NCBI GenBank assembly: GCA_902609285.1
Contig: CACLRL010000005.1
Span: 1-63,537, forward strand
Reading direction: 5' to 3'
DNA length: 63,537 nucleotides
Source of the DNA: an uncultured Candidatus Actinomarina sp.
GTDB lineage: Bacteria > Actinomycetota > Acidimicrobiia > Actinomarinales > Actinomarinaceae
Shown here: one piece after another, positions 1 through 63,537 of the stretch
How the letters are laid out: each line of letters opens with the position of its first letter
Numbering within the stretch: the first letter of the stretch is position 1
Program-made: the position numbers and the translations under genes
The notes under the pieces: model-generated
What the model saw: the letters and a program-made list of their open reading frames with translations, nothing else
Database searches by the model: none
Told to the model about the DNA's origin: nothing

Positions 1-598
1 CTTCTTTAGAAAATGGTTTTTGCTCAGCAGTTCCTTGAATTTCTAATATCTCATAGTTGTCATTTAGTACAAGATTTAAATCTACTTGAGCACTTGAATC
101 TTTTTCATAATCTAAATCAGCAATAAAATCTCCATCAACTATTCCAACTGACAATGCAGCAATTTGGTTTGTTAGGGGGTTTTGAACTAATTTTTTTTGA
201 TCAACAAGGTTATTGAAAGTCTCATTAAGTGCAATCCATGCACCATTGATTGATGCTGTTCTTGTTCCTCCATCTGCATCAAGAACATCACAGTCGACTG
301 TTATTGAGTATCCATTTAATATTCCAAGGTCACATACAGATCGAAGTGATCTGCCAATCAGTCTTGATATTTCCTTTGACCTTCCCCCTTCAAAAGATTT
401 TCGTGAAACTCTTTGATCAGAAGAGCCAGGCAACATGTTGTATTCAGCTGTAAGCCAGCCCTTATCTGAGTTTTCAAGCCATCTTGGAACTCTATCTGAA
501 ATAGAGACTGTTATTAATACTTTCGTATTTCCTGACTCATAGAGAACTGATGTATTTTCAGAGTTAATAAAATTCTTTGTTACTTTGATATCTCTCAT
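1..598 (-). CDS. rph: Ribonuclease PH (C-terminus runs off the window edge)
   Basis: Not in the ORF track because it is open at the edge. The minus-strand ATG at 598-596 translates to MRDIKVTKNF..GNTKVLITVS..GWLTAEYNMLPGSS..GGRSKEISRLIGRSLRSV..DCDVLDADGGTRTASINGAWIAL, which are canonical RNase PH motifs. Confidence 0.85.
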   Translation of the reverse strand, partial: MRDIKVTKNFINSENTSVLYESGNTKVLITVSISDRVPRWLENSDKGWLTAEYNMLPGSSDQRVSRKSFEGGRSKEISRLIGRSLRSVCDLGILNGYSITVDCDVLDADGGTRTASINGAWIALNETFNNLVDQKKLVQNPLTNQIAALSVGIVDGDFIADLDYEKDSSAQVDLNLVLNDNYEILEIQGTAEQKPFSKE

Positions 599-609
599 AA
601 AACTTTTTC

Positions 610-1260
610 TTAAGGTGATAGTCTAGTTATTTCCCATGAATTATCATTTTTAACATAAATAAAGCGATCATGGGTTCTGCTTCTTCTTCCCTGCCAAAAC
701 TCCCAGAAGCTTATATCAATGGCATATCCGCCCCAGTTATCAGGTCTTGGTATATCTTTTCCTTCGAATTCCTTTTCTAAATCTTGAATTTTCTCTTCAA
801 CTGTTTCTCTTCCTTTTATTTCAGAACTTTGACTGGAAGCTATTGCACTTAATTGTGCACCTCTTGGCCTGGAAGCAAAGTAATTGTCAGAAACTTCTTC
901 TGAAGTCTTCGAGATAATACCTTCAAGCCTTATTTGACGATGAAGTTCAGGCCAAAAGAATAATCCAGAAATATTTGGATTGTTATCCATCTCTTTACCT
1001 TTACTGCTTTGATAATCAGAATAAAAAACTAATTTATCATCGACAATATCTTTAAACAATACATAGCGAGACCTTGGTGTTCCTTCTTGAGTTATAGTCG
1101 ATATAGCCATAGCGTTTGCCTCATTTACTTCAGCGTCAATAGCAATTTGAAACCATGTATTGAATTGTTCTAATGGATCTTGATTAAGGTCTTCTAAATT
1201 GAGTGGTTTGTCTTCGTACTCAACTCTTATCTTTTTAACTTTGTCAGAGATGCTATCCAT
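610..1260 (-). CDS. pdxH: Pyridoxamine 5'-phosphate oxidase
   Basis: 216 aa with the C-terminal PNPOx signature (RLEG..YFASRPRGAQLSA..WGGY..FWQGRRSRTHDR..RLSP). Confidence 0.85.
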   Translation of the reverse strand: MDSISDKVKKIRVEYEDKPLNLEDLNQDPLEQFNTWFQIAIDAEVNEANAMAISTITQEGTPRSRYVLFKDIVDDKLVFYSDYQSSKGKEMDNNPNISGLFFWPELHRQIRLEGIISKTSEEVSDNYFASRPRGAQLSAIASSQSSEIKGRETVEEKIQDLEKEFEGKDIPRPDNWGGYAIDISFWEFWQGRRSRTHDRFIYVKNDNSWEITRLSP

Positions 1261-3525
1261 TTATTTAGATTTGATGTAATTTAATGCAGAACCAGCAAAA
1301 AACCAGGATATTTGATCTGAAGATAAAGAGTGATTGGCTTTAATGGTTTCTTGCTCTCCGTTTTCTTTCTCTAAGACAATCTCGATTGGAGTATCTACTT
1401 TTATATCGCTAAGACTCTTTATTGTCATTTTGTCGAATTGTTCAATTTTTTCATAATCATTTTTATCATCAAAAACTAAAGGCAAGATACCTTGTTTCTT
1501 CAAGTTTGCTTCATGAATCCTTGCAAAACTTTTGACCAAAACTACTTTGCAACCTCTAAATCTAGGTTCCATTGCTGCATGCTCTCTTGAAGATCCCTCT
1601 CCATAGTTTTCATCGCCGACAGCAACCCAGCTAACATTCTCAGCATGATAATTTTTTGCAATGTTTGGTAACGTATCAACTTCTTTTGTTAAAACATTTA
1701 CTCCATCGCCAGCATTTTCTGCGAAAGCATTATTTACTCCATTAAATAAGTTTTGAGAAATGTTTTCTAGGTGACCTCTGAATTGCAACCACTTACCGGC
1801 CGGTGATATATGATCAGTTGTACATTTTCCTTCTGCTTTCATTAATACACTCATTGATGCGTATTCACCCTCATTAGGTGCTTCAAAAGGGGTTAGTCTT
1901 TGTAATCTATTTGATTCAGGGTCAATTACCACCTCTACATCATCACCTGGTGTAGGTTGAATAAATCCCTCTAAAGTCTCTTCAAATCCTTTATCAGGTA
2001 ACTCATCTGCAATTGGTGGGTTGAGCGTTATCTCTTCTCCATCTTTACTTGTTAATGTATCGTCAAGAAAGTTGAAATCTAGCGTGCCACCAAGGGCAAG
2101 TCCTATTACTGTTTCGGGAGATCCAATAAATGATAATGTTTCTGCGTTTCCATCATTTCTTGCAGGGAAGTTTCTATTAAAGGATGAAACAATTGAATTA
2201 CTCTCTCCTTCTTTTATGTCATCTCTTTTCCATTGACCAATACAAGGACCGCATGCATTTGCTAGGACTGTTGCACCGATAGCCTCTAGATCTTTAAGAT
2301 AGCCATCACGCTCAATCGTGGCTCTTGTTTGTTCAGATCCAGGAGTAACCATTAAAGGAACTTTTGCTTTTAAACCATGCTTTGCTGCTTCTCTTGCAAT
2401 AAATGCAGCTCTTCCAATATCTTCATATGAGGAGTTTGTACATGATCCAATCAATGCACTAGAAATCTTAAGCGGATAGTCATTTGCGTTTGCATCTTCT
2501 TTTAATCCAGAGATCGGGCGTGCTAGATCAGGTGTGTGTGGTCCAACAATGTGTGGCTCTAATTCATCAAGATTAATTTCAATAACTTGATTGAAATAAT
2601 TTTCGGGATTATTTAGAACTTCTTCATCAGCAGTGAGTAAATCCATTCTAGAGTTTGCTAATTCAGCTATCTCTTTTCTACCAGTAGCTTTTAAGTAATC
2701 ACTTCCCTTTTCATCGTATGGAAAGATTGAGCATGTTGCACCAATTTCGGCACCCATATTTGTGATGGTTGCTTTACCTGTAGTTGAAATAGTTTGTGTT
2801 CCCTCGCCAAAGTATTCGACTATTGCATTTGTAGCTCCCTTAACGGTGAGAATTTCTGCTACTTTTAAAATAATATCTTTTGGTGACGTCCATCCGCTCA
2901 ATGATCCTGTTAATTTAACACCAATCAAACTTGGAATCTTTGTATTAAATGACATACCAGCCATAACATCAACAGCGTCTGCACCACCGACTCCAATGGC
3001 AATCATTGATAATCCGCCAGCATTAGGTGTATGGCTGTCAGTACCAATCATCATTCCTCCAGGAAATGCATATTGTTCGAGAACAACCTGATGAATAATT
3101 CCAGCCCCTGGTCCCCAGAATCCTATTTCATATTTTTCTGAAGCAGTTCTTAGAAAATCGAAAACCTCTTTATGTGTTTTATTTGCAACTTGAAGGTCTG
3201 TACTTGCACCCTCATATGCTTGAATTAAATGGTCACAGTGTACCGTCGTTGGTACTGCTGTTTCAGGTAAATCTGCTTGCATAAATTGTAATAAAGCCAT
3301 CTGAGCTGTTGCATCTTGCATGGCGACTCTATCTGGAGCAAAATCTCCATAATCTTCACCTTTATTCAAAGAAACAGATGAAATGTCTGTTGCATGTCCA
3401 AAAAGAAGTTTTTCAGCAAGAGTAAGAGGGGCATCTTTTCTTGCCCTTAAACTGTTTATATTCTCGGTTAACTTTTCATAAACCGAGGAAACTAAACTTG
3501 GTGGTGTTACTGATAAATCCATCAA
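1261..3525 (-). CDS. acn: Aconitate hydratase, short (754 aa) mitochondrial-type form
   Basis: Aconitase motifs are present: PDRVAMQDATAQMA, IGTDSHTPN, GVGGADAVDVMAG, LIGSCTNSSYED, ANACGPCIGQW and GDENYGEGSSREHAA. Length and block order match the ACO2-type enzyme rather than the ~900 aa AcnA/AcnB. Confidence 0.9.
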   Translation of the reverse strand: MMDLSVTPPSLVSSVYEKLTENINSLRARKDAPLTLAEKLLFGHATDISSVSLNKGEDYGDFAPDRVAMQDATAQMALLQFMQADLPETAVPTTVHCDHLIQAYEGASTDLQVANKTHKEVFDFLRTASEKYEIGFWGPGAGIIHQVVLEQYAFPGGMMIGTDSHTPNAGGLSMIAIGVGGADAVDVMAGMSFNTKIPSLIGVKLTGSLSGWTSPKDIILKVAEILTVKGATNAIVEYFGEGTQTISTTGKATITNMGAEIGATCSIFPYDEKGSDYLKATGRKEIAELANSRMDLLTADEEVLNNPENYFNQVIEINLDELEPHIVGPHTPDLARPISGLKEDANANDYPLKISSALIGSCTNSSYEDIGRAAFIAREAAKHGLKAKVPLMVTPGSEQTRATIERDGYLKDLEAIGATVLANACGPCIGQWKRDDIKEGESNSIVSSFNRNFPARNDGNAETLSFIGSPETVIGLALGGTLDFNFLDDTLTSKDGEEITLNPPIADELPDKGFEETLEGFIQPTPGDDVEVVIDPESNRLQRLTPFEAPNEGEYASMSVLMKAEGKCTTDHISPAGKWLQFRGHLENISQNLFNGVNNAFAENAGDGVNVLTKEVDTLPNIAKNYHAENVSWVAVGDENYGEGSSREHAAMEPRFRGCKVVLVKSFARIHEANLKKQGILPLVFDDKNDYEKIEQFDKMTIKSLSDIKVDTPIEIVLEKENGEQETIKANHSLSSDQISWFFAGSALNYIKSK

Positions 3526-3560
3526 TTTAATTATATTCTCATATAGTTCTTACTAAAACC

Positions 3561-5018
3561 TTATCTATATTCAGGACATGTTGTTTGGTAGTCACAATTA
3601 GCACACCAATCACCAACATTAAAAGAAGGTGATAACGAATCATTAGGATTCCAATTCGCGACTGTTTGTGCTTTATCCTCGAATTTTTTAATTATTGAAT
3701 CAAACTCACTTTCGCCAAATTTTCTCTTTTTTAACTTTCCACCATCTTTATTTGTATAAATATGAAAAACATACACTTCGTCTTCTTTAAGCAATAATTT
3801 TGCACCTAATGCGTATAGCTCTGCCTCTGTTAAATCATCATTACTTTCTTGACCAGTTTTTAGCTCTATTACAAGCCCTTTACCTTTATATCGTCCGACA
3901 AGATCTGCTTGCCCCATAAAGGTAACAGCTACTTTGTCATCTCTTAACTCCATTTTTGAATTAGAAACTATCCCATCCGTAACTACTGAGAATCCAAGAC
4001 CATACTCCGATAATTTAATTTCTAGATCATTTTTATTTTCTACTTCAGTATCTAGAGCTTGAATAAGTTCTTCATATTTTTTAAGGATTTGTATCGCAAA
4101 TTTTTCTTCTTCGTTTCCAAGCATTTCTTTTAAGCGCTCTATTTCTTTTTTCCCAAATATATCTTCATTTTTTTCGAGCATTCTTTGTGAGTAAGTATGA
4201 AATTTTTGCCCAAGTTCTGCTTCAAACGACTCTTTTTCAATATCTTTTGGTATTGCATATTGAGCTCTCCAAGATGTCCAACGTTCACATGTTCCTAGAT
4301 TCATCAAATTGGATTTGCTTATGAGGATCCCTCTAAAATTTGACTTTGGTTCCTGTCCGTCAACTACAGGGTACTGGCCACATCTCGATGGACGAGAACA
4401 CATATAACAATGTAAACCAGGTGTTGCTTGCTTTCTATTGGTTTCAAATTCTCTGATTGTCTCGAAATAGTTTTCAATTATCTCTTTAGAGTTTTCAGGT
4501 TCTTTTATTTCATCAAAATCATCATTGATCAGTTGAGCTGTTAGAAATGTCTCTCCTTCAAGTTTGGTCTCAGCAACTATTGCTTTGTCTATGTCTTCTA
4601 CATCTGATACTCCTGCTTTAAGTTTTATATATTCACTATTGTCTTCATCCTGAAACTGGTATTGGAATGATGTATACATACCTCTTTGTTCACCATCAAT
4701 ATCTTTAGATACTTCTTGTCTAAAAAAATCTATATTTACTTGTGGTAAAGGTTTTGGAACTAACGCCCTAAATCGTGCAAAGAGTTCTGACATTATTTTT
4801 CTTTGGAGAGGGTCGTAATATTGAAAATTTTCTTCTGCTACTTTTACGGCTACTTCATCATCGGCATCGTTAATCATCCAATCAGATATAGCATTATGAA
4901 CTCCACTCCATCTGTCCAATCGAGAATTTGGCGTTAGGGTTTTTGGCCCAATAGATTGATGACACTCAGATATTTTTTTGACATCATACGTCTTATAGAA
5001 CTTATTGCCCTGGTTCAT
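3561..5018 (-). CDS. PD-(D/E)XK (RecB/Cas4-like) nuclease with Fe-S cysteine motifs
   Basis: The C-terminal half carries GQADLV (D), ELK (ExK), TEAELYAL (QxxxY-like) and a terminal CANCDYQTTC (CxxCx5C), as in Cas4/AddB nuclease domains. A second CxxCx5C (CYMCSRPSRC) lies mid-protein. Confidence 0.6.
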   Translation of the reverse strand: MNQGNKFYKTYDVKKISECHQSIGPKTLTPNSRLDRWSGVHNAISDWMINDADDEVAVKVAEENFQYYDPLQRKIMSELFARFRALVPKPLPQVNIDFFRQEVSKDIDGEQRGMYTSFQYQFQDEDNSEYIKLKAGVSDVEDIDKAIVAETKLEGETFLTAQLINDDFDEIKEPENSKEIIENYFETIREFETNRKQATPGLHCYMCSRPSRCGQYPVVDGQEPKSNFRGILISKSNLMNLGTCERWTSWRAQYAIPKDIEKESFEAELGQKFHTYSQRMLEKNEDIFGKKEIERLKEMLGNEEEKFAIQILKKYEELIQALDTEVENKNDLEIKLSEYGLGFSVVTDGIVSNSKMELRDDKVAVTFMGQADLVGRYKGKGLVIELKTGQESNDDLTEAELYALGAKLLLKEDEVYVFHIYTNKDGGKLKKRKFGESEFDSIIKKFEDKAQTVANWNPNDSLSPSFNVGDWCANCDYQTTCPEYR

Positions 5019-5101
5019 ACTTTAAAGATAATTGAAAATTTCTTGAGATTGTGTATTTAATCAAATTTAGGTATCAAAATAAATAAATTTATACTTAAAT
5101 T

Positions 5102-5509
5102 ATGAAATTTAAATATATGACTCTAGTCCTTTTATCAATGATGTTTTGTTCCTCAAATCCATATGAAGAGGAATTAACTCTTAATGGTGATGCATTATTT
5201 ACAGAAATAAGCAATTTTGAAGATATAGATAAAGATCTAGATAGCCAATGTTCATTGCTTGAGGAAGAGCGGGAGTACCACGAAAATGATAGTTTGCCCC
5301 TTGCATTCTTTGTTGAATATGAATATTACAAGTACAGATATGTTGGTGGATCTCCAGAAAATGTGGAGAAATATCTAAATTCATTATTTTTTTATTGTGA
5401 CATGGGAGATGTTTTTACAGAAAATTGGAATAGCCTAGAATATCAGGAAAATCTTTATCAACAACTAGCTTCCGCACCCATTGAACCAATTGGAATTATT
5501 GATAAATAA
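5102..5509 (+). CDS. Hypothetical acidic secreted protein or lipoprotein
   Basis: 135 aa ORF with an N-terminal signal-like segment ending in MMFCSS (possible lipobox). I recognise no family. Confidence 0.4.
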   Translation: MKFKYMTLVLLSMMFCSSNPYEEELTLNGDALFTEISNFEDIDKDLDSQCSLLEEEREYHENDSLPLAFFVEYEYYKYRYVGGSPENVEKYLNSLFFYCDMGDVFTENWNSLEYQENLYQQLASAPIEPIGIIDK

Positions 5510-5517
5510 ATAATGAA

Positions 5518-6336
5518 CTAGAAGTTAAAGATTGAATCTGGTGAATAGCCAATTGACTCAAGCGCTGGCTTAACTGCTTCAGAGTTCATCTTTGGTGGTC
5601 CGCATAATAGTATTAAGGTCTCCTCACTAGGTTCAGGCATAGTATTTCTAATCATTTCCTCATCAATGAAACCTGTAAATCCTAACCATCCATCATCTGC
5701 TTTATCTAATGTATAGTGAACCTCGAATCGATCTGAAAAGTCTCTATCTGGATTTTCTAATTTGTCTCTTAATATAATGTCTTTCTCTTCTTTATTAGCA
5801 AACAATAGACTCAATTTTGTTGGATCATTTTCATTTCTTAAGATAGCTCGGATAATTTGAATCATAGGTGTTATTCCAGTTCCTCCTGCAATCATTCCGA
5901 CATTCTTAACTTTTTTTTCAATGATTTCACCACCCTGTGACTTGAGTTGTTTAATATTAAATATCCCATCCCCCATATATTCAAGTCTTCCATAAGGACC
6001 TCGAAATGAGAAGCTATCTCCTATCTCAAGGGTATCAATCTTTTGAGACATTACACCACCTTCAGGAAAGTCAGGGTGTACGTTTGATCTGTAAACTTTA
6101 ATCACAAAATCAACAAACCCTTTGTCAACATCTGAAGATACTGGAGTGTATGATTTTGATACTGGTTCACCATTTTCATCCTCAAACATAAGTGAAATAT
6201 GTTTACCAGTAGGGAGTCCTAAAATATCATCTTCATTTGGGAATGCAAATCGATAACGATTTGTATCATGAGTTATTTCAACTTTTTCAATTAATTTGAG
6301 TTCAATTATTTCATCTGGTTTTAGAATTGTGTTCAT
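5518..6336 (-). CDS. NADH-cytochrome b5 reductase-like FAD/NAD(P) oxidoreductase (FNR superfamily)
   Basis: Collinear CYB5R-type motifs: RYRFAFP, YTPVSS, KGFVDFVIKVY, GGVMSQ, MIAGGTGITPM, LLFANKEEKDI, LCGPPKM and a terminal F.F. Confidence 0.75.
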   Translation of the reverse strand: MNTILKPDEIIELKLIEKVEITHDTNRYRFAFPNEDDILGLPTGKHISLMFEDENGEPVSKSYTPVSSDVDKGFVDFVIKVYRSNVHPDFPEGGVMSQKIDTLEIGDSFSFRGPYGRLEYMGDGIFNIKQLKSQGGEIIEKKVKNVGMIAGGTGITPMIQIIRAILRNENDPTKLSLLFANKEEKDIILRDKLENPDRDFSDRFEVHYTLDKADDGWLGFTGFIDEEMIRNTMPEPSEETLILLCGPPKMNSEAVKPALESIGYSPDSIFNF

Positions 6337-6456
6337 AAATTAAGAGTAATAAACGAACAAATTAAGACACAAAAGAAATATTGAATAAATGCATACCTGT
6401 GGCCTCAAATAGGCTCTATCACTGCCAAAACTGCCAAAACTCCTAAAAGTAAATGT

Positions 6457-7362
6457 TCAATTAAGATCAAAAAGACTTGAAAATAAACTCCTGTATTTTT
6501 CAGAATTGCTTTCGAGGGCTTCACCATGATTACGACAGTCATTGAATTCTTTAATATTAGAACTTATACCCAATAATTCCTGTAAATCTTGTATTTGTCC
6601 TTCAGGGATGATTTCGTCATTACCACAAGAAATTAAAATTGTGGGAATTCCTATTCCACTACTTGAATCAAATTTTTCCTGAACAGAATTAAATTCAAAA
6701 TTATAAATGAGATTACTTAACAAAACTGTCCCTGGTTTAAGCAGATTTGCCATTGCAGTATTAAGAGGCGTCCTATAAGCAACTTGATCGGTAAAAACAG
6801 CTAACAGGTCCATATAGGGACTTTCTGCAAAGATTCCAACAATCTCAACACCCAAGTTCTGCTGATCAAAATCTAATCCTGTAAGTAATGCAGTTGTTGC
6901 GCCATAACTAAACCCCCAAATGCCAAACCTAGTTAAATCTTTGGCATCTCTGTAATATGCAATCGTATTAAATACGTCATTTACTTCGTCTACTCCAAAA
7001 GTAAAATCACCCTCCCCAGATTTTCCATGATTACGAAAATCAACTGCAATAATTGAATAACCAAGATTGTTAAACTCTGCGATTTTATCCAATATTTCCT
7101 GATCAGCTTTTTGACTTCTCAGCCCATGCAACATAATTATTGTGATATCAGAATTATTTGGTATCCACCACGTAGAAAGCGAGCTTTGAGAAGTCAAGAT
7201 ATCATTCTCCTCATAAATTAGACCAAGACTTTCAGGTGTTGATTCATAGACTTCATCTCCAATGCTAAATGCTGAAAAAGCCACAAAAAATGATAGAAAA
7301 AAATATAGAAAAACGATTACAAAAAGAAAGATGAAAATCTTTTTATTTTTTATTAGGTTCAT
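6457..7362 (-). CDS. Membrane-anchored alpha/beta hydrolase
   Basis: N-terminal TM helix, then HGLRSQK (oxyanion region), a GFSYGA nucleophile elbow and a C-terminal His region. Confidence 0.7.
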   Translation of the reverse strand: MNLIKNKKIFIFLFVIVFLYFFLSFFVAFSAFSIGDEVYESTPESLGLIYEENDILTSQSSLSTWWIPNNSDITIIMLHGLRSQKADQEILDKIAEFNNLGYSIIAVDFRNHGKSGEGDFTFGVDEVNDVFNTIAYYRDAKDLTRFGIWGFSYGATTALLTGLDFDQQNLGVEIVGIFAESPYMDLLAVFTDQVAYRTPLNTAMANLLKPGTVLLSNLIYNFEFNSVQEKFDSSSGIGIPTILISCGNDEIIPEGQIQDLQELLGISSNIKEFNDCRNHGEALESNSEKYRSLFSSLFDLN

Positions 7363-7780
7363 TCACATGTGACTTATTTGTTGGAATTTTAAAACCAACC
7401 AACCAAAAACTAAAAATTCCAGAAGCAAACAATACAATTCGAATAGCTGGATTATCTATAAACATTGGTGAGATAGGAATAAGGGAGAGTGTTACGGTAA
7501 CTAACATCATTGTTTGGGCATAAATCTTTGTCTTGAAAGTTATTCCTTTACCTTTTTTAAAATCAAGTACATACTTACCAAATCTTGGATGGTTGATTAA
7601 CCATTTGTACATCCTGTCAGAAGATCGTAAAAAAAGTATTGATGAGAGGATCATAAAAGGTGTTGTAGGAAGGCCAGGTATGATAATTCCAATTGCACCG
7701 AGGGAAAAACTTATAATTCCTAAAATCATATAAATTATCTTTTTGAAGTTTAACTTTGATAGATTCATGAAATATAACAA
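7343..7780 (-). CDS. DUF454 (YbaN-like) inner membrane protein
   Basis: GIIIPGLPTTPFMILSS..RMYKWLINHPRFGKY is typical of the YbaN/DUF454 family. Confidence 0.7.
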   Translation of the reverse strand: MLYFMNLSKLNFKKIIYMILGIISFSLGAIGIIIPGLPTTPFMILSSILFLRSSDRMYKWLINHPRFGKYVLDFKKGKGITFKTKIYAQTMMLVTVTLSLIPISPMFIDNPAIRIVLFASGIFSFWLVGFKIPTNKSHVNEPNKK

Positions 7781-7826
7781 TACAGTTTATGTGTCATATC
7801 CATAATTGAGAGTGTAAAATTGTAAG

Positions 7827-9668
7827 GTGGGGAAAAGAATAGATAAATCGTTTAATATAATATTTTCGAGTTTGTATCCAAATTTTGACCAGGAAGAAAT
7901 AAAAAACTCGAAAAAGTATTTTGATTTTATCATTGAAAATTTTCCAGACAGATCTGAAATTATTCAATTGAAAGGCTTCTTCTTTATATTTTCTTTTGGA
8001 TTGAGAAAACTTTTTATAAAGGACTCAAATATTCCAGAATTTGTAAAAAATTTACAAAGTTCTAATTTATCAATATTAAGAAAGCTAGGTTCTGGAATCA
8101 CAGCATTATTTGGTTTAAGTACTGCTAGATCTCTCAATGGTGAAGGATCAGTTTATAAATACCTTGATTACCCAATCTATAAAAATACAACAATTGAAAA
8201 GAAAGACGTATCTATTCCGAAAAGTATAGAAGTAGCAGTAATTGGTAGCGGCTCAGGTGGCGGTGTCGCAGCTAATGTACTCAATGAAAAATATGAGGTA
8301 GGTATATTCGAAAAAGGTAGTTATGGAAACGGTGAGACAAATAATGAAACATTTGGGTACCACAACTTTTATGACACGAATGGAATACAACAAACTAGAG
8401 GATATAAGGTCTTGCTTTTAGCTGGAATGGGAATTGGAGGAGGTACCAGTGTAAATTGGACAACCTCTCTAAAAACACCTGACAAAATATTAGATGAATG
8501 GGATTCACTTACAAGACAAAACAACTATTTCAATTCAAGTGAATTTAAGAGCAGCATGGATTATGTATGCAAAGAATTAAATGTTGATGTAGAAAATAAT
8601 CGAGTACCACAAAAAGAAGTTAAATTGGCTGAGGGCATAGAGCTCAATGATTTGAGTTATAAAATTATTCCTAGAAATACAAGTAATGCAGATTGTACAG
8701 AATCTGGTTTTAGTACATTTGGTCGTTATGACGAAAGTATCAACTCGACAAATAAAATTTGGTTCTCAGAAGATAAATTTGAACCTGAAAATGTGTTCAG
8801 TGATACCAACATCAAAAGTCTTGATATATCAAATGGAAAAGCAACACACATTAATGTTGAAAATAATGGCACATTACATAAAGTGTTGGTTGATAAAGTC
8901 ATACTTGCGGCTGGTTCCCTAAACACTCCTAAAATTCTCCTTGATAGTGGATATAAAAATAAACAACTTGGTCACAATTTAAAACTTCATCCCGTTTCAG
9001 GTGTTGCAGGTAAGTTCTCAGAAGAGCAAAAACCATGGGCAGGAACAATGCAGGGAATCTATTCAGATGACAATTTGTTTAGGAAAGACAATTATGGATA
9101 TCTTTTGGAAGGCCTACCGATGCATCCAAGTCTTTTCTTTCCGTTTTTTCCAAATAATAATGATAAATTTGATGATTTTATTGAAAGTTATAAGTATTGG
9201 TCTGGAGGAATTGTTCTTACCTCAGATACAAGTTCTGGTTCGATAATTAATAAAAACCCTCAACACTTATGGGATTATAATTTAAACGATTTTGATCATG
9301 ACAATTTGATGCATGGAATGGAAAGCCTTGTTAGAGCAAATTATTTAGCGGGTGCAGAAGAGATTATGGTTGCAACTTCACCAACAATGCATTGGAAAAA
9401 ATCATCAAATGAAGATATTGAAGAATTCTTGAATAAGGTGAAAGCTATTAAAAATCAACCTTTCCGAATGCTACTTGGATCAGCACATCAAATGGGTACG
9501 GCAAGAATGAATCCTAATCCAAAATTAGGTGTCACAGACTTAAATGGTAAGGTTCATGGATTAGATAATGTGTATATTGTTGATTCTTCTATATTTCCAA
9601 GATGCTCAGGAGTGAATCCAATGGTAACAATACAATCGACTAGTCACTTCTTGATGTCTCAACTTTAA
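7827..9668 (+). CDS. GMC-family FAD oxidoreductase, long-chain alcohol oxidase-like
   Basis: GTG start. It has the Rossmann motif VIGSGSGGGVAA, a C-terminal GMC signature (HQMGTARM..GVTD..GKVHGLDNVYIVDSSIFP..GVNPM) and an N-terminal extension upstream of the Rossmann fold. Confidence 0.8.
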   Translation: MGKRIDKSFNIIFSSLYPNFDQEEIKNSKKYFDFIIENFPDRSEIIQLKGFFFIFSFGLRKLFIKDSNIPEFVKNLQSSNLSILRKLGSGITALFGLSTARSLNGEGSVYKYLDYPIYKNTTIEKKDVSIPKSIEVAVIGSGSGGGVAANVLNEKYEVGIFEKGSYGNGETNNETFGYHNFYDTNGIQQTRGYKVLLLAGMGIGGGTSVNWTTSLKTPDKILDEWDSLTRQNNYFNSSEFKSSMDYVCKELNVDVENNRVPQKEVKLAEGIELNDLSYKIIPRNTSNADCTESGFSTFGRYDESINSTNKIWFSEDKFEPENVFSDTNIKSLDISNGKATHINVENNGTLHKVLVDKVILAAGSLNTPKILLDSGYKNKQLGHNLKLHPVSGVAGKFSEEQKPWAGTMQGIYSDDNLFRKDNYGYLLEGLPMHPSLFFPFFPNNNDKFDDFIESYKYWSGGIVLTSDTSSGSIINKNPQHLWDYNLNDFDHDNLMHGMESLVRANYLAGAEEIMVATSPTMHWKKSSNEDIEEFLNKVKAIKNQPFRMLLGSAHQMGTARMNPNPKLGVTDLNGKVHGLDNVYIVDSSIFPRCSGVNPMVTIQSTSHFLMSQL

Positions 9669-9669
9669 A

Positions 9670-10173
9670 TTATGGATATTTTCTTTCAGGAGAAAAATAT
9701 TCTCTTGCAGCATCCTGACCTAAATCTATAAATAAACCATCTGACTCAACATGTATAATCTCTTCAGATTGAATAACAGATTCTGTATAAACTTTTTTTC
9801 CATCAATATTTTTAACCCATGCATAAATTTCAAATTCTTTTTCAACTGGTGAGGGCGCTCTAAAATTTACATTAAGATTTGCTGTAACGCAAAATAAATT
9901 CTGAGTAAAAGTTGCATATCCCATCATTTCATCTAAAACCGTAGAAAGAATTCCTCCATGTACCAGGCCTGGTCCACCTTCAAAGCTTTTATCAAATACA
10001 TATTTTGCATATATTTTTCTATCTTTAATTACAGGAACCATTTTCATACCCCTTAAATTTTCAACACCACTAACAAATGATGAATCTGGGTATAAATCTT
10101 GTAGTACAGTGCCATCTGCCCAACCAGAACTTGTAATTTCTAAATTGTCTCCAGTTATATATTTGTAATTCAT
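9670..10173 (-). CDS. PaaI-family hotdog-fold thioesterase
   Basis: Carries the GLVHGGILSTVLDEMMG motif. Its start overlaps the stop of the upstream translin-family ORF by 4 nt (10170-10173). Confidence 0.7.
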   Translation of the reverse strand: MNYKYITGDNLEITSSGWADGTVLQDLYPDSSFVSGVENLRGMKMVPVIKDRKIYAKYVFDKSFEGGPGLVHGGILSTVLDEMMGYATFTQNLFCVTANLNVNFRAPSPVEKEFEIYAWVKNIDGKKVYTESVIQSEEIIHVESDGLFIDLGQDAAREYFSPERKYP

Positions 10174-10787
10174 TTCTTATCTTTTAATTCTTTACGTAAT
10201 GATTCACTAACTATAGCATTTGTGAGATCTGAGCGTGTTCTCTCGATGATCGCTCTTGCTGTGTCAGCATAGCGTCTTAAACCTCCAGTAAGAGCATCTG
10301 GATAGTCAAGTTCATTAAAGATCTCCATGGAGGACTCCATTACTTTCAAATACTTCTCCCCTTCTTCTATTTCAAGTTTTCTTAATTTATCAAGCACTTT
10401 TCTTCTCCACTCTCCAATGGCATCACCAAGTCCTTGTATATAATTTGAAGCTGAAAAATTCATTGTAGAAAATTCGAGAAGTATATTATTTTTTTCAAAC
10501 TCGTAGACTAAAAATGCTTCAATTAGTTCCCTCTCAGAATCATTGACGTATCCTGCAAAACGTAACTCGGGAATATCTTTAAGTGAAGTTTGTAATTTTT
10601 TATAGTTATTATTTGCTTCATCTAAATGCGTTTTAGCCTCAGCTAAATCATTTCTATGAACATTTCGTATAGATTTAGAACAAGATTTGATAATTTCTCT
10701 GGAGAGTTTTAAGGACTGTTCTCTAATCTCATTTAATTTATCGAACTCTTTAACGAGACTATTTGTAATCTGCTCAGGTGATTTCAA
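10170..10787 (-). CDS. Translin-family protein
   Basis: All-helical 205 aa protein with YIQGLGDAIGEWRRKVLDKLRK..YPDALTGGLRRYADTARAIIERTRSDL, which matches the archaeal/eukaryotic translin (C3PO) core pattern. Confidence 0.65.
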   Translation of the reverse strand: MKSPEQITNSLVKEFDKLNEIREQSLKLSREIIKSCSKSIRNVHRNDLAEAKTHLDEANNNYKKLQTSLKDIPELRFAGYVNDSERELIEAFLVYEFEKNNILLEFSTMNFSASNYIQGLGDAIGEWRRKVLDKLRKLEIEEGEKYLKVMESSMEIFNELDYPDALTGGLRRYADTARAIIERTRSDLTNAIVSESLRKELKDKK

Positions 10788-10790
10788 GTT

Positions 10791-11168
10791 TTAAACAGCT
10801 TCTTTGTAGTAGCTTTCTTCCTCTACCTTTTTCATTTCTTCTTGATTTCCAAGACTTAAGTTATTTTGCATTTGCATAGATCTTCTTACTTGAAACGAAA
10901 GAAATGCATAAACGCCAAAGATAACATCAAATATTAGGTGAGCTATAAAAATTGGAACAGACATGGTTTGAATTGATACGAAAAAAGTTGAAATTGCTAT
11001 CAAACCTAGAACCAAATAACCTCTTCTCTGTTTGTTAACCATAAAATCATATTCACGAGAGATCATAAACGAGTAATTTCTTTGATTTTTTGAAATTTGT
11101 ACTTCAGGAAGGATTACCGCCATCGAAAGCGATAATAATAAACCTATTAAAACTAATGTTGAACTCAT
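10791..11168 (-). CDS. Hypothetical membrane protein (about 3 TM helices)
   Basis: 125 aa ORF with hydrophobic segments. I recognise no family. Confidence 0.4.
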   Translation of the reverse strand: MSSTLVLIGLLLSLSMAVILPEVQISKNQRNYSFMISREYDFMVNKQRRGYLVLGLIAISTFFVSIQTMSVPIFIAHLIFDVIFGVYAFLSFQVRRSMQMQNNLSLGNQEEMKKVEEESYYKEAV

Positions 11169-11229
11169 AGCCCTGCCTCAACTATTCTTAAAAATATATT
11201 ACAACAAAATAAATTATTATTCTTGAAAT

Positions 11230-11829
11230 CTAAAATTTATTCTCGTCACCTTTTGATAGTCTTGAAAGATTTTCCCGATGTTGATAGAAAATTAAAACGA
11301 CAATTAGAATCTGAGACGCTGTGATTAACGCTGTACTTTCTTGAAAAATGATATAAAGTGAACCAACTGTACAAGTAATCAGACTAGATATTGCTGAAAT
11401 CCTAAAAATATAGAATATTCCGAAATAAAGCACAACAAATCCCAGAATAAAGAAAAACTGCCAAAATAGAATAGCCAAATCTGGTGCAAGAAAAATTATA
11501 TAACCTACAACAGTCCCTAAATAAGTAGCTACTCCTTTTCCACCTTTAAATTTATAAAAAATCGGAAAACAATGACCTACCACAGCCATAACGCCATAAA
11601 TAATACTCTCTGTTTGTATTCCAAAAAGGAGAAATGGCACTACTCCCTTAAATAAATCTCCCAATAAAACAACAATTGCATAATTTTTACCAAGTGCGCG
11701 TAAAACGTTGGATGAGCCAGGATTACCACTACCTATTTCTTGAATATTGATTTTTTTGTATTTTGCAACAAGGTATGCAAAATTGATTGAACCAATCAAA
11801 TAACAAAAAATAACTGCAACAATATTCAT
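11230..11829 (-). CDS. plsY: Glycerol-3-phosphate acyltransferase PlsY
   Basis: GSGNPGSSNVLRALGK and KGGKGVAT motifs in a polytopic 199 aa protein. Confidence 0.9.
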   Translation of the reverse strand: MNIVAVIFCYLIGSINFAYLVAKYKKINIQEIGSGNPGSSNVLRALGKNYAIVVLLGDLFKGVVPFLLFGIQTESIIYGVMAVVGHCFPIFYKFKGGKGVATYLGTVVGYIIFLAPDLAILFWQFFFILGFVVLYFGIFYIFRISAISSLITCTVGSLYIIFQESTALITASQILIVVLIFYQHRENLSRLSKGDENKF

Positions 11830-11909
11830 GATTAGATTCTACCGATTTAAATTAAATTAAGTTTTTATTCCATTAAGGTATTTTTAATTTATTGTGGTAT
11901 TTGAGATAA

Positions 11910-12059
11910 ATGATCATTGATAACTGTAACAAAAAGAGATTTAAGTCTGAAAACGAGGCCAGAAAAGAACGTGGGTGGGCTGAATCAGAATATAATCAAC
12001 GATTCAATATTTATAAATGTAGTGATTGCAACGACTGGCATTTAGCTAGTATAAAATAG
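11910..12059 (+). CDS. Small (49 aa) zinc-ribbon-like protein, not in the ORF track
   Basis: ATG at 11910 to TAG at 12057-12059 translates to MIIDNCNKKRFKSENEARKERGWAESEYNQRFNIYKCSDCNDWHLASIK, with a C-x..-CxxC-x2-WH pattern. Its stop abuts the uppP ATG at 12060. Confidence 0.4.
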   Translation: MIIDNCNKKRFKSENEARKERGWAESEYNQRFNIYKCSDCNDWHLASIK

Positions 12060-12815
12060 ATGCTTGATTTTTTTACTGGCGTATTACAGGGGATAACAGA
12101 ATTCTTACCAATTTCTTCAAGCGGTCATTTAGTAATATTGTCGTCTTTAAGCCAAGATATAAATTTAAATACAAATGATATTGCTTTTCTACATATTGGA
12201 ACACTATTTTCAATTTTGATATTTTATAGAAAAAGAATAAGAAAAATATTTGAAAGTACTGAAACTTTTTTATTTTTTCTACAAGTTGTAGTTGTTGGTG
12301 TGATGCCAGCAGCTTTAGTTGGTTTCTTTAGTCCGATCCAGAACACCATAGATGAGAGTCCCCAGATTCTTTTAATAACAGGAATCTCATACCTCCTATT
12401 CTCAATACTTTTAATATTCTCAGAAAAAATTAATAACAAAGATACGTTTTCAATTACAGAGTTGACCGTAAATAATGCATTTCTAATTGGATTGGCTCAA
12501 TCCTTTGCTTTACTTCCTGGAGTATCCCGTTCCGGTGTCACATTAATTACTGCGATGTATCTTGGGATGAAGAAAGCAGATGCGATTTACTTTTCTTTAC
12601 TTCTTGGCATTCCAACAATTTTTGGTGCTTGGGGACTAACGTTTGTGACTCAATCTTATGAACTTAATTCAGGAATTATTTTTCCAACGATGGTTGCAAT
12701 GATAACTGGACTAGTTGCAATAAAACTCCTTGTGGATTTCACAACAAATTCTAAACTTCAATATTTTGGATACTACTGTCTTTTACTCGGAATTATTTGT
12801 TTAATAATTAATTAA
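12060..12815 (+). CDS. uppP: Undecaprenyl-diphosphate phosphatase
   Basis: GITEFLPISSSGHL and PGVSRSG motifs of the BacA/UppP family. Confidence 0.9.
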   Translation: MLDFFTGVLQGITEFLPISSSGHLVILSSLSQDINLNTNDIAFLHIGTLFSILIFYRKRIRKIFESTETFLFFLQVVVVGVMPAALVGFFSPIQNTIDESPQILLITGISYLLFSILLIFSEKINNKDTFSITELTVNNAFLIGLAQSFALLPGVSRSGVTLITAMYLGMKKADAIYFSLLLGIPTIFGAWGLTFVTQSYELNSGIIFPTMVAMITGLVAIKLLVDFTTNSKLQYFGYYCLLLGIICLIIN

Positions 12816-13857
12816 TTTTTAAATTTATAGGTTTTTTCTTAGGAGCAATATTGTTAATTGCATTCACCATATTTTCAATGACTGAAAAATTTTCATCAGA
12901 TGCAAATTCAACCAAATTGCCACTTTCTGAATATTCAGATACGTTGTTGTAGAGAGGAAGAGATCCTATAAAATCTACATCTAGTCTTTTGGAAAGCTCT
13001 TCTCCCCCGCCTTGTCCAAAAGGAAATAATTTTTCTTTGCCATTTTCTAAATATGACATATTTTCAATAACTCCAATAATGCTTGAATTGACTTTTTGTG
13101 ACATTATTCCAGCCCTCTCAGCTACTGCAGTTGCATTATTTTGAGGTGTAGTAACAATAATTGTTTCATAAAAATTTAAAAATTGAGATAATGATATTGA
13201 AACATCCCCTGTTCCAGGCGGCATATCAATTAATAATATATCAATATCTTGCCATAAGACTTCATACAAAAACTGTTCTATTGCTTTGTGGAGCATTGGT
13301 CCTCTCCAAATTACAGCTTCATCCTGTTTAACAAAATATTCCATTGAAATTACATTTAAGCCATTTATTTTTGATGGAAAAATTCTATTGTTAAAAGGAA
13401 TTGGTGGAAATTTAGCACCAAGCATTTTGGGTATTGAATAGCCCCAAATATCAGCATCTAATATGCCTACTTTCTTTCCTTGCTTTGCGAAACCCATGCC
13501 AATCAATGATGAGATTGTTGACTTCCCTACTCCACCTTTTCCAGAGGAAATACCAATTATTCGTTTACCTACGTTGAAGTTTTTCTTTACATCTTCAATA
13601 GATAGATCTGCATTGACCAACTTGCTCGCTGAAGCCATATCATCAGTTGTTGGCTCTATAAATTTCAAAGGAACAGAGCTATCTATCTCTTTGATCATTT
13701 CAGTAACAGCAGATTGGACCCAATCAATATTGAAATAATCAAAAACCTCTAACTCGTTATTCTTGTTTACATTGAAACAACCAAGTTCCTCAAAGGTTTT
13801 ATTGAATCCTGGATAAATAACATTTTCAAATTTCATACTTATGTATTTTATGTTCAA
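12808..13857 (-). CDS. apbC: Mrp/NBP35-family Fe-S cluster carrier ATPase
   Basis: Deviant Walker A SGKGGVGKST and DMPPGTGD, with a C-terminal Mrp signature. Confidence 0.85.
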   Translation of the reverse strand: MNIKYISMKFENVIYPGFNKTFEELGCFNVNKNNELEVFDYFNIDWVQSAVTEMIKEIDSSVPLKFIEPTTDDMASASKLVNADLSIEDVKKNFNVGKRIIGISSGKGGVGKSTISSLIGMGFAKQGKKVGILDADIWGYSIPKMLGAKFPPIPFNNRIFPSKINGLNVISMEYFVKQDEAVIWRGPMLHKAIEQFLYEVLWQDIDILLIDMPPGTGDVSISLSQFLNFYETIIVTTPQNNATAVAERAGIMSQKVNSSIIGVIENMSYLENGKEKLFPFGQGGGEELSKRLDVDFIGSLPLYNNVSEYSESGNLVEFASDENFSVIENMVNAINNIAPKKKPINLKIN

Positions 13858-13877
13858 TTCTTTATTAAATTGAAATT

Positions 13878-14369
13878 ATGTTGAAAAGAAATTTTATCTT
13901 AATTGCATTGATAGTCCTGGTTGGAGTTGTTTCACTATTTTTTGATAATGAAACTGTCGATGAAGAGATTCTCCCAAGCAATCAAAAAATTGATTTATCG
14001 AATATTAATGAAGTTTTAGATACTAATTTTCAAATTGCAGAAGAGTCGTATGTGATTATTAATCTCTGGGCTACGTGGTGTACTCCATGTATAGAAGAAG
14101 TAGGATACCTCCAAGAATTACACGATACTGGGAACTTCTATGTCATAGGTTTATTAGTTGATGATTCAGAAACTAATGCCAAGGAGTTTATCCTTGAACA
14201 AAATCTAACTTATCAGAATGTATTGTCACAGGATAAAATTGAATCTTTCATTACTCAATTTTTTTGGAGTGGCATACCCACCACCCTTTTGTTAGATCCA
14301 AATTTTGAGGTATTGCATACATTTAATGGTCCAGTTACATACGAAATGATTCTTGATTACGTAAGTTAA
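13878..14369 (+). CDS. TlpA/ResA-like membrane-anchored thiol:disulfide oxidoreductase
   Basis: N-terminal TM helix followed by a thioredoxin fold with WATWCTPC. Confidence 0.75.
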   Translation: MLKRNFILIALIVLVGVVSLFFDNETVDEEILPSNQKIDLSNINEVLDTNFQIAEESYVIINLWATWCTPCIEEVGYLQELHDTGNFYVIGLLVDDSETNAKEFILEQNLTYQNVLSQDKIESFITQFFWSGIPTTLLLDPNFEVLHTFNGPVTYEMILDYVS

Positions 14370-14400
14370 TACAAAAATAGTTTCTGCGTATAATAAGTTT

Positions 14401-14538
14401 ATGGATGCAATATTAATTTGGAGAATTGTTTTGATTCTAGGAACTCTTAGCTTTTTAGGAGCTATGGGATTGTTTACTTTAAAATTAATTGCCGCCTCAA
14501 CCGGTAGAAAACGTTTAATAGATCTATTTATTAGATAG
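14401..14538 (+). CDS. Possible 45 aa hydrophobic micro-protein, not in the ORF track
   Basis: ATG at 14401 to TAG at 14536-14538 translates to MDAILIWRIVLILGTLSFLGAMGLFTLKLIAASTGRKRLIDLFIR. It has one TM helix plus a basic tail and no clear SD. Confidence 0.25.
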   Translation: MDAILIWRIVLILGTLSFLGAMGLFTLKLIAASTGRKRLIDLFIR

Positions 14539-14540
14539 CT

Positions 14541-14617
14541 TGGTAGCGGGGGTAGGATTTGAACCTACGACCTCTGGGTTATGAGCCCAGCGAGCTACCA
14601 GACTGCTCCACCCCGCG
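14541..14617 (-). tRNA. tRNA-Met (CAT), initiator type, with encoded CCA
   Basis: The reverse complement folds as a 77 nt cloverleaf: acceptor CGCGGGG, D stem GAGC/GCTC, anticodon stem CTGGG/CCCAG with loop CTCATAA, T arm GTAGG-TTCAAAT-CCTAC, then ACCA. The three G:C pairs next to the anticodon loop and a C1/U72 mismatch indicate an initiator. Confidence 0.9.
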
Positions 14618-14661
14618 CTGAATACCAATAGTAATTAAGAAATTATTTTTCTCAAGGTTTT

Positions 14662-17487
14662 TTATTTTTGATTTAAGCTTTCAATAGCTCTATTGACCAA
14701 CTCTTCTACTTGAATAATCAAATCTTGATATCTACCAAGATTTCCATCAGTTAAGGCTTTCTGTGCTTGATCAAACAATTCATTAGCTATATTTAATAAA
14801 TCAATAGCACTTGTCTCTTCAGAGTCTTCTGTACCTAAATCTATATCTATATCTATATCAAGATCTCCAAATACTCCCTCTAGAGCAAGACTTAGAGATT
14901 CAGCCATAATAATTCTGTCTTGGAAGACAACAACAACAAATTTGAATTCTGGGAGTGGGTTTTGTTCACCTTGTAGATAGATTGGTTGATAATAAAGAAC
15001 TGATTGATTGATTGGTACCACAAAAAGATTACCTTTTATAACACTTGATCCTTGTTGATCTAACAAAGTAAAAATCTGAGATATATCTGGGTCTTGATTT
15101 ATTCTCGTTGAGACCTGTGATGGTCCATCAACAAACTCACCTTTTGGTAATTTAAAATCAATGATTTGACCATAATTTTCTGGGTCCGCATCAGCAACTA
15201 AGAAAGATTGCATATTCGGTCTGTTTTCTGGATTAAATGGTTGGAAAATTAAATAGCTTAAATCACTCTCTCCAGGTAGAGACATCAGTAAATAATAAGG
15301 AAGCATGGGTTTAAATCCAATCTCACTAAACTCACCTCTTAAAGTAGCAAGCCTTGGAGTGGTAGATGAATCAGTAGGAATCTCCCATGGGTCTTCATCT
15401 GCATAAAATACTCTCGGATCTTTCATGTGGTAGTCTCTGTACATATCAGACTGGATAGTAAAAAGATCTTCAGGGTATCTTATATGATTGAGAAGATCCT
15501 CAGACATATCTGATTTTTTATCAAAAAGTGATGGAAATATTGAAGAATAGGATTTGATTAAAGGATCTTCTTCATCAAATATATAAAACTTCATTGTCCC
15601 GTCATAAGCATTTACAACAGCCTTGACTGAATTTCTAATATAGTTGAAACTAACTGGTAGCCCTGATCTATCATTAATTCTTGTTGTATCAGCTGGTTGG
15701 GCATAGGGATATCTGTCACTTAATGTGTACAGATCAATTATCCAAAAAAGATTGCCATCAACTAAAGCTAAATAGGGGTCATTATCAGAATATAAAAATG
15801 GAGCTGCTTTTTTAACTCTACTTATGATGTTTCTTTCCATAATTAGTTTCGATCCATCTCCTAGCTGATTAGAAATTAAGAGGTTTAATTCACTGTAACG
15901 AAGTGCAAAACCAAGTCTTTTAAAGAATGAACCAATTCCAACACCACCGTCTCCTGAGTAATTTGTATAAGCTACAGATTGGCCTTCTGTAGAAAGTGGA
16001 TAATCAACCTCATCTTGAAGAGAATTAACAACTACATAGTCATCTGAGTCAGCGGACTCACCAAAATATATTCTTGGTTGATCAACTTCAAGTTCAGGGA
16101 CACTAGTGTTTGCTGGTACACCTTTGACGTAAAAATCTGGTTGTCCTTGACTTGCTACATTATTTGCAGGGCTAAATACGACCCCGAATCCATGAGTGTA
16201 CTGTAATTTTTGATTGACCCAACCTTGAGCTGGTAAATTGGTTTGATCTAATTCTCTTGCAGAGACCATTACCTGAGTTAGCTCTCCATTAATTACGTAC
16301 CTATCTACATCAACTTCATCAAGAGCATAGTAAGCTCTAATTTCTTGGAGCTGACTGTACGTTTCTGCCAATACAGTTGGATCCCAAAGTCTGATATTGT
16401 CAACTGTTTGAGTATTATCGTTTATATCATTTTGTGATAAGCTTGGCGACGCCTCAAATTGTCTCTCTTCAATATTATCAAGTCCATATGCAAGTCTTGT
16501 GTAGTCAATGTGTTCTTCAACATAAGGTAATTCTTTATTTAATTCATCTGGTACAACCCTAAACCTTTGAATTGCCGATGGAACAATTCCACCAACAATA
16601 ATTGATACAGCAAGCCATAAGCCAATTGCTGTTGCAGGAAGAAGCCAACCTCTTCTCCGAATGTTCACAAGTAAAAGTATTGCGCCAAATAATGAAATGA
16701 GAATTAATAAATTCAGTGCTGGGAGATGAGCGACTACGTCAGTGTAACTTGCCCCAAATACTTTGCCCCGAGGAGAATATAAAAGTTCTAAAGAATCGAG
16801 TCTGTACGCCACAGCTTTCAAAAGAGCTATGAATGCCAGTAAAACTGATAAATGAGCCTTCGCTCCACTACTGACTTCAGGTAATCTCCCAGGTCTTAAT
16901 TGAAGTGCTCCTGTAGCAATAAAATATAAGATGACTACTAAAGAGGTTATTGTAACTAATTGAAAACCCCAAGAAACAAAAAGTCTGTAAAGTGGAAGAC
17001 CGTATACGTAGCTAGCAACATCAAAATCGAATACAGGATCAGCAATACCAAAATCTTCTCTGTTTAAAAATAATAAGACTTGTTCCCAAAGTGAAGATGC
17101 ACCTGCTCCTAAAAATAATGAAAGTGCTACTGCACCAGTCAATCTAAATCTTGCAAATCTTTCACTTACAAAATTTCTAAACCTTGCTAACGGATCATCT
17201 GAATCAAATGCTTCAAATATATCCATTACTGGGGTTGCTCTAGTTGCAAGTCTAAGATTTGAAAATATAAATAGAAAAGCAACTAGAGAAGTTGCTCCAA
17301 CAAGTGCTGATCTGGTGAAAAGAATTTTAATCCAGACACTTTCTAAATTTACAGAATCAAACCAAAGGTAGTTTGTATAAAAACTTGCAATACCTCTTGC
17401 CAGTGAAAATCCAATAATTGCGATGAAGACAATGAAAGAAAGGCCTCTTCTTTCAGAATTAGTATTTAGATTTCCTATATTTACCAT
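14662..17487 (-). CDS. UPF0182-family large membrane protein (Rv3193c-like)
   Basis: 941 aa with about 7 N-terminal TM helices and a large extracytoplasmic domain. The architecture and neighbours match the actinobacterial UPF0182 family. Confidence 0.8.
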   Translation of the reverse strand: MVNIGNLNTNSERRGLSFIVFIAIIGFSLARGIASFYTNYLWFDSVNLESVWIKILFTRSALVGATSLVAFLFIFSNLRLATRATPVMDIFEAFDSDDPLARFRNFVSERFARFRLTGAVALSLFLGAGASSLWEQVLLFLNREDFGIADPVFDFDVASYVYGLPLYRLFVSWGFQLVTITSLVVILYFIATGALQLRPGRLPEVSSGAKAHLSVLLAFIALLKAVAYRLDSLELLYSPRGKVFGASYTDVVAHLPALNLLILISLFGAILLLVNIRRRGWLLPATAIGLWLAVSIIVGGIVPSAIQRFRVVPDELNKELPYVEEHIDYTRLAYGLDNIEERQFEASPSLSQNDINDNTQTVDNIRLWDPTVLAETYSQLQEIRAYYALDEVDVDRYVINGELTQVMVSARELDQTNLPAQGWVNQKLQYTHGFGVVFSPANNVASQGQPDFYVKGVPANTSVPELEVDQPRIYFGESADSDDYVVVNSLQDEVDYPLSTEGQSVAYTNYSGDGGVGIGSFFKRLGFALRYSELNLLISNQLGDGSKLIMERNIISRVKKAAPFLYSDNDPYLALVDGNLFWIIDLYTLSDRYPYAQPADTTRINDRSGLPVSFNYIRNSVKAVVNAYDGTMKFYIFDEEDPLIKSYSSIFPSLFDKKSDMSEDLLNHIRYPEDLFTIQSDMYRDYHMKDPRVFYADEDPWEIPTDSSTTPRLATLRGEFSEIGFKPMLPYYLLMSLPGESDLSYLIFQPFNPENRPNMQSFLVADADPENYGQIIDFKLPKGEFVDGPSQVSTRINQDPDISQIFTLLDQQGSSVIKGNLFVVPINQSVLYYQPIYLQGEQNPLPEFKFVVVVFQDRIIMAESLSLALEGVFGDLDIDIDIDLGTEDSEETSAIDLLNIANELFDQAQKALTDGNLGRYQDLIIQVEELVNRAIESLNQK

Positions 17488-17515
17488 GACAGTTAATTGT
17501 ATTTATGTTTCGTCT

Positions 17516-18526
17516 TTAACGTGAACTAAAGTCAAAAATTACATTTAATGCATTATCAAAAGAATCAACAGCAACAATTTCAGTATTATCATCTGAAAAA
17601 ACACTTGCTTCTTCATAGTTAGCAGTTGGCACCAGAATTAAACCTGCATTTGCTCTTTTTGCCGCAATAACTTTTTGTTTTACTCCTCCAACAGGCCCAA
17701 TTGATCCATTAATTTCAATTGTGCCAGTTCCAGCAATTTTTTTTCCATTAGTAATATCATTTTCAGTTAGTAAGTTGTAAACATTTAAAGCCATCATCAT
17801 TCCGGCAGAAGGACCTCCAACATTTCCAGTTTGAATATCTACATCAAAAGGAAAAGTAAATTGTTGATTAGGTGTAGAAGCTAAAAATCCAACCATTGGT
17901 TCATTTTTGTACTCTACATGTTCTATAAGATTTGTTTCAATAATTATTTCTTGTTTATTTCTAATCAGCCCAATATTTACTAAGTCACCTATTTCATAAG
18001 TTCTTAACTTTGATATGAATTCAGTAGTTGATCTAACAAGTTCACTGTTTATAGAAACAATTAAATCATCTTTAATAAGTTTGTCTTTTACTGGAGAGTC
18101 ATCAAGTAGGCCTACAACCAAAACTCCGTCACCCTCTGATTGTACGTCATAATCCAAAGAATTAAGTGCTACAGCGATTGCAACATTTTCAGACGTCATC
18201 ATATTTTGCATACTTATTTCAGATAATTCTTGTGGTGTCACACCATCAGGTAAAATCACTTCTCTAGGATATAAATCGATTTGGCTGTTTAATCTAGCCC
18301 ATACATATACAAAATAATTAGCTTCATCTCTTCGAACAGTTAATTGATAAAGATTCCCATCATATTCATAAGTTTGGGCATTTTCGATTTCAATATCCCA
18401 TTGATATGGTGGCCCAGGTGACATAAAATAATATTCTGATTTAGCAAAACCGAATGGAAAAATAACAATTAGATAAGTGATAAGAATAATTTTTAAAAGT
18501 TTATTTTTTTGGAAAAATTTATTCAT
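17516..18526 (-). CDS. PDZ domain / Lon-like (S16) serine protease, YlbL/Rv3194c-like
   Basis: Signal/TM segment, a central PDZ domain, and a C-terminal Lon protease-like region (GPSAGMMMAL..GTGTI..G.IGPVGGVKQK). Confidence 0.75.
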   Translation of the reverse strand: MNKFFQKNKLLKIILITYLIVIFPFGFAKSEYYFMSPGPPYQWDIEIENAQTYEYDGNLYQLTVRRDEANYFVYVWARLNSQIDLYPREVILPDGVTPQELSEISMQNMMTSENVAIAVALNSLDYDVQSEGDGVLVVGLLDDSPVKDKLIKDDLIVSINSELVRSTTEFISKLRTYEIGDLVNIGLIRNKQEIIIETNLIEHVEYKNEPMVGFLASTPNQQFTFPFDVDIQTGNVGGPSAGMMMALNVYNLLTENDITNGKKIAGTGTIEINGSIGPVGGVKQKVIAAKRANAGLILVPTANYEEASVFSDDNTEIVAVDSFDNALNVIFDFSSR

Positions 18527-18556
18527 ATATTGATGATAATTTATTTCAATATATAT

Positions 18557-18587
18557 AAAAAAAGAGCCGGATAAACCGGCTCTTTTT
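18557..18587 (-). terminator. Rho-independent terminator after the ABC operon
   Basis: Stem AGAGCCGG / CCGGCTCT with a 5 nt loop, flanked by A and T runs, lying 17 nt downstream of the SBP stop codon. Confidence 0.7.
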
Positions 18588-18603
18588 ACTTATTCAAATT
18601 ATA

Positions 18604-20004
18604 TTATGAACAAGGTCCTACAGACCAATCATAAGCGCTAGCGGATGGACCTACATAGTCTTTTTTAACTACGACAGCTCCACTACCAACACTTCCGTCT
18701 GGTTTTGTAATGGTACTTGCAACATCAGGTAAGCCAGATCCTAGTTTCTTTTCAGGCATCATACCGTCAGAACTAACTGTAACATTTGTTGCTGCTCTTC
18801 TAATACCTGCTCTAGTAAGATCTCCACCTTTTAGTGCACCTTCAAGTACACCTTTAAGATGATATTGTGAACCCCATCCTCCAACGAAGAATGTGCTTGC
18901 ACTATCAGTTATTTGACCCAATGTTTGTCTCATTGTTGCGTGACCAACAGTGTCAGCCTCATAAGGTGCAATACCAAAAGACATTGCATAAATGAGTCCT
19001 GATTCAAATAGACCTTTTACAGCTGATCCTTCAGCCACAAAAGCATCGTTGTAAGATGTTCCGAGGAACATTGCAAAAGGAGTGACTCCTTGTTGTGCTG
19101 CTCCACCAGCAACTTGAGGTGCTACGGCTAATCCAGTTGCTAAGAAATAAGCATCAACTGGTTTTGTAACCAGTAAACCAACGGCTTGAGTTACATCAAA
19201 CTCTGTTGGAGGTGCTAAATATTCCCATGCAACTTCAACGCCTGCATTCGCTGCTGCTGCTTTGATTCCAAATGCGAAATCCTTACCATAGTCACTTTCG
19301 TAACCGATAATTCCAACAGTGTTTATATCAACTAAACCACCTGTTAGAGGTCCCGCATTTGCAGATGCCCAATCCATAGCATTCATTCCGTCTGCACAAT
19401 ATTGTGTTCCGAATTCAATTACTGTAGAGGCATCTACGCCTTTATATGCCCAACCTGACCACCAGCTCATTGGTACTGCTACCATGTCATCTTCATTTAA
19501 ATTATCTAAAATAAATAATGTCTGCGGTGTTCCAAGTGACATTGAGAAAGCTGCAACTGAATCTTTTAATGAGTTGTAACCTTCTAAATGTTTTTGTGGA
19601 TTGTATGACGCATCAAATCCTTCTCGAATTGCCACACTATAATCTCCAATTCCACCAGTTGAATTAGCCCAGAGCCAAAATGCTCTTTGTCCAATATCAA
19701 GAGCTGGCCCAGCAGCTCCGAAAGGTCCTGAATAGTCATTTAACATTCCTAGATAAATACAACCTTTGGTTGGATCTGCTCCAGTTGGAATGTTGGATAT
19801 AACTTCGGGACAAGCCTCTTCTGTAATTCCAACACCTGTTTTTACTGTGCCGGCTGTTGTTACAGCTGGTGAGTCAAGTGCTTCTGTTACTTCTTCTGCA
19901 ACTACCTCTTCCTCAGAAGTTTCTTCGGTAGCTCCACCACAAGCAACAAGAACTAAGGCTAGAATTGAAAAAATTATGATTCCTTGCTTACGCAATGGTT
20001 TCAT
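18604..20004 (-). CDS. ABC transporter substrate-binding lipoprotein (Liv/HAAT-type)
   Basis: Lipobox LVACGG and a 466 aa periplasmic-binding-protein-like sequence. It is the last gene of the livFG-acs-livHM operon, with a strong SD (AAGGGGG). Confidence 0.8.
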   Translation of the reverse strand: MKPLRKQGIIIFSILALVLVACGGATEETSEEEVVAEEVTEALDSPAVTTAGTVKTGVGITEEACPEVISNIPTGADPTKGCIYLGMLNDYSGPFGAAGPALDIGQRAFWLWANSTGGIGDYSVAIREGFDASYNPQKHLEGYNSLKDSVAAFSMSLGTPQTLFILDNLNEDDMVAVPMSWWSGWAYKGVDASTVIEFGTQYCADGMNAMDWASANAGPLTGGLVDINTVGIIGYESDYGKDFAFGIKAAAANAGVEVAWEYLAPPTEFDVTQAVGLLVTKPVDAYFLATGLAVAPQVAGGAAQQGVTPFAMFLGTSYNDAFVAEGSAVKGLFESGLIYAMSFGIAPYEADTVGHATMRQTLGQITDSASTFFVGGWGSQYHLKGVLEGALKGGDLTRAGIRRAATNVTVSSDGMMPEKKLGSGLPDVASTITKPDGSVGSGAVVVKKDYVGPSASAYDWSVGPCS

Positions 20005-20058
20005 TTTTCCCCCTTATCATTAGTACTAATATAAGTAGGTTACTATATGTTTTTGAAT

Positions 20059-21162
20059 TTAGTAGGAAAAAGGCCAGGCTTTAAAATAATTTCGTAACCT
20101 AAACCATATTCCCCATAATCCCCTGGGTTCGAATATTAAAAATAATATGATAAAAAGACCAAAAATTATACGTTCAATTTGCTGAGGCGTTATTAAAAGA
20201 TCCTGTTCACTCAAGTTTGACGATAACACCACATACTGAATTATTGCCGGAAAAAGTACATAGAAAAAAGCACCAAATAGGGGTCCAAGAACTGTGCCAG
20301 CTCCACCAATAATCACTATCGCAATAAAGAGAATTGAATAAAGTAAGTTAAACGTACCTGGCTCAACACCACCAAATGTAGTAGTTAACAAGGCACCTGC
20401 TACACCTCCATAAAAGCATGATATTGCAAGAGCTGTAGCTTTATATTTGAACAAATTTATACCTAATGCCTCAGCAGCGATATCTCGATCCCTTATTGCT
20501 GCAAAAGCTCGTCCTGTTTTTGACCTAACTAGATTTTTGACACCTAACCCTAATAAAACTGTCACTAGTAGAGATATCAAATATAAAATTTGATTTTTCT
20601 GAATTAAAAAATTTCCTATCTCATATCCTGAATTGAAATCAATTCCAAGAATATTTAGTTTTGCTGATTTTCTTCCGAGACCAGAACCTCCTGTAATAAA
20701 AGTCAAGTTTGAAAAAAAGTGTGATCCAATAAACACAAAAGCTAAAGTAACAAGACCTAAGTTTAGGCCTTTCAATCGCACAGCGATTGGGGAAATAAGC
20801 ACACCAATTAAAGCTGCAACAATTCCTGAAAGTGGAAGCCATATTAATAAATCCATCTCAAACCCAATTACACTTCTTGTTGCAACTCCGCCTAATACTG
20901 CAGATGTATATGTTCCAATTCCAACGAATACACCATGAGCTAAGTTAATCTGACCTGCAAGACCTGAAACTATGTTTAAGCCCCAAGCTGCAATAGATAC
21001 AAGCAGTGCATTTGTAATCAAGATTATCCAATAGTCGGAAGCTATAAAGCAAATATATATAGAAGATAACAATAGTGTTACAAACCAAAACTTTTGTGTA
21101 TTGTTTGGGAATATTGAAATTTCTTTTTGGTAAGAAGTAAATAAATCTGGACGCTTACTCAT
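20059..21162 (-). CDS. livM: Branched-chain amino acid-type ABC permease (LivM-like)
   Basis: Polytopic 367 aa HAAT-family permease. Overlaps livH by 4 nt. Confidence 0.85.
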   Translation of the reverse strand: MSKRPDLFTSYQKEISIFPNNTQKFWFVTLLLSSIYICFIASDYWIILITNALLVSIAAWGLNIVSGLAGQINLAHGVFVGIGTYTSAVLGGVATRSVIGFEMDLLIWLPLSGIVAALIGVLISPIAVRLKGLNLGLVTLAFVFIGSHFFSNLTFITGGSGLGRKSAKLNILGIDFNSGYEIGNFLIQKNQILYLISLLVTVLLGLGVKNLVRSKTGRAFAAIRDRDIAAEALGINLFKYKATALAISCFYGGVAGALLTTTFGGVEPGTFNLLYSILFIAIVIIGGAGTVLGPLFGAFFYVLFPAIIQYVVLSSNLSEQDLLITPQQIERIIFGLFIILFLIFEPRGLWGIWFRLRNYFKAWPFSY

Positions 21163-22079
21163 ACTCTTTCCACTTCTTCTGTCCCAAATAATCCATCAGG
21201 TTTAACAATTAAAATTACGAACATAATTACATAAGGAGCAACAATTGAAAATCCATTTCCTAATTTAATGTTGTATGCACTTTCTATATCAAATTGGTAA
21301 TAACCAACATATGCTTGAGTTAGGCCAATAATAAGCGAACCTACAACTGCACCTGTTATGGAATCAAGACCTCCAATTACAACTGCTGGAAGCGCTCTTA
21401 ATGCAGAGATGAAACTGGTATTTGTTAAAGTATTGAATCCTCCAGTAATGAAAAAGCCAGCAAAGGCTGCTAATAATCCAGCAATAAACCAGACTAATCC
21501 AAAAACTCTACCTACATTTATTCCTTGAGCTAGAGCTGCTTCTTGGTCAAGGGAAGTTGCTCTCATAGCAACACCATATTTTGATTTTTTAAAGAAGACC
21601 GAAAGGACAAATATTAACATTAGAGCAGTAATTAATGCGGTTACTTCTAGATACTTTACTGTCAATCCCGCCATGTTAAAGGAACCAAAATTTCCATAAC
21701 TTGGAAATGGATCCCCCATGTATTTAGGATTAATACCTATCCAATTGTCCAAAACAACACGAAGCAATATATCAATTCCTATGGTCAAGACTGCAACGGA
21801 AAAAACTGGCTCACCAACCATTGGTCTTAAAAAAGTTCTTTCTAAAATTAAACCTAGAACACCTGTCAAAATAATACCCAGAAAAAAAGCAACTATAAAT
21901 GGTATACCAATTTGAGTAGAAAAGTAGCTTATAATACCTGCACCGACAACAACCATTGCAGGCTGTGCAAAACTAAGCACATCTGTTGCTCTAAATATTA
22001 AAACAAAACCAATTGCAACTAGAGAATATACCGCACCTAGAGAAAGTCCTTCGAATGTTGCTTGAAGAAAAATATTCAT
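21159..22079 (-). CDS. livH: Branched-chain amino acid-type ABC permease (LivH-like)
   Basis: Polytopic 306 aa HAAT-family permease. Confidence 0.85.
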   Translation of the reverse strand: MNIFLQATFEGLSLGAVYSLVAIGFVLIFRATDVLSFAQPAMVVVGAGIISYFSTQIGIPFIVAFFLGIILTGVLGLILERTFLRPMVGEPVFSVAVLTIGIDILLRVVLDNWIGINPKYMGDPFPSYGNFGSFNMAGLTVKYLEVTALITALMLIFVLSVFFKKSKYGVAMRATSLDQEAALAQGINVGRVFGLVWFIAGLLAAFAGFFITGGFNTLTNTSFISALRALPAVVIGGLDSITGAVVGSLIIGLTQAYVGYYQFDIESAYNIKLGNGFSIVAPYVIMFVILIVKPDGLFGTEEVERV

Positions 22080-23917
22080 TTATACATTTCTTCAATTAAG
22101 TCACTGAATTTTTCCATAATCACATTTCGCTTAGCTTTTTGAGTAGCAGTTAAGTCTCCATCTTCATGGTCTAGTTCTTTTGTGATCATTCGAAATTTTC
22201 TTATCTCAAGTGTTGATGTAAGTTTGTTTGCTTTTAAAATTTCATTCCATATAAGTTTTTGAACTTCTTCGTTTTCAGATAAGTTTCTATATGTTGTGTG
22301 AGGTATATTTTTTCTGAGCGCCCAATTGGATACAATATCATATTCAATACCAATTAAACAAGCCAAGAATTTTCTATCATCACCAATTACAATTGCCTCT
22401 TTAATATAGGGAGAGGTTTTTAAATTATTTTCAATTTCAGATGGAGAAACATTTTTTCCACCACTTGTAATAATAATATCTTTTTTTCGATCAATAATTT
22501 TTAAGAATTCACCATCATACTCACCTACATCGCCGGTATAGAGCCATCCATCTTGATCAATTGTCTCTTTAGTTGCTTCTTCATTTTTATAATATCCAAG
22601 AAAAACTCCAGGATGCCTTACAAGTATTTCACCATCATCGGCAAGTTTGATCTCAACATCTGGCTGTGGCACACCTACTGTTCCTAATTTAACGCTACCA
22701 GGTTTGTTCCCAGTGGCTACAGCACTATTCTCAGTCATCCCATAGCCTTCATATATAGGGACTCCCATGTTCATAAAGAATTTTAAAATTTCAGGTGATA
22801 TTGGAGCGGCCCCGGATACAGCATTATCTACATTTAGAAGACCTAATTTCTTTTTTAAAGCTCTAAAACATATCACCTGTGCAATAAAATTTGTAGCTTT
22901 GGCTAATAAGTCGTTATCCCCAAATTCAAGTCTTCTATTTGCTGAAAAGTTCCCTAATTTAGAAGCTAAGCCGAAGAGAGCTTTCTTCAATCTTGATGCA
23001 TCCTTCATCCTTACCAAAGTACCAGCATGCATGCGTTCAAGAATTCTTGGAACTGCTGGGAACATTGAAGGCTGAACCTCTGCTAAATCTCTTTGAACAG
23101 TATCAATTGATTCTGCAAAGTTGATTGTTCCCATAACATGAATAGCCACAATAATATCTATTAATCTTCCAAATATGTGACATATTGGCAAATAAGAAAG
23201 AAACTCAGGATTGCTTATTCCGGGAGTGAAAGATAGTTTTGGAATAATTGATCCACACCACTCTAAATTTCCATGAGAAATCATGGAACCTTTAGGGGCA
23301 CCCGTTGTTCCTGATGTATAAATTAAGCAAGCAACATCGCTTGTCTCAATTTCTTCCATCCTCGAAGTAACAAAACTGTTATTTTTTTCTAGCTCTTCTT
23401 TTCCAATAGATAAGAATTCTTCCCAAGACATGAGGACTTCATCTTTGTAGCCAACTACTCCTCTATCTTCAAAATATATAATTTTTTGAAGATTTGGTAA
23501 TTCATCCTTAACTTCTAAAGCTTTATCAACTTGCTCTTGATCCTCTGCAAATAGTATTTTTGATTCTGAATGTCCAAGTAAATATTTTACTTCTGATGGA
23601 GGATTCGTTGGATAAAGTCCAACAGTAATTGCACGTATAGATTGAATCCCAATATCCGCAATTATCCATTCAGGTCTATTTTCTGAATGAACTGCTGCTT
23701 TATCAAATCTATCTACTCCAAAATAATTCAAAGCACAACCAACCCATTGTGCTTGTTCCCAAAAACTTTGATATGAAATTTCACTCCAAATCCCAAATCT
23801 TTTATCTCTAAATGCTACTTTTTCAGGGAATCGTGAAGCAATCTCATTCACTTTCCTGCATGGAGTACTTCCTCCATTTTGACTTATTTCACTAAAAATA
23901 TTTTCCATCGTCAACAT
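22076..23917 (-). CDS. AMP-dependent (long-chain) acyl-CoA synthetase
   Basis: AMP-binding motif YTSGTTGAPKG, plus GYGMTE, YTGD and the FACS-type C-terminus. It is embedded between the ATPase and permease genes. Confidence 0.85.
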   Translation of the reverse strand: MLTMENIFSEISQNGGSTPCRKVNEIASRFPEKVAFRDKRFGIWSEISYQSFWEQAQWVGCALNYFGVDRFDKAAVHSENRPEWIIADIGIQSIRAITVGLYPTNPPSEVKYLLGHSESKILFAEDQEQVDKALEVKDELPNLQKIIYFEDRGVVGYKDEVLMSWEEFLSIGKEELEKNNSFVTSRMEEIETSDVACLIYTSGTTGAPKGSMISHGNLEWCGSIIPKLSFTPGISNPEFLSYLPICHIFGRLIDIIVAIHVMGTINFAESIDTVQRDLAEVQPSMFPAVPRILERMHAGTLVRMKDASRLKKALFGLASKLGNFSANRRLEFGDNDLLAKATNFIAQVICFRALKKKLGLLNVDNAVSGAAPISPEILKFFMNMGVPIYEGYGMTENSAVATGNKPGSVKLGTVGVPQPDVEIKLADDGEILVRHPGVFLGYYKNEEATKETIDQDGWLYTGDVGEYDGEFLKIIDRKKDIIITSGGKNVSPSEIENNLKTSPYIKEAIVIGDDRKFLACLIGIEYDIVSNWALRKNIPHTTYRNLSENEEVQKLIWNEILKANKLTSTLEIRKFRMITKELDHEDGDLTATQKAKRNVIMEKFSDLIEEMYK

Positions 23918-23919
23918 AT

Positions 23920-24696
23920 TTAATCACTTACTCCTAAATAGGCTTCTATAACTGATTGGTCTTTTGCAGCATCAGATGGTGAGCCGGAAAATAATTTTTT
24001 ACCAAAATCCATGACTATTACATCTGTTGCTATGTCCATTACCATGTTCATATCATGGTCAACCAATATTATTGTTACTCCTAATTCTTCGTGTATATCT
24101 AGTATAAATCTTGCAATGTCTTCTGTTTCTTCATTATTCATTCCTGCCGCTGGCTCATCTAATAAAAGAACTTTTGGCTTCATTGCTAGTGCTCTTCCTA
24201 GTTCAATTCTTTTTTGAATTCCGTAAGGTAGAGATAATATATAAGAAAATCGGTGTTCTTCTATTTCTAAAAAATCAATAACATCCTCTGCAATATCTCT
24301 TGCCTCATCTTCTTGATTTTTAACTTTTTTTGTTCGAAGCATACTTGTCACTGGACCATAATTTATATGCTTATGTGCACCAATTAAAATATTGTCTAAT
24401 GTAGTCATGTTTTCAAATAATTCTATATTTTGAAAAGTACGTGAGACACCCAAATTTGCAATCTTATCAGGTTTCAAATCTGCTATTTCTTGATCATAAA
24501 TTTTTATTTCCCCTGAAGTCGGCCTATAAATTCCGTTAACACAGTTAAATACTGATGTCTTTCCTGCTCCATTTGGACCTATGATTGAAAATAAAGAACC
24601 CTCTTTCACCTCAAACGAGATATCATCCAATGCTTTGACGCCTCCAAAATTTAAACTTACATTTACAAATTCAACTGCATTTTTCATGACAACCAT
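23920..24696 (-). CDS. livG: ABC transporter ATP-binding protein (LivG-like)
   Basis: Walker A GPNGAGKTS, signature LPYGIQKR and Walker B LLLDEPAAG. Confidence 0.85.
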   Translation of the reverse strand: MVVMKNAVEFVNVSLNFGGVKALDDISFEVKEGSLFSIIGPNGAGKTSVFNCVNGIYRPTSGEIKIYDQEIADLKPDKIANLGVSRTFQNIELFENMTTLDNILIGAHKHINYGPVTSMLRTKKVKNQEDEARDIAEDVIDFLEIEEHRFSYILSLPYGIQKRIELGRALAMKPKVLLLDEPAAGMNNEETEDIARFILDIHEELGVTIILVDHDMNMVMDIATDVIVMDFGKKLFSGSPSDAAKDQSVIEAYLGVSD

Positions 24697-25472
24697 CTCT
24701 TTTTACGTTTGTAGTGTTTTACGTCTTTAAAAGATTTTCTCTCAGTTCCTTCAGCATTTAGACCTAGATAAAACTCTTGAACATCTTGATCTTGTAATAA
24801 CTTTGAGCTGGGGTTATCCATTACAATATTGCCAGTCTCCATTATGTAACCATGAGATGATATCTTGAGAGCCATGTTTGCATTTTGCTCAACTAATAAA
24901 ACTGTTACACCTTGGCTATTAATTTCAAGAATCAATTCAGAAATCTGTTGTACTAATTTCGGAGCCAAGCCAAGACTAGGTTCATCTAATAATAGGTATT
25001 TTGGATTTGACATTAAAGCCCTTCCAATAGCTAGCATTTGTTGTTCGCCACCTGACAAATAGCCAGCAGTATTTTTATCTCTATCTTTTAAAATTGGGAA
25101 TAAGGTAAATACTCTTTCGATATTTTCGTCAATCGAATCATTGGCAGTAAAACCACCTAATCTTAAATTTTCTCTAACTGTTAGCTCTGAGAAAATTCTT
25201 CTCCCCTCCAAAACTTGGGCAATCCCTAGTTGAACAATTTTTGAGGGCTGGGCATTTGTAATTTCTTCATCTTCAATAAATATTTTACCTTTAGTGATGT
25301 CACCATTTTGCGTATCTAACAAACCAGTAATTGCCCTAAGAGCAGTTGTTTTGCCAGAACCATTGCTACCAAGAAGAGAAACAATTTGACCTTTTGGAAC
25401 ATCGAAAGAAACACCTCTGAGAACTAAAATTACATCTTGATAAACAACTTCTAAGTTTTGTACAGAAAGCAT
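24684..25472 (-). CDS. livF: ABC transporter ATP-binding protein (LivF-like)
   Basis: Walker A GSNGSGKTT, signature LSGGEQQ and Walker B LLLDEPS, with a basic C-terminal tail. Confidence 0.85.
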   Translation of the reverse strand: MLSVQNLEVVYQDVILVLRGVSFDVPKGQIVSLLGSNGSGKTTALRAITGLLDTQNGDITKGKIFIEDEEITNAQPSKIVQLGIAQVLEGRRIFSELTVRENLRLGGFTANDSIDENIERVFTLFPILKDRDKNTAGYLSGGEQQMLAIGRALMSNPKYLLLDEPSLGLAPKLVQQISELILEINSQGVTVLLVEQNANMALKISSHGYIMETGNIVMDNPSSKLLQDQDVQEFYLGLNAEGTERKSFKDVKHYKRKKRWLS

Positions 25473-25527
25473 TATGTATTTACTTTAACTTATCTGATTC
25501 AATTTTACTAAAAATAAGAGATAGGAT

Positions 25528-26778
25528 TTGAAAAATCAAGTACAACTGGAATGCATTTATCATATGTTTATGGAAGAGGAAGAATTTCAACAACAAGAAT
25601 TATTTGAAACAGAAAAATATATATCTGATCTGGTTGAAGAGAAAACAAAAAAAAGAGGATCATCATTAAATTTAGTTTTTCTATCATCTTTTTTTACAAG
25701 CATTATTGTTTTATCTTTTTTATTCTTTTTTGGCATTTTTGAAGATGAAGAAATTATCCTTCCTGATCCTGTAACGATCACAGAGACAATTAAAGAAAAA
25801 GAACTTGTTGTACCAAGGGTAGATTCCTCAAAAGTTGTTTCAATTGCTGAGATCGCCACAAAAACTATTGTGCAACTGCAAGTTGGAGAGAGAAATAGTG
25901 AGGATGATTTTATTTCTATAGGTGGTGGTTCTGGTGTCGTCATAAATGAAAGAGGTTTGATCATAACTAATCACCATGTAATTGATGAAGCGACTGATGT
26001 AAGAGTTATTTTTGAAGATGGAAGAATGTATGAAGCAAAAATTATTGGGTCAGATAAGTTAACAGATATTGGTGTAATAAAAATTGAAAATGAAAATCTT
26101 ACTCCAATTTCTATTGGTAACAGTGAAGGTGTTTTTGTTGGTGACTTAGCAGTTGCAATAGGACACCCATTAACATTGGGTGCGGCTCCAACAGTGACAA
26201 CAGGTGTTATATCTGCCCTTGATAGAAGGTTAGATGTTGGAAGTGAAAATATGAATAATCCAGTTACGCTTTTTGGATTAATTCAAACTGATGCACCTAT
26301 TACAAGAGGATCTAGTGGAGGAGCTTTGTTAAATAATAATGGAGAGTTGATTGGAATTACAACTGCAATCGCTACAGCAGATGTTGGGGCTGAAGGATTA
26401 GGCTTCGCTGTTCCAATCAATCTTGCACTTGGTATTGTTGAAGACATTCTTGATGATGGAAAGGTTCTGCATGCTTTCTTAGGTATCTTAGGTGCTCAAT
26501 ATTTTGAAGTAGCAGATGACGGAGCACGCATATTTTCAGGAGTCTTGATTGAGGAACTTTATGGCCCAGCAAACGACATTTATGCAATAGGTAAGGCCGG
26601 TGCTTTACCTGGTGATGTAATTAAAAAAATCAATAATGAAAAAATATCTACTCTAGATCAATTAATAACTATTCTCCGAAATAAAAGAGCAGGAGATGAA
26701 ATTACTGTACAAATACTTAGAAATCAAAATATAATTACATTAGATTTCACTCTTGATTTACGACCTTCTGATGTTTAA
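25528..26778 (+). CDS. htrA: HtrA/DegP-family serine protease with a C-terminal PDZ domain
   Basis: TM anchor and trypsin-like catalytic motifs (TNHHV, D..V, GSSGGAL), followed by a PDZ domain. The start codon is uncertain (TTG at 25528 or a downstream ATG). Confidence 0.85.
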   Translation: MKNQVQLECIYHMFMEEEEFQQQELFETEKYISDLVEEKTKKRGSSLNLVFLSSFFTSIIVLSFLFFFGIFEDEEIILPDPVTITETIKEKELVVPRVDSSKVVSIAEIATKTIVQLQVGERNSEDDFISIGGGSGVVINERGLIITNHHVIDEATDVRVIFEDGRMYEAKIIGSDKLTDIGVIKIENENLTPISIGNSEGVFVGDLAVAIGHPLTLGAAPTVTTGVISALDRRLDVGSENMNNPVTLFGLIQTDAPITRGSSGGALLNNNGELIGITTAIATADVGAEGLGFAVPINLALGIVEDILDDGKVLHAFLGILGAQYFEVADDGARIFSGVLIEELYGPANDIYAIGKAGALPGDVIKKINNEKISTLDQLITILRNKRAGDEITVQILRNQNIITLDFTLDLRPSDV

Positions 26779-27830
26779 TGTCTGAAGATATATTTTCCCA
26801 ATTCTTTAATCTTTTCAATAATGAAGAGTCAGGCGTAAATTGGGAATTAGCAAATCAAATTAATAATCACATAACAAAAGATGAGGAAAATATTCCTTTC
26901 GAACTCTCAAATAATGAAATAAATTATGAACAAATTTTTAGAGTAATTGAACTTAAATCCGAAGAAATAAGCAAAAATGAACCTAGACCTAGAGAAATTA
27001 CTTTTTTAACTCCAAAGGAATATGGCCAGTGGTTTATTAAATCTATTAAACACTTTAATTTTGAAAATATTGACTCACCAGAATTATCTTTATTTGGAGG
27101 AATGGGGGGTAATAATATCAAATCATCTATTTTTGGAATGCAATTTGGTAATCTAGCCGGCCTATTAGGTAAATTTTCATGGGGTTTAAGCCAGTTTGGT
27201 CTAATACTTCCACAATCATCAACACTTGGGATAAACCAAAAAAACTTCAATACAAAAATTACGAGTTTCGAAGCAGATGAAAGTAACCTTACATTAGGAT
27301 TATTTGCAATCGAATATACCACATTATGTCTTGGTGTTTATACAGAACCCTTTAAAAATATAATGAACACACTTTCAAAAAGTTCAGAAGAAATGATTGA
27401 AAATCTAAAAGATCTTAATCTTGATATGAACCCTGAAACAATCAATAACCCTCAAGACATGTTTACTAATATTTCTGGAGTAGAGGGTATTGATCCTAGT
27501 AAAGTATTTGAAAATATTGCTGCCCCATTAAGTTTTTATAGATCAGTGATAAAACAGAAATCTAAAGATCTAGGAATTCTTCAAGATGAAAGCATCTTTG
27601 ATTTATTGATGGATTTATCTTTTTCTAATTATGAAAGCCCAACTAAGGACATTGAAACAAAAATTTCTGAATTAGATAATTATTCTGATAATTTTATAAA
27701 TTATCTCGTTGATTCAAAGAGTACATTCAGCATAGAAGAAATTTTAAGTGATTCAGATTTAATTCCAACTATTGACGAATTGTATGACCCGATTAATTGG
27801 GCAACACGTACGTCAATGCCTCCTATATAA
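26778..27830 (+). CDS. DUF2342-like protein (actinobacterial zinc-metalloprotease-like family, Rv3195-like)
   Basis: The N-terminal GVNWELANQI resembles the conserved VNWDLA.QIA start of this family, and the gene sits in the same neighbourhood. The expected HExxH position reads IEYTT. Confidence 0.5.
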   Translation: MSEDIFSQFFNLFNNEESGVNWELANQINNHITKDEENIPFELSNNEINYEQIFRVIELKSEEISKNEPRPREITFLTPKEYGQWFIKSIKHFNFENIDSPELSLFGGMGGNNIKSSIFGMQFGNLAGLLGKFSWGLSQFGLILPQSSTLGINQKNFNTKITSFEADESNLTLGLFAIEYTTLCLGVYTEPFKNIMNTLSKSSEEMIENLKDLNLDMNPETINNPQDMFTNISGVEGIDPSKVFENIAAPLSFYRSVIKQKSKDLGILQDESIFDLLMDLSFSNYESPTKDIETKISELDNYSDNFINYLVDSKSTFSIEEILSDSDLIPTIDELYDPINWATRTSMPPI

Positions 27831-27867
27831 TCAACGTTATTAAAGTATTTTAAAAAAGGAGAAAATA

Positions 27868-28326
27868 ATGAGCTTAAATATTGGCGATTCCATACCTGAA
27901 TTTTCATTAATAAATTATGATAAAGAAAAGTTTGAATCTAAAGATTCTCTAGGAACAAAAACAATGTTTGTTTTTATGCCTTTCCCTTTTAGCAGTGTTT
28001 GTGATGGAGAAATCTGTGAACTACGTGATAATTTGGATTCTTTTAAATCTGCAGAAACTGAAACAGTTATGATAACAGTCGCTGCTCGTCCAACAAATGA
28101 AGCTTGGGCAAAACATAATCAGATAGAGTTTCCAATTCTTGCAGATTTTTGGCCACATGGTGAAGTCTCAAAAATGTTTGGATGTTTTAATGAAGGTGCT
28201 GGAATATCGTTACGATACACCTACATAACTGACGAAAATAATGTTATTACTGAAATCATTAAAAGTGATGAGATTGGAGTAGAAAGAGATTTTCAGGCCT
28301 ACAAGCAAAAATTTAGTATTTCTTAG
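27868..28326 (+). CDS. ahpE: AhpE-like 1-Cys peroxiredoxin
   Basis: FPFSSVCDGEICELRD matches the AhpE/Prx active-site region. The SD is AAAGGAG. Confidence 0.8.
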   Translation: MSLNIGDSIPEFSLINYDKEKFESKDSLGTKTMFVFMPFPFSSVCDGEICELRDNLDSFKSAETETVMITVAARPTNEAWAKHNQIEFPILADFWPHGEVSKMFGCFNEGAGISLRYTYITDENNVITEIIKSDEIGVERDFQAYKQKFSIS

Positions 28327-28604
28327 CCAACTTCTCTGATATCACTGTCATGTATTCTTTGGCGTTTGATTCGTCTTCTTTCTCTTTCAGATAAACCGCC
28401 CCATATACCAAACTTTTCGGAGTTTTCTATTGCGAATTCAAGACAATCTTCTTGTACAGAGCACGCCCTGCAAATAGATTTAGCTTTTCTTGTAGAAGCT
28501 CCCCTTTCAGGAAAAAAAATATCCGCGTCAGCTCCTTTACAATTTGCTTCTTCGGTCCAGGAAGGCATTCCACCTAAAAGTTCTTCGATTATTGATTTTT
28601 CCAC
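28323..28604 (-). CDS. whiB: WhiB-family Fe-S transcriptional regulator
   Basis: Four Cys residues (C-x..-CRAC-x5-C) plus the GIWGG turn and a basic tail. Confidence 0.9.
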   Translation of the reverse strand: MEKSIIEELLGGMPSWTEEANCKGADADIFFPERGASTRKAKSICRACSVQEDCLEFAIENSEKFGIWGGLSERERRRIKRQRIHDSDIREVG

Positions 28605-28729
28605 ATCACCCCTTCTATATTGAAAAACTAAATCACATAAGTGTAATTTATTATTGTAAAGTCGCTATGTCAAGAGGCTTATATCTTAAATAATTAGATG
28701 TAATATTACTTTTATAGGATAATTAATTA

Positions 28730-29185
28730 ATGGCATATCAAAAAATTGTATCAACAGGTTCTGTTTACAAAGGAAAAACTGGGATGTGGCTATATGTGTT
28801 TCATAGGGTCACTGGAGTTGGACTTTTTGGATATTTGCTCCTTCACATTATCTCAACCGCACTGATTCTTTTAGGGCCAGAGATATATGAAGGTGCCGAG
28901 GCAGTTTATAAAAATTTTTATTTTAGAGTTGCTGAAATTGGGCTTATGGCTGCTGTTTTAGGGCATGCAATCAACGGATTAAGAATAATTACGGTAGATT
29001 TGTGGAGTAAAGGATCAGATTATCAAAAACAGCTTAATTTTGTCTCATTATTTATTTTCCTTGTAATTTTTATTCCAACAACATATAAAATGACTACTTC
29101 TTATTTTGATTTATGTCTCCAAAAAAGTTCAAGTGGGACAACTATTGTTGACTGTCTTATAAGGCCTATACCGGATTGGAAATGA
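28730..29185 (+). CDS. sdhC: Succinate dehydrogenase cytochrome b subunit
   Basis: 151 aa membrane protein with haem-ligand His residues; first gene of sdhCDAB. Confidence 0.75.
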   Translation: MAYQKIVSTGSVYKGKTGMWLYVFHRVTGVGLFGYLLLHIISTALILLGPEIYEGAEAVYKNFYFRVAEIGLMAAVLGHAINGLRIITVDLWSKGSDYQKQLNFVSLFIFLVIFIPTTYKMTTSYFDLCLQKSSSGTTIVDCLIRPIPDWK

Positions 29186-29189
29186 AATA

Positions 29190-29585
29190 ATGCAAACTAC
29201 AAGAACTGATTGGGGAAGGCGTCAACCTCCAATTGGTGGATCAAGCTTTGAACTTCAAGCATGGTTCTTTATGAGAGTAAGTGGACTTGTATTAGTATTT
29301 CTTGCAGTCTGGCACATGTTCATAATGCACGTATTCAATGACACACTTAATTTAGATTATGAGTTTGTCGCTGCAAGATGGGAAACTCCATACTGGAGAG
29401 CATTTGATTGGCTTCTTTTAGCGCTCAGTTTGTTGCATGGTACAAATGGTTTAAGAGTTGTAATTCATGATAATATAGCTGATAAAACAATTAAAAAATT
29501 GGCACATAGTGCTTTGTATGGAACTTCTTTAATTTTCTTTTTAATAGGAACTTATGCAATTGTTGCATTTGTAAGGCAAGTATGA
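29190..29585 (+). CDS. sdhD: Succinate dehydrogenase hydrophobic membrane anchor
   Basis: 131 aa, 3 TM helices. Its TGA stop overlaps the sdhA ATG (ATGA). Confidence 0.7.
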   Translation: MQTTRTDWGRRQPPIGGSSFELQAWFFMRVSGLVLVFLAVWHMFIMHVFNDTLNLDYEFVAARWETPYWRAFDWLLLALSLLHGTNGLRVVIHDNIADKTIKKLAHSALYGTSLIFFLIGTYAIVAFVRQV

Positions 29586-31324
29586 AAGTAATTAAACATT
29601 CATTTGATGGTGTAATAGTCGGAGCAGGTGGCGCTGGTCTTAGAGCTGCTATTGAAGCAGCTCCCCATATGAAACTTGCGGTAATAACAAAACTCTATCC
29701 AACAAGATCGCATACTGGTGCTGCCCAAGGTGGCATGAGTGCTGCTCTTGCAAACGTAGAAGAAGATAATTGGAACTGGCACGCTTTTGACACAGTTAAA
29801 GGATCCGATTACCTTGCTGACCAACCTGCAGTTGATATTCTTTGTAAAGAAGCAATTGATGCTGTTATTGAATTAGAGCATTGGGGTCTTCCATTTAGCA
29901 GATTAGATAATGGGAAGATAGCACAAAGACGTTTTGGTGGACATACTGTCAAGGAAGGGACATCTCCAGCATTTAGAGCATGCTATGCAGCTGACAGAAC
30001 AGGGCATATGATTCTTCAGACTCTTTACCAGAAGTGTGTCTCAATGGGAGTTACTTTTTTTGATGAATTCCAAGTTTTAGATATCAAAATCGAAGATGGT
30101 ATTTGTCAAGGTGTAGTAGCTTATGAACTTGCAACGGGAGATATCCATATTTTTGAAACTAGGGCAGTTACTTTTGCAACAGGTGGTTTTGGGAAAATTT
30201 TTAAAGTTAGCTCTAATGCTCACTCTCTAACAGGGGATGGTCCAGGAATACTTTATCAAAAAGGTATACCTTTGGAAGATATGGAATTTTACCAATTCCA
30301 TCCCACTGGTATTTATAGATTAGGAATCCTTCTTTCAGAAGCAGCCAGAGGTGAAGGTGGAATTCTTAGAAATAAAGATGGCGAGAGATTTATGGAAAGA
30401 TATGCCCCTTCAATTAAAGATCTAGCTCCTAGAGATATGGTATCTAGAGCGATTGCTACTGAAATAAGTTCAGGCAATGGTGCAGGTCCAGATAGTGATT
30501 ACGTGTATTTAGATTTAACTCATCTTGGAGCTGAGACAATAAAGAAAAAGCTTCCTGATATTACTGATTTTGTTAGAACTTACGTAAAAATAGAACCAAT
30601 TGAAGAACCTATCCCAGTTCAACCTACCGCCCATTACGCAATGGGTGGAATTCCGACAGATGTAAACTCAAGAGTTTTAAGTGATGAAAAAGGTACGGTA
30701 CTCCCTGGGGTTTACGCAGCAGGGGAAGCTGCTTGTGTAAGTGTTCATGGAGCAAATAGGCTTGGAACAAATTCACTTTTAGACATAGTAGTTTTTGGTA
30801 AGAGAGCTGGCCAAAGTATGGTTGATTATGTAACACAGACAAAACCAAACCAACTAAGCGACAATGCTTCTAATGATCTGACAAAAAAGATTACTAATTT
30901 AATAGAAAAAGAACATACAAATGAATTTTCTGTAGCAAAGATAAGAAAAGATTTACAAGATTCTATGGAAGAAAATGCAAAAATCTTTAGGACAAAAGAA
31001 ACTTTAGAGAAGCAGACTGAAATTTTAGAGGAATTAAGAGAAAGATATGAAAATGTTACAATTTATGACAAAGGTAAAGTTCACAATTCAGAACTTGTAG
31101 AAGCAATAGAGTTAGATTATCTTCTAGATATGTCAGAAGCAACAGTATCGAGTGCACTCGCTAGAAACGAATCTAGAGGTGCTCATTCAAGGCAAGACTA
31201 CCCACATAGAGACGATACTAACTTCATGAAACATTCTTTTGCGTTTAAAAATGATAATTCAGCAAATCTTAAGTATAGAGATGTGGAATTGGGCAAATAC
31301 GAGCCAATGGAGCGAAAATACTGA
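29582..31324 (+). CDS. sdhA: Succinate dehydrogenase flavoprotein subunit
   Basis: GAGGAGLRAA, the FAD-attachment site RSHTGAAQGG, HPTG and RGEGG motifs. Confidence 0.95.
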   Translation: MKVIKHSFDGVIVGAGGAGLRAAIEAAPHMKLAVITKLYPTRSHTGAAQGGMSAALANVEEDNWNWHAFDTVKGSDYLADQPAVDILCKEAIDAVIELEHWGLPFSRLDNGKIAQRRFGGHTVKEGTSPAFRACYAADRTGHMILQTLYQKCVSMGVTFFDEFQVLDIKIEDGICQGVVAYELATGDIHIFETRAVTFATGGFGKIFKVSSNAHSLTGDGPGILYQKGIPLEDMEFYQFHPTGIYRLGILLSEAARGEGGILRNKDGERFMERYAPSIKDLAPRDMVSRAIATEISSGNGAGPDSDYVYLDLTHLGAETIKKKLPDITDFVRTYVKIEPIEEPIPVQPTAHYAMGGIPTDVNSRVLSDEKGTVLPGVYAAGEAACVSVHGANRLGTNSLLDIVVFGKRAGQSMVDYVTQTKPNQLSDNASNDLTKKITNLIEKEHTNEFSVAKIRKDLQDSMEENAKIFRTKETLEKQTEILEELRERYENVTIYDKGKVHNSELVEAIELDYLLDMSEATVSSALARNESRGAHSRQDYPHRDDTNFMKHSFAFKNDNSANLKYRDVELGKYEPMERKY

Positions 31325-32019
31325 TGGATGTTTCAATAAAAATTTTACGTTATGATCCTGAGTCTGACAGAAAAGGGCACTGGGAAAATTATATTGTTGA
31401 TGCTGAACCCGAAGAGAGAATTCTTGATTTACTTCACAAAATAAAATGGTTTGAAGATGGATCACTTTCTTTTAGAAAATCTTGTGCACATGGAGTATGT
31501 GGGTCTGATGCAATGGTTATCAATGGAGAGAACATGTTGGCATGCCAAGTTTTAGTAAAAGAAGTTGGAAATTCATTAAAAATCGAACCTATTCGTGGAC
31601 TTCCCGTAGTAAAAGATTTGATTGTAGACATGGAGCCATTTTTTGATAGTTACAAAAAGGTAATGCCTTATCTTATAAATGAAAAAGAGCCAGGCGATAG
31701 AGAAAGGTTACAATCGCCCGAGGATAGGGATAGATTCGAAGACACAACAAAATGTATCTTATGTGCAGCATGTACAACTAGTTGTCCAGTTTTTTGGACT
31801 GCTGAATCGTATGTTGGACCTGCTGCAATTGTTAATGCTCACAGATTTGTATTTGATTCTAGAGATGAAGGTTCAAAGCAAAGACTTGAGATATTAAAAG
31901 ATGTCAATGGTGCTTTTCGATGTAGAACTGCATTTAATTGTACATCAGCATGTCCAAGAGGAATTCAAGTTACAAAGGCAATTGAAGATATAAAAAGAGA
32001 AACACTTCTGAATAATTAA
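31324..32019 (+). CDS. sdhB: Succinate dehydrogenase iron-sulfur subunit
   Basis: Cys clusters for 2Fe-2S (CAHGVCGSDA..C), 4Fe-4S (CILCAACTTSCP) and 3Fe-4S (CTSACP). Confidence 0.95.
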   Translation: MDVSIKILRYDPESDRKGHWENYIVDAEPEERILDLLHKIKWFEDGSLSFRKSCAHGVCGSDAMVINGENMLACQVLVKEVGNSLKIEPIRGLPVVKDLIVDMEPFFDSYKKVMPYLINEKEPGDRERLQSPEDRDRFEDTTKCILCAACTTSCPVFWTAESYVGPAAIVNAHRFVFDSRDEGSKQRLEILKDVNGAFRCRTAFNCTSACPRGIQVTKAIEDIKRETLLNN

Positions 32020-32309
32020 TGTCTGATTTAAATAAAGATATTGACGAGGTATTAAAAAACTTAAAGCTAGCAAAAAAATCTTTAAGTAATGTCTATTTGA
32101 ATTTGATAGACGAAAAAGATGATGACTTCTTTATAAACTTAGATACTGGAGAAAAAGTCCAAAATCTAAAACATGATAATTACGGTTTAATAATCAAAAT
32201 GACAGTAGAAACATTTAATCAGTTAAAAAATAATGAAAAACATCCAGAAGATCTAATGTTTGAAGAAAAAATAAAAATTTCTGGGGATTTGAATCTACTA
32301 CAAGAATAA
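32019..32309 (+). CDS. SCP2 (sterol-carrier)-like small protein
   Basis: 96 aa. The C-terminal half (MTVETFNQLKNNEKHPEDLMFEEKIKISGDLNLLQE) fits the SCP2 pattern ...G.l.p..afm.GklkikGd. Its ATG overlaps the sdhB TAA by 1 nt. Confidence 0.5.
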   Translation: MSDLNKDIDEVLKNLKLAKKSLSNVYLNLIDEKDDDFFINLDTGEKVQNLKHDNYGLIIKMTVETFNQLKNNEKHPEDLMFEEKIKISGDLNLLQE

Positions 32310-32334
32310 GAAAAGACGGCTTAGCCGTCTTTTC
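32310..32334. terminator. Bidirectional hairpin terminator between the convergent sdh operon and hup
   Basis: AAAAGACGGC-TTA-GCCGTCTTTT, with a perfect 10 bp stem. Confidence 0.6.
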
Positions 32335-32353
32335 AAATGATTAAAATTAATAA

Positions 32354-32627
32354 TTAATTTAAACTATCTTTTAATCCTTTTGCAGCTTTAAAAGCTGGTG
32401 CATTTTTTTGCAGCAATTTGGATTGTTTCTCCGGTTGCTGGATTTCTACCTTGTCTTGCAGCCCTGTATCTTGACTCAAACTGTCCAAAACCTGCGATAC
32501 TTACTTTATCGCCGTTCTTCATACCGTTTGTTATGCCATCAAAAACTGCTTCAACAGCTGCCTTTGCGTCTGATTGTGACAATCCTACTTCAGATGCCAC
32601 TACGCTTGCCAATTGGTCTTTATTCAT
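32354..32627 (-). CDS. hup: DNA-binding protein HU, interrupted by a 1-nt homopolymer frameshift (ORF track sees only 32388..32627)
   Basis: The ORF gives canonical HU up to ..GRNPATGETIQIAAK, then ends aberrantly (KCTSF*). Removing one A from the A7 run (plus-strand T7 at 32403-32409) restores ..IAAKNAPAFKAAKGLKDSLN* and a 90 aa canonical HU. Confidence 0.85.
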
Positions 32628-32733
32628 AGCTGTTTTGCCTTTCTTTAATATTTCCTACAACAATTATAGTTTTTTTAGAGAAAATTTCTTAAAAATACAA
32701 TAAAGATTGGGTTTTTTTATTAAAAGGCTGATT

Positions 32734-33672
32734 TTATTGATTTTTTATGTTATTAAGCTCTTCTACTTTACTTTTTACTGAATTTGATGCTTCTATTAAA
32801 GCATTTTTTTCATTTTCTAAAAGATCGAACTCGACGATTTCAGTAACCCCATCCTTGCCAAGTTTTGCTGGTACTCCAAGATAAACATCATTAATGCCAT
32901 ACTGCCCTTCTATCCAAGCACATACTGGAAAAATTTCATTTGAATTATTGATGATTGACCTTACCATGGTTGCTGCTGACGATGCTGGAGCAAAGTAAGC
33001 ACTTCCAGTTTTTAATAACCCAACAATCTCGGCACCACCATTTGATGTTTTTTCAACGAGATCATTAATATCAGAATCACTCAAAATATCAGTTAAAGGC
33101 TCACCTTTTACAGTGCACAAAGATGGAACAGGAACCATTGTCTCACCATGACTTCCTAAAGTTAGTGCATAAACATCAGATGTATCAACAGAAAGTTTTT
33201 CAGCAATGAAGTAGGCAAACCTTGAAGAATCCAGCACTCCTGCTTGCCCAATTACTTTATTTTTTGGCAATCCAGAGACTTGTGAAGCAAGAGTTGTCAT
33301 TTGATCTAAAGGATTAGTAACAACAATAATTGAAGGGTTGTCCGAATATTTTAATATTTCTTGGGTTACGGTTTCCACAATTTTTGCGTTTACTTCAAGT
33401 AAATCCATACGAGACATTCCAGGTTTTCTAGGCAGACCAGCTGTTATTACAACAACATCGCTTCCTGCTGTGTCTTTATAATCATTTGTTCCAACAAGTT
33501 TGGTATTAAATTTTTCTACAAAGCGTGACTGATTAATATCAAGAGCTAATCCTTGTGGCAATCCCTCTACTATGTCAGTCATAACAACTTCTTTAACAAT
33601 ATTGTACTCAGCAATTCTTAATGCCGTCATTGAGCCATACTTACCAGCACCTATTACAGTAACTTTTTCCAT
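32734..33672 (-). CDS. mdh: Malate dehydrogenase (LDH-like type)
   Basis: KVTVIGAGKYG Rossmann motif, the ITAGLPRKPGMSR substrate loop and catalytic GSHG. Confidence 0.9.
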   Translation of the reverse strand: MEKVTVIGAGKYGSMTALRIAEYNIVKEVVMTDIVEGLPQGLALDINQSRFVEKFNTKLVGTNDYKDTAGSDVVVITAGLPRKPGMSRMDLLEVNAKIVETVTQEILKYSDNPSIIVVTNPLDQMTTLASQVSGLPKNKVIGQAGVLDSSRFAYFIAEKLSVDTSDVYALTLGSHGETMVPVPSLCTVKGEPLTDILSDSDINDLVEKTSNGGAEIVGLLKTGSAYFAPASSAATMVRSIINNSNEIFPVCAWIEGQYGINDVYLGVPAKLGKDGVTEIVEFDLLENEKNALIEASNSVKSKVEELNNIKNQ

Positions 33673-33674
33673 TG

Positions 33675-34925
33675 CTACCTCTTATCTTTCTTCAAAGGTT
33701 TCATATTATTAATTAACGCATCAGCAAAACCAGACGAAGACAATGTTTTAGCATTACTCCTACCTCTTGCTAGGTCATAAGTAACTTTACCTTCAAGAAT
33801 TGTCTTCTCCATCGTTTCAACGATTAAATCTGCTGCCGTATTCCAGCCCATATATCTGAACATCATGACTCCAGATAAAATTAAAGAACCTGGATTTGTT
33901 TTATCTTGACCTGCATATTTTGGGGCTGTACCATGTGTAGCTTCAAAAACTGCCTTTCCGTTCTCATAATTAATATTTCCACCTGGACTAATACCAATAC
34001 CACCAATTTGTGCAGCCAAAGCATCAGAAGCATAATCACCATTCAAATTAGTTGTTGCAATAACATCAAACATTTGTGGTTTTATAAGTATTTGTTGAAG
34101 AAATGCATCTGCAATAACATCCTGGACCAAAATTTTATCACCAGGTTCACCTTTACATTCCTCCCAAGAAACTGCAACATCTGAGAACTCAGATTTAACT
34201 AAATCATACCCCCATTTTCTAAAAGCACCTTCGGTATATTTCATGATGTTACCTTTATGTACTATCGCAACATTCTTTTTGTTGTTCTCTACTGCGTAAT
34301 TTAAGGAAGCTCTTATAAGTCTTTCTGATGCAGTTTGGGATATAGGCTTAATACCTATTCCACTATCTGTTCTTATTTCCCATGCAAATTCTTCTTTTAA
34401 AAATTTATTGAGCTTTTCAACATCACCCGTTGAATTTTCTAACTCTTTTCCAGCGTATACATCTTCTGTATTTTCTCTAAACAAAGTGATATCAACGTCT
34501 TGAGGATTTTTTGTTGGAGTTTGTATTCCTTTGAAGTATTTAATTGGACGAAGACAAACATATAAATCCAATTCTTGTCTTATGGCTACATTGATCGATC
34601 TAATCCCTTCTCCAACAGGAGTTGTTAAAGGGCCCTTGATACCCACACCAAAATCATTGAATGTTTGAAGTGTTTTGTCAGGAAGCCATTCATTTGTATT
34701 ATCAAAAGCTTTTTGTCCGGCTAAAACTTCTACCCAATCAATCTTTCTATCGTTTTTGTATGCTTTTTCTACTGCTGCATCGAAAACTTTTTTTGAAGCT
34801 GGCCATATATCAATTCCAATTCCATCACCCTCAATAAATGGAACTGTAGGGCTGTCCGTATTAAAAGACTCTCTGGTAGCTTCAATAGCATTTATTAAAT
34901 CTATTCTCTTAAGATTTTCAACCAC
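33675..34925 (-). CDS. icd: Isocitrate dehydrogenase (NADP, homodimeric prokaryotic type)
   Basis: 416 aa with the [23 protein letters not shown] signature. Confidence 0.9.
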
Positions 34926-35793
34926 TTATTGCTTCTTTCATTGCTTCTCCAATTTCAGTTGGCGTTTTAACCACTGTTGCTCCAGCTGATGTTAATTCTT
35001 GAATTTTTACCTTTGCAGTTCCTTTATTTCCTGATACGATTGCTCCAGCATGGCCCATTTTTTTACCAGGTGGAGCAGTTACTCCCGCTATGTAAGATAC
35101 TACAGGTTTTGAAATATTTTTCTTTATATATTCTGCAGCTTCTTCTTCAGCAGTTCCCCCAATTTCCCCAATCATTACAATTCCATTTGTATCATCATCT
35201 TTTTCAAATTTTTCAATCACATCTATAAATGACATTCCCGGAACAGGATCTCCACCTATACCGATACAAGTTGACTGACCAATATTAAGTTTGGTAAGTT
35301 CATGAACAGCTTGATAAGTTAAAGTTCCTGATCTAGATACCACTCCGATATTTCCAGGAAGTGTAATTTCATGTGGCATTATTCCTACATTTGCTTTTCC
35401 AGGAGATATTAAACCAGGGCAGTTTGGTCCAAGCAATAAGGAATCCGTTTCTTTTTTTAAAATATCATACATTTCTGCCTCATCTTTTGCTGGAATACCT
35501 TCGGTTATGCATACAATTAATTTACAACCTCCAAAAGCAGCTTCTAAGACTGCTTCTTTTGCAAAAGAAGGTGGTACAAAAGTTAATGCTACATCTGCTT
35601 TTGTTTCTGAAACAGCGTCTTTAATCGTATCAAAAATTGGTATTCCTTCTACATTCTCTCCACCTTTTCCAGGCCTAGTTCCTGCTACTACATTTGTTCC
35701 GTAAGCTCTATTCCTAAGTGCATGAAATTGGCCCTCCCTTCCTGTGAGTCCCTGTACAACTACTTTAGAGTTCTCATCTATAAGAATGGACAT
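34918..35793 (-). CDS. sucD: Succinyl-CoA synthetase alpha subunit
   Basis: [17 protein letters not shown] and the GHAGA phosphohistidine loop. Confidence 0.95.
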
Positions 35794-36927
35794 TTAAGCT
35801 CCTCTTTCAACAGCTAATCTTGCCGCAGAATCCATTGATTCTTCGATAAAAATTTTCTCATTTGGATTATTTTTCAGAATTTCTAAACCTTCAGATGAAT
35901 TTGTACCATCTAATCTGATTACAATTGGCCAGACAAGATCTTTACCTTTTGTAGCTTCTACGATACCTTCAGCTACAAGATCACACCTTGTAATTCCCCC
36001 AAAAATATTGATTAACACTGACTTTACATTTTTATCAGCTTCAAGCACTTCTAAAGCTGCACTTACTGTTTCAGCTTTTGCACCACCACCAATATCTAAA
36101 AAGTTTGCAGCATTTCCACCATTTTCAGCAACAACATCGAGAGTCGACATAACTAAGCCAGCACCATTTCCAATTATTCCTACTGATCCATCAAGTTTTA
36201 TAAAATTTAGACCTTTTTCTTTTGCATTTTTTTCAGATTCTGGAATTGGGATTTCTTTTTCAAAATCTTCAAAATATGAATGTTTATACTTTGCATTCAT
36301 GTCTAGTGCTACTTTTGAATCAAGAGCCATAACGCCGGCATCGGTAATAGCTAATGGATTTACTTCAACAAGGTCACAATCACCTTTGACAAACATAAAA
36401 AAAAGATTTTGTATTATATCAGTAATACTTTTTGTATATTCTTGATTTAATTTTGCTTTACCAATAATTTCATGAATAATATCTTCAGTAAGCTCTTCAG
36501 ATGCTCCTATGTGGTGCTTTATCAAATCATCAGGATTATCTTCAGCAACTTTTTCAATGTCCATTCCCCCTTTGGAGCTCAACATGATTAGATACTTTTT
36601 TTCTGATCTGTCTAAAGTAAATGAAATGTAATACTCATCCAAAATTTTTGAAGCTTCTTCAAGTAATAAAATTTCTACAATATGACCCTTAATATCCATC
36701 CCCATTATTTCATTTGAATATTTAATAAGCTCTTCATGATTGTTAGCTATCTTTATACCACCAGCTTTTCCTCTTCCTCCTACTTGAACTTGTGCCTTTA
36801 CAACTATTGGATAATTTAGTTCTACTGATTCTTGAATTTCTATTAGATTTTTTACTAGCTTTGAATTTGGATGTTTGATATCAAATTCTTTATATAACAA
36901 TTTGCCTTGATATTCAAATAAGTCCAT
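35794..36927 (-). CDS. sucC: Succinyl-CoA synthetase beta subunit
   Basis: ATP-grasp N-terminus (MDLFEYQGK), GGRGKAGG and INIFGGITRCD. Confidence 0.95.
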   Translation of the reverse strand: MDLFEYQGKLLYKEFDIKHPNSKLVKNLIEIQESVELNYPIVVKAQVQVGGRGKAGGIKIANNHEELIKYSNEIMGMDIKGHIVEILLLEEASKILDEYYISFTLDRSEKKYLIMLSSKGGMDIEKVAEDNPDDLIKHHIGASEELTEDIIHEIIGKAKLNQEYTKSITDIIQNLFFMFVKGDCDLVEVNPLAITDAGVMALDSKVALDMNAKYKHSYFEDFEKEIPIPESEKNAKEKGLNFIKLDGSVGIIGNGAGLVMSTLDVVAENGGNAANFLDIGGGAKAETVSAALEVLEADKNVKSVLINIFGGITRCDLVAEGIVEATKGKDLVWPIVIRLDGTNSSEGLEILKNNPNEKIFIEESMDSAARLAVERGA

Positions 36928-36973
36928 TACTCCCCCACGAAATTATATGATAACACTTCCAACATTAAAGATA

Positions 36974-39106
36974 TCACTCAAATTCTATTGGTGCCCATTC
37001 AATATCTAAATGTTTAATGCCGTGTTCATTGCCAAAATCTACAGTAATCTCATTTCCATTTACTTCTTTCACGATTCCCGTTCCGTATTTTTTATGTATT
37101 ACTTTTTTTCCAATGCTTTCAACAGTCTCTTTAATATCCTGATGTGATTCCTTATTGACATTTAATTGTTTATAAAAGGGTTTTGCTTCATCTAAGAATC
37201 TGCTTGGTAAGTAGTAATTCGTTCCACCCCACATTGTTCTTGTATTTGAATATGTTAAATATAGTTTTTGTTCAGCTCTTGTCATTCCAACATAGCAAAG
37301 TCTTCTTTCTTCTTGTATCTCAAAATCGGTTTCAGATCTTTGACTTGGAAATATATTTTCTTCCATCCCTGTCATGAACACTGCAGGAAATTCTAACCCT
37401 TTTGCATTATGGAGCGTCATCAGTAAAATTTTATCTTCTTGGTTAACATCATCAGATTCAGTAAATAATGCAATCGATTCTAAATAGTCTCTCAAAACGG
37501 TAAATGGATCCTCAATATCTTCTTCATAAAGATTTTCAAATTCGAATGCAGAAGTTAATAGTTCATCTAAATTTTCAAGTCTCATTTGTGAATCCAGCGT
37601 GCCCTCTTTTATTAATTCGTCTTTATAACCAGTAAGCTCAAGAGTCTTTGTTATTGTTTTTGAAGGGCCTTGCAAAGCAAAAGATTTTAGTTCATTAATA
37701 ATATCAGTAAAGTTTGTGATCTGTTTTTTTACCCTTTCAGATAAATTAGAAATTTGGTCTAAATTATCAATCGATTTTGAAATTGATAAATTGTTCTTAT
37801 TTGCAAAATCTCTTAATTTTTGAAGGGTAGATTCTCCTATACCTCTTTTAGGAACATTTAAAACTCTTTCAAATGAAACTGTGTCATCCGGGTTAATTAG
37901 ATAATTTAAGTAAGATAAAATATCTTTAATTTCTTTCCTGTCATAAAACCTTACGTTACCTACAACTTTGTAATTTAAACTTAGTTTTCTTAACTCTTCT
38001 TCGAATAATCTAGATTGATTATTTGTCCTATAAAAAATTGCAATCTCATTAAATTCATCATTATCTAATTTCTTTTTTATCTCTTCAGCTATCCATCTTG
38101 ATTCATCTCTTTCAGAATTAAATTCAAGCATATTTACATCTAATCCTTCTTCATTTTCAGTCCATAATTTCTTATCTTTTTTTCGTGGGTTGTTTGATAT
38201 AACTGAGTTTGCAATGTCTAAAATTTTTTGTGACGATCGGTAATTTTTTTCTAATGATATAACTTTTGCATTTTTAAAATCTTTTTCAAATTCTTCAATA
38301 TTTCTAATATCTGCACCTCTAAATGCATAAATACTCTGATCAGAATCACCTACAACACATATATTTTTATGTTTTGATGACAATAGTTCTATTAAACGAT
38401 ACTGGACCATGTTTGTATCTTGATATTCATCTATCATGATGAATTGAAATTTTGTAGACCAATAATCTAATGATTTATCACTTGTTTCAAGTAGTTCAAC
38501 TGCTTTAAGTAGGAGATCATCAAAATCCATCGAATTCGCAAGCATTAATTTTTTTTGATAAGCAGAATAAACTTCTGCAACTTTTACATCAAAAAATGAT
38601 TGTGCAAATTCAACAGCTTCTCCTGGAAGGATTCTTTGATTTTTTAAAGCCGAAATATTTGCTTGTATTCTCTTTGGAGCATATTGTTTTGTGTCTATAT
38701 CTGACTCTTTCATACAGTTTCTGATTAATTTTGTTGAATCACTTTGGTCATATATTGTGAAGTTATTATTAAAACCAATAAGATGCCCATGTATTCTTAA
38801 CATTTTGACGCATAGACTATGAAAAGTTGAAATCCATTTTGGAGAGAGTTCAAGATTTAACAAATGACTTATTCTATCTTTCATTTCATTTGCTGCTTTA
38901 TTTGTAAAAGTAATTGCTAATACATTTTCAAAATTGATCCCATATGTTTTTATTAAATGAGCATATCTATATGTTAAAACCCTTGTCTTGCCCGATCCTG
39001 CACCAGCAATTATTAATAAAGGTCCATAGATATTTTCAATTGCTTCTTTTTGTTCATCATTAAGTAACGTCAACCATTCTTCAGGTATTGGTTTTAATTC
39101 ATTCAT
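36974..39106 (-). CDS. pcrA: ATP-dependent DNA helicase PcrA/UvrD
   Basis: SF1 motifs AGAGSGKT, DEYQDTN, VGDSDQSIY, TLHNAKGLEF and YVGMTRA, with a C-terminal Tudor-like tail. Confidence 0.9.
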   Translation of the reverse strand: MNELKPIPEEWLTLLNDEQKEAIENIYGPLLIIAGAGSGKTRVLTYRYAHLIKTYGINFENVLAITFTNKAANEMKDRISHLLNLELSPKWISTFHSLCVKMLRIHGHLIGFNNNFTIYDQSDSTKLIRNCMKESDIDTKQYAPKRIQANISALKNQRILPGEAVEFAQSFFDVKVAEVYSAYQKKLMLANSMDFDDLLLKAVELLETSDKSLDYWSTKFQFIMIDEYQDTNMVQYRLIELLSSKHKNICVVGDSDQSIYAFRGADIRNIEEFEKDFKNAKVISLEKNYRSSQKILDIANSVISNNPRKKDKKLWTENEEGLDVNMLEFNSERDESRWIAEEIKKKLDNDEFNEIAIFYRTNNQSRLFEEELRKLSLNYKVVGNVRFYDRKEIKDILSYLNYLINPDDTVSFERVLNVPKRGIGESTLQKLRDFANKNNLSISKSIDNLDQISNLSERVKKQITNFTDIINELKSFALQGPSKTITKTLELTGYKDELIKEGTLDSQMRLENLDELLTSAFEFENLYEEDIEDPFTVLRDYLESIALFTESDDVNQEDKILLMTLHNAKGLEFPAVFMTGMEENIFPSQRSETDFEIQEERRLCYVGMTRAEQKLYLTYSNTRTMWGGTNYYLPSRFLDEAKPFYKQLNVNKESHQDIKETVESIGKKVIHKKYGTGIVKEVNGNEITVDFGNEHGIKHLDIEWAPIEFE

Positions 39107-39117
39107 AAAAGAAGAAA

Positions 39118-40089
39118 CTAAATTCCTAAAGCTGAGTTAATTTCATCCATTGTTTTTTTTGCAGAATCTTTAACTTCCTCAAGATTATTCTTAATTAATG
39201 ATGCAATGTCACCATTACTCATTGAGTTATATTTTTCTCTAATTGGTTCTAAGTAACTTATAACGCTTTCGCCAACTTCAATTTTAAATTCTCCATACTT
39301 TAGATTCTCAAATTTATTCTCTACTTCTTCATGGGATAAATCGTTAAGAGATGAGTAAATGTCAATTAAATTACTGATACCTTTTTTACTATCAGCATCA
39401 AATTTAATTACATCATCAGAATCAGTAACTGATGATTTAAATTTCTTAATAATTTCATCTTTAGAATCATCAAAATATATCGTTCCGTTTAAGTCATCAT
39501 TACTTTTAGACATTTTATTTTCAGGATGGCGCAAGGACATCAATCTTGCTCCTACTTTTCCTGTTTTTCTTTCTGGCAACGGAAAAACTTCTCCATACGT
39601 ATTGTTAAATCTCTCAACTATGTTTCTTGTAAGCTCAAGATGTTGAGTCTGATCATCTCCAACGGGAACTTCGTTAGCTTTATGGATTAAAATATCGGCT
39701 GCCATCAAAATTGGATAAGTTAGGATTCCAGCATGGTTGCCTAATTGATCTGCCTTTTCTTTAAATTGAGTCATCCTTTGCAACTCCCCAATTTGGCAAA
39801 AATTTGATAATATCCAACAGAGTTGCACATGTTCTGAAACATTACTTTGAATATAAATATTGGAATTTTTTAAATTAATTCCAGAAGCAACAAGAACTTT
39901 TATAGTTTCAAATATATTTTCTTCCATTGTTTCAGGATTTGGATGTGTAGTCAACGAATGAAGGTCTACAACACAAAAGTAATTTTTATTTTCTTCATTA
40001 GACAACTCAACCCAATTATTGATAGCACCTAGTAAATTACCAAGATGAACTTTTCCAGTAGGTTGAATTCCTGAAAAAACTGTTTTCAT
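39118..40089 (-). CDS. trpS: Tryptophan--tRNA ligase
   Basis: Class I HIGH-like motif (GKVHLGN), KMSKS and GDDQTQH. Confidence 0.95.
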   Translation of the reverse strand: MKTVFSGIQPTGKVHLGNLLGAINNWVELSNEENKNYFCVVDLHSLTTHPNPETMEENIFETIKVLVASGINLKNSNIYIQSNVSEHVQLCWILSNFCQIGELQRMTQFKEKADQLGNHAGILTYPILMAADILIHKANEVPVGDDQTQHLELTRNIVERFNNTYGEVFPLPERKTGKVGARLMSLRHPENKMSKSNDDLNGTIYFDDSKDEIIKKFKSSVTDSDDVIKFDADSKKGISNLIDIYSSLNDLSHEEVENKFENLKYGEFKIEVGESVISYLEPIREKYNSMSNGDIASLIKNNLEEVKDSAKKTMDEINSALGI

Positions 40090-40148
40090 ATGTGCTATTC
40101 TAATAAACTAAATCAAAATGGAGTAATTTTATAAAATCCTATTCACCA

Positions 40149-41036
40149 ATGTCTCCATATGCAGGATTAAGAAATATTCTTCTTATTGGATCTCTTTTTG
40201 GTTTTCATGGCTTATTGAATAGAAGCTTATTAATAGACAATGTAAATGAAATATTTATTGTTACAGCAAGAATAACGATTGTTGCTTTCTTGTTAGGAAT
40301 TTATTGTGCAAAAGACTTTATAAAAGAAATCAATATATCTTTTTTTCTTAAAGGAAGTTTGACTGGAATTCTCGCAATTTTTATTCCCGGATGGACATTT
40401 ATTTATGCTTTAAAACACATTTCTTCTGGATTGCAAAGTATTTTTATATCCACAATTCCTTTATTCACTGTTTTTTGGGTATTTTTATTTTTTAAGGAAG
40501 AAAAAATAACAAAATTAAAAATAATATCTGTCTTGGTTGGATTATTAGGATTAGTCTTGCTTTTTCTTTCAGGATCAACAGGACTATCTAATGAAGGCAA
40601 TCTACTTACTGGCGGGGTGTTAGCATTAATTGGTGTCCAAGGATTAGCACTTAGCAACATAACTAATAAAAAACATTCTCAATATATACCAGCCAAAACT
40701 TATTTATTTACACAGTGGCTCGTTGGAGGATTTATATCCATAATTTTATTTTTTATTCTAGGTGGCGAGTTTGAAGTACTAGATTCCTTTAAACTATTTC
40801 GACTTATTGGCTTAGTTTTTATCGACATTTTTAACTACTCGTTATTTTTTTATACAATAAAAAGATTGTCAGCAACATTTACTACTTTAGTTGATTATGT
40901 AGTGCCAACTGTGGGAATAGCGGTGGGATATCTGTTTTTAGATGAAATTGTAAACAATATTTTTTATGTAACTCTCATGCTTATTTTTATTTCACTTTAC
41001 CTTGCAGTAAAAGATGAGGCTGAAAGTTTAACCTAA
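40149..41036 (+). CDS. EamA/DMT-family transporter
   Basis: 295 aa, 10 TM helices, two EamA-like repeats. Confidence 0.7.
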   Translation: MSPYAGLRNILLIGSLFGFHGLLNRSLLIDNVNEIFIVTARITIVAFLLGIYCAKDFIKEINISFFLKGSLTGILAIFIPGWTFIYALKHISSGLQSIFISTIPLFTVFWVFLFFKEEKITKLKIISVLVGLLGLVLLFLSGSTGLSNEGNLLTGGVLALIGVQGLALSNITNKKHSQYIPAKTYLFTQWLVGGFISIILFFILGGEFEVLDSFKLFRLIGLVFIDIFNYSLFFYTIKRLSATFTTLVDYVVPTVGIAVGYLFLDEIVNNIFYVTLMLIFISLYLAVKDEAESLT

Positions 41037-41537
41037 ATTTAAATTCAATAAATTTCTTGTCATATGCGCTGTTGCGCCCCAAAGAATCTGATCATTAAAC
41101 TTAAAAATCCAATCATTATCATAGTTACCCCTAAATTCCCAATTATTTAAATTATCTAAATCTGATATTTTTAGTAAGTAAAAATCTTGAACTTCATGTT
41201 TGTTAATTTTTATAGGATTATCAAAACTTTCACAAACAATTGGGAAGACTTTAAATTTATATTCAACAGTATCTACAGGATCTAATACTCCAAAAGGACG
41301 AATTGACGATGGATTTAAGAAGAGTTCTTCTTGAACCTCTCTTAAAGCGGTAGTAACTATGTCACTATCAGATTCTTCTTTTTTTCCGCCTGGGAAAGCA
41401 ATATCTCCTTTGTGAGTTGGTAAATTGTTAGATCTTTTTATATATAAAATTTCTTTTTCACTGTTTATGAGAATTGCAACTGATGCATAATCTTCATCAT
41501 ATATTGGGAAAGGTTTTTCTAAATGTTTGAAATTCAA
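41028..41537 (-). CDS. NUDIX hydrolase (CoA pyrophosphatase-like)
   Basis: Nudix box GGKKEESDSDIVTTALREVQEEL. Confidence 0.7.
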   Translation of the reverse strand: MNFKHLEKPFPIYDEDYASVAILINSEKEILYIKRSNNLPTHKGDIAFPGGKKEESDSDIVTTALREVQEELFLNPSSIRPFGVLDPVDTVEYKFKVFPIVCESFDNPIKINKHEVQDFYLLKISDLDNLNNWEFRGNYDNDWIFKFNDQILWGATAHMTRNLLNLNLG

Positions 41538-41539
41538 AT

Positions 41540-42265
41540 TTAACTATCTGATTTTTCTGCAACAAAGTCAATTTCAATTCCTATAGGATTTAACACTTCC
41601 CATGCATTAAATTTTGTAGGAGCATCAAAACCAAACCACGTTGTATTTACTTCTGTGATTCCTGAAATGTAAATCTGATCATCTTGCATGTATGCAGTTA
41701 TAGAAAAAGGAATGCTGACTTCAATATTCCTTATCGTTAAAATTCCAACTACTGTTTCATCAATTTTTGAGTCAAAATTGTTGTTTGGAAGAACTATTTC
41801 ATCAATCTTATATATTGCACTTGGAAATAATTTAGATTCGAGCCAGTTATTCTTTATTGCGCCATCTCTAATAGAGCTTCCACTTTTTAATGTTGAAAGA
41901 TCGACAGAAATTAGTAAATTCTTAATGTACAAACAAGAATCAGCCTGTTCGCATTCATCTAGCGAAAGTTCAAAACCACCGTTTATCTGATTTGTTGAAC
42001 CCTTAACTATCTCGAAATTAGTATTTAAGAAGTCTTTTGGAGCAAGATAGCTTGCTGTACTTTTTTCTTTATTAATTACATAAAGATTATCTTGAAATTT
42101 ATCTATTTGTTCTATTTCAATTGTTGTAGTTGTTTCATCTTCTTTTGAAATTTGTGTTGTGCTTGTTTGAATATTTTCTGATTCAAAATCAGTTAGAGTA
42201 GCATCCTGTTGTGAGCAAGATGCGAAAAGTAAAATTACAATTGCAAGCTTTGAATATTGTTTCAT
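41540..42265 (-). CDS. YceI-like lipoprotein
   Basis: Lipobox LFASCS and a Thr/Glu-rich linker, then a YceI-like beta-barrel region (..VKGSTNQINGGFEL..). Confidence 0.55.
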   Translation of the reverse strand: MKQYSKLAIVILLFASCSQQDATLTDFESENIQTSTTQISKEDETTTTIEIEQIDKFQDNLYVINKEKSTASYLAPKDFLNTNFEIVKGSTNQINGGFELSLDECEQADSCLYIKNLLISVDLSTLKSGSSIRDGAIKNNWLESKLFPSAIYKIDEIVLPNNNFDSKIDETVVGILTIRNIEVSIPFSITAYMQDDQIYISGITEVNTTWFGFDAPTKFNAWEVLNPIGIEIDFVAEKSDS

Positions 42266-42304
42266 GCATTATATTTTAACTTCTTATAAATGTTAGATTA
42301 AATT

Positions 42305-42889
42305 ATGCAGTTGGTAGTAAGAAAGTATTTTCAGGCAATTATTGGTATTACATTAATTGGTGTTGGTGTAGCTTTTAACTATTTAGCAGATTTAGGCTTA
42401 GGTCCTTGGGGGGTATTCCACGATGGCATTTCAAAAACTATTGGAATAACATATGGACAAGCAGGAATATTAACATCTTTATTAACTCTTTTTTTATGGA
42501 TTCCTTTAAAACAAAAGCCTGGAATAGCAACGATATTTGATGCTTTTTGGATAGGACTTACAGCAGATTACATTATTAATTTAATGAATTTTGCTAACTC
42601 ACTATTTTTTCAATATTTGAGCCTATCAATAGGGATAACACTTATCGGACTAGGTACAGCCATATATGTTGGTGGTGATCTTGGTGCTGGACCAAGAGAT
42701 GGAGTTATGGTTGGACTCGAAGAAAAAGGTTTAAAAATAGGAACAGCTAGAACGTTTATTGAAGCTGTTGCGTTTACCAGTGGATTTTTTCTTGGAGGTA
42801 AGATTGGTATAGCTTCTGTAATTATTGTTTTCTCAGTAGGAAGAGTTGTACAATTTTTTATTCCTTATTTTGATTTAAGAAAAAAATAA
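42305..42889 (+). CDS. YczE/YitT-like membrane protein
   Basis: Two internal repeats carry GLGPWGVFHDG and GDLGAGPRDG motifs. Confidence 0.5.
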   Translation: MQLVVRKYFQAIIGITLIGVGVAFNYLADLGLGPWGVFHDGISKTIGITYGQAGILTSLLTLFLWIPLKQKPGIATIFDAFWIGLTADYIINLMNFANSLFFQYLSLSIGITLIGLGTAIYVGGDLGAGPRDGVMVGLEEKGLKIGTARTFIEAVAFTSGFFLGGKIGIASVIIVFSVGRVVQFFIPYFDLRKK

Positions 42890-42930
42890 TAAATACTCAT
42901 TTCTATTATTCAAGATTATAAAATACCAAT

Positions 42931-43659
42931 ATGGTACAAATAAATTTTCTAACAAAATTAAAAACTTTTATCTTGTTTCCAACATTTTTAATTTTATTTG
43001 GAATATTGATTTTATTTATTATAGCTACAGTAGCTATCCCAAATGGCAAGCAACTTGCAACAAAATTATATAAATTGTTTGGCTGGATGGGATTAAAAAT
43101 GGTTGGAATTAATTTAACGGTATCTGGCCTAGAAAAAATAGATAAAAATAAAAGTTATGTTGTTGTAGGAAATCATCCTTCTACCCTAGACATATTCACA
43201 CATATCTATGGATTGCCGATATCTATTAGATTTTTAACAAAAACTGAACTCTTTAGAATTCCTATTTTTAGTAGAGTGCTTAAAATTCTTGGTTTACCCA
43301 GAATAGATCGTGATAGTACTTCATTAGATCTGAATAAAATAAATGATTCAATTCAATCTGTGATTAATGACGGCAATTCGATAATGGTATTTCCAGAAGG
43401 AAAAAGAAGTAATCAAAAAAAGTTATTACCTTTTAAAAAGGGGGCTGCACATATTGCTAAAGATTTCAACCTTCCGATTCTTCCAATAGTGAGTCACAAT
43501 GCTCATAATTTAATGATTAAAGGTAAAGTTTGGTTTATATCAGGCGATATTCATTTAGATGTTTTAGATCCAGTTGAATCTAACGATGATTTAGATATTG
43601 ATAAAATAACAGAATTATTGTTTGAAAGAATTGACCAAGCTTTAACTGTTGATAAATGA
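42931..43659 (+). CDS. plsC: 1-acyl-sn-glycerol-3-phosphate acyltransferase
   Basis: NHPSTLD (NHxxxxD) and FPEGKRS motifs following an N-terminal TM helix. Confidence 0.8.
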   Translation: MVQINFLTKLKTFILFPTFLILFGILILFIIATVAIPNGKQLATKLYKLFGWMGLKMVGINLTVSGLEKIDKNKSYVVVGNHPSTLDIFTHIYGLPISIRFLTKTELFRIPIFSRVLKILGLPRIDRDSTSLDLNKINDSIQSVINDGNSIMVFPEGKRSNQKKLLPFKKGAAHIAKDFNLPILPIVSHNAHNLMIKGKVWFISGDIHLDVLDPVESNDDLDIDKITELLFERIDQALTVDK

Positions 43660-44184
43660 ATTTATAAAGGTACGATAACTTGAACTTAATTTCTTATTTG
43701 ATTCAAAATCATCAACCTTATTTTCCTCATTAAAGAGATAAAATTCATCATAAACATCAAGTCCATAGTTTTTAAGTTGTTCTTTGAGTAAGATAAATGA
43801 ATTTTTTGCATTATTTCCTTTTCCATCAACTGATGAAACAACTGCAACTGTTTTATTTTTAAATAATTCGTTATATGAATATTTATCAAAACTTAATGAA
43901 AGCCAATCTAATATGTTTTTTAAATGTGAAACATAACCACCATTGAACACTGGACTAAAAAGTATGATTTTAGAGCTATTAATTAAATCGTTTCTTACAT
44001 CGATTACATAATCAGGTTGTTTATCATTGTAATCTTTTAAAAAGGGAATACCTTCATAGAAATGATCATAGAGTGAACAATCAATTTTTAATTCATTAAC
44101 TAAAAAGTCATCAGTAATATTTGCTATTTTATTATTTTTTGACTCAACGCGTGTTCCAGCTGACAATAATAATATTTTTGACAT
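43642..44184 (-). CDS. NADPH-dependent FMN reductase-like flavodoxin-fold protein
   Basis: KILLLSAGTR start, SPVFNGGY and VSSVDGKG segments. Confidence 0.55.
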   Translation of the reverse strand: MSKILLLSAGTRVESKNNKIANITDDFLVNELKIDCSLYDHFYEGIPFLKDYNDKQPDYVIDVRNDLINSSKIILFSPVFNGGYVSHLKNILDWLSLSFDKYSYNELFKNKTVAVVSSVDGKGNNAKNSFILLKEQLKNYGLDVYDEFYLFNEENKVDDFESNKKLSSSYRTFINSFINS

Positions 44185-44214
44185 AGATTAATTATGTTAT
44201 AAGATACTTTTTAT

Positions 44215-44547
44215 ATGGAAACTAATGTTGAAAAATTTGCCAATTTAGATATAAGAGTTGGCGAAATTTTATCAGCGGAAGTTTTTGAGGAAGCCAAAAA
44301 ACCTGCTTATATTTTAAAAATTGACTTTGGTAAACATATTGGAATAAAAAAAACTAGTGCTCAGATTACTAACTATGACACTAGTGAATTAATCGGTTTC
44401 AAAGTTATAGGAATAGTAAATTTAGGTGACAAGCAAATTGGTCCAATTATTAGTCAATGTTTAATACTTGGTTCTACAGATTCTAATGGCGACGTATTGT
44501 TGCTAAAACCAAGTGAAGGTTCGATAATAGGTGATAAAGTATCTTAA
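44215..44547 (+). CDS. csaA: CsaA/EMAP-type tRNA-binding domain protein
   Basis: LDIRVGEILSAEVFEEAKKPAYILKIDFG is typical of the CsaA OB-fold. Confidence 0.8.
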   Translation: METNVEKFANLDIRVGEILSAEVFEEAKKPAYILKIDFGKHIGIKKTSAQITNYDTSELIGFKVIGIVNLGDKQIGPIISQCLILGSTDSNGDVLLLKPSEGSIIGDKVS

Positions 44548-45017
44548 GAAATTATTGAGTTAAACTTCTCAATATTAAAATTACCAACTCGTTTGTATAT
44601 TTTTTCACCAGTTGAATCAACTAATACATATGTTGGGGTGTACTTTAAATTATATTTTTGTGTAATTTCTAGATAATCTTTCTTAGAAGCATTCACTGAG
44701 ACAATTGGTATCTCGGGGTTTAATTTTTTGAATTCATTAACTATGAATTTTGATGCAGTACAACCTAGTCAATAATCGGAATAGAATTCTATTATTGTGT
44801 AATCAGAATTTGCAAAATTGTGATCATCTAAGACAAGGCTTCTCTTTGAATTAAAAATATACAATGCAAAAAAAGTTCCTAAAACAAAGAAACTTAATAT
44901 ATAGAGTACGATTGATGGTTCAAAAGCAATAAAAAATATAGCTAGTCCAAATATCCATCCCAGTGGTAAATAAATTAGACTGTATCTATTTATGAACTTT
45001 AAAAGTATTTTTTTCAT
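44544..45017 (-). CDS. Membrane-anchored thioredoxin-fold protein with in-frame TGA at the CxxC position (candidate selenoprotein; ORF track stops at 44769)
   Basis: Two TM helices, then ..TIIEFYSDY-[TGA 44771-44769]-LGCTASKFIVNEF..KYTPTYVLVDSTGEKIYKRVG... The same frame stays open for 74 more codons to TAA (44546-44544) and aligns to thioredoxin (F.a.WC..C, cis-Pro TP, G at the end of beta4). Confidence 0.55.
44731..44749 (-). other. Hairpin downstream of the in-frame UGA (possible bSECIS apical stem-loop)
   Basis: The RNA AAUUCAU-AGUUA-AUGAAUU forms a 7 bp stem with a 5 nt loop containing GU. The stem starts 19 nt after the UGA and the loop starts 26 nt after it. The AU-rich stem could occur by chance. 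Confidence 0.3.
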
Positions 45018-45052
45018 GTAATAACAATCTTTTCACAAATTATACTTTAACT

Positions 45053-45463
45053 ATGGATCTGATTAGCAAACTAAAAAAAAATGGCAACAGAATAACTGAA
45101 TCAAGAAGCACAATTTGCAATATATTAGAAGAATCAGGACACGAACACTTCACAGCAGAGGAGTTATATAATTTAGCTTTAAAAAAGGTAAAAGATATAG
45201 ATTTAGCAACTGTTTACAGAACATTGGACATACTTGAGTCGTTAGACATGATTGAGCACTCTCATCAGCAACATGGTTCAGGGATTTATTATTTAAAAAA
45301 ATATGATAAAAATACTCATATTGTTTGCAAGATTTGCAATGCCATTGAAGATATTTCAGTGAATGTTATGGAATCAGTTGAAAAAATTATTGAAAAAAAC
45401 TCAATGTATAAATTAACTGATAATCATTTTGTCTACACAGGTATATGCAAGAATTGTAAATAA
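45053..45463 (+). CDS. Fur-family metalloregulator
   Basis: Winged-helix N-terminus (TVYRTLDILE), HSHQQH, and two CxxC pairs (CKIC, CKNC). Confidence 0.85.
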   Translation: MDLISKLKKNGNRITESRSTICNILEESGHEHFTAEELYNLALKKVKDIDLATVYRTLDILESLDMIEHSHQQHGSGIYYLKKYDKNTHIVCKICNAIEDISVNVMESVEKIIEKNSMYKLTDNHFVYTGICKNCK

Positions 45464-45501
45464 TTATTTTTATTGCAAACCTTTTGCATTAAAATAATAC
45501 T

Positions 45502-46267
45502 ATGTATCCCACAAGTCACGAACACCACTTATCTCTACATAAAAATTCCCAATTAAATAATGTAAAACCACAACATAAAGTATTAGGATGTTTTCTTATT
45601 GTTTTATCAATTGCATTTTCAAATGTTCAAAACAACTTACAAATTGTATCTCACATCGTTATTGTTATGTATATTTTATACCTTTCAAAAAATTCCTTTA
45701 AAAACATACTTTAAGAGACTGACTCTTGATATCCCTTTCATTCTGTTTGCATTATTTTTACCTTTTTTAAGTAGTGAGAACAATGACAAAGTTTTTGAAA
45801 TTTTTTCTTTAAACATTTACCAGACTGGATTAAGTGATATGTTAACTATATTATTTAAAGCAACTCTTGGTCTTACTATTGGAATAGTTCTTACTGCTGT
45901 AACTTCAAGTATGGAAATCATTTATGGTCTTCAGAAGTTAAAAGTTCCAAATATTTTAATTGCAATAATGTCATTTACAATTAGATATATTGACGTCTTT
46001 ATAGATGAGTTTAAAAGGGTAAGAATTTCAATGAAGTCGAGGGGATACTTAGAAAAAGGTTTAAAATCTCTAATCCCTATTGCTTTTGCATCTGGAGCTA
46101 TGCTAATCCGTGGTTATGAAAGAGGTGAAAGAGTCTATTTGTCAATGATCTCAAGAGGTTTTCAAGGAACAATAGAGTTTAAATCTCGAAGTTATAAAAC
46201 ATCATATAAATTTAGTTTATGTGTTGTATCTTCTTTAGTGATACTTGGTATAGATAAATTATTATGA
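45502..46267 (+). CDS. cbiQ: CbiQ/EcfT-type transporter transmembrane component, probably split by a 1-nt homopolymer frameshift (ORFs 45502..45714 and 45599..46267)
   Basis: The downstream ORF has the CbiQ core (..RYIDVFIDEFKRVRISMKSRG..). The upstream ORF supplies two further TM helices and an ..NNVKPQHKVLG.. segment like the family N-terminus. Removing one A from the A6 run at 45687-45692 joins them (..YLSKIPLKTYFKRL..), giving about 254 aa. Confidence 0.7.
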
Positions 46268-47010
46268 AAAATTATTTATCTGTAAAAAATTTAAGCTATT
46301 CATATCCTGATGGACACTTGGCTCTAAAAAAAATAAGCTTTGATTTGGCAGAAAAAGAATCATTAGCAATATTAGGTCCAAATGGTGCTGGAAAAACTAC
46401 ATTAATTCTTCATCTGAACGGAATACTTGGAACTTTAAATTCAGAAATAAGTGTGGATCAACTCGACTACATTGAAGATAACATTGGCAAGATTAGAAAA
46501 ACAGTCGGAATTGTATTTCAGGATCCAGATGACCAATTATTTATGCCAACAGTAATTGAAGATGTAATGTTTGGACCTAAAAATTTTGGATTTACCGATG
46601 AAGAATCAGAAAGATTAGCACTTGATGCACTTGATAAAGTTAATATGAGTGACTATTTAGATCGACCTCCTCATCATTTAAGTTATGGACAAAAAAGAAA
46701 AGTTGCAATTGCAAGTGTTTTAGCATCGAAGCCAAAACTTCTGGTGTTAGATGAACCTGGTTCAAATCTAGATCCATCTTCTCGTAGGGAATTAATTGAT
46801 ATTCTTAATAATTTAGACGTATCTAAAATTCTTGTGACTCATGACCTTCCAATGGCATTAGAAATTTGCAAAAGAAGTATCGTTTTAAATGATGGTGAAG
46901 TTACTCGAGATGATCAAACGATCAATATTTTAAATGATGAAAATTTTATGAAGGAAAATCGCTTAGAGCTTCCCTTTGGTTTTGCATTTCATCATTTTGG
47001 TGAAGAGTAA
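46264..47010 (+). CDS. cbiO: CbiO/EcfA-type ABC ATPase
   Basis: Walker A GPNGAGKTT, signature LSYGQKRK and Walker B LVLDEPGSNLD. Overlaps cbiQ by 4 nt. Confidence 0.85.
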   Translation: MKNYLSVKNLSYSYPDGHLALKKISFDLAEKESLAILGPNGAGKTTLILHLNGILGTLNSEISVDQLDYIEDNIGKIRKTVGIVFQDPDDQLFMPTVIEDVMFGPKNFGFTDEESERLALDALDKVNMSDYLDRPPHHLSYGQKRKVAIASVLASKPKLLVLDEPGSNLDPSSRRELIDILNNLDVSKILVTHDLPMALEICKRSIVLNDGEVTRDDQTINILNDENFMKENRLELPFGFAFHHFGEE

Positions 47011-48005
47011 GAATTATCTTTTACAAAAGAAACAATTTTCTTTCTTGCATCATAAGCTTCTTGGATTGGAAAAAATTGCCAAGCATGCCAAAGATCATCC
47101 CAGATTTGTAATTCGTGCTCGATTTTTTTATTTTTGAGTTTGTTTGAAAACTCAATTGCGTCATTATACAAAAGCTCACTTGAACAAACCTGAATTAATG
47201 TGTGTGGAAAATTATCAATATCAGCAAAAACTGGAGAAAGAATTGGATTATTTGGTTTATAATCACCTGAATAATGCTCACCAACCCAATGAACTCCATC
47301 AATAGCAAGTAGTATATCTTTATTTCTTAAATATTTTCTGTCTCTTTTCTTGTCAGATAGGTCTAGCCATGGAGACATTAGGACTAATTTATCTGGAGAA
47401 ATCGTAAATGTATCATCAACTAAAATACCCGTTGCAAGCCCCCCTCCAGCAGACTCACCCATCCATATTGACTGTTTGTTTCCCTCTATTCCAGTAATAA
47501 AATTTACTACTTTTTTTGCATCATCATGAGCTGCAGGAAAGTTGAACTCTGGTGTCAATTTATATTCAAAAAAATAAAAAGGCATCTCTAAATCATTTGT
47601 AAATTGGGAAACGATGTTTTTATGAGAAGTTACACTGCCCGTATAGTAACCTCCTCCATGAAAATAAATACCGTAAACGTCATCTTTGGCATTTTTTGGA
47701 GTAAATTTATAAATTTCTAATTCCGAATTTTCAATTTTTTCAAAATCAACATTTTGATTATATTCAATTAGCCTTGAGCCGGAGTAATCATAGCCAACTC
47801 TTGATGTTCTGGCAAAATCTATTCGATCTTGAAAAGTAAATTGACTCTTTGGTTTATTTAGTAATATCCTGTCCCTTAATTTTCTTAATGGAAGAACTGT
47901 TTTATATAATTTTGTTCTAAATTGAACAGGTAGCCTTGGAATGTAATCAAGGGTAAATATTTCAAGAATTTTAATTAATAAATTAACCACATATTTAGTA
48001 TACAA
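46992..48005 (-). CDS. Alpha/beta-hydrolase fold-3 esterase/lipase (HSL family)
   Basis: HGGGY oxyanion motif and GESAGG nucleophile elbow. Confidence 0.75.
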   Translation of the reverse strand: MYTKYVVNLLIKILEIFTLDYIPRLPVQFRTKLYKTVLPLRKLRDRILLNKPKSQFTFQDRIDFARTSRVGYDYSGSRLIEYNQNVDFEKIENSELEIYKFTPKNAKDDVYGIYFHGGGYYTGSVTSHKNIVSQFTNDLEMPFYFFEYKLTPEFNFPAAHDDAKKVVNFITGIEGNKQSIWMGESAGGGLATGILVDDTFTISPDKLVLMSPWLDLSDKKRDRKYLRNKDILLAIDGVHWVGEHYSGDYKPNNPILSPVFADIDNFPHTLIQVCSSELLYNDAIEFSNKLKNKKIEHELQIWDDLWHAWQFFPIQEAYDARKKIVSFVKDNSYSSPK

Positions 48006-48032
48006 TTTTTCAAGAATGAATAAATACCTATA

Positions 48033-49121
48033 ATGGTTTCTATGAAAAAAGTAAAAGGTTCGATTGCCATTCTCGGCTCAGGTGAGACTAGCCCAAATCT
48101 AGTTTCAGTACACAGAAAGTTACTTAATAGATTAAGTGATGACGTGTCTGCTTCATTAATTGATACGCCTTTTGGATTTCAAGAAAACGCTGATCAGCTT
48201 GTTGAAAAATTAATTGAATTTTATGATGTAAGTTTAAATACAGATATCAAACTTGCTAGTTATAGAACTAAAAAAGATTTTAAATCTGTTGAGTATTTTG
48301 AATTTACAAAAATCATCCAGGGTTCAAATTTTATTTTCTCAGGACCAGGAAGTCCAAGTTATGCTTCAAAAAATTGGATAGACACAGATGTTCCAGAAAT
48401 TTTTAAAGAAAAGCTTATAAATGGAAGCAGCCTTGTATTTGCAAGTGCAGCTGCATCAACTCTTGGAATAAGAACTATTCCAGTTTATGAAATTTACAAG
48501 GTAGGAATTGATCCTTATTGGGAAAATGGAATAAATTTACTTGAAGTCTTTGATGTAGATTGTGTTGTAGTTCCTCACTTTAACAATAAAGAAGGGGGCA
48601 ATCACGATACTAGTATTAGTTACCTTGGACAAAATAGGATGAAAATATTACAGGAAATTAATCCAACGAATATTTTAGGAATTGATGAACATACTGCGTT
48701 AATAATTGACGGAGAAGAAGACTCTTTCGAAGTAGAAGGTTTAGGAGAAGTAACTGTCATTAACAAAAATGTCACAAAGAAATTCAAAATTGGAGATAAG
48801 TACAATTTAGATGAGCTTAAAGAGCTCTTAAAAAATGATGCCTCCCTTAAAAAAGTAAAAAACGAACCTGATTTGTCGTTAAATGAAGACGCTGAAGATG
48901 CTTTGAAAAAAGAAATTGCTGATTTACGAATAGAGATTAATGAAAATAAGAAAAATTCTGAAAATGTTAATAAATTAATAGATAAATTAATAGAGTATAG
49001 ATTAACACTTCGGTCATTACAAAAATATGAAGAATCAGATGTAGTTAGAGATATATTGACAAATTCAAATATTGAAATTGAAGATAATAAAGAATCTTCA
49101 AGTTGGAAATTTAAAGATTAA
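48033..49121 (+). CDS. Hypothetical protein: GATase1/peptidase-S51-like N-domain plus a coiled coil and a CysRS-C-terminal-like tail
   Basis: The N-terminus has AILGSGETSP..FSGPGSP... The C-terminus (..YEESDVVRDILTNSNIEIEDNKESSSWKF) resembles the ..aD.iRd.L...Gi.leD...g..W motif at the end of cysteinyl-tRNA synthetases. Confidence 0.45.
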   Translation: MVSMKKVKGSIAILGSGETSPNLVSVHRKLLNRLSDDVSASLIDTPFGFQENADQLVEKLIEFYDVSLNTDIKLASYRTKKDFKSVEYFEFTKIIQGSNFIFSGPGSPSYASKNWIDTDVPEIFKEKLINGSSLVFASAAASTLGIRTIPVYEIYKVGIDPYWENGINLLEVFDVDCVVVPHFNNKEGGNHDTSISYLGQNRMKILQEINPTNILGIDEHTALIIDGEEDSFEVEGLGEVTVINKNVTKKFKIGDKYNLDELKELLKNDASLKKVKNEPDLSLNEDAEDALKKEIADLRIEINENKKNSENVNKLIDKLIEYRLTLRSLQKYEESDVVRDILTNSNIEIEDNKESSSWKFKD

Positions 49122-49927
49122 TTGATCCGTATTTTCCTAATATTTTAAATTCTTTTGCAACTTGACCTAAATTATCTTTTAGAAGCTGATCGATTTTTGT
49201 ATCAGAGTTTTGATAATCGACATAGAACTTATATTCCCATGGGGATCCAAGAATTGGTCTTGATTCTAACTTAGTCAAATTCAATTTAAGTACATCAAAA
49301 AACCGTAAGAGCTTTCAACAAAGAACCTGGCTCGTCTTGTGCTACCAGAATCGCTGAACGAAGGTTTTCATCTTCTTTAATCGGTGGTGGCGTCTTTCCA
49401 GTTAGAAAAAATCTTGTGTAATTTTCTTCATGATTTGAAATATTTTTTTCAATTATTGTAAATCTTTCATCATTATTAAAATGCTCTCCTGCAATCGCTC
49501 CAATCTCTTCTGATTTATTGTTAAGTAAACTTAAAACACCTCCTGCAGTATCAAATACTGGTTGTAATTCTATGTCTAGTTTATTTAAATATTTACTACA
49601 CTGCTGTAAGGCTTGTGGGTGAGAAATTATCTTTTTCAAATTTTGTTTTTGTGTCCCTGCTAATCCAATTAGGGCATGATTAATTTTCTTTTTAACTTCT
49701 AAAAATATTTCAAGTTCGTATTCAATTAAACTTTCATAAGCCTCGATTACAGTTCCAACAAGAGAGTTTTCAATTGGCAAAAGTCCAAAACCATCATTTG
49801 AAGCATTTATAGAGACATCTTGAAAAGTTTTACAAGAAATTAATTCTGAATCTGGGAACATTTCAAGTAAAACCGATTCCGAATAAGAACCTTCTGAACC
49901 TTGATAATATATTTTTTTATTTTTCAT
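49111..49927 (-). CDS. pheA: Prephenate dehydratase, interrupted by a 1-nt homopolymer frameshift (ORF track sees 49295..49927)
   Basis: The PDT domain is intact, then stops at ..LKALTVF*. Removing one T from the minus-strand T6 run (plus A6 at 49297-49302) restores the ACT domain ..FDVLKLNLTKLESRPILGSPWEYKFYVDYQ..KILGKYGSINL* (271 aa). Confidence 0.85.
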
Positions 49928-50346
49928 TTAAATAATCTATACCCATCTTATATCCATTAACCCCATGACCTATAAATGATTTCTCGCAAATGTCATTAAT
50001 TAAATTAGTTTTTCTAAACGATTCACGTTCTTTTATATCACTTATGTGAACTTCAATGATAGGAACTGAAAGAAGTAACAAAGAATCTCTCAATGAAACA
50101 CTTGTATGGGTGTAGGCACCAGGATTTACGATGACTCCATCAATTTTCTCATTAATTATTTCTTGTATGTAATCACAGATTTCGCCCTCATGATTTGATT
50201 GAAAAAAAAACCAGATCATTAGTTTTTTTTGCATGTTCTTCAAGTTCACTAACTAACTCTTGATAAGTTGTAGTGCCATATTTTGAAATTTCTCTCTTAC
50301 CTAAAAAGTTCAAATTTGGACCATTAATGATTACTATTTTACGCAT
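49917..50346 (-). CDS. aroQ: 3-dehydroquinate dehydratase type II, interrupted by a 1-nt homopolymer frameshift (ORF track sees 49917..50249)
   Basis: The ATG at 50346 (overlapping the aroB stop) gives MRKIVIINGPNLNFLGKREISKYGTTTYQEL..KKTNDLVFF, then leaves the frame. Removing one base from the minus-strand T9 run (plus A9 at 50202-50210) continues QSNHEGE..NPGAYTHTS..IEVHISD (142 aa). Confidence 0.85.
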
Positions 50347-51337
50347 TGGTTAAAACCTCTAATAAGTCGTTAATCGAAAAGTCAATTAACACTGGCTCTT
50401 GAATATTTTTAATAAGAACAAATTTAACAACATCACTTGTCACTTTTTTATCGTTTGAAATTATCTCTTTTAACTCTGATTGATTGCTATTGAAACTGTA
50501 TTCCGTTTTCATTGACTGTTTGTTTAAAAATGACTTAAATTCATCTCTGATTGAACTATTAAGATTAAATTTACTCTCCGATATTTCAAGCCCTTTTAAC
50601 ATTCCAATTGCAACGGCTTGTCCATGAGAAATAGAATAATTTGAGTCCTTTTCGATCAGATGGCCGATTGTATGGCCTAAGTTTAAAAACATTCTTTCAT
50701 TACTTTCACGTAAGTCATTTTTTAAAATGTTGTACTTTACTTGAATACTTTTTTTAATTATTTCTTCTAGATTGTTGAGTTTATCTTGGTATATCATTTC
50801 AATAATTTCTTTGTCACCTAAAAAGCCTGCCTTTAATGATTCAATAATTCCATTATTTATTTCAATATCTGATAAAGAATCTAAAAACTCTGTACAAATA
50901 AATATTTTTTCTGGAATGAAGAATGTACCAATTTGGTTTTTGCCAAATTCATTATTGAACCCTGTTTTTCCTCCATGTGCTGCGTCAACCATACCAAGGA
51001 ATGTTGAAGGAACCAACGATAAATTTGCTCCTCTTTTAAAGGTGCTTGTAGCAAAACCTACTAGGTCACTCAACACGCCTCCACCTATCCCAATTATTTT
51101 TGAACTTCTATCAAGCGACTCTGAAAACATTATTTTCCAAATTTTTTGAATTGTATTTAAATCTTTAGTGGATTCATTAATTTCTATTTCAAAAATCTTA
51201 AATTTTGGATCTAGATTAATAATTGAAGACAACTTTGAATCAATAAATATTACATGCTTCTCCTGATTGATAAAATTTTTTAGTTGACTATCAAGATCAT
51301 CAAATTTATTTGAATAATGTATTTCAGATAACTTCAT
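50339..51337 (-). CDS. aroB: 3-dehydroquinate synthase
   Basis: IGIGGGVLSDLVGFA, the NLGHTIGH metal site and HGQAVAIGM. Confidence 0.9.
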   Translation of the reverse strand: MKLSEIHYSNKFDDLDSQLKNFINQEKHVIFIDSKLSSIINLDPKFKIFEIEINESTKDLNTIQKIWKIMFSESLDRSSKIIGIGGGVLSDLVGFATSTFKRGANLSLVPSTFLGMVDAAHGGKTGFNNEFGKNQIGTFFIPEKIFICTEFLDSLSDIEINNGIIESLKAGFLGDKEIIEMIYQDKLNNLEEIIKKSIQVKYNILKNDLRESNERMFLNLGHTIGHLIEKDSNYSISHGQAVAIGMLKGLEISESKFNLNSSIRDEFKSFLNKQSMKTEYSFNSNQSELKEIISNDKKVTSDVVKFVLIKNIQEPVLIDFSINDLLEVLTNA

Positions 51338-51833
51338 TTTTTAGCCAACTATTTTTAATTATGATTTCAGCAATATTTTTAATTTTTTTATCCGAAATTT
51401 CTAAAATATGATTTGATTGATTGTATAAATCTTCTCTTGATTGAAATAGTTTATAAATTTTTTCTTTTCCTTCTTTTACTAAAGGTCTTTCAGTATTTTG
51501 GATCTGATTCCATAAATTTTCAAAAGTATCTTTCAGATAAAAAGTAAATCCGTTATTTTTAAGCTCATCAAATATATTTTTTATTTCTAAAGATCCTCCT
51601 CCAAGAGCAACTACAGAATCATTTTTGGGTAACATTTGGAATGTTTCTAATTCGATTTGCCGAAAATATTTTTCGCCTTTTGATTCAAAGATTTTACTTA
51701 TACTTCCATGTTTCTTTTCTATATCTTCATCTAGATCAAAAGTATTACTTTGAATCTTTTGTCTTATTTTTTTCAATACAGATGTTTTTCCGCAACCCAT
51801 AAACCCAACGAGGTAAATATTATTATATTTCAT
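51324..51833 (-). CDS. aroK: Shikimate kinase
   Basis: Walker A GFMGCGKTS and ALGGGS. Confidence 0.9.
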   Translation of the reverse strand: MKYNNIYLVGFMGCGKTSVLKKIRQKIQSNTFDLDEDIEKKHGSISKIFESKGEKYFRQIELETFQMLPKNDSVVALGGGSLEIKNIFDELKNNGFTFYLKDTFENLWNQIQNTERPLVKEGKEKIYKLFQSREDLYNQSNHILEISDKKIKNIAEIIIKNSWLKNEVI

Positions 51834-52998
51834 ATTTCATATTCCAGGTTTTATTATCTAGATCAAACTCGTCTAAATGCAGCTTTGAAATGTTTTCAAA
51901 GTTTTTTGTTATTTCTTTTTTGCTATCCCCCCCAGTTTTTATTAGTAAATTCTTAAGAATTTCTAATGCCATTGCGCTCTCAAATATGGGGACAGCTCTT
52001 GGGACGGCACAGGTATCAGATCGTTCATATACTGTCTCTGTTTCATTTTTAGTTGATAAATCAATACTTTTGATAGGAGTCAAAGTTGTGCTGATCGGTT
52101 TTAAGTAAGCTTTTACAACTATATCCTCCCCATTTGTCATCCCTCCTTCAAAACCTCCTAAATTATTTGATTCTTTTTTAATGTTTTCTTGGTCAAGGAA
52201 ATACTGATCTTGAACCTCAGTTCCATAATTTTTAGATACTTCTATCCCATTACCAATTTCTACTGCTTTTACACTTTGTATAGACATAAAAATTCGCGCC
52301 ATATTTGCATCTAATTTTCTATCCCAATGAACGAAACTACCCAGTGTTGGAGGTACGCCTGTTGCAATTGTGGTAATAGAACCTCCAAGAGTATCCTTCT
52401 TTTTTCTTGCAAGTTTTATTTCATTTTCCATCTCTTTGGAAATTTTGTCATCTGGACACGACACTGAAGATTCTGTAACTTTATTTTGCAGATTTTTAAT
52501 GCCATCTGTTCCTTTATATGAATACTCCAGTAATCCAATTCCTGAAACATATCCACAAATATGTATGTCAAAATTTTCAAGTATTTGTGCAGCTATTGCT
52601 CCAATTGCACATCTCATTGCAGTTTCCCTGGCACTTGATCTTTCAAGAATTAGGCGAATATCCTTTGCATCATACTTTGCAGTTCCAACTAGGTCAGCAT
52701 GACCAGGTCTAGGAACTACATATGGATCAATATCTTTATCTTTCCAATTTTTCCAATCGTTGTTCTTTATTTTTAATGTAATTGGTCCACCAGTTGTGAG
52801 ATTATTAATTATCCCCGAAGAAATCTCTACCTGATCGGATTCAATATTCATTCTTCCACCAGACCCCAAACTTTTTTGTCTACGTTGAAGAAAACTGTCT
52901 ATGTATTCTTTTGTAACAAGAAAACCTGATGGTAATCCCTCAATTATCCCCGTTAGCTCTGGCCCATGACTCTCGCCTGCAGTTAAAAATCTAATCAT
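51823..52998 (-). CDS. aroC: Chorismate synthase
   Basis: MIRFLTAGESHGP, RPGHAD and SARETA signatures. Confidence 0.95.
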   Translation of the reverse strand: MIRFLTAGESHGPELTGIIEGLPSGFLVTKEYIDSFLQRRQKSLGSGGRMNIESDQVEISSGIINNLTTGGPITLKIKNNDWKNWKDKDIDPYVVPRPGHADLVGTAKYDAKDIRLILERSSARETAMRCAIGAIAAQILENFDIHICGYVSGIGLLEYSYKGTDGIKNLQNKVTESSVSCPDDKISKEMENEIKLARKKKDTLGGSITTIATGVPPTLGSFVHWDRKLDANMARIFMSIQSVKAVEIGNGIEVSKNYGTEVQDQYFLDQENIKKESNNLGGFEGGMTNGEDIVVKAYLKPISTTLTPIKSIDLSTKNETETVYERSDTCAVPRAVPIFESAMALEILKNLLIKTGGDSKKEITKNFENISKLHLDEFDLDNKTWNMKYEI

Positions 52999-53779
52999 TT
53001 TTGTTCACCAATAATTTGTATAACTCATCATATATATCTAATACTTGTAAGTTAAGGTTTGTCCATATGTTAAATGATAAGATTGCCTGACATATGAGCA
53101 TTCCAATACCATTGTATGAATTCACAGAATCAAGTAATGGTTTAAAAAAATTACCAGTATTTCCATATCCTATATTCAAAAATAAATCTAGGTTAGTAAA
53201 TTTGTTTACATCTAAGTCCAAAGAAAGGTTATTCAAATGTGACATACCAATAGGAGTTGTATTGATAAGAAAATTTATCTCCGATCCAATATCTTCTGCC
53301 TCTTTATAAGAAATAGTATCCTCAGTCACATTTCTGCTAGCAATATGCGTACTCGATGAATTACTTGATAATGCATACCTAATTGCTTTTGAGCTTCCAC
53401 CACTGCCTAAGACAAGTATATTTTTATCTTTCCAATCATAATCTATTTTATTTAAGAAAAATAAGAAGCCTTCATAGTCAGTGTTATAGTATTCAATACT
53501 TTCACCACTAGATTTAACAGTATTGATTGCTCCTATTGATTGAGCATGTTCATCTACGATTGAATTTATATTTAATCCTAAAATATTTTCTTTATGTGGG
53601 ATTGTAATATTGTATCCGTCTAGTCTCTTATTAAGATTGTGAATATTTTTCTCATCTATGTTCTCAATTTTTAATAATTCATAATTACCTTCAAGCTGAG
53701 TCATATTTAATAATGATTTGTGAATAAAGGGAGAATATGTCTTTTCAAGGGGCCAACCTAAAACACCAAAATTATTCAT
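52991..53779 (-). CDS. aroE: Shikimate 5-dehydrogenase
   Basis: SPFIHK, NITIPHK, GAINT and LGSGGSSKA motifs. Confidence 0.85.
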   Translation of the reverse strand: MNNFGVLGWPLEKTYSPFIHKSLLNMTQLEGNYELLKIENIDEKNIHNLNKRLDGYNITIPHKENILGLNINSIVDEHAQSIGAINTVKSSGESIEYYNTDYEGFLFFLNKIDYDWKDKNILVLGSGGSSKAIRYALSSNSSSTHIASRNVTEDTISYKEAEDIGSEINFLINTTPIGMSHLNNLSLDLDVNKFTNLDLFLNIGYGNTGNFFKPLLDSVNSYNGIGMLICQAILSFNIWTNLNLQVLDIYDELYKLLVNKND

Positions 53780-55025
53780 TGATCTCAGCTCCTAATTCTT
53801 TTAAATCCTCAAAAAAAGAAGGATATGAATCTTTAATGCATTCTTTATTATCAGGGATTATTTTTTTTCCAAGAGCTATATTCGCAATTATTGCTGTCAT
53901 TGCAATTCTGTGATCATCAAAAGTTTTAATTAAACCATCTCGGAGATCTTGAATGCCTTTAATCTCAAATCCATCATCATAAACTTCAATTTTCCCGCCT
54001 AATTCAAGAATAAATTTTTTCATGACATCTAACCTATCTGATTCTTTGACTTTCAGTTCTTCTGCTCCAACAAGTTTTGTAATACCAATAGCTTGGGATG
54101 CTAAAAAAGTGAAAATTGGAATTTCATCAATAAAATCGGCCACTTCCTCTTTTGTCACAGTCGTACCATTTAGAGTTGATTTTTTTACCTTAATATCTCC
54201 AATTACTTCATTATTTTCTTCATTAATGTTCACAATTTCAATATTTGCACCCATCCTCTTTAAAATCTTTACAAACCCAAGTCTCCTCTCATTAATTAAC
54301 ATATTTTCAAGTATTATTTCTTTTCCTTTGAGCACGCCAAGTGCAATTAGGAATGCTCCTGACGATATATCACCAGGTATTGAAATGTTTAAAGGTTTAA
54401 GATTATTTGTTGGAGATACAGTAATAGTGTTACCAAGTCTCAGTATGTTTGCACCCATCGCAATTAACATTCTTTCCGTATGATCTCTTGTGGCAACTGT
54501 TTCTTCAATTAACGTTGGTTCACTATGGTACAAAGAGGCAATAATTAATGCGCTTTTAACCTGAGCACTAGGAACAAGAGTATTTTGAAAATTAAATGAA
54601 TATTCTGATGATTTAAATTTGATTGGAAGAAAAGAATTCTTTATATTAATTGAAGCTCCGTTTTGAACTAACAAATCTGTAATTCTGTTCATTGGTCTTT
54701 TATTCAACTGGGGGCTTCCTTTTAGTGTTGACGAAAAATTTTGTTTAGATAATAGACCAATTAATAATCTTGCAGTGGTTCCTGAATTCATGGCATTAAG
54801 ATCTTTTTTTGGTTCTTTCAGGCCGTTGAGTCCGTTACCAATTATGGAAACTGTATCATTTAACTTGATATCGATACCCATTTGCTCAATTATCTTTAAG
54901 GTAGCCTTTGTGTCTTCACTCATTAATAAATTTTGTATATTTGAAGTTCCGTCAGCTAACGCAGCAAATATTATTGCTCGATGAGAAATAGACTTATCTC
55001 CAATGAGAGCAACATTACCAGACAA
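53772..55025 (-). CDS. aroA: 3-phosphoshikimate 1-carboxyvinyltransferase (EPSP synthase)
   Basis: GDKSISHR, NSGTTARL and DHRIAM motifs. Confidence 0.95.
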   Translation of the reverse strand: MSGNVALIGDKSISHRAIIFAALADGTSNIQNLLMSEDTKATLKIIEQMGIDIKLNDTVSIIGNGLNGLKEPKKDLNAMNSGTTARLLIGLLSKQNFSSTLKGSPQLNKRPMNRITDLLVQNGASINIKNSFLPIKFKSSEYSFNFQNTLVPSAQVKSALIIASLYHSEPTLIEETVATRDHTERMLIAMGANILRLGNTITVSPTNNLKPLNISIPGDISSGAFLIALGVLKGKEIILENMLINERRLGFVKILKRMGANIEIVNINEENNEVIGDIKVKKSTLNGTTVTKEEVADFIDEIPIFTFLASQAIGITKLVGAEELKVKESDRLDVMKKFILELGGKIEVYDDGFEIKGIQDLRDGLIKTFDDHRIAMTAIIANIALGKKIIPDNKECIKDSYPSFFEDLKELGAEINE

Positions 55026-55048
55026 TAATCTGCTAAATAATTTTAATT

Positions 55049-55882
55049 TTAACTTAATGGTCGTTCTCCAAATTTATCTGACAATGCTCTTCTCCATTCC
55101 ACTGACGAAGTGAGATAATCAATTAACTCATTTTTTTCTTGTAAAGACATCAACGATGATATTTCTTCGATTAGTGCGATAAGAAAATTATTTATATTTT
55201 TTGAGTTTGAGTTGTACATGTCTATTATCATCTCTGGGTTTGTCCTTGTAAGCCTTGTTGCCCCATCAAACCCTCCAGCTGCTAATCCCATTATTTCCTC
55301 AATTTCATAATCTTTCTTAGCAATACCCACAAGTGCAGAACTTATCAAGTGAGGTAGATGGCTCGTAATCGATAATATCTCATCATGCTTTTTCCTATCA
55401 ATCCATACTTCTTTACAATCTAAAATATTTATAAACGCTGATGCAATTTCTCTTGCTTTATCATCGGTTGAATTAGTTTCGCAAAGAAGAAATGTTGCAT
55501 TTTTGTACATTTCTGGATGTGGCTCCCAATTTGTATTATCAGCTAATCCACACATTGGGTGTCCCCCAATTGCAGGAATATTTGAATTGTCCATTAAATC
55601 ACATATGGACTCTTTGGTACCTCCAATATCAATTATCAGCTCAGATTTATCAATCTCATGTTCTTTTGATAAGAAAGAAATAATATTGTTTATAGGCATC
55701 GAAAGAATAGTCAGATCATACTTTTCAGCATTTGACTTAATATTTATACCAAACTCTTCTGCTCTTTTCTCTACATCAGGATTAATATCTTCGCCATAAA
55801 CATTTAGTCCTTTATTGACTAGATTAATTCCTAAGTTTGCACCCATTAATCCAAGGCCAATTATTTTTATATTTTTGATCAT
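55049..55882 (-). CDS. tyrA: Prephenate dehydrogenase
   Basis: IIGLGLMGANLG Rossmann motif and GGHPMCG catalytic region. Confidence 0.85.
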   Translation of the reverse strand: MIKNIKIIGLGLMGANLGINLVNKGLNVYGEDINPDVEKRAEEFGINIKSNAEKYDLTILSMPINNIISFLSKEHEIDKSELIIDIGGTKESICDLMDNSNIPAIGGHPMCGLADNTNWEPHPEMYKNATFLLCETNSTDDKAREIASAFINILDCKEVWIDRKKHDEILSITSHLPHLISSALVGIAKKDYEIEEIMGLAAGGFDGATRLTRTNPEMIIDMYNSNSKNINNFLIALIEEISSLMSLQEKNELIDYLTSSVEWRRALSDKFGERPLS

Positions 55883-56898
55883 AATGTTAAAGATCGACCC
55901 ACAACATCAGCCATTAAACTTACTTTCTTACCAAGCTCTACCAACTCTATTGGCGTTAGGGCTTGAGGGCCATCACATAAAGCTTCATCCGGTCTTGGAT
56001 GAATTTCGATTAATAATCCATCTGCTCCTGCAGCTATTGAAGCTAGTGCAATAGGCGCTACTAAGTTGTTTGCTCCAGTTCCGTGACTTGGATCTGCAAT
56101 AACAGGTAAATGAGTGTTCATCTTCAAATAAGGTATTGCATTAATGTCAAACGTATTTCTTGTCGCAGTTTCGAAAGTCCTAATTCCTCGCTCGCATAAA
56201 ATAACATTTTCATTTCCTCTGCTTAATATATATTCAGAAGCTAAAAGCAATTCCTCAAGAGTTGCACTCATACCTCTTTTCAATAAAACAGGAAGCTTCG
56301 ATTCACCAACAGCTTCTAATAACTTAAAATTTTGCATATTTCTTGCTCCGATTTGAAGAACATCTACATAATTTTCCATCATTTGTAAATGTTGGATATC
56401 CATAATTTCACTAAACAAAGGGAGTTTGTGTTTATCAGCTGCCTCTTTCAACAATACTAAGCCTTCTTCTCCTAAACCCTGAAAACTATAAGGTGATGTT
56501 CTAGGTTTAAAAGCTCCTCCTCTAAGGCCATTTCCTCCTGCTTGTATTACAGCTTCTGCAGTCTCTAAAGTCTGCTCTCTATATTCGGCACTATCTGGCC
56601 CAGCTATAAAAGCAAGTTCTTTACCTCCAATAGTAAGATCTTTTATCTTTATTTCTGTATTTGTATCTTTATATGTTTTACTTGCAAGCTTGTAAGATCT
56701 CCCAATTGGGATAACTTCGTGTACGTTGTCAAGTAAACGCATTACACCTCTGTTATCTTCGATAACTTTTCCATGCACTGCAACGACAGTCCTTTCAACA
56801 CCATAAAGTACTTTTGGCTCATGACCTTGTTCAATAGCTTTTACTTTTACTTTCTCTATATCTTCTTCTGTAGCTGCTTGTTTCATAACTACTATCAA
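55879..56898 (-). CDS. aroF: 3-deoxy-7-phosphoheptulonate (DAHP) synthase, class I-beta with an N-terminal ferredoxin-like regulatory domain
   Basis: LRGGAFKPRTSPYSFQGLGEEGL, QIGARNMQNF, KRG and DPSH motifs. The N-terminal LIVVMKQAATEEDIEKV resembles the Thermotoga-type regulatory domain. I place the start at TTG 56898, 6 nt after AGGAGG, rather than at the ORF-track ATG 56943, which would run through the terminator. Confidence 0.9.
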   Translation of the reverse strand: MIVVMKQAATEEDIEKVKVKAIEQGHEPKVLYGVERTVVAVHGKVIEDNRGVMRLLDNVHEVIPIGRSYKLASKTYKDTNTEIKIKDLTIGGKELAFIAGPDSAEYREQTLETAEAVIQAGGNGLRGGAFKPRTSPYSFQGLGEEGLVLLKEAADKHKLPLFSEIMDIQHLQMMENYVDVLQIGARNMQNFKLLEAVGESKLPVLLKRGMSATLEELLLASEYILSRGNENVILCERGIRTFETATRNTFDINAIPYLKMNTHLPVIADPSHGTGANNLVAPIALASIAAGADGLLIEIHPRPDEALCDGPQALTPIELVELGKKVSLMADVVGRSLTL

Positions 56899-56910
56899 TT
56901 TGTTCCTCCT

Positions 56911-56938
56911 AAAAAAAAATCGGGCTTTTGCCCGATTT
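56911..56938 (-). terminator. Intrinsic terminator inside the aro operon (attenuator terminator)
   Basis: The RNA AAAUCGGGC-AAAA-GCCCGAUUU forms a 9 bp stem. The U-run totals 9 U, and the AGGAGG of DAHP synthase follows it directly. Confidence 0.7.
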
Positions 56939-56962
56939 GACACAATGTAACTTTAGGGCAGC

Positions 56963-57004
56963 TTATATATGCGCTCTAAAGTAAAAGTATGTGTTAGTTT
57001 TCAT
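56963..57004 (-). promoter_or_regulatory. Candidate leader peptide ORF (13 aa, MKTNTYFYFRAHI) of a Phe/Tyr attenuator
   Basis: ATG at 57004 to TAA at 56965-56963. Four consecutive aromatic codons (UAC UUU UAC UUU) lie 62 nt upstream of the terminator U-run, and the last Phe codon sits in a hairpin arm. There is no obvious SD. Confidence 0.55.
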
Positions 57005-57045
57005 TGTGGTAATGTTAGCACGTAATTTTCTTTTGGAAAGAATTT

Positions 57046-57387
57046 TTATCTATCAGGACGTAAATTTTTTGCTTCACCCAAATACACATGATTTGGTTCG
57101 ATATTATCTTGATATATTACTAAAACTCGAATGCAACCTAATAAATCACCTTCAATGTTTGGTGCTAAAGAATCGAGTGCAGGTATTTGGTCATATCCAA
57201 GATCTCTAACTGCTTTGGCCGGGAAAGCAGCATTCAAGTCTTTTGTAACTGTAAATAGTACCGAAACAACTTTAGAAATTACTAAATTGTTTTTTTCTAT
57301 AATCTCAGTAAATAAAATTTTTGATGATTTTAAAATATTTTCTTCACTGTTTTCAACTGATGCTATTGCACCTCTTATTCCAATCAT
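57046..57387 (-). CDS. aroH: Chorismate mutase, AroH class
   Basis: MIGIRGAI..NILKSSKILFTEIIEKNNL..LFTVTKDLNAAFPAKAVRDLG..CIRVLVIY..VYLGEAKNLRPD is collinear with B. subtilis AroH. I place the start at ATG 57387, because the ORF-track start 57426 lies inside the groEL terminator. Confidence 0.85.
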   Translation of the reverse strand: MIGIRGAIASVENSEENILKSSKILFTEIIEKNNLVISKVVSVLFTVTKDLNAAFPAKAVRDLGYDQIPALDSLAPNIEGDLLGCIRVLVIYQDNIEPNHVYLGEAKNLRPDR

Positions 57388-57400
57388 GACATATAATGAT

Positions 57401-57436
57401 AAAAAAAAAGAGTGGTTTTTGTCCACTCTTTTTTTT
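57401..57436 (-). terminator. Rho-independent terminator after groEL
   Basis: The RNA A-run-AGAGUGG-ACAAAAA-CCACUCU-U9 begins 15 nt after the groEL stop. Confidence 0.7.
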
Positions 57437-57450
57437 AAAATATGATTAAG

Positions 57451-59088
<1,638 letters not shown>

Positions 59089-59091
59089 CTA

Positions 59092-59385
59092 TTATTTTCC
59101 GACTACTGCGAGAATATCTCTACTTGAAAGAATCAAGTATTCTTCTCCGTCAACTTTAATTTCTGTTCCACCATATTTTGAATAAACAACTTTATCACCT
59201 TTTTTCACGTCAGGCTTAATTTTTTCTCCATTGTCATTGGTTTCACCAGGTCCCACAGCAATAACTTCACCTTCTTGAGGTTTTTCTTTTGCTGTATCAG
59301 GAATATATATGCCTGATGGAGTTTTCATATCTTCTTCTGATAGTGGTTTTACAACAACCCTATCTCCAAGTGGTTTAAGATTCAT
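59092..59385 (-). CDS. groES: Co-chaperonin GroES
   Basis: [13 protein letters not shown]...GEVIAVGPG; 97 aa. Confidence 0.97.
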
Positions 59386-59464
59386 AATTATTTTTCTCCT
59401 AAAATTTTCTACGTTTTGAATTTAATATGGTTCTGTTTATAAAGGTATTTATTTTCTTAAATTG

Positions 59465-60466
59465 TTAAGAAATTACTGATGATAGCCTTATATCTTCGAT
59501 GTTCATTTCATTAGTTGTAAGGTTATTTTTTGCAGCGACACAAATCATTGCAGCATTATCAGTTGATAATTTAGGTGAGGGTAAATAAAGATTTTTATCA
59601 TTTTTTTCAGCAAAAGTTTGAATTTTTTCACGAAGTCGCGTATTTGCCATTACTCCTCCTCCTCCTGATAAATTAGTTACACCTGTTTCAGTTACAGCTT
59701 TTTCATATATATTCATCAAAGAATCAACAATTGCCTCTTGGTATGAAGCGGCAAAATCTTTTTTCAAAAGTTTGTCATCGTCAGTTAGTCCTTGTAAAAA
59801 ATAAACTGCAGCTGTTTTTAATCCTGAAAAAGAATAATCAAATTTATTTGAAGTCTTTGGTCTAGGAAGGTTAACTTTATCTGGATCACCACCTTTAGAT
59901 ATTTTCTGTATTGCTGGTCCACCAGGAAAACCAAATCCACAAAATCTAGATAATTTATCAAATGCTTCACCTGCTGCATCATCGATTGTTGAACCTAATA
60001 AATTATATTTTCCCCATTCTTCTACAAACACAATTTGTGTATGACCACCAGACACAAGTAATGATAAAAATGGTGGGTCCATGTTTGGATGATCAATAAG
60101 AGGTGCACTAAGATGACCAACCATATGATCTACTGCATAAAAGGGCTTCTGAAGGGCCCATGCTACTGATTTTGCAAAATTATAGCCCACCACAAGACTG
60201 CCTGATAAGCCTGGACCATCAGTGCTTGCTACAATATCAATTTCACCTATATCAATCCCACATTCATTTATTGATGAATGAAAAAGATTTCTTATCATTT
60301 CAACATGTGCTCTAGACGCTACTTCAGGAACTACACCACCAAATTTCTCATGAATTTCGACCTGTGATGAAATCTTGTTTGTCAACAAGTCATCGCCTTT
60401 CATTAAAGCTATAGCCGTCTCATCACAGCTTGTTTCAAAGCCTAATATGAGTTGTTCATTCTGCAT
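59465..60466 (-). CDS. tsaD: tRNA N6-adenosine threonylcarbamoyltransferase
   Basis: LGFETSCDET, HMVGH and SGGHT motifs. Confidence 0.95.
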   Translation of the reverse strand: MQNEQLILGFETSCDETAIALMKGDDLLTNKISSQVEIHEKFGGVVPEVASRAHVEMIRNLFHSSINECGIDIGEIDIVASTDGPGLSGSLVVGYNFAKSVAWALQKPFYAVDHMVGHLSAPLIDHPNMDPPFLSLLVSGGHTQIVFVEEWGKYNLLGSTIDDAAGEAFDKLSRFCGFGFPGGPAIQKISKGGDPDKVNLPRPKTSNKFDYSFSGLKTAAVYFLQGLTDDDKLLKKDFAASYQEAIVDSLMNIYEKAVTETGVTNLSGGGGVMANTRLREKIQTFAEKNDKNLYLPSPKLSTDNAAMICVAAKNNLTTNEMNIEDIRLSSVIS

Positions 60467-60902
60467 ATACTCTTTCCTTTATAAAAATATCTGCATCTTC
60501 TGTAACATAATATTTTTTTCTTTTACCAAAATATTTAAAATTGTATTTTTTATATAAACTTTGTGCGGATGTGTTTGATTCTCTTACTTCTAAGATAATT
60601 TTTTCATATTTCGAAGTTTCAAAATAGCTTATTAATAGATCCATAAGTTCGGTTGCTACGCCCTTTTTTCTATATTTTTCCAATACACCAATTCCTAGAA
60701 TCTCAATATCGTGGTGAATAAATTGGATACCCAAATATCCAATGATTTCATTTTCATCTTCATAAATCCAATACTTAAAACTTTTGTCATTTATTTTTTG
60801 CTCAATAATGCTGGCATCCCATGACATAGAAAATAATTTTTGCTCTAATTTTGATAACTTAAGGGCTGTCTCAGATGAACAAAATTCTAAACTTTTAATC
60901 AT
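60456..60902 (-). CDS. rimI: Ribosomal-protein-alanine N-acetyltransferase (GNAT)
   Basis: GNAT acetyl-CoA motif (YRKKGVATELM), and it sits between tsaB and tsaD. Confidence 0.85.
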   Translation of the reverse strand: MIKSLEFCSSETALKLSKLEQKLFSMSWDASIIEQKINDKSFKYWIYEDENEIIGYLGIQFIHHDIEILGIGVLEKYRKKGVATELMDLLISYFETSKYEKIILEVRESNTSAQSLYKKYNFKYFGKRKKYYVTEDADIFIKERVYAE

Positions 60903-61590
60903 AAAGCTTTACATCCCCACTCAAGCTATCTTTTGATAATGTCACATCAGGTTCTCTCATGTACTCAAGGTTTATTTCATTAAAATTAGGATAATCTTTT
61001 ATTTTTTCACCAACGTTGTAAATATTTTCAGCAGTCACAAATCTTGGCTCAGCTAATTTAGTGTTACTATCAGTGAGAATTTTTTTATTTTCTATGAGAT
61101 CCCAGTTACCTACTAATAATTTTTTATCAGTATCATCAGAAAGTTTAATTTCTAAGCTTTCAACCGAAATAACTTGAGGATCTGACTCTCGTGTTACTCC
61201 ACCTGGAACAGGCATATATTCGCAATAAGCAAACTCATTTCGTTTAATATCAATCAACGAGCATATCTTTCTATGACTTGTATGTGCTGCAAATGCAAGA
61301 GCATCGAGACCATTTACTGGAATTATAGGGATGCCTAAAACTGCACCAAGTCCTTGAGAAACTGATAAGCCGATTCTTAGTCCTGTGTAATATCCTGGTC
61401 CTACGTCAAGATAAAGTGCGCTAAGATCTTTTCTGCTTACCCTTGTTTTATCAAATAATTCATTTATTTGATTAAGTAGTATTCCAGTTGAGCCCCTGTT
61501 AGTTTTCGAAACAAAACTAGCAAGTAATTTATCTTCAAAAATTGCTGCAGAAACATATTCACCTGATGTAGAAATTGCTAATTTATACAA
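60895..61590 (-). CDS. tsaB: tRNA threonylcarbamoyladenosine biosynthesis protein TsaB
   Basis: The N-terminal ASKHA-like region (LAISTSGEY..VGPGYYTGLRIGLS) and operon context. Confidence 0.85.
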   Translation of the reverse strand: MYKLAISTSGEYVSAAIFEDKLLASFVSKTNRGSTGILLNQINELFDKTRVSRKDLSALYLDVGPGYYTGLRIGLSVSQGLGAVLGIPIIPVNGLDALAFAAHTSHRKICSLIDIKRNEFAYCEYMPVPGGVTRESDPQVISVESLEIKLSDDTDKKLLVGNWDLIENKKILTDSNTKLAEPRFVTAENIYNVGEKIKDYPNFNEINLEYMREPDVTLSKDSLSGDVKLYD

Positions 61591-61591
61591 T

Positions 61592-62020
61592 TTAAAACCT
61601 TACCTTTCTTCTTGAATCGTCAATGATGTCAATATCAACAACTGTCCAATTATTGAGGTTTGAATTAGGAAGTTGATTTGACCATTCAACAAAAAATAAA
61701 GTTTTTTCTTCAAACAAAGGAAGATCAAGGTCAATAAATTCTTGGAATGATGAAAGTCTGTAGAGATCAACATGGTAAATACTTAAATCTTCTTTGTGAT
61801 AATTTTTTACAATATTAAATGTTGGTGAAGTTACATTCTCTTCGATTCCAAGGTAATAAATTATCTTTTTTATTATCGTAGTTTTACCAGCCCCCAAGCT
61901 TCCGTTAAATCCAACTACTGAAGGAATTGATAATTTCGTTACAAAATCTTTTGCAAATTCATCTAAGGCTGATTCTTTAAGCTCGATCTCATTCAATTTC
62001 AATCCTTTCAAGTCGTTCAT
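61592..62020 (-). CDS. tsaE: tRNA threonylcarbamoyladenosine biosynthesis ATPase TsaE
   Basis: GSLGAGKTT Walker A, SPTFNIV and HVDLYRL. I place the start at the internal ATG 62020, because the ORF-track start 62131 lies deep inside alr. Confidence 0.8.
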   Translation of the reverse strand: MNDLKGLKLNEIELKESALDEFAKDFVTKLSIPSVVGFNGSLGAGKTTIIKKIIYYLGIEENVTSPTFNIVKNYHKEDLSIYHVDLYRLSSFQEFIDLDLPLFEEKTLFFVEWSNQLPNSNLNNWTVVDIDIIDDSRRKVRF

Positions 62021-63071
62021 TAATGTTTGTAAGGATTTCCCATTCAATAGTATTATTCCATTCTGCAATATCGAAAACTGTAATTTCAAGTTCATTGTTC
62101 TCTGAATTTCCCAAAAGAATAACTTCATCATTTATATCTGCTTCAACATCTGTAATGTCATAGAGAATTTGGTCCATGGTAACTCTTCCTATCAGATTAC
62201 AGTATGTATTGTTAACGATAACTTTCCCATCAGGAAATGTACTCCATGGATATCCATCGCCGTATCCAACAGGAGATACTCCTACAGTTGTATCTCTTTC
62301 TAAAGTCAAAGCTTTTCCATAAGAAACTGCTTCTCCCTTTTTTCTGTAGTTAATATTTGATATTCTTGTTTTTATAGCCATTGTGGGTTTAAAATCCTGA
62401 TTTACTTCTGCCGGTGTTATGTTACACCCGTAAACTGTCAGACCAACTCTTGATAAATTAAATGTTGGATCAAAATTATAAAATGATGATCCAGAATTAT
62501 CTACGTGTATTAATAAATCATCTAAATCTATATCTTTAATTGTTTCTTTAAATAATTCTATAGATTCTTGTGTTGGTTCTATTTCTTCATCAGCTAATGG
62601 AAAATGGGTACATATACCGGCTAGATTTATGGTTTTAGACTTTTTTATTTTGTTGTAAAGGTTTTTAAAATCCTCTGGTTCGCAACCAACCCTGTGCATA
62701 CCAGTATCTATTTTTATATGGGTGCTAAATTCTTTACCAGATTCTTCTAAACCATCGATAAAAAAATCGTTGTAGACTGTTAAGTCAATATTGTGTCGTT
62801 CTATATTGCCTAATTCATCAAGCGATGGCTCGGTAAGTAACAATACTCTAAGTTCATCAGATTGAGCACGTACTTTTATTGCTTCGCTAATAGCTGCTAC
62901 CGCAAACCATTTAATTCCAGCTTCCATAGCAGTTTTGACAGTCCATTCAATGCCATGACCATAACCATTGGCTTTGACAACTAAGCAAAGTTCTTTATTT
63001 GATAATTTTTTTAATACTTCTATATTGTGTAAATAATTTGCCTTATTTACGTATACGTAACCTCTATCCAT
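61989..63071 (-). CDS. alr: Alanine racemase
   Basis: VVKANGYGHG (PLP lysine) and the C-terminal YGDGYP region. TGA stop. Confidence 0.9.
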   Translation of the reverse strand: MDRGYVYVNKANYLHNIEVLKKLSNKELCLVVKANGYGHGIEWTVKTAMEAGIKWFAVAAISEAIKVRAQSDELRVLLLTEPSLDELGNIERHNIDLTVYNDFFIDGLEESGKEFSTHIKIDTGMHRVGCEPEDFKNLYNKIKKSKTINLAGICTHFPLADEEIEPTQESIELFKETIKDIDLDDLLIHVDNSGSSFYNFDPTFNLSRVGLTVYGCNITPAEVNQDFKPTMAIKTRISNINYRKKGEAVSYGKALTLERDTTVGVSPVGYGDGYPWSTFPDGKVIVNNTYCNLIGRVTMDQILYDITDVEADINDEVILLGNSENNELEITVFDIAEWNNTIEWEILTNINERLERIEIE

Positions 63072-63076
63072 GTTAT

Positions 63077-63537
63077 TTATTCTACAGTAACTGACTTTGC
63101 AAGGTTTCTTGGTTGATCAATTGACTGGCCATTTTTATTTGCGACATGATAAGCAATAAATTGTAAAGGTATAATCGATATCACAGTAGTCAGTATTTCG
63201 TTACTATCTGGGAGAGTCACATAATCATTTGATATATTTTCTAGTTTTTCTGACTCACTGTCTCCAATAGCAATAACATATGCTCCCCTTGCAATGACCT
63301 CTTGTACATTACTGGTTGTCTTATCGAGCAGATGATTTTGACTAGCAGTAACTACTACAGGAGTTCCGTCTTCTATCAAAGCTAGCGTACCATGCTTAAG
63401 TTCTCCTGCTGCCAATGCCTCAGCATGTAGATATGAAATCTCTTTTAATTTTAAGGCGCCTTCAGCTGCCAATGCATAATCCAAGCCTCTTCCAATAAAA
63501 TAAATGTCATTCTTTTTGTAGATTTTTTCAGTTATCT
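63077..63537 (-). CDS. glmS: Glutamine--fructose-6-phosphate aminotransferase, C-terminal part (runs off the window)
   Basis: The SIS-domain end (..KLKEISYLHAEALAAGELKHG..PLQFIAYHVA..DQPRNLAKSVTVE*) is the canonical GlmS C-terminus. Confidence 0.9.
   Translation of the reverse strand, partial: ITEKIYKKNDIYFIGRGLDYALAAEGALKLKEISYLHAEALAAGELKHGTLALIEDGTPVVVTASQNHLLDKTTSNVQEVIARGAYVIAIGDSESEKLENISNDYVTLPDSNEILTTVISIIPLQFIAYHVANKNGQSIDQPRNLAKSVTVE

Follow-up and report, generated by a model that had tools for sequence, protein, structure and literature searches.

A conserved in-frame UGA predicted to encode selenocysteine in a membrane-anchored thioredoxin-fold protein of Candidatus Actinomarina

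Our analysis of a 63,537-nucleotide stretch of DNA from an uncultured Candidatus Actinomarina sp. (contig CACLRL010000005.1, the whole of which is termed the window below) indicates that one of its genes very probably codes for a 157-residue selenoprotein, in which a two-helix membrane anchor is combined with a minimal thioredoxin fold bearing the redox motif Sec83-Leu-Gly-Cys86. The UGA found in frame within this gene almost certainly encodes selenocysteine (Sec) at the active site. This reading draws directly on the conservation of the UGA, the maintenance of the downstream region as protein, the predicted fold, the pairing of Sec and Cys forms and a conserved, covarying hairpin. The selenoprotein family has been known since 2005, when it was predicted independently, and the gene does not constitute a new kind of system; what is new here is the host, the membrane anchor, a Cys ortholog and the covariation of the candidate SECIS element. 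The features of the locus are:

44544..45017, minus strand: read-through coding sequence, 157 codons plus TAA, with the in-frame UGA (predicted Sec) as codon 83
44850..44975, minus strand: predicted N-terminal membrane anchor, two hydrophobic helices at residues ~15-32 and 36-56 (AlphaFold2 helices H16-31 and H36-57)
44547..44807, minus strand: thioredoxin-fold domain, residues 71-157 (Pfam, AlphaFold2, Foldseek)
44769..44771, minus strand: UGA codon 83, predicted Sec, aligned with the attacking, N-terminal Cys of CxxC
44760..44762, minus strand: Cys86 codon TGT, resolving residue of U-L-G-C, invariant in orthologs and the wider family
44731..44749, minus strand: SECIS-like RNA hairpin AAUUCAU-AGUUA-AUGAAUU, 7-bp stem and 5-nt loop
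45039..45044, minus strand: TATAAT (-10-like) element 21 nt before the ATG, likely promoter of the selenoprotein gene
45053..45463, plus strand: divergent Fur-family regulator gene, a conserved neighbour and separate gene (Pfam FUR, E=4e-26)

The ORF of 82 codons that starts at the ATG at 45017-45015 on the minus strand closes at the TGA at 44771-44769, in the context ..IIEFYSDY-TGA-LGCTASKF.. (the segment spanning residue 83 reads ...SLVLDDHNFANSDYTIIEFYSDY-U-LGCTASK). Past this codon the same frame stays open for 74 codons until the TAA at 44546-44544, giving 157 residues when read through. These coordinates reproduce those of an earlier, sequence-only reading of the window, which had also judged a stop-free stretch of this length unlikely to arise by chance. 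With a GC content of 33%, stops make up about 7.5% of random codons, and the chance probability of 74 open codons is therefore ~0.003. Moreover, among the 19 window genes that end in TGA, the next in-frame stop lies 0-38 codons further on in the other 18, as against 74 codons here. A scan of the window and all collected loci returned no UGA read-through candidates beyond the Sec-thioredoxin family, the other extensions being rejected as overlaps with genes in other frames.

To gather orthologs we used a search pattern that accepted any TGN codon at this position and did not require TGA. The codon proved to be TGA in 66 of 66 orthologous copies, drawn from 55 Actinomarinales species-representative genomes and from metagenome contigs, and stemming from independent assemblies as well as single-cell genomes. 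Three near-complete contigs (JAYQSV010000001.1, CALSSQ010000001.1 and JBJKUL010000001.1) likewise bear the gene. The orthologs are 46-98% identical over their full length, and in 48 of 52 distinct sequences Cys86 is the sole cysteine. Degradation of the downstream codons in relatives would have counted against read-through; instead, every complete copy has 74-75 codons free of stops beyond the TGA. The downstream half is kept as protein, with the motifs TPTYVL and GEKI.KRVG persisting while synonymous codons vary, and both halves of the read-through gene are under purifying selection. The TGA is further present in four distant members of the family (from loci L066, L067, L069 and L070). The sequence-only reading had asked whether orthologs carry Cys or TGA at this site, and both states are found: TGA throughout the 66 copies, and Cys in a positional ortholog and in distant homologs described below.

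The proposal that the UGA stands at the nucleophilic Cys of a thioredoxin fold, itself preceded by two transmembrane (TM) helices, is borne out by both profile and structure comparisons. With U replaced by C, residues 71-154 match the Pfam thioredoxin profile PF00085 at 25.8 bits (gathering score 23.5), a profile that 32 of the 37 proteins in the wider family also match. An AlphaFold2 model (pLDDT 85.6) places the two anchor helices ahead of elements at b73-79, a84-99, b105-109, a116-121, b129-134, b140-144 and a149-156, in the order beta-alpha-beta-alpha-beta-beta-alpha, helix 1 beginning with the redox motif. The top Foldseek matches of this model are thioredoxins (E ~1e-5, target TM-score 0.65-0.76). 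In an alignment with PDB thioredoxins the first Cys of WCGPC corresponds to the UGA, and the T127-P128 dipeptide of the cis-Pro motif is invariant. Because the UGA falls between beta1 and alpha1 of this fold, neither half would be a domain on its own. Ahead of the anchor is a K/R-rich tail with a conserved N-x-Y-S motif at residues 10-13, in which N10 and S13 reach a conservation of 90% or more in the wider family. The charge distribution, with 4.3 K/R in the N-terminal tail and 0.13 in the inter-helix loop, suggests an N-in/C-in topology with the thioredoxin domain facing the cytoplasm, although a topology read from charge pattern is uncertain and the Chloroflexota homologs show the opposite pattern, with positive charges in the inter-helix loop.

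Exported oxidoreductases of the TlpA/ResA/DsbE type were considered and set aside: the Redoxin and AhpC-TSA profiles gave no match to the Actinomarina protein, ResA appeared in the PDB search at E ~0.9 only, and the protein has two TM helices with a probable N-in/C-in arrangement. The protein is also thioredoxin-like and not TrxA. With TrxA (PF00085, TIGR01068) it shares the fold, a redox motif placed at the N-terminal end of helix 1 and a cis-Pro loop, but U-L-G-C takes the place of WCGPC, with Tyr for Trp and Sec for Cys, a two-helix anchor is added, and the protein reaches 28.7 bits on the TIGR01068 equivalog model, whose cut-off is 96.8.

Cysteine aligns with the UGA in several homologs with the same 2-TM plus thioredoxin architecture (P0082, P0094, P0099, P0108 and others). 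The search for Cys homologs yielded a positional ortholog, P0082, as well as members from the Chloroflexota. P0082 is 34% identical to the Actinomarina protein, carries the motif C-A-G-C and lies in a locus (L072) of 32% GC, the same as that of Actinomarina, with a common gene order of Abhydrolase_3, cbiO, cbiQ, fur, trx, csaA-like, FMN_red, acyltransferase, yczE and yceI. The many distant Chloroflexota homologs with CxxC at the UGA site include Anaerolineae proteins annotated as 'thioredoxin family protein' or 'thiol-disulfide isomerase/thioredoxin'. These are alike in their length of ~160 residues, the N-x-Y-S motif, the two TM helices, the thioredoxin domain and the TPT(F/Y) motif; they differ in having CxxC rather than UxxC, in an identity of only 17-26%, in a positive inter-helix loop that suggests the opposite orientation in the membrane, and in genes that lack a hairpin after the first Cys codon.

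The sequence-only reading had pointed to a weak hairpin downstream of the UGA, and its position is upheld: nucleotides 44749-44743 pair with 44737-44731 and enclose the loop AGUUA (44742-44738), which begins 26 nt past the UGA codon. In 42 distinct Actinomarinales sequences the stem is paired throughout (100%) and the loop is AGUUR. Changes within the stem convert UA to CG in five of these sequences and to UG in three, and AU to GU in four. Covariation inside Actinomarinales concerns one pair only. Codons 91-94 are devoid of synonymous variation (TTC in 46/46, ATA in 52/52, GTT in 52/52 and AAT in 29/29), whereas the conserved codons flanking the hairpin use 2-4 codons. As to whether the hairpin co-varies, a question posed at the outset, compensatory changes are seen in the four distant Sec forms: their hairpin, which is GC-rich, occupies the same codon register, and both partners have changed in 5 of the 7 pairs. 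Pairing holds in 95.7% of the cells of this comparison, as against 17-44% in slid controls, though the comparison is one of a few deep lineages and hence of few independent events. The G-U of the loop is conserved across Actinomarina and the distant Sec forms, and the hairpin is absent from two Cys forms, among them the ortholog of L072.

In its geometry (7-bp stem, A-G-U-U-R loop, 26-nt spacing) the Actinomarina hairpin fits the bSECIS model, which specifies a loop of 3-9 nt, a stem of 4-16 bp, a G in the first two loop positions and a spacing of 16-37 nt (PMC13188914). That model also sets a stability limit of MFE <= -7.5 kcal/mol, and the Actinomarina consensus hairpin, at -4.1 kcal/mol (-4.8 for the 51-nt segment), lies above it. 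A weak stem is to be expected in a genome of 33% GC, and the hairpins of the distant Sec forms fold at -10 to -17 kcal/mol. Single-sequence folding z-scores were significant for no member of the family, so that the case for the hairpin is entirely a comparative one; an Rfam search of the window at gathering thresholds yielded tRNA-Met alone, neither a SECIS nor any other RNA family being matched.

Of the stop codons, UGA is the leakiest in bacteria, and one alternative is that the full-length protein is made without selenium through near-cognate decoding by a tRNA for Trp, Cys or Arg, with the hairpin slowing termination. In keeping with this, the hairpin is thermodynamically weak, and neither sel genes nor tRNA-Sec were found in the window (Pfam on 20 ORFs, ARAGORN). 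A search of 55 related 8-kb loci likewise gave no selA, selB, selC or selD. We nevertheless regard such leakage as improbable: Trp or Arg at the position of the catalytic Cys would abolish the redox motif, members of the family alternate between Sec and Cys just as in known selenoprotein families, the loop retains the G-U required by bSECIS elements, and selA, selB, selC and selD are reported for the lineage. A complete genome without selABCD would argue against Sec, and a recent preprint reports the opposite: all 84 complete Actinomarina genomes are said to hold selA, selC and selD together with a divergent selB (unreviewed; doi 10.64898/2026.04.03.716425). We also detected a Sec-type selD (MRLTQYSHGSG-UGA-ACK), a candidate Actinomarina gene, on marine contigs of 32-34% GC (e.g. 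LUML01000002.1) and on a GORG single-cell contig (CACIVO010000005.1).

The Fur/PerR-family regulator that had been placed divergently at 35 bp is confirmed by Pfam as a Fur-family member, separated from the selenoprotein gene by a 35-bp spacer; it scores under all NCBIfam subtype cut-offs. Gene tables of contigs L001-L010 and of the Cys-ortholog locus L072 show that the adjacency of fur and trx is kept in all of them. An ECF metal transporter also adjoins the selenoprotein gene. Within the spacer, GTATA(A/T)T is invariant or nearly so over 13 aligned loci, including that of the Cys ortholog, and its TATAAT element is likely to be the promoter of the selenoprotein gene. A sigma-70 consensus scan found sites no more often than in shuffles and missed this element, because it has no -35 match.

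This setting raises the alternative that the palindrome after the UGA is a DNA operator, for instance a site for the adjacent Fur-family regulator, as it forms a perfect 7-5-7 inverted repeat in the DNA and lies ~270 bp from the Fur-family gene. An operator is an even less credible account than leaky termination. In 7 of the 42 distinct sequences one pair is held only through a G-U wobble (GU in four, UG in three), which keeps an RNA helix but breaks a DNA palindrome; the stems of the distant Sec forms are entirely different in sequence but in the same register; the Cys ortholog has the same Fur neighbour without the repeat; and the distance from element to UGA is always fixed. We accordingly rejected the operator and retain the SECIS-like RNA hairpin as the preferred reading.

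Reassignment of the genetic code, with UGA read as Trp (table 4), might seem to be favoured by ~60 database proteins that show W at the UGA position. However, the DNA behind these proteins has TGA, and its translation under table 11 does not give the stored protein; gene calls on long contigs give stubs for the same genes. This 'W' is an artefact of code-4 gene calling, as is also evident in contig L007, where the code-4 call of cbiQ overshoots the true TGA stop by 3 codons. The window itself uses TAA, TGA and TAG at the ends of 36, 20 and 6 of its long ORFs, respectively, from which it follows that the standard code holds there, and TGA ends 19-20 well-delimited genes with further stops immediately after, in agreement with the earlier observation that other genes of the window use TGA as a genuine stop. 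Taking these points together we rejected the code-4 reading, to which we give almost no credence. The expectation that ORF callers would report only an N-terminal stub held for the database copies, alongside fragments and code-4 'W' read-throughs. Searches of public protein data consequently meet the gene as an 82-residue stub, as fragments or with a false Trp at its active site; the same kind of false annotation at an in-frame TGA affects selD, and the in-frame TGA behind the misannotation is present in all 55 unannotated species-representative genomes.

A pseudogene, a sequencing error or two small genes (an 82-residue membrane peptide and a C-terminal ORF), suggested by a probable homopolymer frameshift in the window's cbiQ that attests to local errors and by the splitting of the locus by gene callers, is rejected as next to impossible, given the TGA in every independently obtained copy, the preserved frame and length, the purifying selection on both halves and the lack of a conserved start after the UGA, where the first candidate (GTG 44696) would halve the fold.

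UxxC thioredoxin-fold selenoproteins are the commonest class of bacterial selenoproteins, and the present family already has a place among them. The supplement of the 2005 Sargasso Sea selenoproteome lists a Sec 'Thioredoxin (UXXC)' under AACY01000927, AACY01011298 and AACY01037136 (Zhang, Fomenko & Gladyshev; PMC1088965), which belongs to the same family and carries the same UxxC prediction; AACY01000927 is 80% identical to the Actinomarina protein over 113 residues, with an identical EFYSDY-U-LGCTASKFIVNEFKK segment. Our finding is therefore correct but not new as a family. The 2005 ORFs begin within the second TM helix, and the membrane anchor was thus missed and is undescribed there; the organism was unknown at that time, and neither a Cys positional ortholog nor hairpin covariation was reported. 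The family probably passed into the 'Trx-like 1 (including Trx)' group of the GOS selenoproteome (PMC2398784), and its motif was not found in the two thirds of that supplement that were searched, an absence of little weight. The deep-Sep preprint of Nielsen & Lui (2026; doi 10.64898/2026.04.03.716425) deals with the same group of organisms, for which it reports universal selA, selB, selC and selD and ~5 selenoproteins per genome. It names only a 78-residue family, selD and a K07090 family, and its main text contains no 'thioredoxin', so that it neither names nor excludes this gene; Rfam models gave no SECIS in that work. What the present analysis supplies for the family is a Sec/Cys positional-ortholog pair, a lineage-specific AU-rich candidate SECIS with comparative support, and a previously unnoted anchor.

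In the mechanism that we infer, as regards Sec insertion, the reliance of the hairpin on SelB, the membrane topology, the substrate and the reductant alike, the UGA would be decoded as selenocysteine, with the hairpin (7 bp, AGUUR, 26 nt downstream) acting as a bacterial SECIS to which SelB would be drawn together with Sec-tRNA(Sec). Where recoding fails, the ribosome would stop at the UGA, and the membrane stub of 82 residues would be released. In its mature form the protein would most likely be a membrane-tethered thiol/selenol-disulfide oxidoreductase, with Sec83 as the residue that attacks the substrate and Cys86 resolving the intermediate as a selenenylsulfide. FetE of Campylobacter jejuni, a membrane-associated thioredoxin fold, belongs to a metal (iron) uptake cluster, which may be set beside the location of the Actinomarina gene next to a Fur-family regulator and an ECF metal transporter. 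The Foldseek match to FetE (PDB 8t4c, E=4e-5) is a poor one (TM-score 0.42-0.47, rmsd 7.4) and serves as a structural comparison only; FetE relies on Cys and differs from the Actinomarina protein in anchor and in probable location.

Actinomarina rank among the most abundant bacteria in sunlit ocean waters and have some of the smallest genomes of free-living organisms, and knowing which of their proteins use Sec bears on why they keep the costly Sec machinery. A speculative and rather doubtful extension is that the protein is the founding, universally conserved member of a class of cytoplasm-facing, 2-TM-tethered thioredoxins with the N-x-Y-S motif, linked to Fur and ECF genes and belonging to a family with inverted topologies. 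If this were true, the Chloroflexota Cys forms would face the other side of the membrane, as their charge pattern suggests, making this an inverted-topology family. The function would be tied to the Fur-family regulator and the ECF transporter, for example in metal redox handling or in the protection of membrane components, and the Sec form would be one of the few selenoproteins that justify a Sec machinery in the 1.1-Mb Actinomarina genome.

Our analysis makes it very probable that the minus-strand gene at 44544..45017 is a genuine selenoprotein gene, and that the sequence-only reading, which had proposed a U-x-x-C selenoprotein, was correct in both observation and interpretation; conservation of the UGA, Sec/Cys pairs and a covarying hairpin all favor it. 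The ORF starts with the ATG at 45017 and runs for 82 codons (ending in ..IIEFYSDY) to a TGA at 44771-44769, past which the same frame (LGCTASKF...) remains open for 74 codons up to the TAA at 44546-44544, precisely as first described. At the composition of the window (33% GC), we calculated the chance of a random 74-codon open stretch to be about 0.003. The long ORFs of the window stop at TAA in 36 cases, at TGA in 20 and at TAG in 6. Among the 19 well-delimited genes ending in TGA, 18 reach the next in-frame stop after 0-38 codons, and only this thioredoxin-like gene (Sec-trx) runs for 74. The use of TGA as an ordinary stop and these distances rule out a reassigned code with UGA as Trp, as the initial reading had argued.

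Protein searches with U replaced by C recovered about 60 full-length 157-residue orthologs (46-98% identity), all from short contigs and all with a 'W' at the UGA position, while the matches on long contigs were stubs that stop at ..YSDY, the N-terminal fragment that ORF callers had been predicted to report. In the DNA of ten contigs that were checked this 'W' is TGA, and translation with table 11 does not give the stored proteins, indicating that the gene caller had used code 4 on short AT-rich contigs. The same calling shows Sec-UGA as Trp in both Sec-trx and selD entries (database proteins P0001-P0063, P0252-P0326), and in L007, an Actinomarina contig carrying the orthologous locus, it carries the cbiQ call (100-876) beyond the real TGA stop by 3 codons. 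Selenoprotein calls on long contigs are instead shortened, giving the 82-residue Sec-trx stub and a 317-residue N-truncated selD.

The degenerate pattern E-[FY]-Y-S-D-Y-(TGN)-L-G-C, which does not require TGA, was then run against the DNA of a single genome from each GTDB species. It matched 55 genomes, of which 47 are titled Candidatus Actinomarina or Actinomarinales, including 3 of the 4 contigs of about 1 Mb; further titles are OCS155 cluster (2), Acidimicrobiaceae (3) and 'uncultured bacterium' (1), and 4 matched genomes, JAYQSV010000001.1 (1.01 Mb) among them, are titled only Actinomycetota. A further match, the short contig JAKVCV010000044.1 (4.7 kb), is filed in a Saprospiraceae MAG, and we suspect that it is misbinned. 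The codon is TGA in 66/66 copies (the 55 genomes, the window and metagenome contigs), with no lone mutated copy, and 74-75 codons are open downstream in every copy uninterrupted by a contig end, so that the second half shows no degradation in relatives. These comparisons show the UGA to be an ancient, fixed feature of the order Actinomarinales and no error of the window assembly.

Searching 1.84 billion representative proteins exhaustively with an HMM, we found a wider family of about 160 residues whose shared plan puts two TM helices and a thioredoxin domain after an N-x-Y-S motif at the N-terminus. Many members possess CxxC at the position aligned to the UGA, the named ones being from Chloroflexota/Anaerolineae and annotated as thioredoxin family protein or thiol-disulfide isomerase; others show a 'W', the codon being TGA in all four such forms that were fetched. 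The closest Cys form (P0082; 34% identity, motif C-A-G-C) lies on a 26-kb contig of 32% GC, in the order Abhydrolase_3, cbiO, cbiQ, (cbiM), fur, then trx divergent from fur, followed by a convergent csaA-like tRNA-binding gene, FMN reductase, acyltransferase, yczE and yceI. As this order matches that of the window, P0082 is a positional ortholog in which Cys stands at the position of the Actinomarina UGA, and such Sec/Cys alternation classically marks a selenoprotein family. In the P0082 locus (L072), cbiM (6565-7494, 309 residues) lies between fur and cbiQ; it is lacking there in the window (45464-45501) and in L007, and the Actinomarina ECF module thus has CbiQ and CbiO but no substrate-capture component next to them.

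The hairpin noted initially is present at 44749-44731 on the minus strand (stem AAUUCAU/AUGAAUU), its AGUUA loop beginning 26 nt past the UGA. The bacterial SECIS model (PMC13188914) specifies a loop of 3-9 nt, a stem of 4-16 bp, G in the first two loop positions and a spacing of 16-37 nt; the hairpin conforms to this geometry and falls short of the model's stability threshold. Its description as weak holds thermodynamically, since, although present in both minimum-energy and centroid folds, it is unremarkable (z-score -1.2, consensus energy -4.1 kcal/mol), but not comparatively. Across 52 distinct orthologs codons 91-94 are invariant (TTC 46/46, ATA 52/52, GTT 52/52, AAT 29/29), whereas equally conserved flanking residues use 2-4 codons each. 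All seven pairs form in 42/42 distinct Actinomarinales sequences: wherever Phe has become Leu (UUC to CUC), a silent GAA-to-GAG change stands opposite (5 sequences), with U-G intermediates at this pair in 3 sequences and C-A in none. In the four distant Sec forms the identical codon register holds another stem, rich in GC (AGCCUG/CAGGCU and variants). Pairing reaches 95.7% of cells over ten sequences, whereas sliding the partner by 1-3 columns lowers it to 17-44%; 5/7 pairs have changed on both sides, and the observed covariation score was reached by 0/500 shuffles. The loop G-U is conserved (AGUUR, GAGUUGA, CCGUAGA, CGUUG, AGUUG). By our count, two Cys forms, including the equally AT-rich P0082, form only 3/7 non-contiguous pairs in this register, and their predicted folds differ from that of the Sec forms. 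The palindrome could also be read as a DNA operator, but the variants with G-U wobble speak instead for an RNA helix. We take this strong comparative evidence as proof of a SECIS hairpin.

The read-through protein, with U replaced by C, scores 25.8 bits against Pfam Thioredoxin (gathering score 23.5; residues 71-154). In alignment of the family profile with PDB thioredoxins, Tyr82 corresponds to the Trp of W-C-G-P-C, the UGA to the first, nucleophilic Cys and Cys86 to the second, and Cys86 is the sole cysteine in 48/52 distinct orthologs. An AlphaFold2 model (27 orthologs, pLDDT 85.6) shows long helices at 16-31 and 36-57 and then beta-alpha-beta-alpha-beta-beta-alpha, and its best PDB matches in Foldseek are thioredoxins (E ~1e-5, target TM-score 0.65-0.76), in agreement with the proposed two TM helices and complete thioredoxin fold. 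The predicted cis-Pro motif in KYTPTYVLV (T127-P128) is invariant. Because the modeled fold straddles the UGA, neither half can form a domain by itself. The protein differs from canonical TrxA (TIGR01068), scoring 28.7 bits against a cut-off of 96.8. In Actinomarina orthologs Lys/Arg residues average 4.3 in the N-terminal tail and are almost absent from the inter-helix loop; by the positive-inside rule this predicts an N-in/C-in topology, in which the thioredoxin domain would be tethered at the inner membrane face. However, Chloroflexota Cys homologs (P0094, P0099, P0108, P0113 and others in the family alignment) have a K/R-rich inter-helix loop and an uncharged N-tail, opposite to Actinomarina and P0082. 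This suggests an inverted membrane orientation within one family.

We found no sel gene or tRNA-Sec in the window or 55 related loci. In the preprint 'Actinomarina, resolved' (2026, doi 10.64898/2026.04.03.716425), selC, selA and selD are reported for 84/84 complete Actinomarina genomes, together with a divergent selB, a selD in Sec form that opens with MRLT, and a predicted total of about 5 selenoproteins per genome. The Sargasso Sea supplement (PMC1088965) contains a 341-residue Sec-selD beginning MRLTQYSHGSG-U-ACK, and its numerous close relatives in the protein database are of 341 residues with 'W' (short contigs) or 317 residues and N-truncated (long contigs). Two contigs carrying this gene are:

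L074 9930-10954, Sec-selD (MRLTQYSHGSG-UGA-ACK), LUML01000002.1, 122-kb contig, 32-34% GC
L094 230-1254, Sec-selD (MRLTQYSHGSG-UGA-ACK), GORG single-cell contig CACIVO010000005.1

In both, a Shine-Dalgarno, the ATG and then the in-frame TGA lie upstream of the annotated start. A small selD hairpin with a GUU loop (GCUCAA-GUU-UUGA(A)GC) lies 33 nt after the UGA, and in a Sargasso variant (GCUCAG-GUA-CUGA(A)GC) the closing pair is changed on both sides. Linked to Actinomarina through the preprint's description, these contigs would partly corroborate its account.

The divergence from a Fur-family regulator across a 35-bp spacer was confirmed. Within it, a GTATAAT at 45039-45045 on the minus strand varies little or not at all among 13 loci, that of the Cys ortholog included, and no palindromic Fur-box-like element is evident in the spacer. 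In the mechanism best supported here, transcription of Sec-trx probably starts from this conserved TATAAT, which lies in the spacer between it and the divergent fur-family gene. The anchor would be translated as far as UGA83, where the hairpin 26 nt downstream would recruit SelB and Sec-tRNA(Sec), and continued translation would complete the thioredoxin domain; ribosomes stopping at the UGA would release the TM helices as an 82-residue hairpin. We expect the mature protein to act as a selenol/thiol-disulfide oxidoreductase, Sec83 attacking and Cys86 resolving by analogy with CxxC thioredoxins. Metal or oxidative-stress physiology is hinted at, though not proven, by the conserved neighbors, which are the Fur-family regulator, an ECF-type CbiQ/CbiO transporter and an NADPH-dependent FMN reductase. 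The window cbiQ (45502-46267, plus strand) is split in two frames (ORFs 45502-45714 and 45599-46267), its L007 ortholog being a single ORF; dropping one A of the A6 run at 45687-45692 restores ..LSK|IPLKTY.., matching ..ISRIPIKTY.. in L007, and the split reflects either a true frameshift or an assembly error at the homopolymer.

The selenoprotein itself has been catalogued since 2005: the Sargasso Sea selenoproteome (Zhang, Fomenko & Gladyshev 2005, PMC1088965), which counts 11 Sec thioredoxins with UXXC, lists AACY01000927, AACY01011298 and AACY01037136 as Sec 'Thioredoxin' with ..EFYSDYuLGCTASKFIVNEFKK..TPTYVLVD.., the first sharing 80% identity with the window protein across 113 residues. 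Since those ORFs start only within TM helix 2, the anchor was missed; the host was not known at that time. As far as the accessible parts of these sources go, the GOS follow-up (PMC2398784) gives 'Trx-like 1 (including Trx)' and other UxxC Trx-like families, the family was not located in the portion of its sequence dataset searched, and the preprint's main text (doi 10.64898/2026.04.03.716425) names no thioredoxin-like selenoprotein. Added here are the host assignment and universality (55/55 sampled species, as genomes matched by the TGN-pattern scan), the two-helix anchor with its N-x-Y-S motif, the wider Cys/Sec family with a syntenic Cys ortholog, and comparative proof of the SECIS hairpin. 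For a member of the commonest class of bacterial selenoproteins, the value lies mainly in correcting the annotation and in these added details.

Follow-up and report, generated by a model that had tools for sequence, protein, structure and literature searches.

A candidate leaderless attenuator sensing phenylalanine and tyrosine upstream of the DAHP synthase operon of Candidatus Actinomarina

How can a nine-gene aromatic amino-acid operon be transcribed when an intrinsic terminator adjoins the ribosome-binding site of its first gene? The question is raised by a 63,537-nt stretch of DNA (hereafter the window) from an uncultured Candidatus Actinomarina sp., an abundant marine actinobacterium with a genome of ~1 Mb that is among the most streamlined of free-living bacteria. 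On the minus strand, to which all coordinates below refer, the genes for DAHP synthase, tyrA, aroA, aroE, aroC, aroK, aroB, aroQ and pheA (49295..56898; Pfam assignments) form an operon of overlapping or closely packed open reading frames (ORFs). The DAHP synthase is a type I enzyme composed of a DAHP_synth_1 domain and an N-terminal ferredoxin-like domain (Pfam), the latter not being known from AroF of Corynebacterium glutamicum. Its start codon, TTG (56898..56896), is occupied by TTG, ATG or GTG in the aligned relatives, and is preceded by the Shine–Dalgarno (SD) sequence AGGAGG (56910..56905), which adjoins the U tract of the terminator. A spacer of 147 nt (57045..56899) separates this gene from the stop codon of aroH, read off the sequence as TAA at 57048..57046. 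The aroH gene (57046..57386; Pfam) encodes an AroH-type chorismate mutase of 113 aa and lies upstream of the leader promoter described below. Its true start is ATG 57386, which corrects the annotated GTG 57426, located within the groESL terminator. In the initial annotation, a ribosome-mediated attenuator built on a Tyr/Phe-rich mini-ORF was proposed for the spacer, and the coordinates assigned there to the mini-ORF, spacer, terminator, SD and start all agree with the minus-strand sequence.

The terminator (56911..56938) has a 9-bp stem, AAAUCGGGC/GCCCGAUUU, an AAAA loop and a run of nine U, with a folding energy of -13.7 kcal/mol; the hairpin itself, AAATCGGGC-AAAA-GCCCGATTT, spans 56938..56917 and the U run reaches 56911. 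It is the sole strong terminator-like site detected by a scan of the region from 51 to 63.5 kb, and it is kept in all relatives, with one compensatory pair (U-A to G-C) in the locus L037. An intrinsic terminator thus separates the leader ORF from the first structural gene, one of the features that mark members of the attenuator class. As it adjoins the SD with no room for a promoter in between, every operon transcript must read through it. Another explanation would be a constitutive terminator of aroH, which has no terminator of its own ahead of 56938..56911, or a small RNA gene, for which a promoter, 94 nt and then a terminator would be equally typical; the aromatic ORF would then have arisen by chance and the aro operon would depend on unregulated leakage. 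Under this explanation, however, the nine genes would be left without a promoter of their own, and a conserved promoter is found between aroH and the terminator.

The leader ORF (56963..57004) consists of 13 codons and a stop (ATG AAA ACT AAC ACA TAC TTT TAC TTT AGA GCG CAT ATA TAA), encodes MKTNTYFYFRAHI* and is not preceded by an SD. The presumed regulatory codons, UAC UUU UAC UUU (Tyr-Phe-Tyr-Phe; 56978..56989), correspond to at least four consecutive Tyr/Phe codons in every relative, and Tyr is encoded less often by UAC (170 codons) than by UAU (471). The leader covers Tyr and Phe and never Trp, which fits an operon holding both tyrA and pheA, and a short ORF rich in end-product codons ahead of an amino-acid biosynthetic operon is a further feature of the class. 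Such ORFs are not rare in themselves in this AT-rich DNA: the window has 8 ATG ORFs of at most 40 codons that contain a run of four or more aromatic codons, and Markov-simulated windows have 6.1 ± 2.4, a chance-level frequency that would suit a constitutive terminator accompanied by a fortuitous ORF. The significance of the leader therefore lies in its position and conservation. The ORF, described by M-[KN]-x(2-4)-[YF]-F-Y-F-x-x-H-I-stop, is present in 44 of 44 related Actinomarina loci and in 3 metagenome contigs, although neutral sites are saturated, whereas none of 100 unrelated, non-Actinomarina DAHP synthase loci carries such an aromatic leader ORF. These observations make the constitutive terminator the least probable of the explanations that we weighed.

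The aromatic run takes the forms YFYF, FFYF and YFFYF, always with at least four Tyr/Phe codons and with no non-aromatic substitution, among 15 distinct leader peptide variants in the 44 loci and the window. At the beginning of the ORF, ATGAA is invariant in the alignment, and the length between the AUG and the aromatic run varies by one whole codon only; the stop is TAA or TAG, and the Tyr and His codons show synonymous changes. The identity of the leader RNA between species is 81–87%, compared with 34–42% at the saturated fourfold-degenerate sites of the DAHP synthase gene, and the promoter spacer around the -10 box has an identity of only 46–68%. In L037, a 2-nt deletion and a 1-nt insertion shift the frame of the final leader codons while the nucleotides are kept, which shows that conservation in the 3′ part of the ORF concerns the RNA and not the peptide. 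A genome scan based on alignment, aimed at divergent DAHP synthase relatives, found none between 72% and about 55% identity, and a metagenome scan with the most divergent relative likewise found none in that interval and recovered known leader variants only. The proposal that the mini-ORF and its aromatic codons would be conserved has thus held across all Actinomarina relatives, in which the 1:2 hairpin, the terminator and the spacing from the stop codon to segment 2, described below, are conserved alongside the ORF.

An extended -10 box, TGCTAACAT (TGnTAnnAT; 57012..57020), ends 7 nt before the leader AUG. Its positions T30, G31, T33, A34, A37 and T38 are invariant in 37 aligned spacers, and the distance from the box to the AUG is 6–8 nt in the scored rows of the alignment (7 nt in 27 of 36) and unchanged in the other aligned loci. 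A putative -35 element, the hexamer TTTCCA (57034..57039), is found 16 nt upstream of the -10 hexamer; most relatives carry TTTGCA or TTGGCA at this place, with T11 and T12 invariant and a conserved TTTGCAA consensus, and the hexamer scores under the threshold of the promoter consensus scan. No SD precedes the leader AUG in the window or in any relative. The combination of an extended -10 box 6–8 nt before the AUG with the lack of an SD indicates that the leader is probably carried on a leaderless mRNA, its AUG standing at the 5′ end of the transcript. The absence of a clear SD, entered as a caveat in the initial annotation, is genuine, and the conserved extended -10 box would account for it. 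The motif formed by an extended -10 box, 6–8 nt and a start codon shows no enrichment, with 4 occurrences in the window against 5.8 expected, so the argument for a leaderless start comes from the leader locus alone. A 16-codon ORF at 28736 with the same -10/start motif was dropped, as its codons favour no amino acid and the gene that follows is WhiB-like. The promoter also qualifies the earlier placement of the attenuator inside an aromatic super-operon, since the leader comes with a conserved promoter for itself and aroH forms a distinct unit further upstream.

Regarding the RNA structure, the two pairings proposed in the initial annotation are both complementary: ACUUUAG (56982..56976) with CUAAAGU (56956..56950), and UGCCC (56960..56956) with GGGCA (56933..56929). 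The first belongs to the 1:2 hairpin, whose 5′ arm, segment 1 (56971..56982), comprises ACUUUAG and GCGC and so takes in the last Tyr codon, the last Phe codon and the two codons that follow, and whose 3′ arm, segment 2 (GCUGCCCUAAAGU; 56950..56962), directly follows the stop codon and contains the UGCCC. The hairpin therefore involves part of the regulatory codons and keeps the antiterminator strand paired, another feature found in members of the class. Its consensus, CUUUAG.G.GC/GCCCUAAAG, is paired at each position in 35–37 of 37 sequences (RNAalifold), the apical loop GCACAUAUAAG is highly conserved, and in 24 of 29 leaders the free RNA has the segment 2 GCCC paired with upstream sequence. 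In the window, the 1:2 and apical pairs amount to -10.6 kcal/mol, and to -15.3 kcal/mol together with an outer helix, P0. The first two aromatic codons are unpaired, in an internal loop of the predicted structure, and their conservation therefore reflects a coding constraint. The spacer as a whole has a minimum free energy (MFE) of -37 kcal/mol (z = -5.4 against shuffles), part of which uses the non-conserved 5′ end; the MFE structure of the full 153-nt spacer, in which the 5′ end pairs with the U tract and the SD, was rejected, since this end is not conserved and lies upstream of the inferred transcription start. A pairing of CUAAAG with UUUAG at the junction of the U tract and the SD was considered by eye and set aside, the junction not being conserved in relatives.

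The outer helix P0, missing from the initial annotation, joins leader codons 4–5 to the stretch just before the terminator. Its 5′ strand, ACACA (56990..56994), pairs in the MFE structure with UGUGU (56944..56940), which ends 1 nt before the terminator. A P0-type helix is found in every clade, with differing sequence or register. A simple duplex comparison of cognate and non-cognate strands (-5.9 and -5.1 kcal/mol, respectively) discriminated weakly, and a chimera and shuffle test, which supports P0, was used instead; the cognate spacer gave -6.8 against -5.5 kcal/mol, a result equalled by 185 of 20,000 permutations.

The second pairing would form the antiterminator, between the UGCCC of segment 2 and the core of segment 3, GGGCA (56929..56933), which comprises part of the terminator 5′ arm and the first loop base. 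The helix was described beforehand as short, about 5 bp, and it has indeed 4–6 bp, with -6.7 kcal/mol against -13.7 kcal/mol for the terminator. UGCCC and GGGCA are able to pair in 98% of cells, with no variation, and since the GCCC/GGGC core is invariant, covariation neither supports nor refutes the antiterminator. Folding with masked segments, the check put forward with the original proposal, reproduces the attenuator logic in 29 distinct leaders. With the aromatic codons masked and the 3′ arm of the terminator still unexposed, the antiterminator dominates in the window (P ≥ 0.99), and its probability exceeds 0.5 at all four stall positions in 25 of the 29 leaders; the terminator forms in all 29 free RNAs and in all 29 with a ribosome placed at the stop codon. 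The distances are nearly constant, GCCC lying 3 nt past the stop codon and 21 nt past the last aromatic codon, each in 28 of the 29. As soon as 4–5 nt of its 3′ arm have emerged, thermodynamics favours the terminator even when the ribosome is stalled. As the terminator wins at equilibrium, regulation would need a kinetic trap, and the model implies that the dynamic range of the attenuator could be small.

In the predicted leaderless transcript, the SD of the DAHP synthase gene is mostly unpaired (P 0.74–0.84), which gives no support to its sequestration as a candidate mechanism. It also weighs against a leaderless sensory small ORF (sORF) acting mainly on the translation of DAHP synthase, in the manner of the leaderless polycysteine sORFs of mycobacteria, which control a downstream ribosome-binding site through RNA structure (bioRxiv 10.1101/834739). 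The leaderless architecture deduced here would suit such a mode of action, yet a conserved canonical hairpin with a U9 run stands between the ORF and the SD, and similar hairpin-plus-U terminators close ordinary genes in the Actinomarina genome, so we regard translational control as very unlikely.

These features are best explained, with good though not full confidence, by a ribosome-mediated leader-peptide transcription attenuator that senses the charging of Phe- and Tyr-tRNA and controls the operon from DAHP synthase to pheA. Transcription would start, as the conservation and spacing of the extended -10 promoter suggest, at the leader AUG or 1 nt before it, and the leader of 13–15 codons would then be translated from the leaderless mRNA. 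With an ample supply of charged Tyr- and Phe-tRNA, the ribosome would reach the stop codon and its footprint would hide the GCCC of segment 2, 3 nt downstream; if it departs instead, the long closed hairpin of P0 and 1:2 would form. In either case the 9-bp terminator, a predicted and conserved structure, would fold, and transcription would presumably end at U9 before the SD. A ribosome stalled at any of the four Tyr/Phe codons would cover the 5′ strands of P0 and 1:2 and leave segment 2 free, allowing UGCCC to pair with the GGGCA of the terminator 5′ arm as it emerges. According to the folding predictions, and on kinetic grounds only, this antiterminator would delay or block the folding of the terminator, and RNA polymerase would continue into the operon. 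In transcripts derived from aroH, the leader AUG would be internal and without an SD, leading to termination by default; the same hairpin would thereby also end the aroH unit.

The same RNA could in principle be a conditional terminator governed by an RNA-binding protein, a ligand or a tRNA through P0 and the 1:2 hairpin, in which case the ORF would be untranslated and incidental to a conserved U-rich RNA. The very high nucleotide conservation throughout, apical loop included, would be expected from such a terminator, as would the retention of nucleotides across the frame change at the 3′ end of the L037 ORF, and both the leader without an SD and the short antiterminator point the same way. 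Several observations argue against it: the unpaired first two aromatic codons vary just from Tyr to Phe or synonymously, the AUG is invariant and at a fixed distance from the conserved -10 box, the stretch from the AUG to the aromatic run changes in length solely by one whole codon, and the constant spacing from the stop codon to GCCC is expected under a ribosome-footprint model. Searches against Rfam gave no relevant family (T-box, riboswitch, or Phe, Trp, His, Leu and Thr leaders) in the whole window at the gathering score, and, over 56850..57100 at E ≤ 10, just two eukaryotic matches of chance level. A protein-, ligand- or tRNA-operated terminator is thus unlikely, although it merits somewhat more weight than translational control, and ribosome-mediated attenuation remains the preferred explanation.

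If this explanation is correct, a single cis-acting sensor of 94 nt, with no regulatory protein, governs the whole shikimate/Phe/Tyr pathway of nine genes, a form of control suited to the economy of streamlined genomes. Control of DAHP synthase by an aromatic leader peptide would then reach beyond Corynebacterium; the kind of regulator is already known, and an earlier description in the Actinomarina lineage is lacking. Such a compact leaderless attenuator would offer a test case for the minimum working length of an antiterminator, and its transcripts a possible marker of aromatic amino-acid limitation in marine metatranscriptomes. The annotation gains a leader ORF, previously unannotated, and a corrected aroH start. 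A broader proposal, which we advance tentatively and consider rather doubtful, is that the attenuator is of minimal design, with a leaderless start, a span of 94 nt between the transcription start and the last U of the tract and an antiterminator of 5 bp, and that it evolved independently. It would serve as the single control point of the entire Phe/Tyr pathway and also terminate the aroH mRNA, and its released 94-nt RNA could act in trans. The attenuator-derived RNA rnTrpL acts in trans in Sinorhizobium.

Among known systems, the enterobacterial attenuators of pheA (pheL), pheST (pheM) and trp, to which the Yanofsky model applies, share the logic proposed here in the account cited: regulatory codons within or beside segment 1, a stop codon at which the ribosome, on terminating, hides segment 2, pairings 1:2, 2:3 and 3:4 that are mutually exclusive, and an intrinsic terminator ahead of the first gene (PMC11802643). 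The same account describes the DAHP synthase genes of Escherichia coli as repressed by TyrR/TrpR (PMC11802643), whereas in Actinomarina the target would be DAHP synthase and the whole pathway. The Actinomarina leader further differs in being apparently leaderless and not led by an SD, in lacking a match to any Rfam leader family, and in being far more compact, with 94 nt in all, AUG and U tract included, an antiterminator of 4–6 bp and the extra helix P0.

Leader peptides without a ribosome-binding site, or on leaderless mRNA, are described in Corynebacterium for ilvB (PMC5784534; Morbach 2000 via PMC4046766). As far as these descriptions go, the ilvB leader and the mycobacterial polycysteine sORFs (bioRxiv 10.1101/834739) resemble the Actinomarina leader in belonging to Actinobacteria and in having an ORF at the 5′ end, no SD and a run of codons for the amino acid under control. 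They sense other amino acids, and the polycysteine sORFs unmask a downstream ribosome-binding site, whereas in Actinomarina folding predicts an unpaired SD, and a canonical terminator precedes it. A comparative survey from 2005 detected no RNA elements for Phe/Tyr among Actinobacteria (PMC1262725).

The closest known system, by functional analogy drawn from the literature, appears to be aroR-aroF of C. glutamicum, whose leader (Phe-Tyr-Phe) upstream of aroF, already mentioned in the initial annotation, is indeed documented, with read-through reported to be higher under Phe limitation (Neshat et al. 2014, via PMC11802643, PMC7356990, PMC4046766 and PMC3890552). Both systems are actinobacterial and place a short ORF with consecutive Phe/Tyr codons directly upstream of a DAHP synthase gene heading an operon. 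They differ in class and order, Actinomarina belonging to Acidimicrobiia/Actinomarinales with about 33% GC, in the number of aromatic codons, four or five against the three described in C. glutamicum, and in the Actinomarina operon carrying the entire common pathway together with tyrA and pheA. The Actinomarina leader likely arose independently of aroR.

Pfam assignments on the minus strand place groES, groEL and aroH (CM_1), the last coding for an AroH-type chorismate mutase, before a 147-nt spacer, and DAHP synthase, tyrA, aroA, aroE, aroC, aroK, aroB, aroQ and pheA after it. The DAHP synthase carries DAHP_synth_1 and ferredoxin-like DAHP_snth_FXD domains. The spacer follows the aroH stop codon (57048..57046) and contains a mini-ORF (57004..56963) that opens with AUG AAA ACU AAC ACA, continues with the aromatic codons UAC UUU UAC UUU and closes with AGA GCG CAU AUA UAA, reading MKTNTYFYFRAHI. 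A terminator hairpin, AAAUCGGGC-AAAA-GCCCGAUUU, is found at 56938..56917, with a U run reaching 56911, followed by the SD AGGAGG (56910..56905) and the TTG start of DAHP synthase (56898). All the elements described in the initial annotation (aroH stop, spacer, mini-ORF, hairpin, U run, AGGAGG and TTG) are thus recovered on this strand. The U tract abuts the SD and leaves no space for a promoter, so every transcript of the nine-gene operon must pass the terminator, which argues for conditional termination. A consensus scan gave this hairpin as the sole strong terminator-like site in 51–63.5 kb, and a stricter one yielded just four strong hairpin-plus-U sites over the entire window. Translational sequestration of the DAHP synthase SD is not indicated, since the SD is predicted to be mostly unpaired (0.74–0.84). 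Far from the operon, a strong 10-bp hairpin with A and U runs on its flanks (18585..18561, both strands), placed between two minus-strand genes (18604..20004 and 17516..18526), resembles a bidirectional terminator.

Viewed in this single sequence, the mini-ORF is no more than chance: the window holds 8 ATG mini-ORFs of at most 40 codons with at least four consecutive aromatic codons, against 6.1 ± 2.4 expected from Markov-simulated windows, and U-rich codons are cheap in DNA of ~33% GC. The case for a leader therefore rests on context and conservation. Relatives were gathered with the DAHP synthase protein, taking one genome per species, which gave 44 related loci having upstream sequence (enzyme identity 72% to 100%) and assigned the window to Candidatus Actinomarina. 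The same mini-ORF, with at least four consecutive Tyr/Phe codons, is conserved in 44/44 of these loci and in three metagenome contigs. Among the 15 distinct leader peptides (for example MKINTYFYFRAHI, MKLNNTFFYFSEHI, MKLNNVYFYFSEHI, MKTVTTFFYFREHI, MNLNNTYFYFSEHI, MKMNNSYFYFSEHI, MKTMNTFFYFSEHI and MKLNTYFFYFGAHIK), substitutions within the run either replace Tyr by Phe or are synonymous (UAC/UAU), codons at the N-terminal end are free to vary, the length from AUG to the run differs by one whole codon only, and the stop codon is UAA or UAG. In the predicted structure, aromatic codons 1 and 2 sit unpaired in an internal loop, and their aromatic-only substitutions therefore reflect a constraint on coding and not on RNA structure. 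No mini-ORF with at least four aromatic codons was found in the 250–400 nt upstream of 22 plus 78 non-Actinomarina DAHP synthase loci.

Fourfold-degenerate sites of DAHP synthase are saturated (34–42%) in species whose leader RNA, measured from the AUG through the U tract, is still 81–87% identical to that of the window; for L037, the most distant relative, leader identity is 74%. Amino-acid identity of the enzyme in the same comparison is 73–84%, the leader RNA thus being more conserved than the enzyme sequence. The L037 leader (2893..3000) has a 2-nt deletion after the aromatic run and a 1-nt insertion with respect to other clades, which shift the frame of the last codons and leave the nucleotides GCACAUAU unchanged; its peptide still ends His-Ile(-Lys), and its stop codon and GCCC overlap. 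Conservation of the ORF's 3′ part is therefore at the level of RNA and of where the stop codon falls, not of the peptide.

A gap separates the DAHP synthases of the Actinomarina clade (at least 72% identity) from their next relatives (at most 63% over partial matches, ~50–55% full length), which belong to Bacteroidota, Ignavibacteria, Acidobacteriota, Bacillota and other phyla, not to other Actinomycetota, a distribution that may hint that this enzyme type was acquired horizontally. In a Bacillota MAG (L118, JAEWMS010000033.1), a mini-ORF, MKAFLYFYTVVLLHKFN, with a Tyr-Phe-Tyr run is found ~85 nt upstream of a distantly related DAHP synthase; either chance or an independent aromatic leader peptide could account for it.

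RNAalifold on an alignment of 37 aroH–DAHP synthase spacers yielded two helices, the terminator and a 1:2 hairpin (CUUUAG.G.GC/GCCCUAAAG) between segment 1 (56971..56982) and segment 2 (56950..56962), whose GCCC is thereby sequestered. With so little variation, a double compensatory change is seen at a single pair only, U-A to G-C in the L037 terminator. When the distinct leaders are folded one by one, an outer helix, P0, is added between codons 4–5 and a segment ending 1–3 nt before the terminator (56990..56994 with 56940..56944 in the window). P0 differs by clade in sequence and register, being ACACA/UGUGU in the window and ACAAUAC/GUAUUGU, ACAACGUA/UACGUUGU, GAACAC/GUGUUU and UUGAACA/UGUUCAA in other clades. 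In chimeras of 11 clade representatives, the calculated closed-state stabilisation was −6.8 kcal/mol with cognate 3′ spacers and −5.5 kcal/mol with swapped ones (185/20000 permutations as good), and the cognate spacer was better than at least 92% of shuffled spacers in 7/11 clades, which lends moderate support to P0. Two leaders, L034 and L035 (~2895..3000), have CCCUUUAG as segment 2, not CCCUAAAG; two inner 1:2 pairs are lost, and in the MFE structure the first Tyr codon forms part of an alternative helix, ACAUACU/AGUAUGU.

Antitermination would require UGCCC of segment 2 to pair with GGGCA (56929..56933) in the terminator 5′ arm. Calculated energies in the window are −13.7 kcal/mol for the terminator, −15.3 for P0 plus 1:2 and −6.7 for the antiterminator. 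The stall-versus-stop logic proposed in the initial annotation was reproduced by masked folding of 29 distinct leaders, in which an assumed ribosome footprint, reaching 12 nt 3′ from the first nucleotide of the A site, was hidden. The terminator is predicted in 29/29 free RNAs and also when a ribosome occupies the stop codon (29/29), whereas a ribosome on any of the four aromatic codons, with the terminator 3′ arm unexposed, gives a GCCC:GGGC probability >0.5 in 25/29. GCCC lies 3 nt from the stop codon in 28/29 leaders, and its distance to the last aromatic codon is 21 nt, likewise in 28/29. Segment 2 would thus be covered by a terminating ribosome and left free by a stalled one, which would cover the 5′ strands of P0 and 1:2. 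The antiterminator is indeed short, as had been cautioned (4–6 bp against about 5 bp), and its invariant core is 98% pairable with zero covariation, a count that speaks neither for nor against the pairing; two extra collection scans brought no more divergent leaders. In L037 five pairs are kept by another route, GCCCG/CGGGC in place of UGCCC/GGGCA, a single case consistent with the attenuator model. With a stalled ribosome, the antiterminator is predicted to dominate (P ≥ 0.99) only until 4–5 nt of the terminator 3′ arm are out, after which the terminator is favoured; antitermination would thus have to be kinetic. It is likewise kinetic in the classical trp model, compared with which the Actinomarina leader would have fewer pairs to displace.

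Upstream of the mini-ORF, the T-G-n-T-A-n-n-A-T columns and the following A-T-G-A-A are invariant in the 37 spacers, the remainder of the upstream spacer being just 46–68% identical. The TGnTAnnAT box, an extended −10 element, ends 6–8 nt, mostly 7 nt, before the AUG wherever scored by script, a spacing kept in the remaining loci of the alignment. Upstream, a −35-like TTTGCA/TTTCCA is separated from the −10 hexamer by 16 nt. The strict extended −10/start motif is not enriched elsewhere in the window. The leader lacks a clear SD, as initially remarked, and no relative has a purine-rich SD before its AUG. Given this spacing and the missing SD, the leader peptide is most simply read as the product of a leaderless mRNA, with transcription beginning at the A of the AUG or adjacent to it. 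The attenuator, placed initially inside an aromatic super-operon, does stand upstream of the DAHP synthase operon, but with this putative promoter it would head its own transcript and not be simply internal. In L012, L014, L016, L017, L020, L023, L030 and L032–L035, all relatives, an in-frame upstream ATG within the −10 box (TATGAT and similar) would add 3–7 codons to the leader ORF; it should fall outside the transcript if the box is used as proposed. Elsewhere, a 16-codon ORF, MPLINYPIKVILHLII (28736..28686, minus strand), follows an extended −10-like TGATACAAT upstream of a WhiB-like gene (28604..28323); having neither amino-acid bias nor terminator, it is probably due to chance.

Immediately after the groEL stop (57451) there is a second strong intrinsic terminator, AAAAGAGTGG-ACAAAAA-CCACTCTTTT (57432..57406, minus strand, to 57398 with its U run), kept in relatives with compensatory stem changes (GAGUGG/CCACUC, GAGCGG/CCGCUC, AGGUGG/CCACCU), which separates groESL from aroH. 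The nominal GTG start of aroH from mechanical ORF calling (57426) falls within it; the true start is ATG 57386 (MIGIRGAI..., 113 aa), where the Pfam match begins. No SD precedes this ATG, and the end of a TATCAT box lies 8 nt upstream of it; most relatives also show a −10-like box and no SD (TATAGT ~11 nt upstream in other clades), and L037 has an AAGGA SD-like motif instead. Accordingly placed boxes and the missing SD suggest that aroH may be leaderless or nearly so. The region comprises three separate units: groESL, aroH and the leader-plus-aro operon. As no separate terminator serves aroH, its transcripts continue into the leader, where the internal, SD-less AUG should keep the RNA in its closed, terminating form; the terminator of the attenuator probably ends the aroH unit as well.

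Leader conservation, invariant spacing and masked folding support the ribosome-mediated attenuator suggested initially, and we consider a Phe/Tyr-sensing, probably leaderless transcription attenuator of this type, governing the nine-gene aromatic operon, the best explanation and a likely one. The leader is unannotated, well supported and biologically sensible in a streamlined, abundant marine lineage. No Rfam family matched the window at gathering score, nor the spacer region (56850..57100, E ≤ 10) apart from two eukaryotic hits at chance level, the literature searched held nothing linking Actinomarina to attenuation or leader peptides, and a 2005 comparative survey reported no Phe/Tyr RNA elements in Actinobacteria (PMC1262725).

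The mechanism belongs to a known class, the classical leader-peptide attenuator, and would not surprise a specialist. Leaderless or RBS-less sensory leaders have precedents in Actinobacteria: in the ilvB leader of C. diphtheriae the TSS is located at the leader start codon (PMC5784534), the C. glutamicum ilvB leader is cited as being made without an RBS (Morbach 2000, cited in PMC4046766), and mycobacterial polycysteine sensory ORFs are leaderless (bioRxiv 10.1101/834739). The nearest described case is C. glutamicum aroR upstream of aroF, mentioned in the initial annotation and present in the literature, where a leader with Phe-Tyr-Phe is cited as showing increased read-through under Phe limitation (Neshat et al. 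2014, as cited in PMC11802643, PMC7356990, PMC4046766 and PMC3890552). Compared with aroR-aroF, the Actinomarina element differs in its lineage (Actinomarinales), the number of aromatic codons (four or five), the ferredoxin-like domain of its DAHP synthase, an operon spanning the whole common pathway plus tyrA and pheA, its putative leaderless start, its extreme compactness (94 nt), its very short antiterminator and the outer helix P0.
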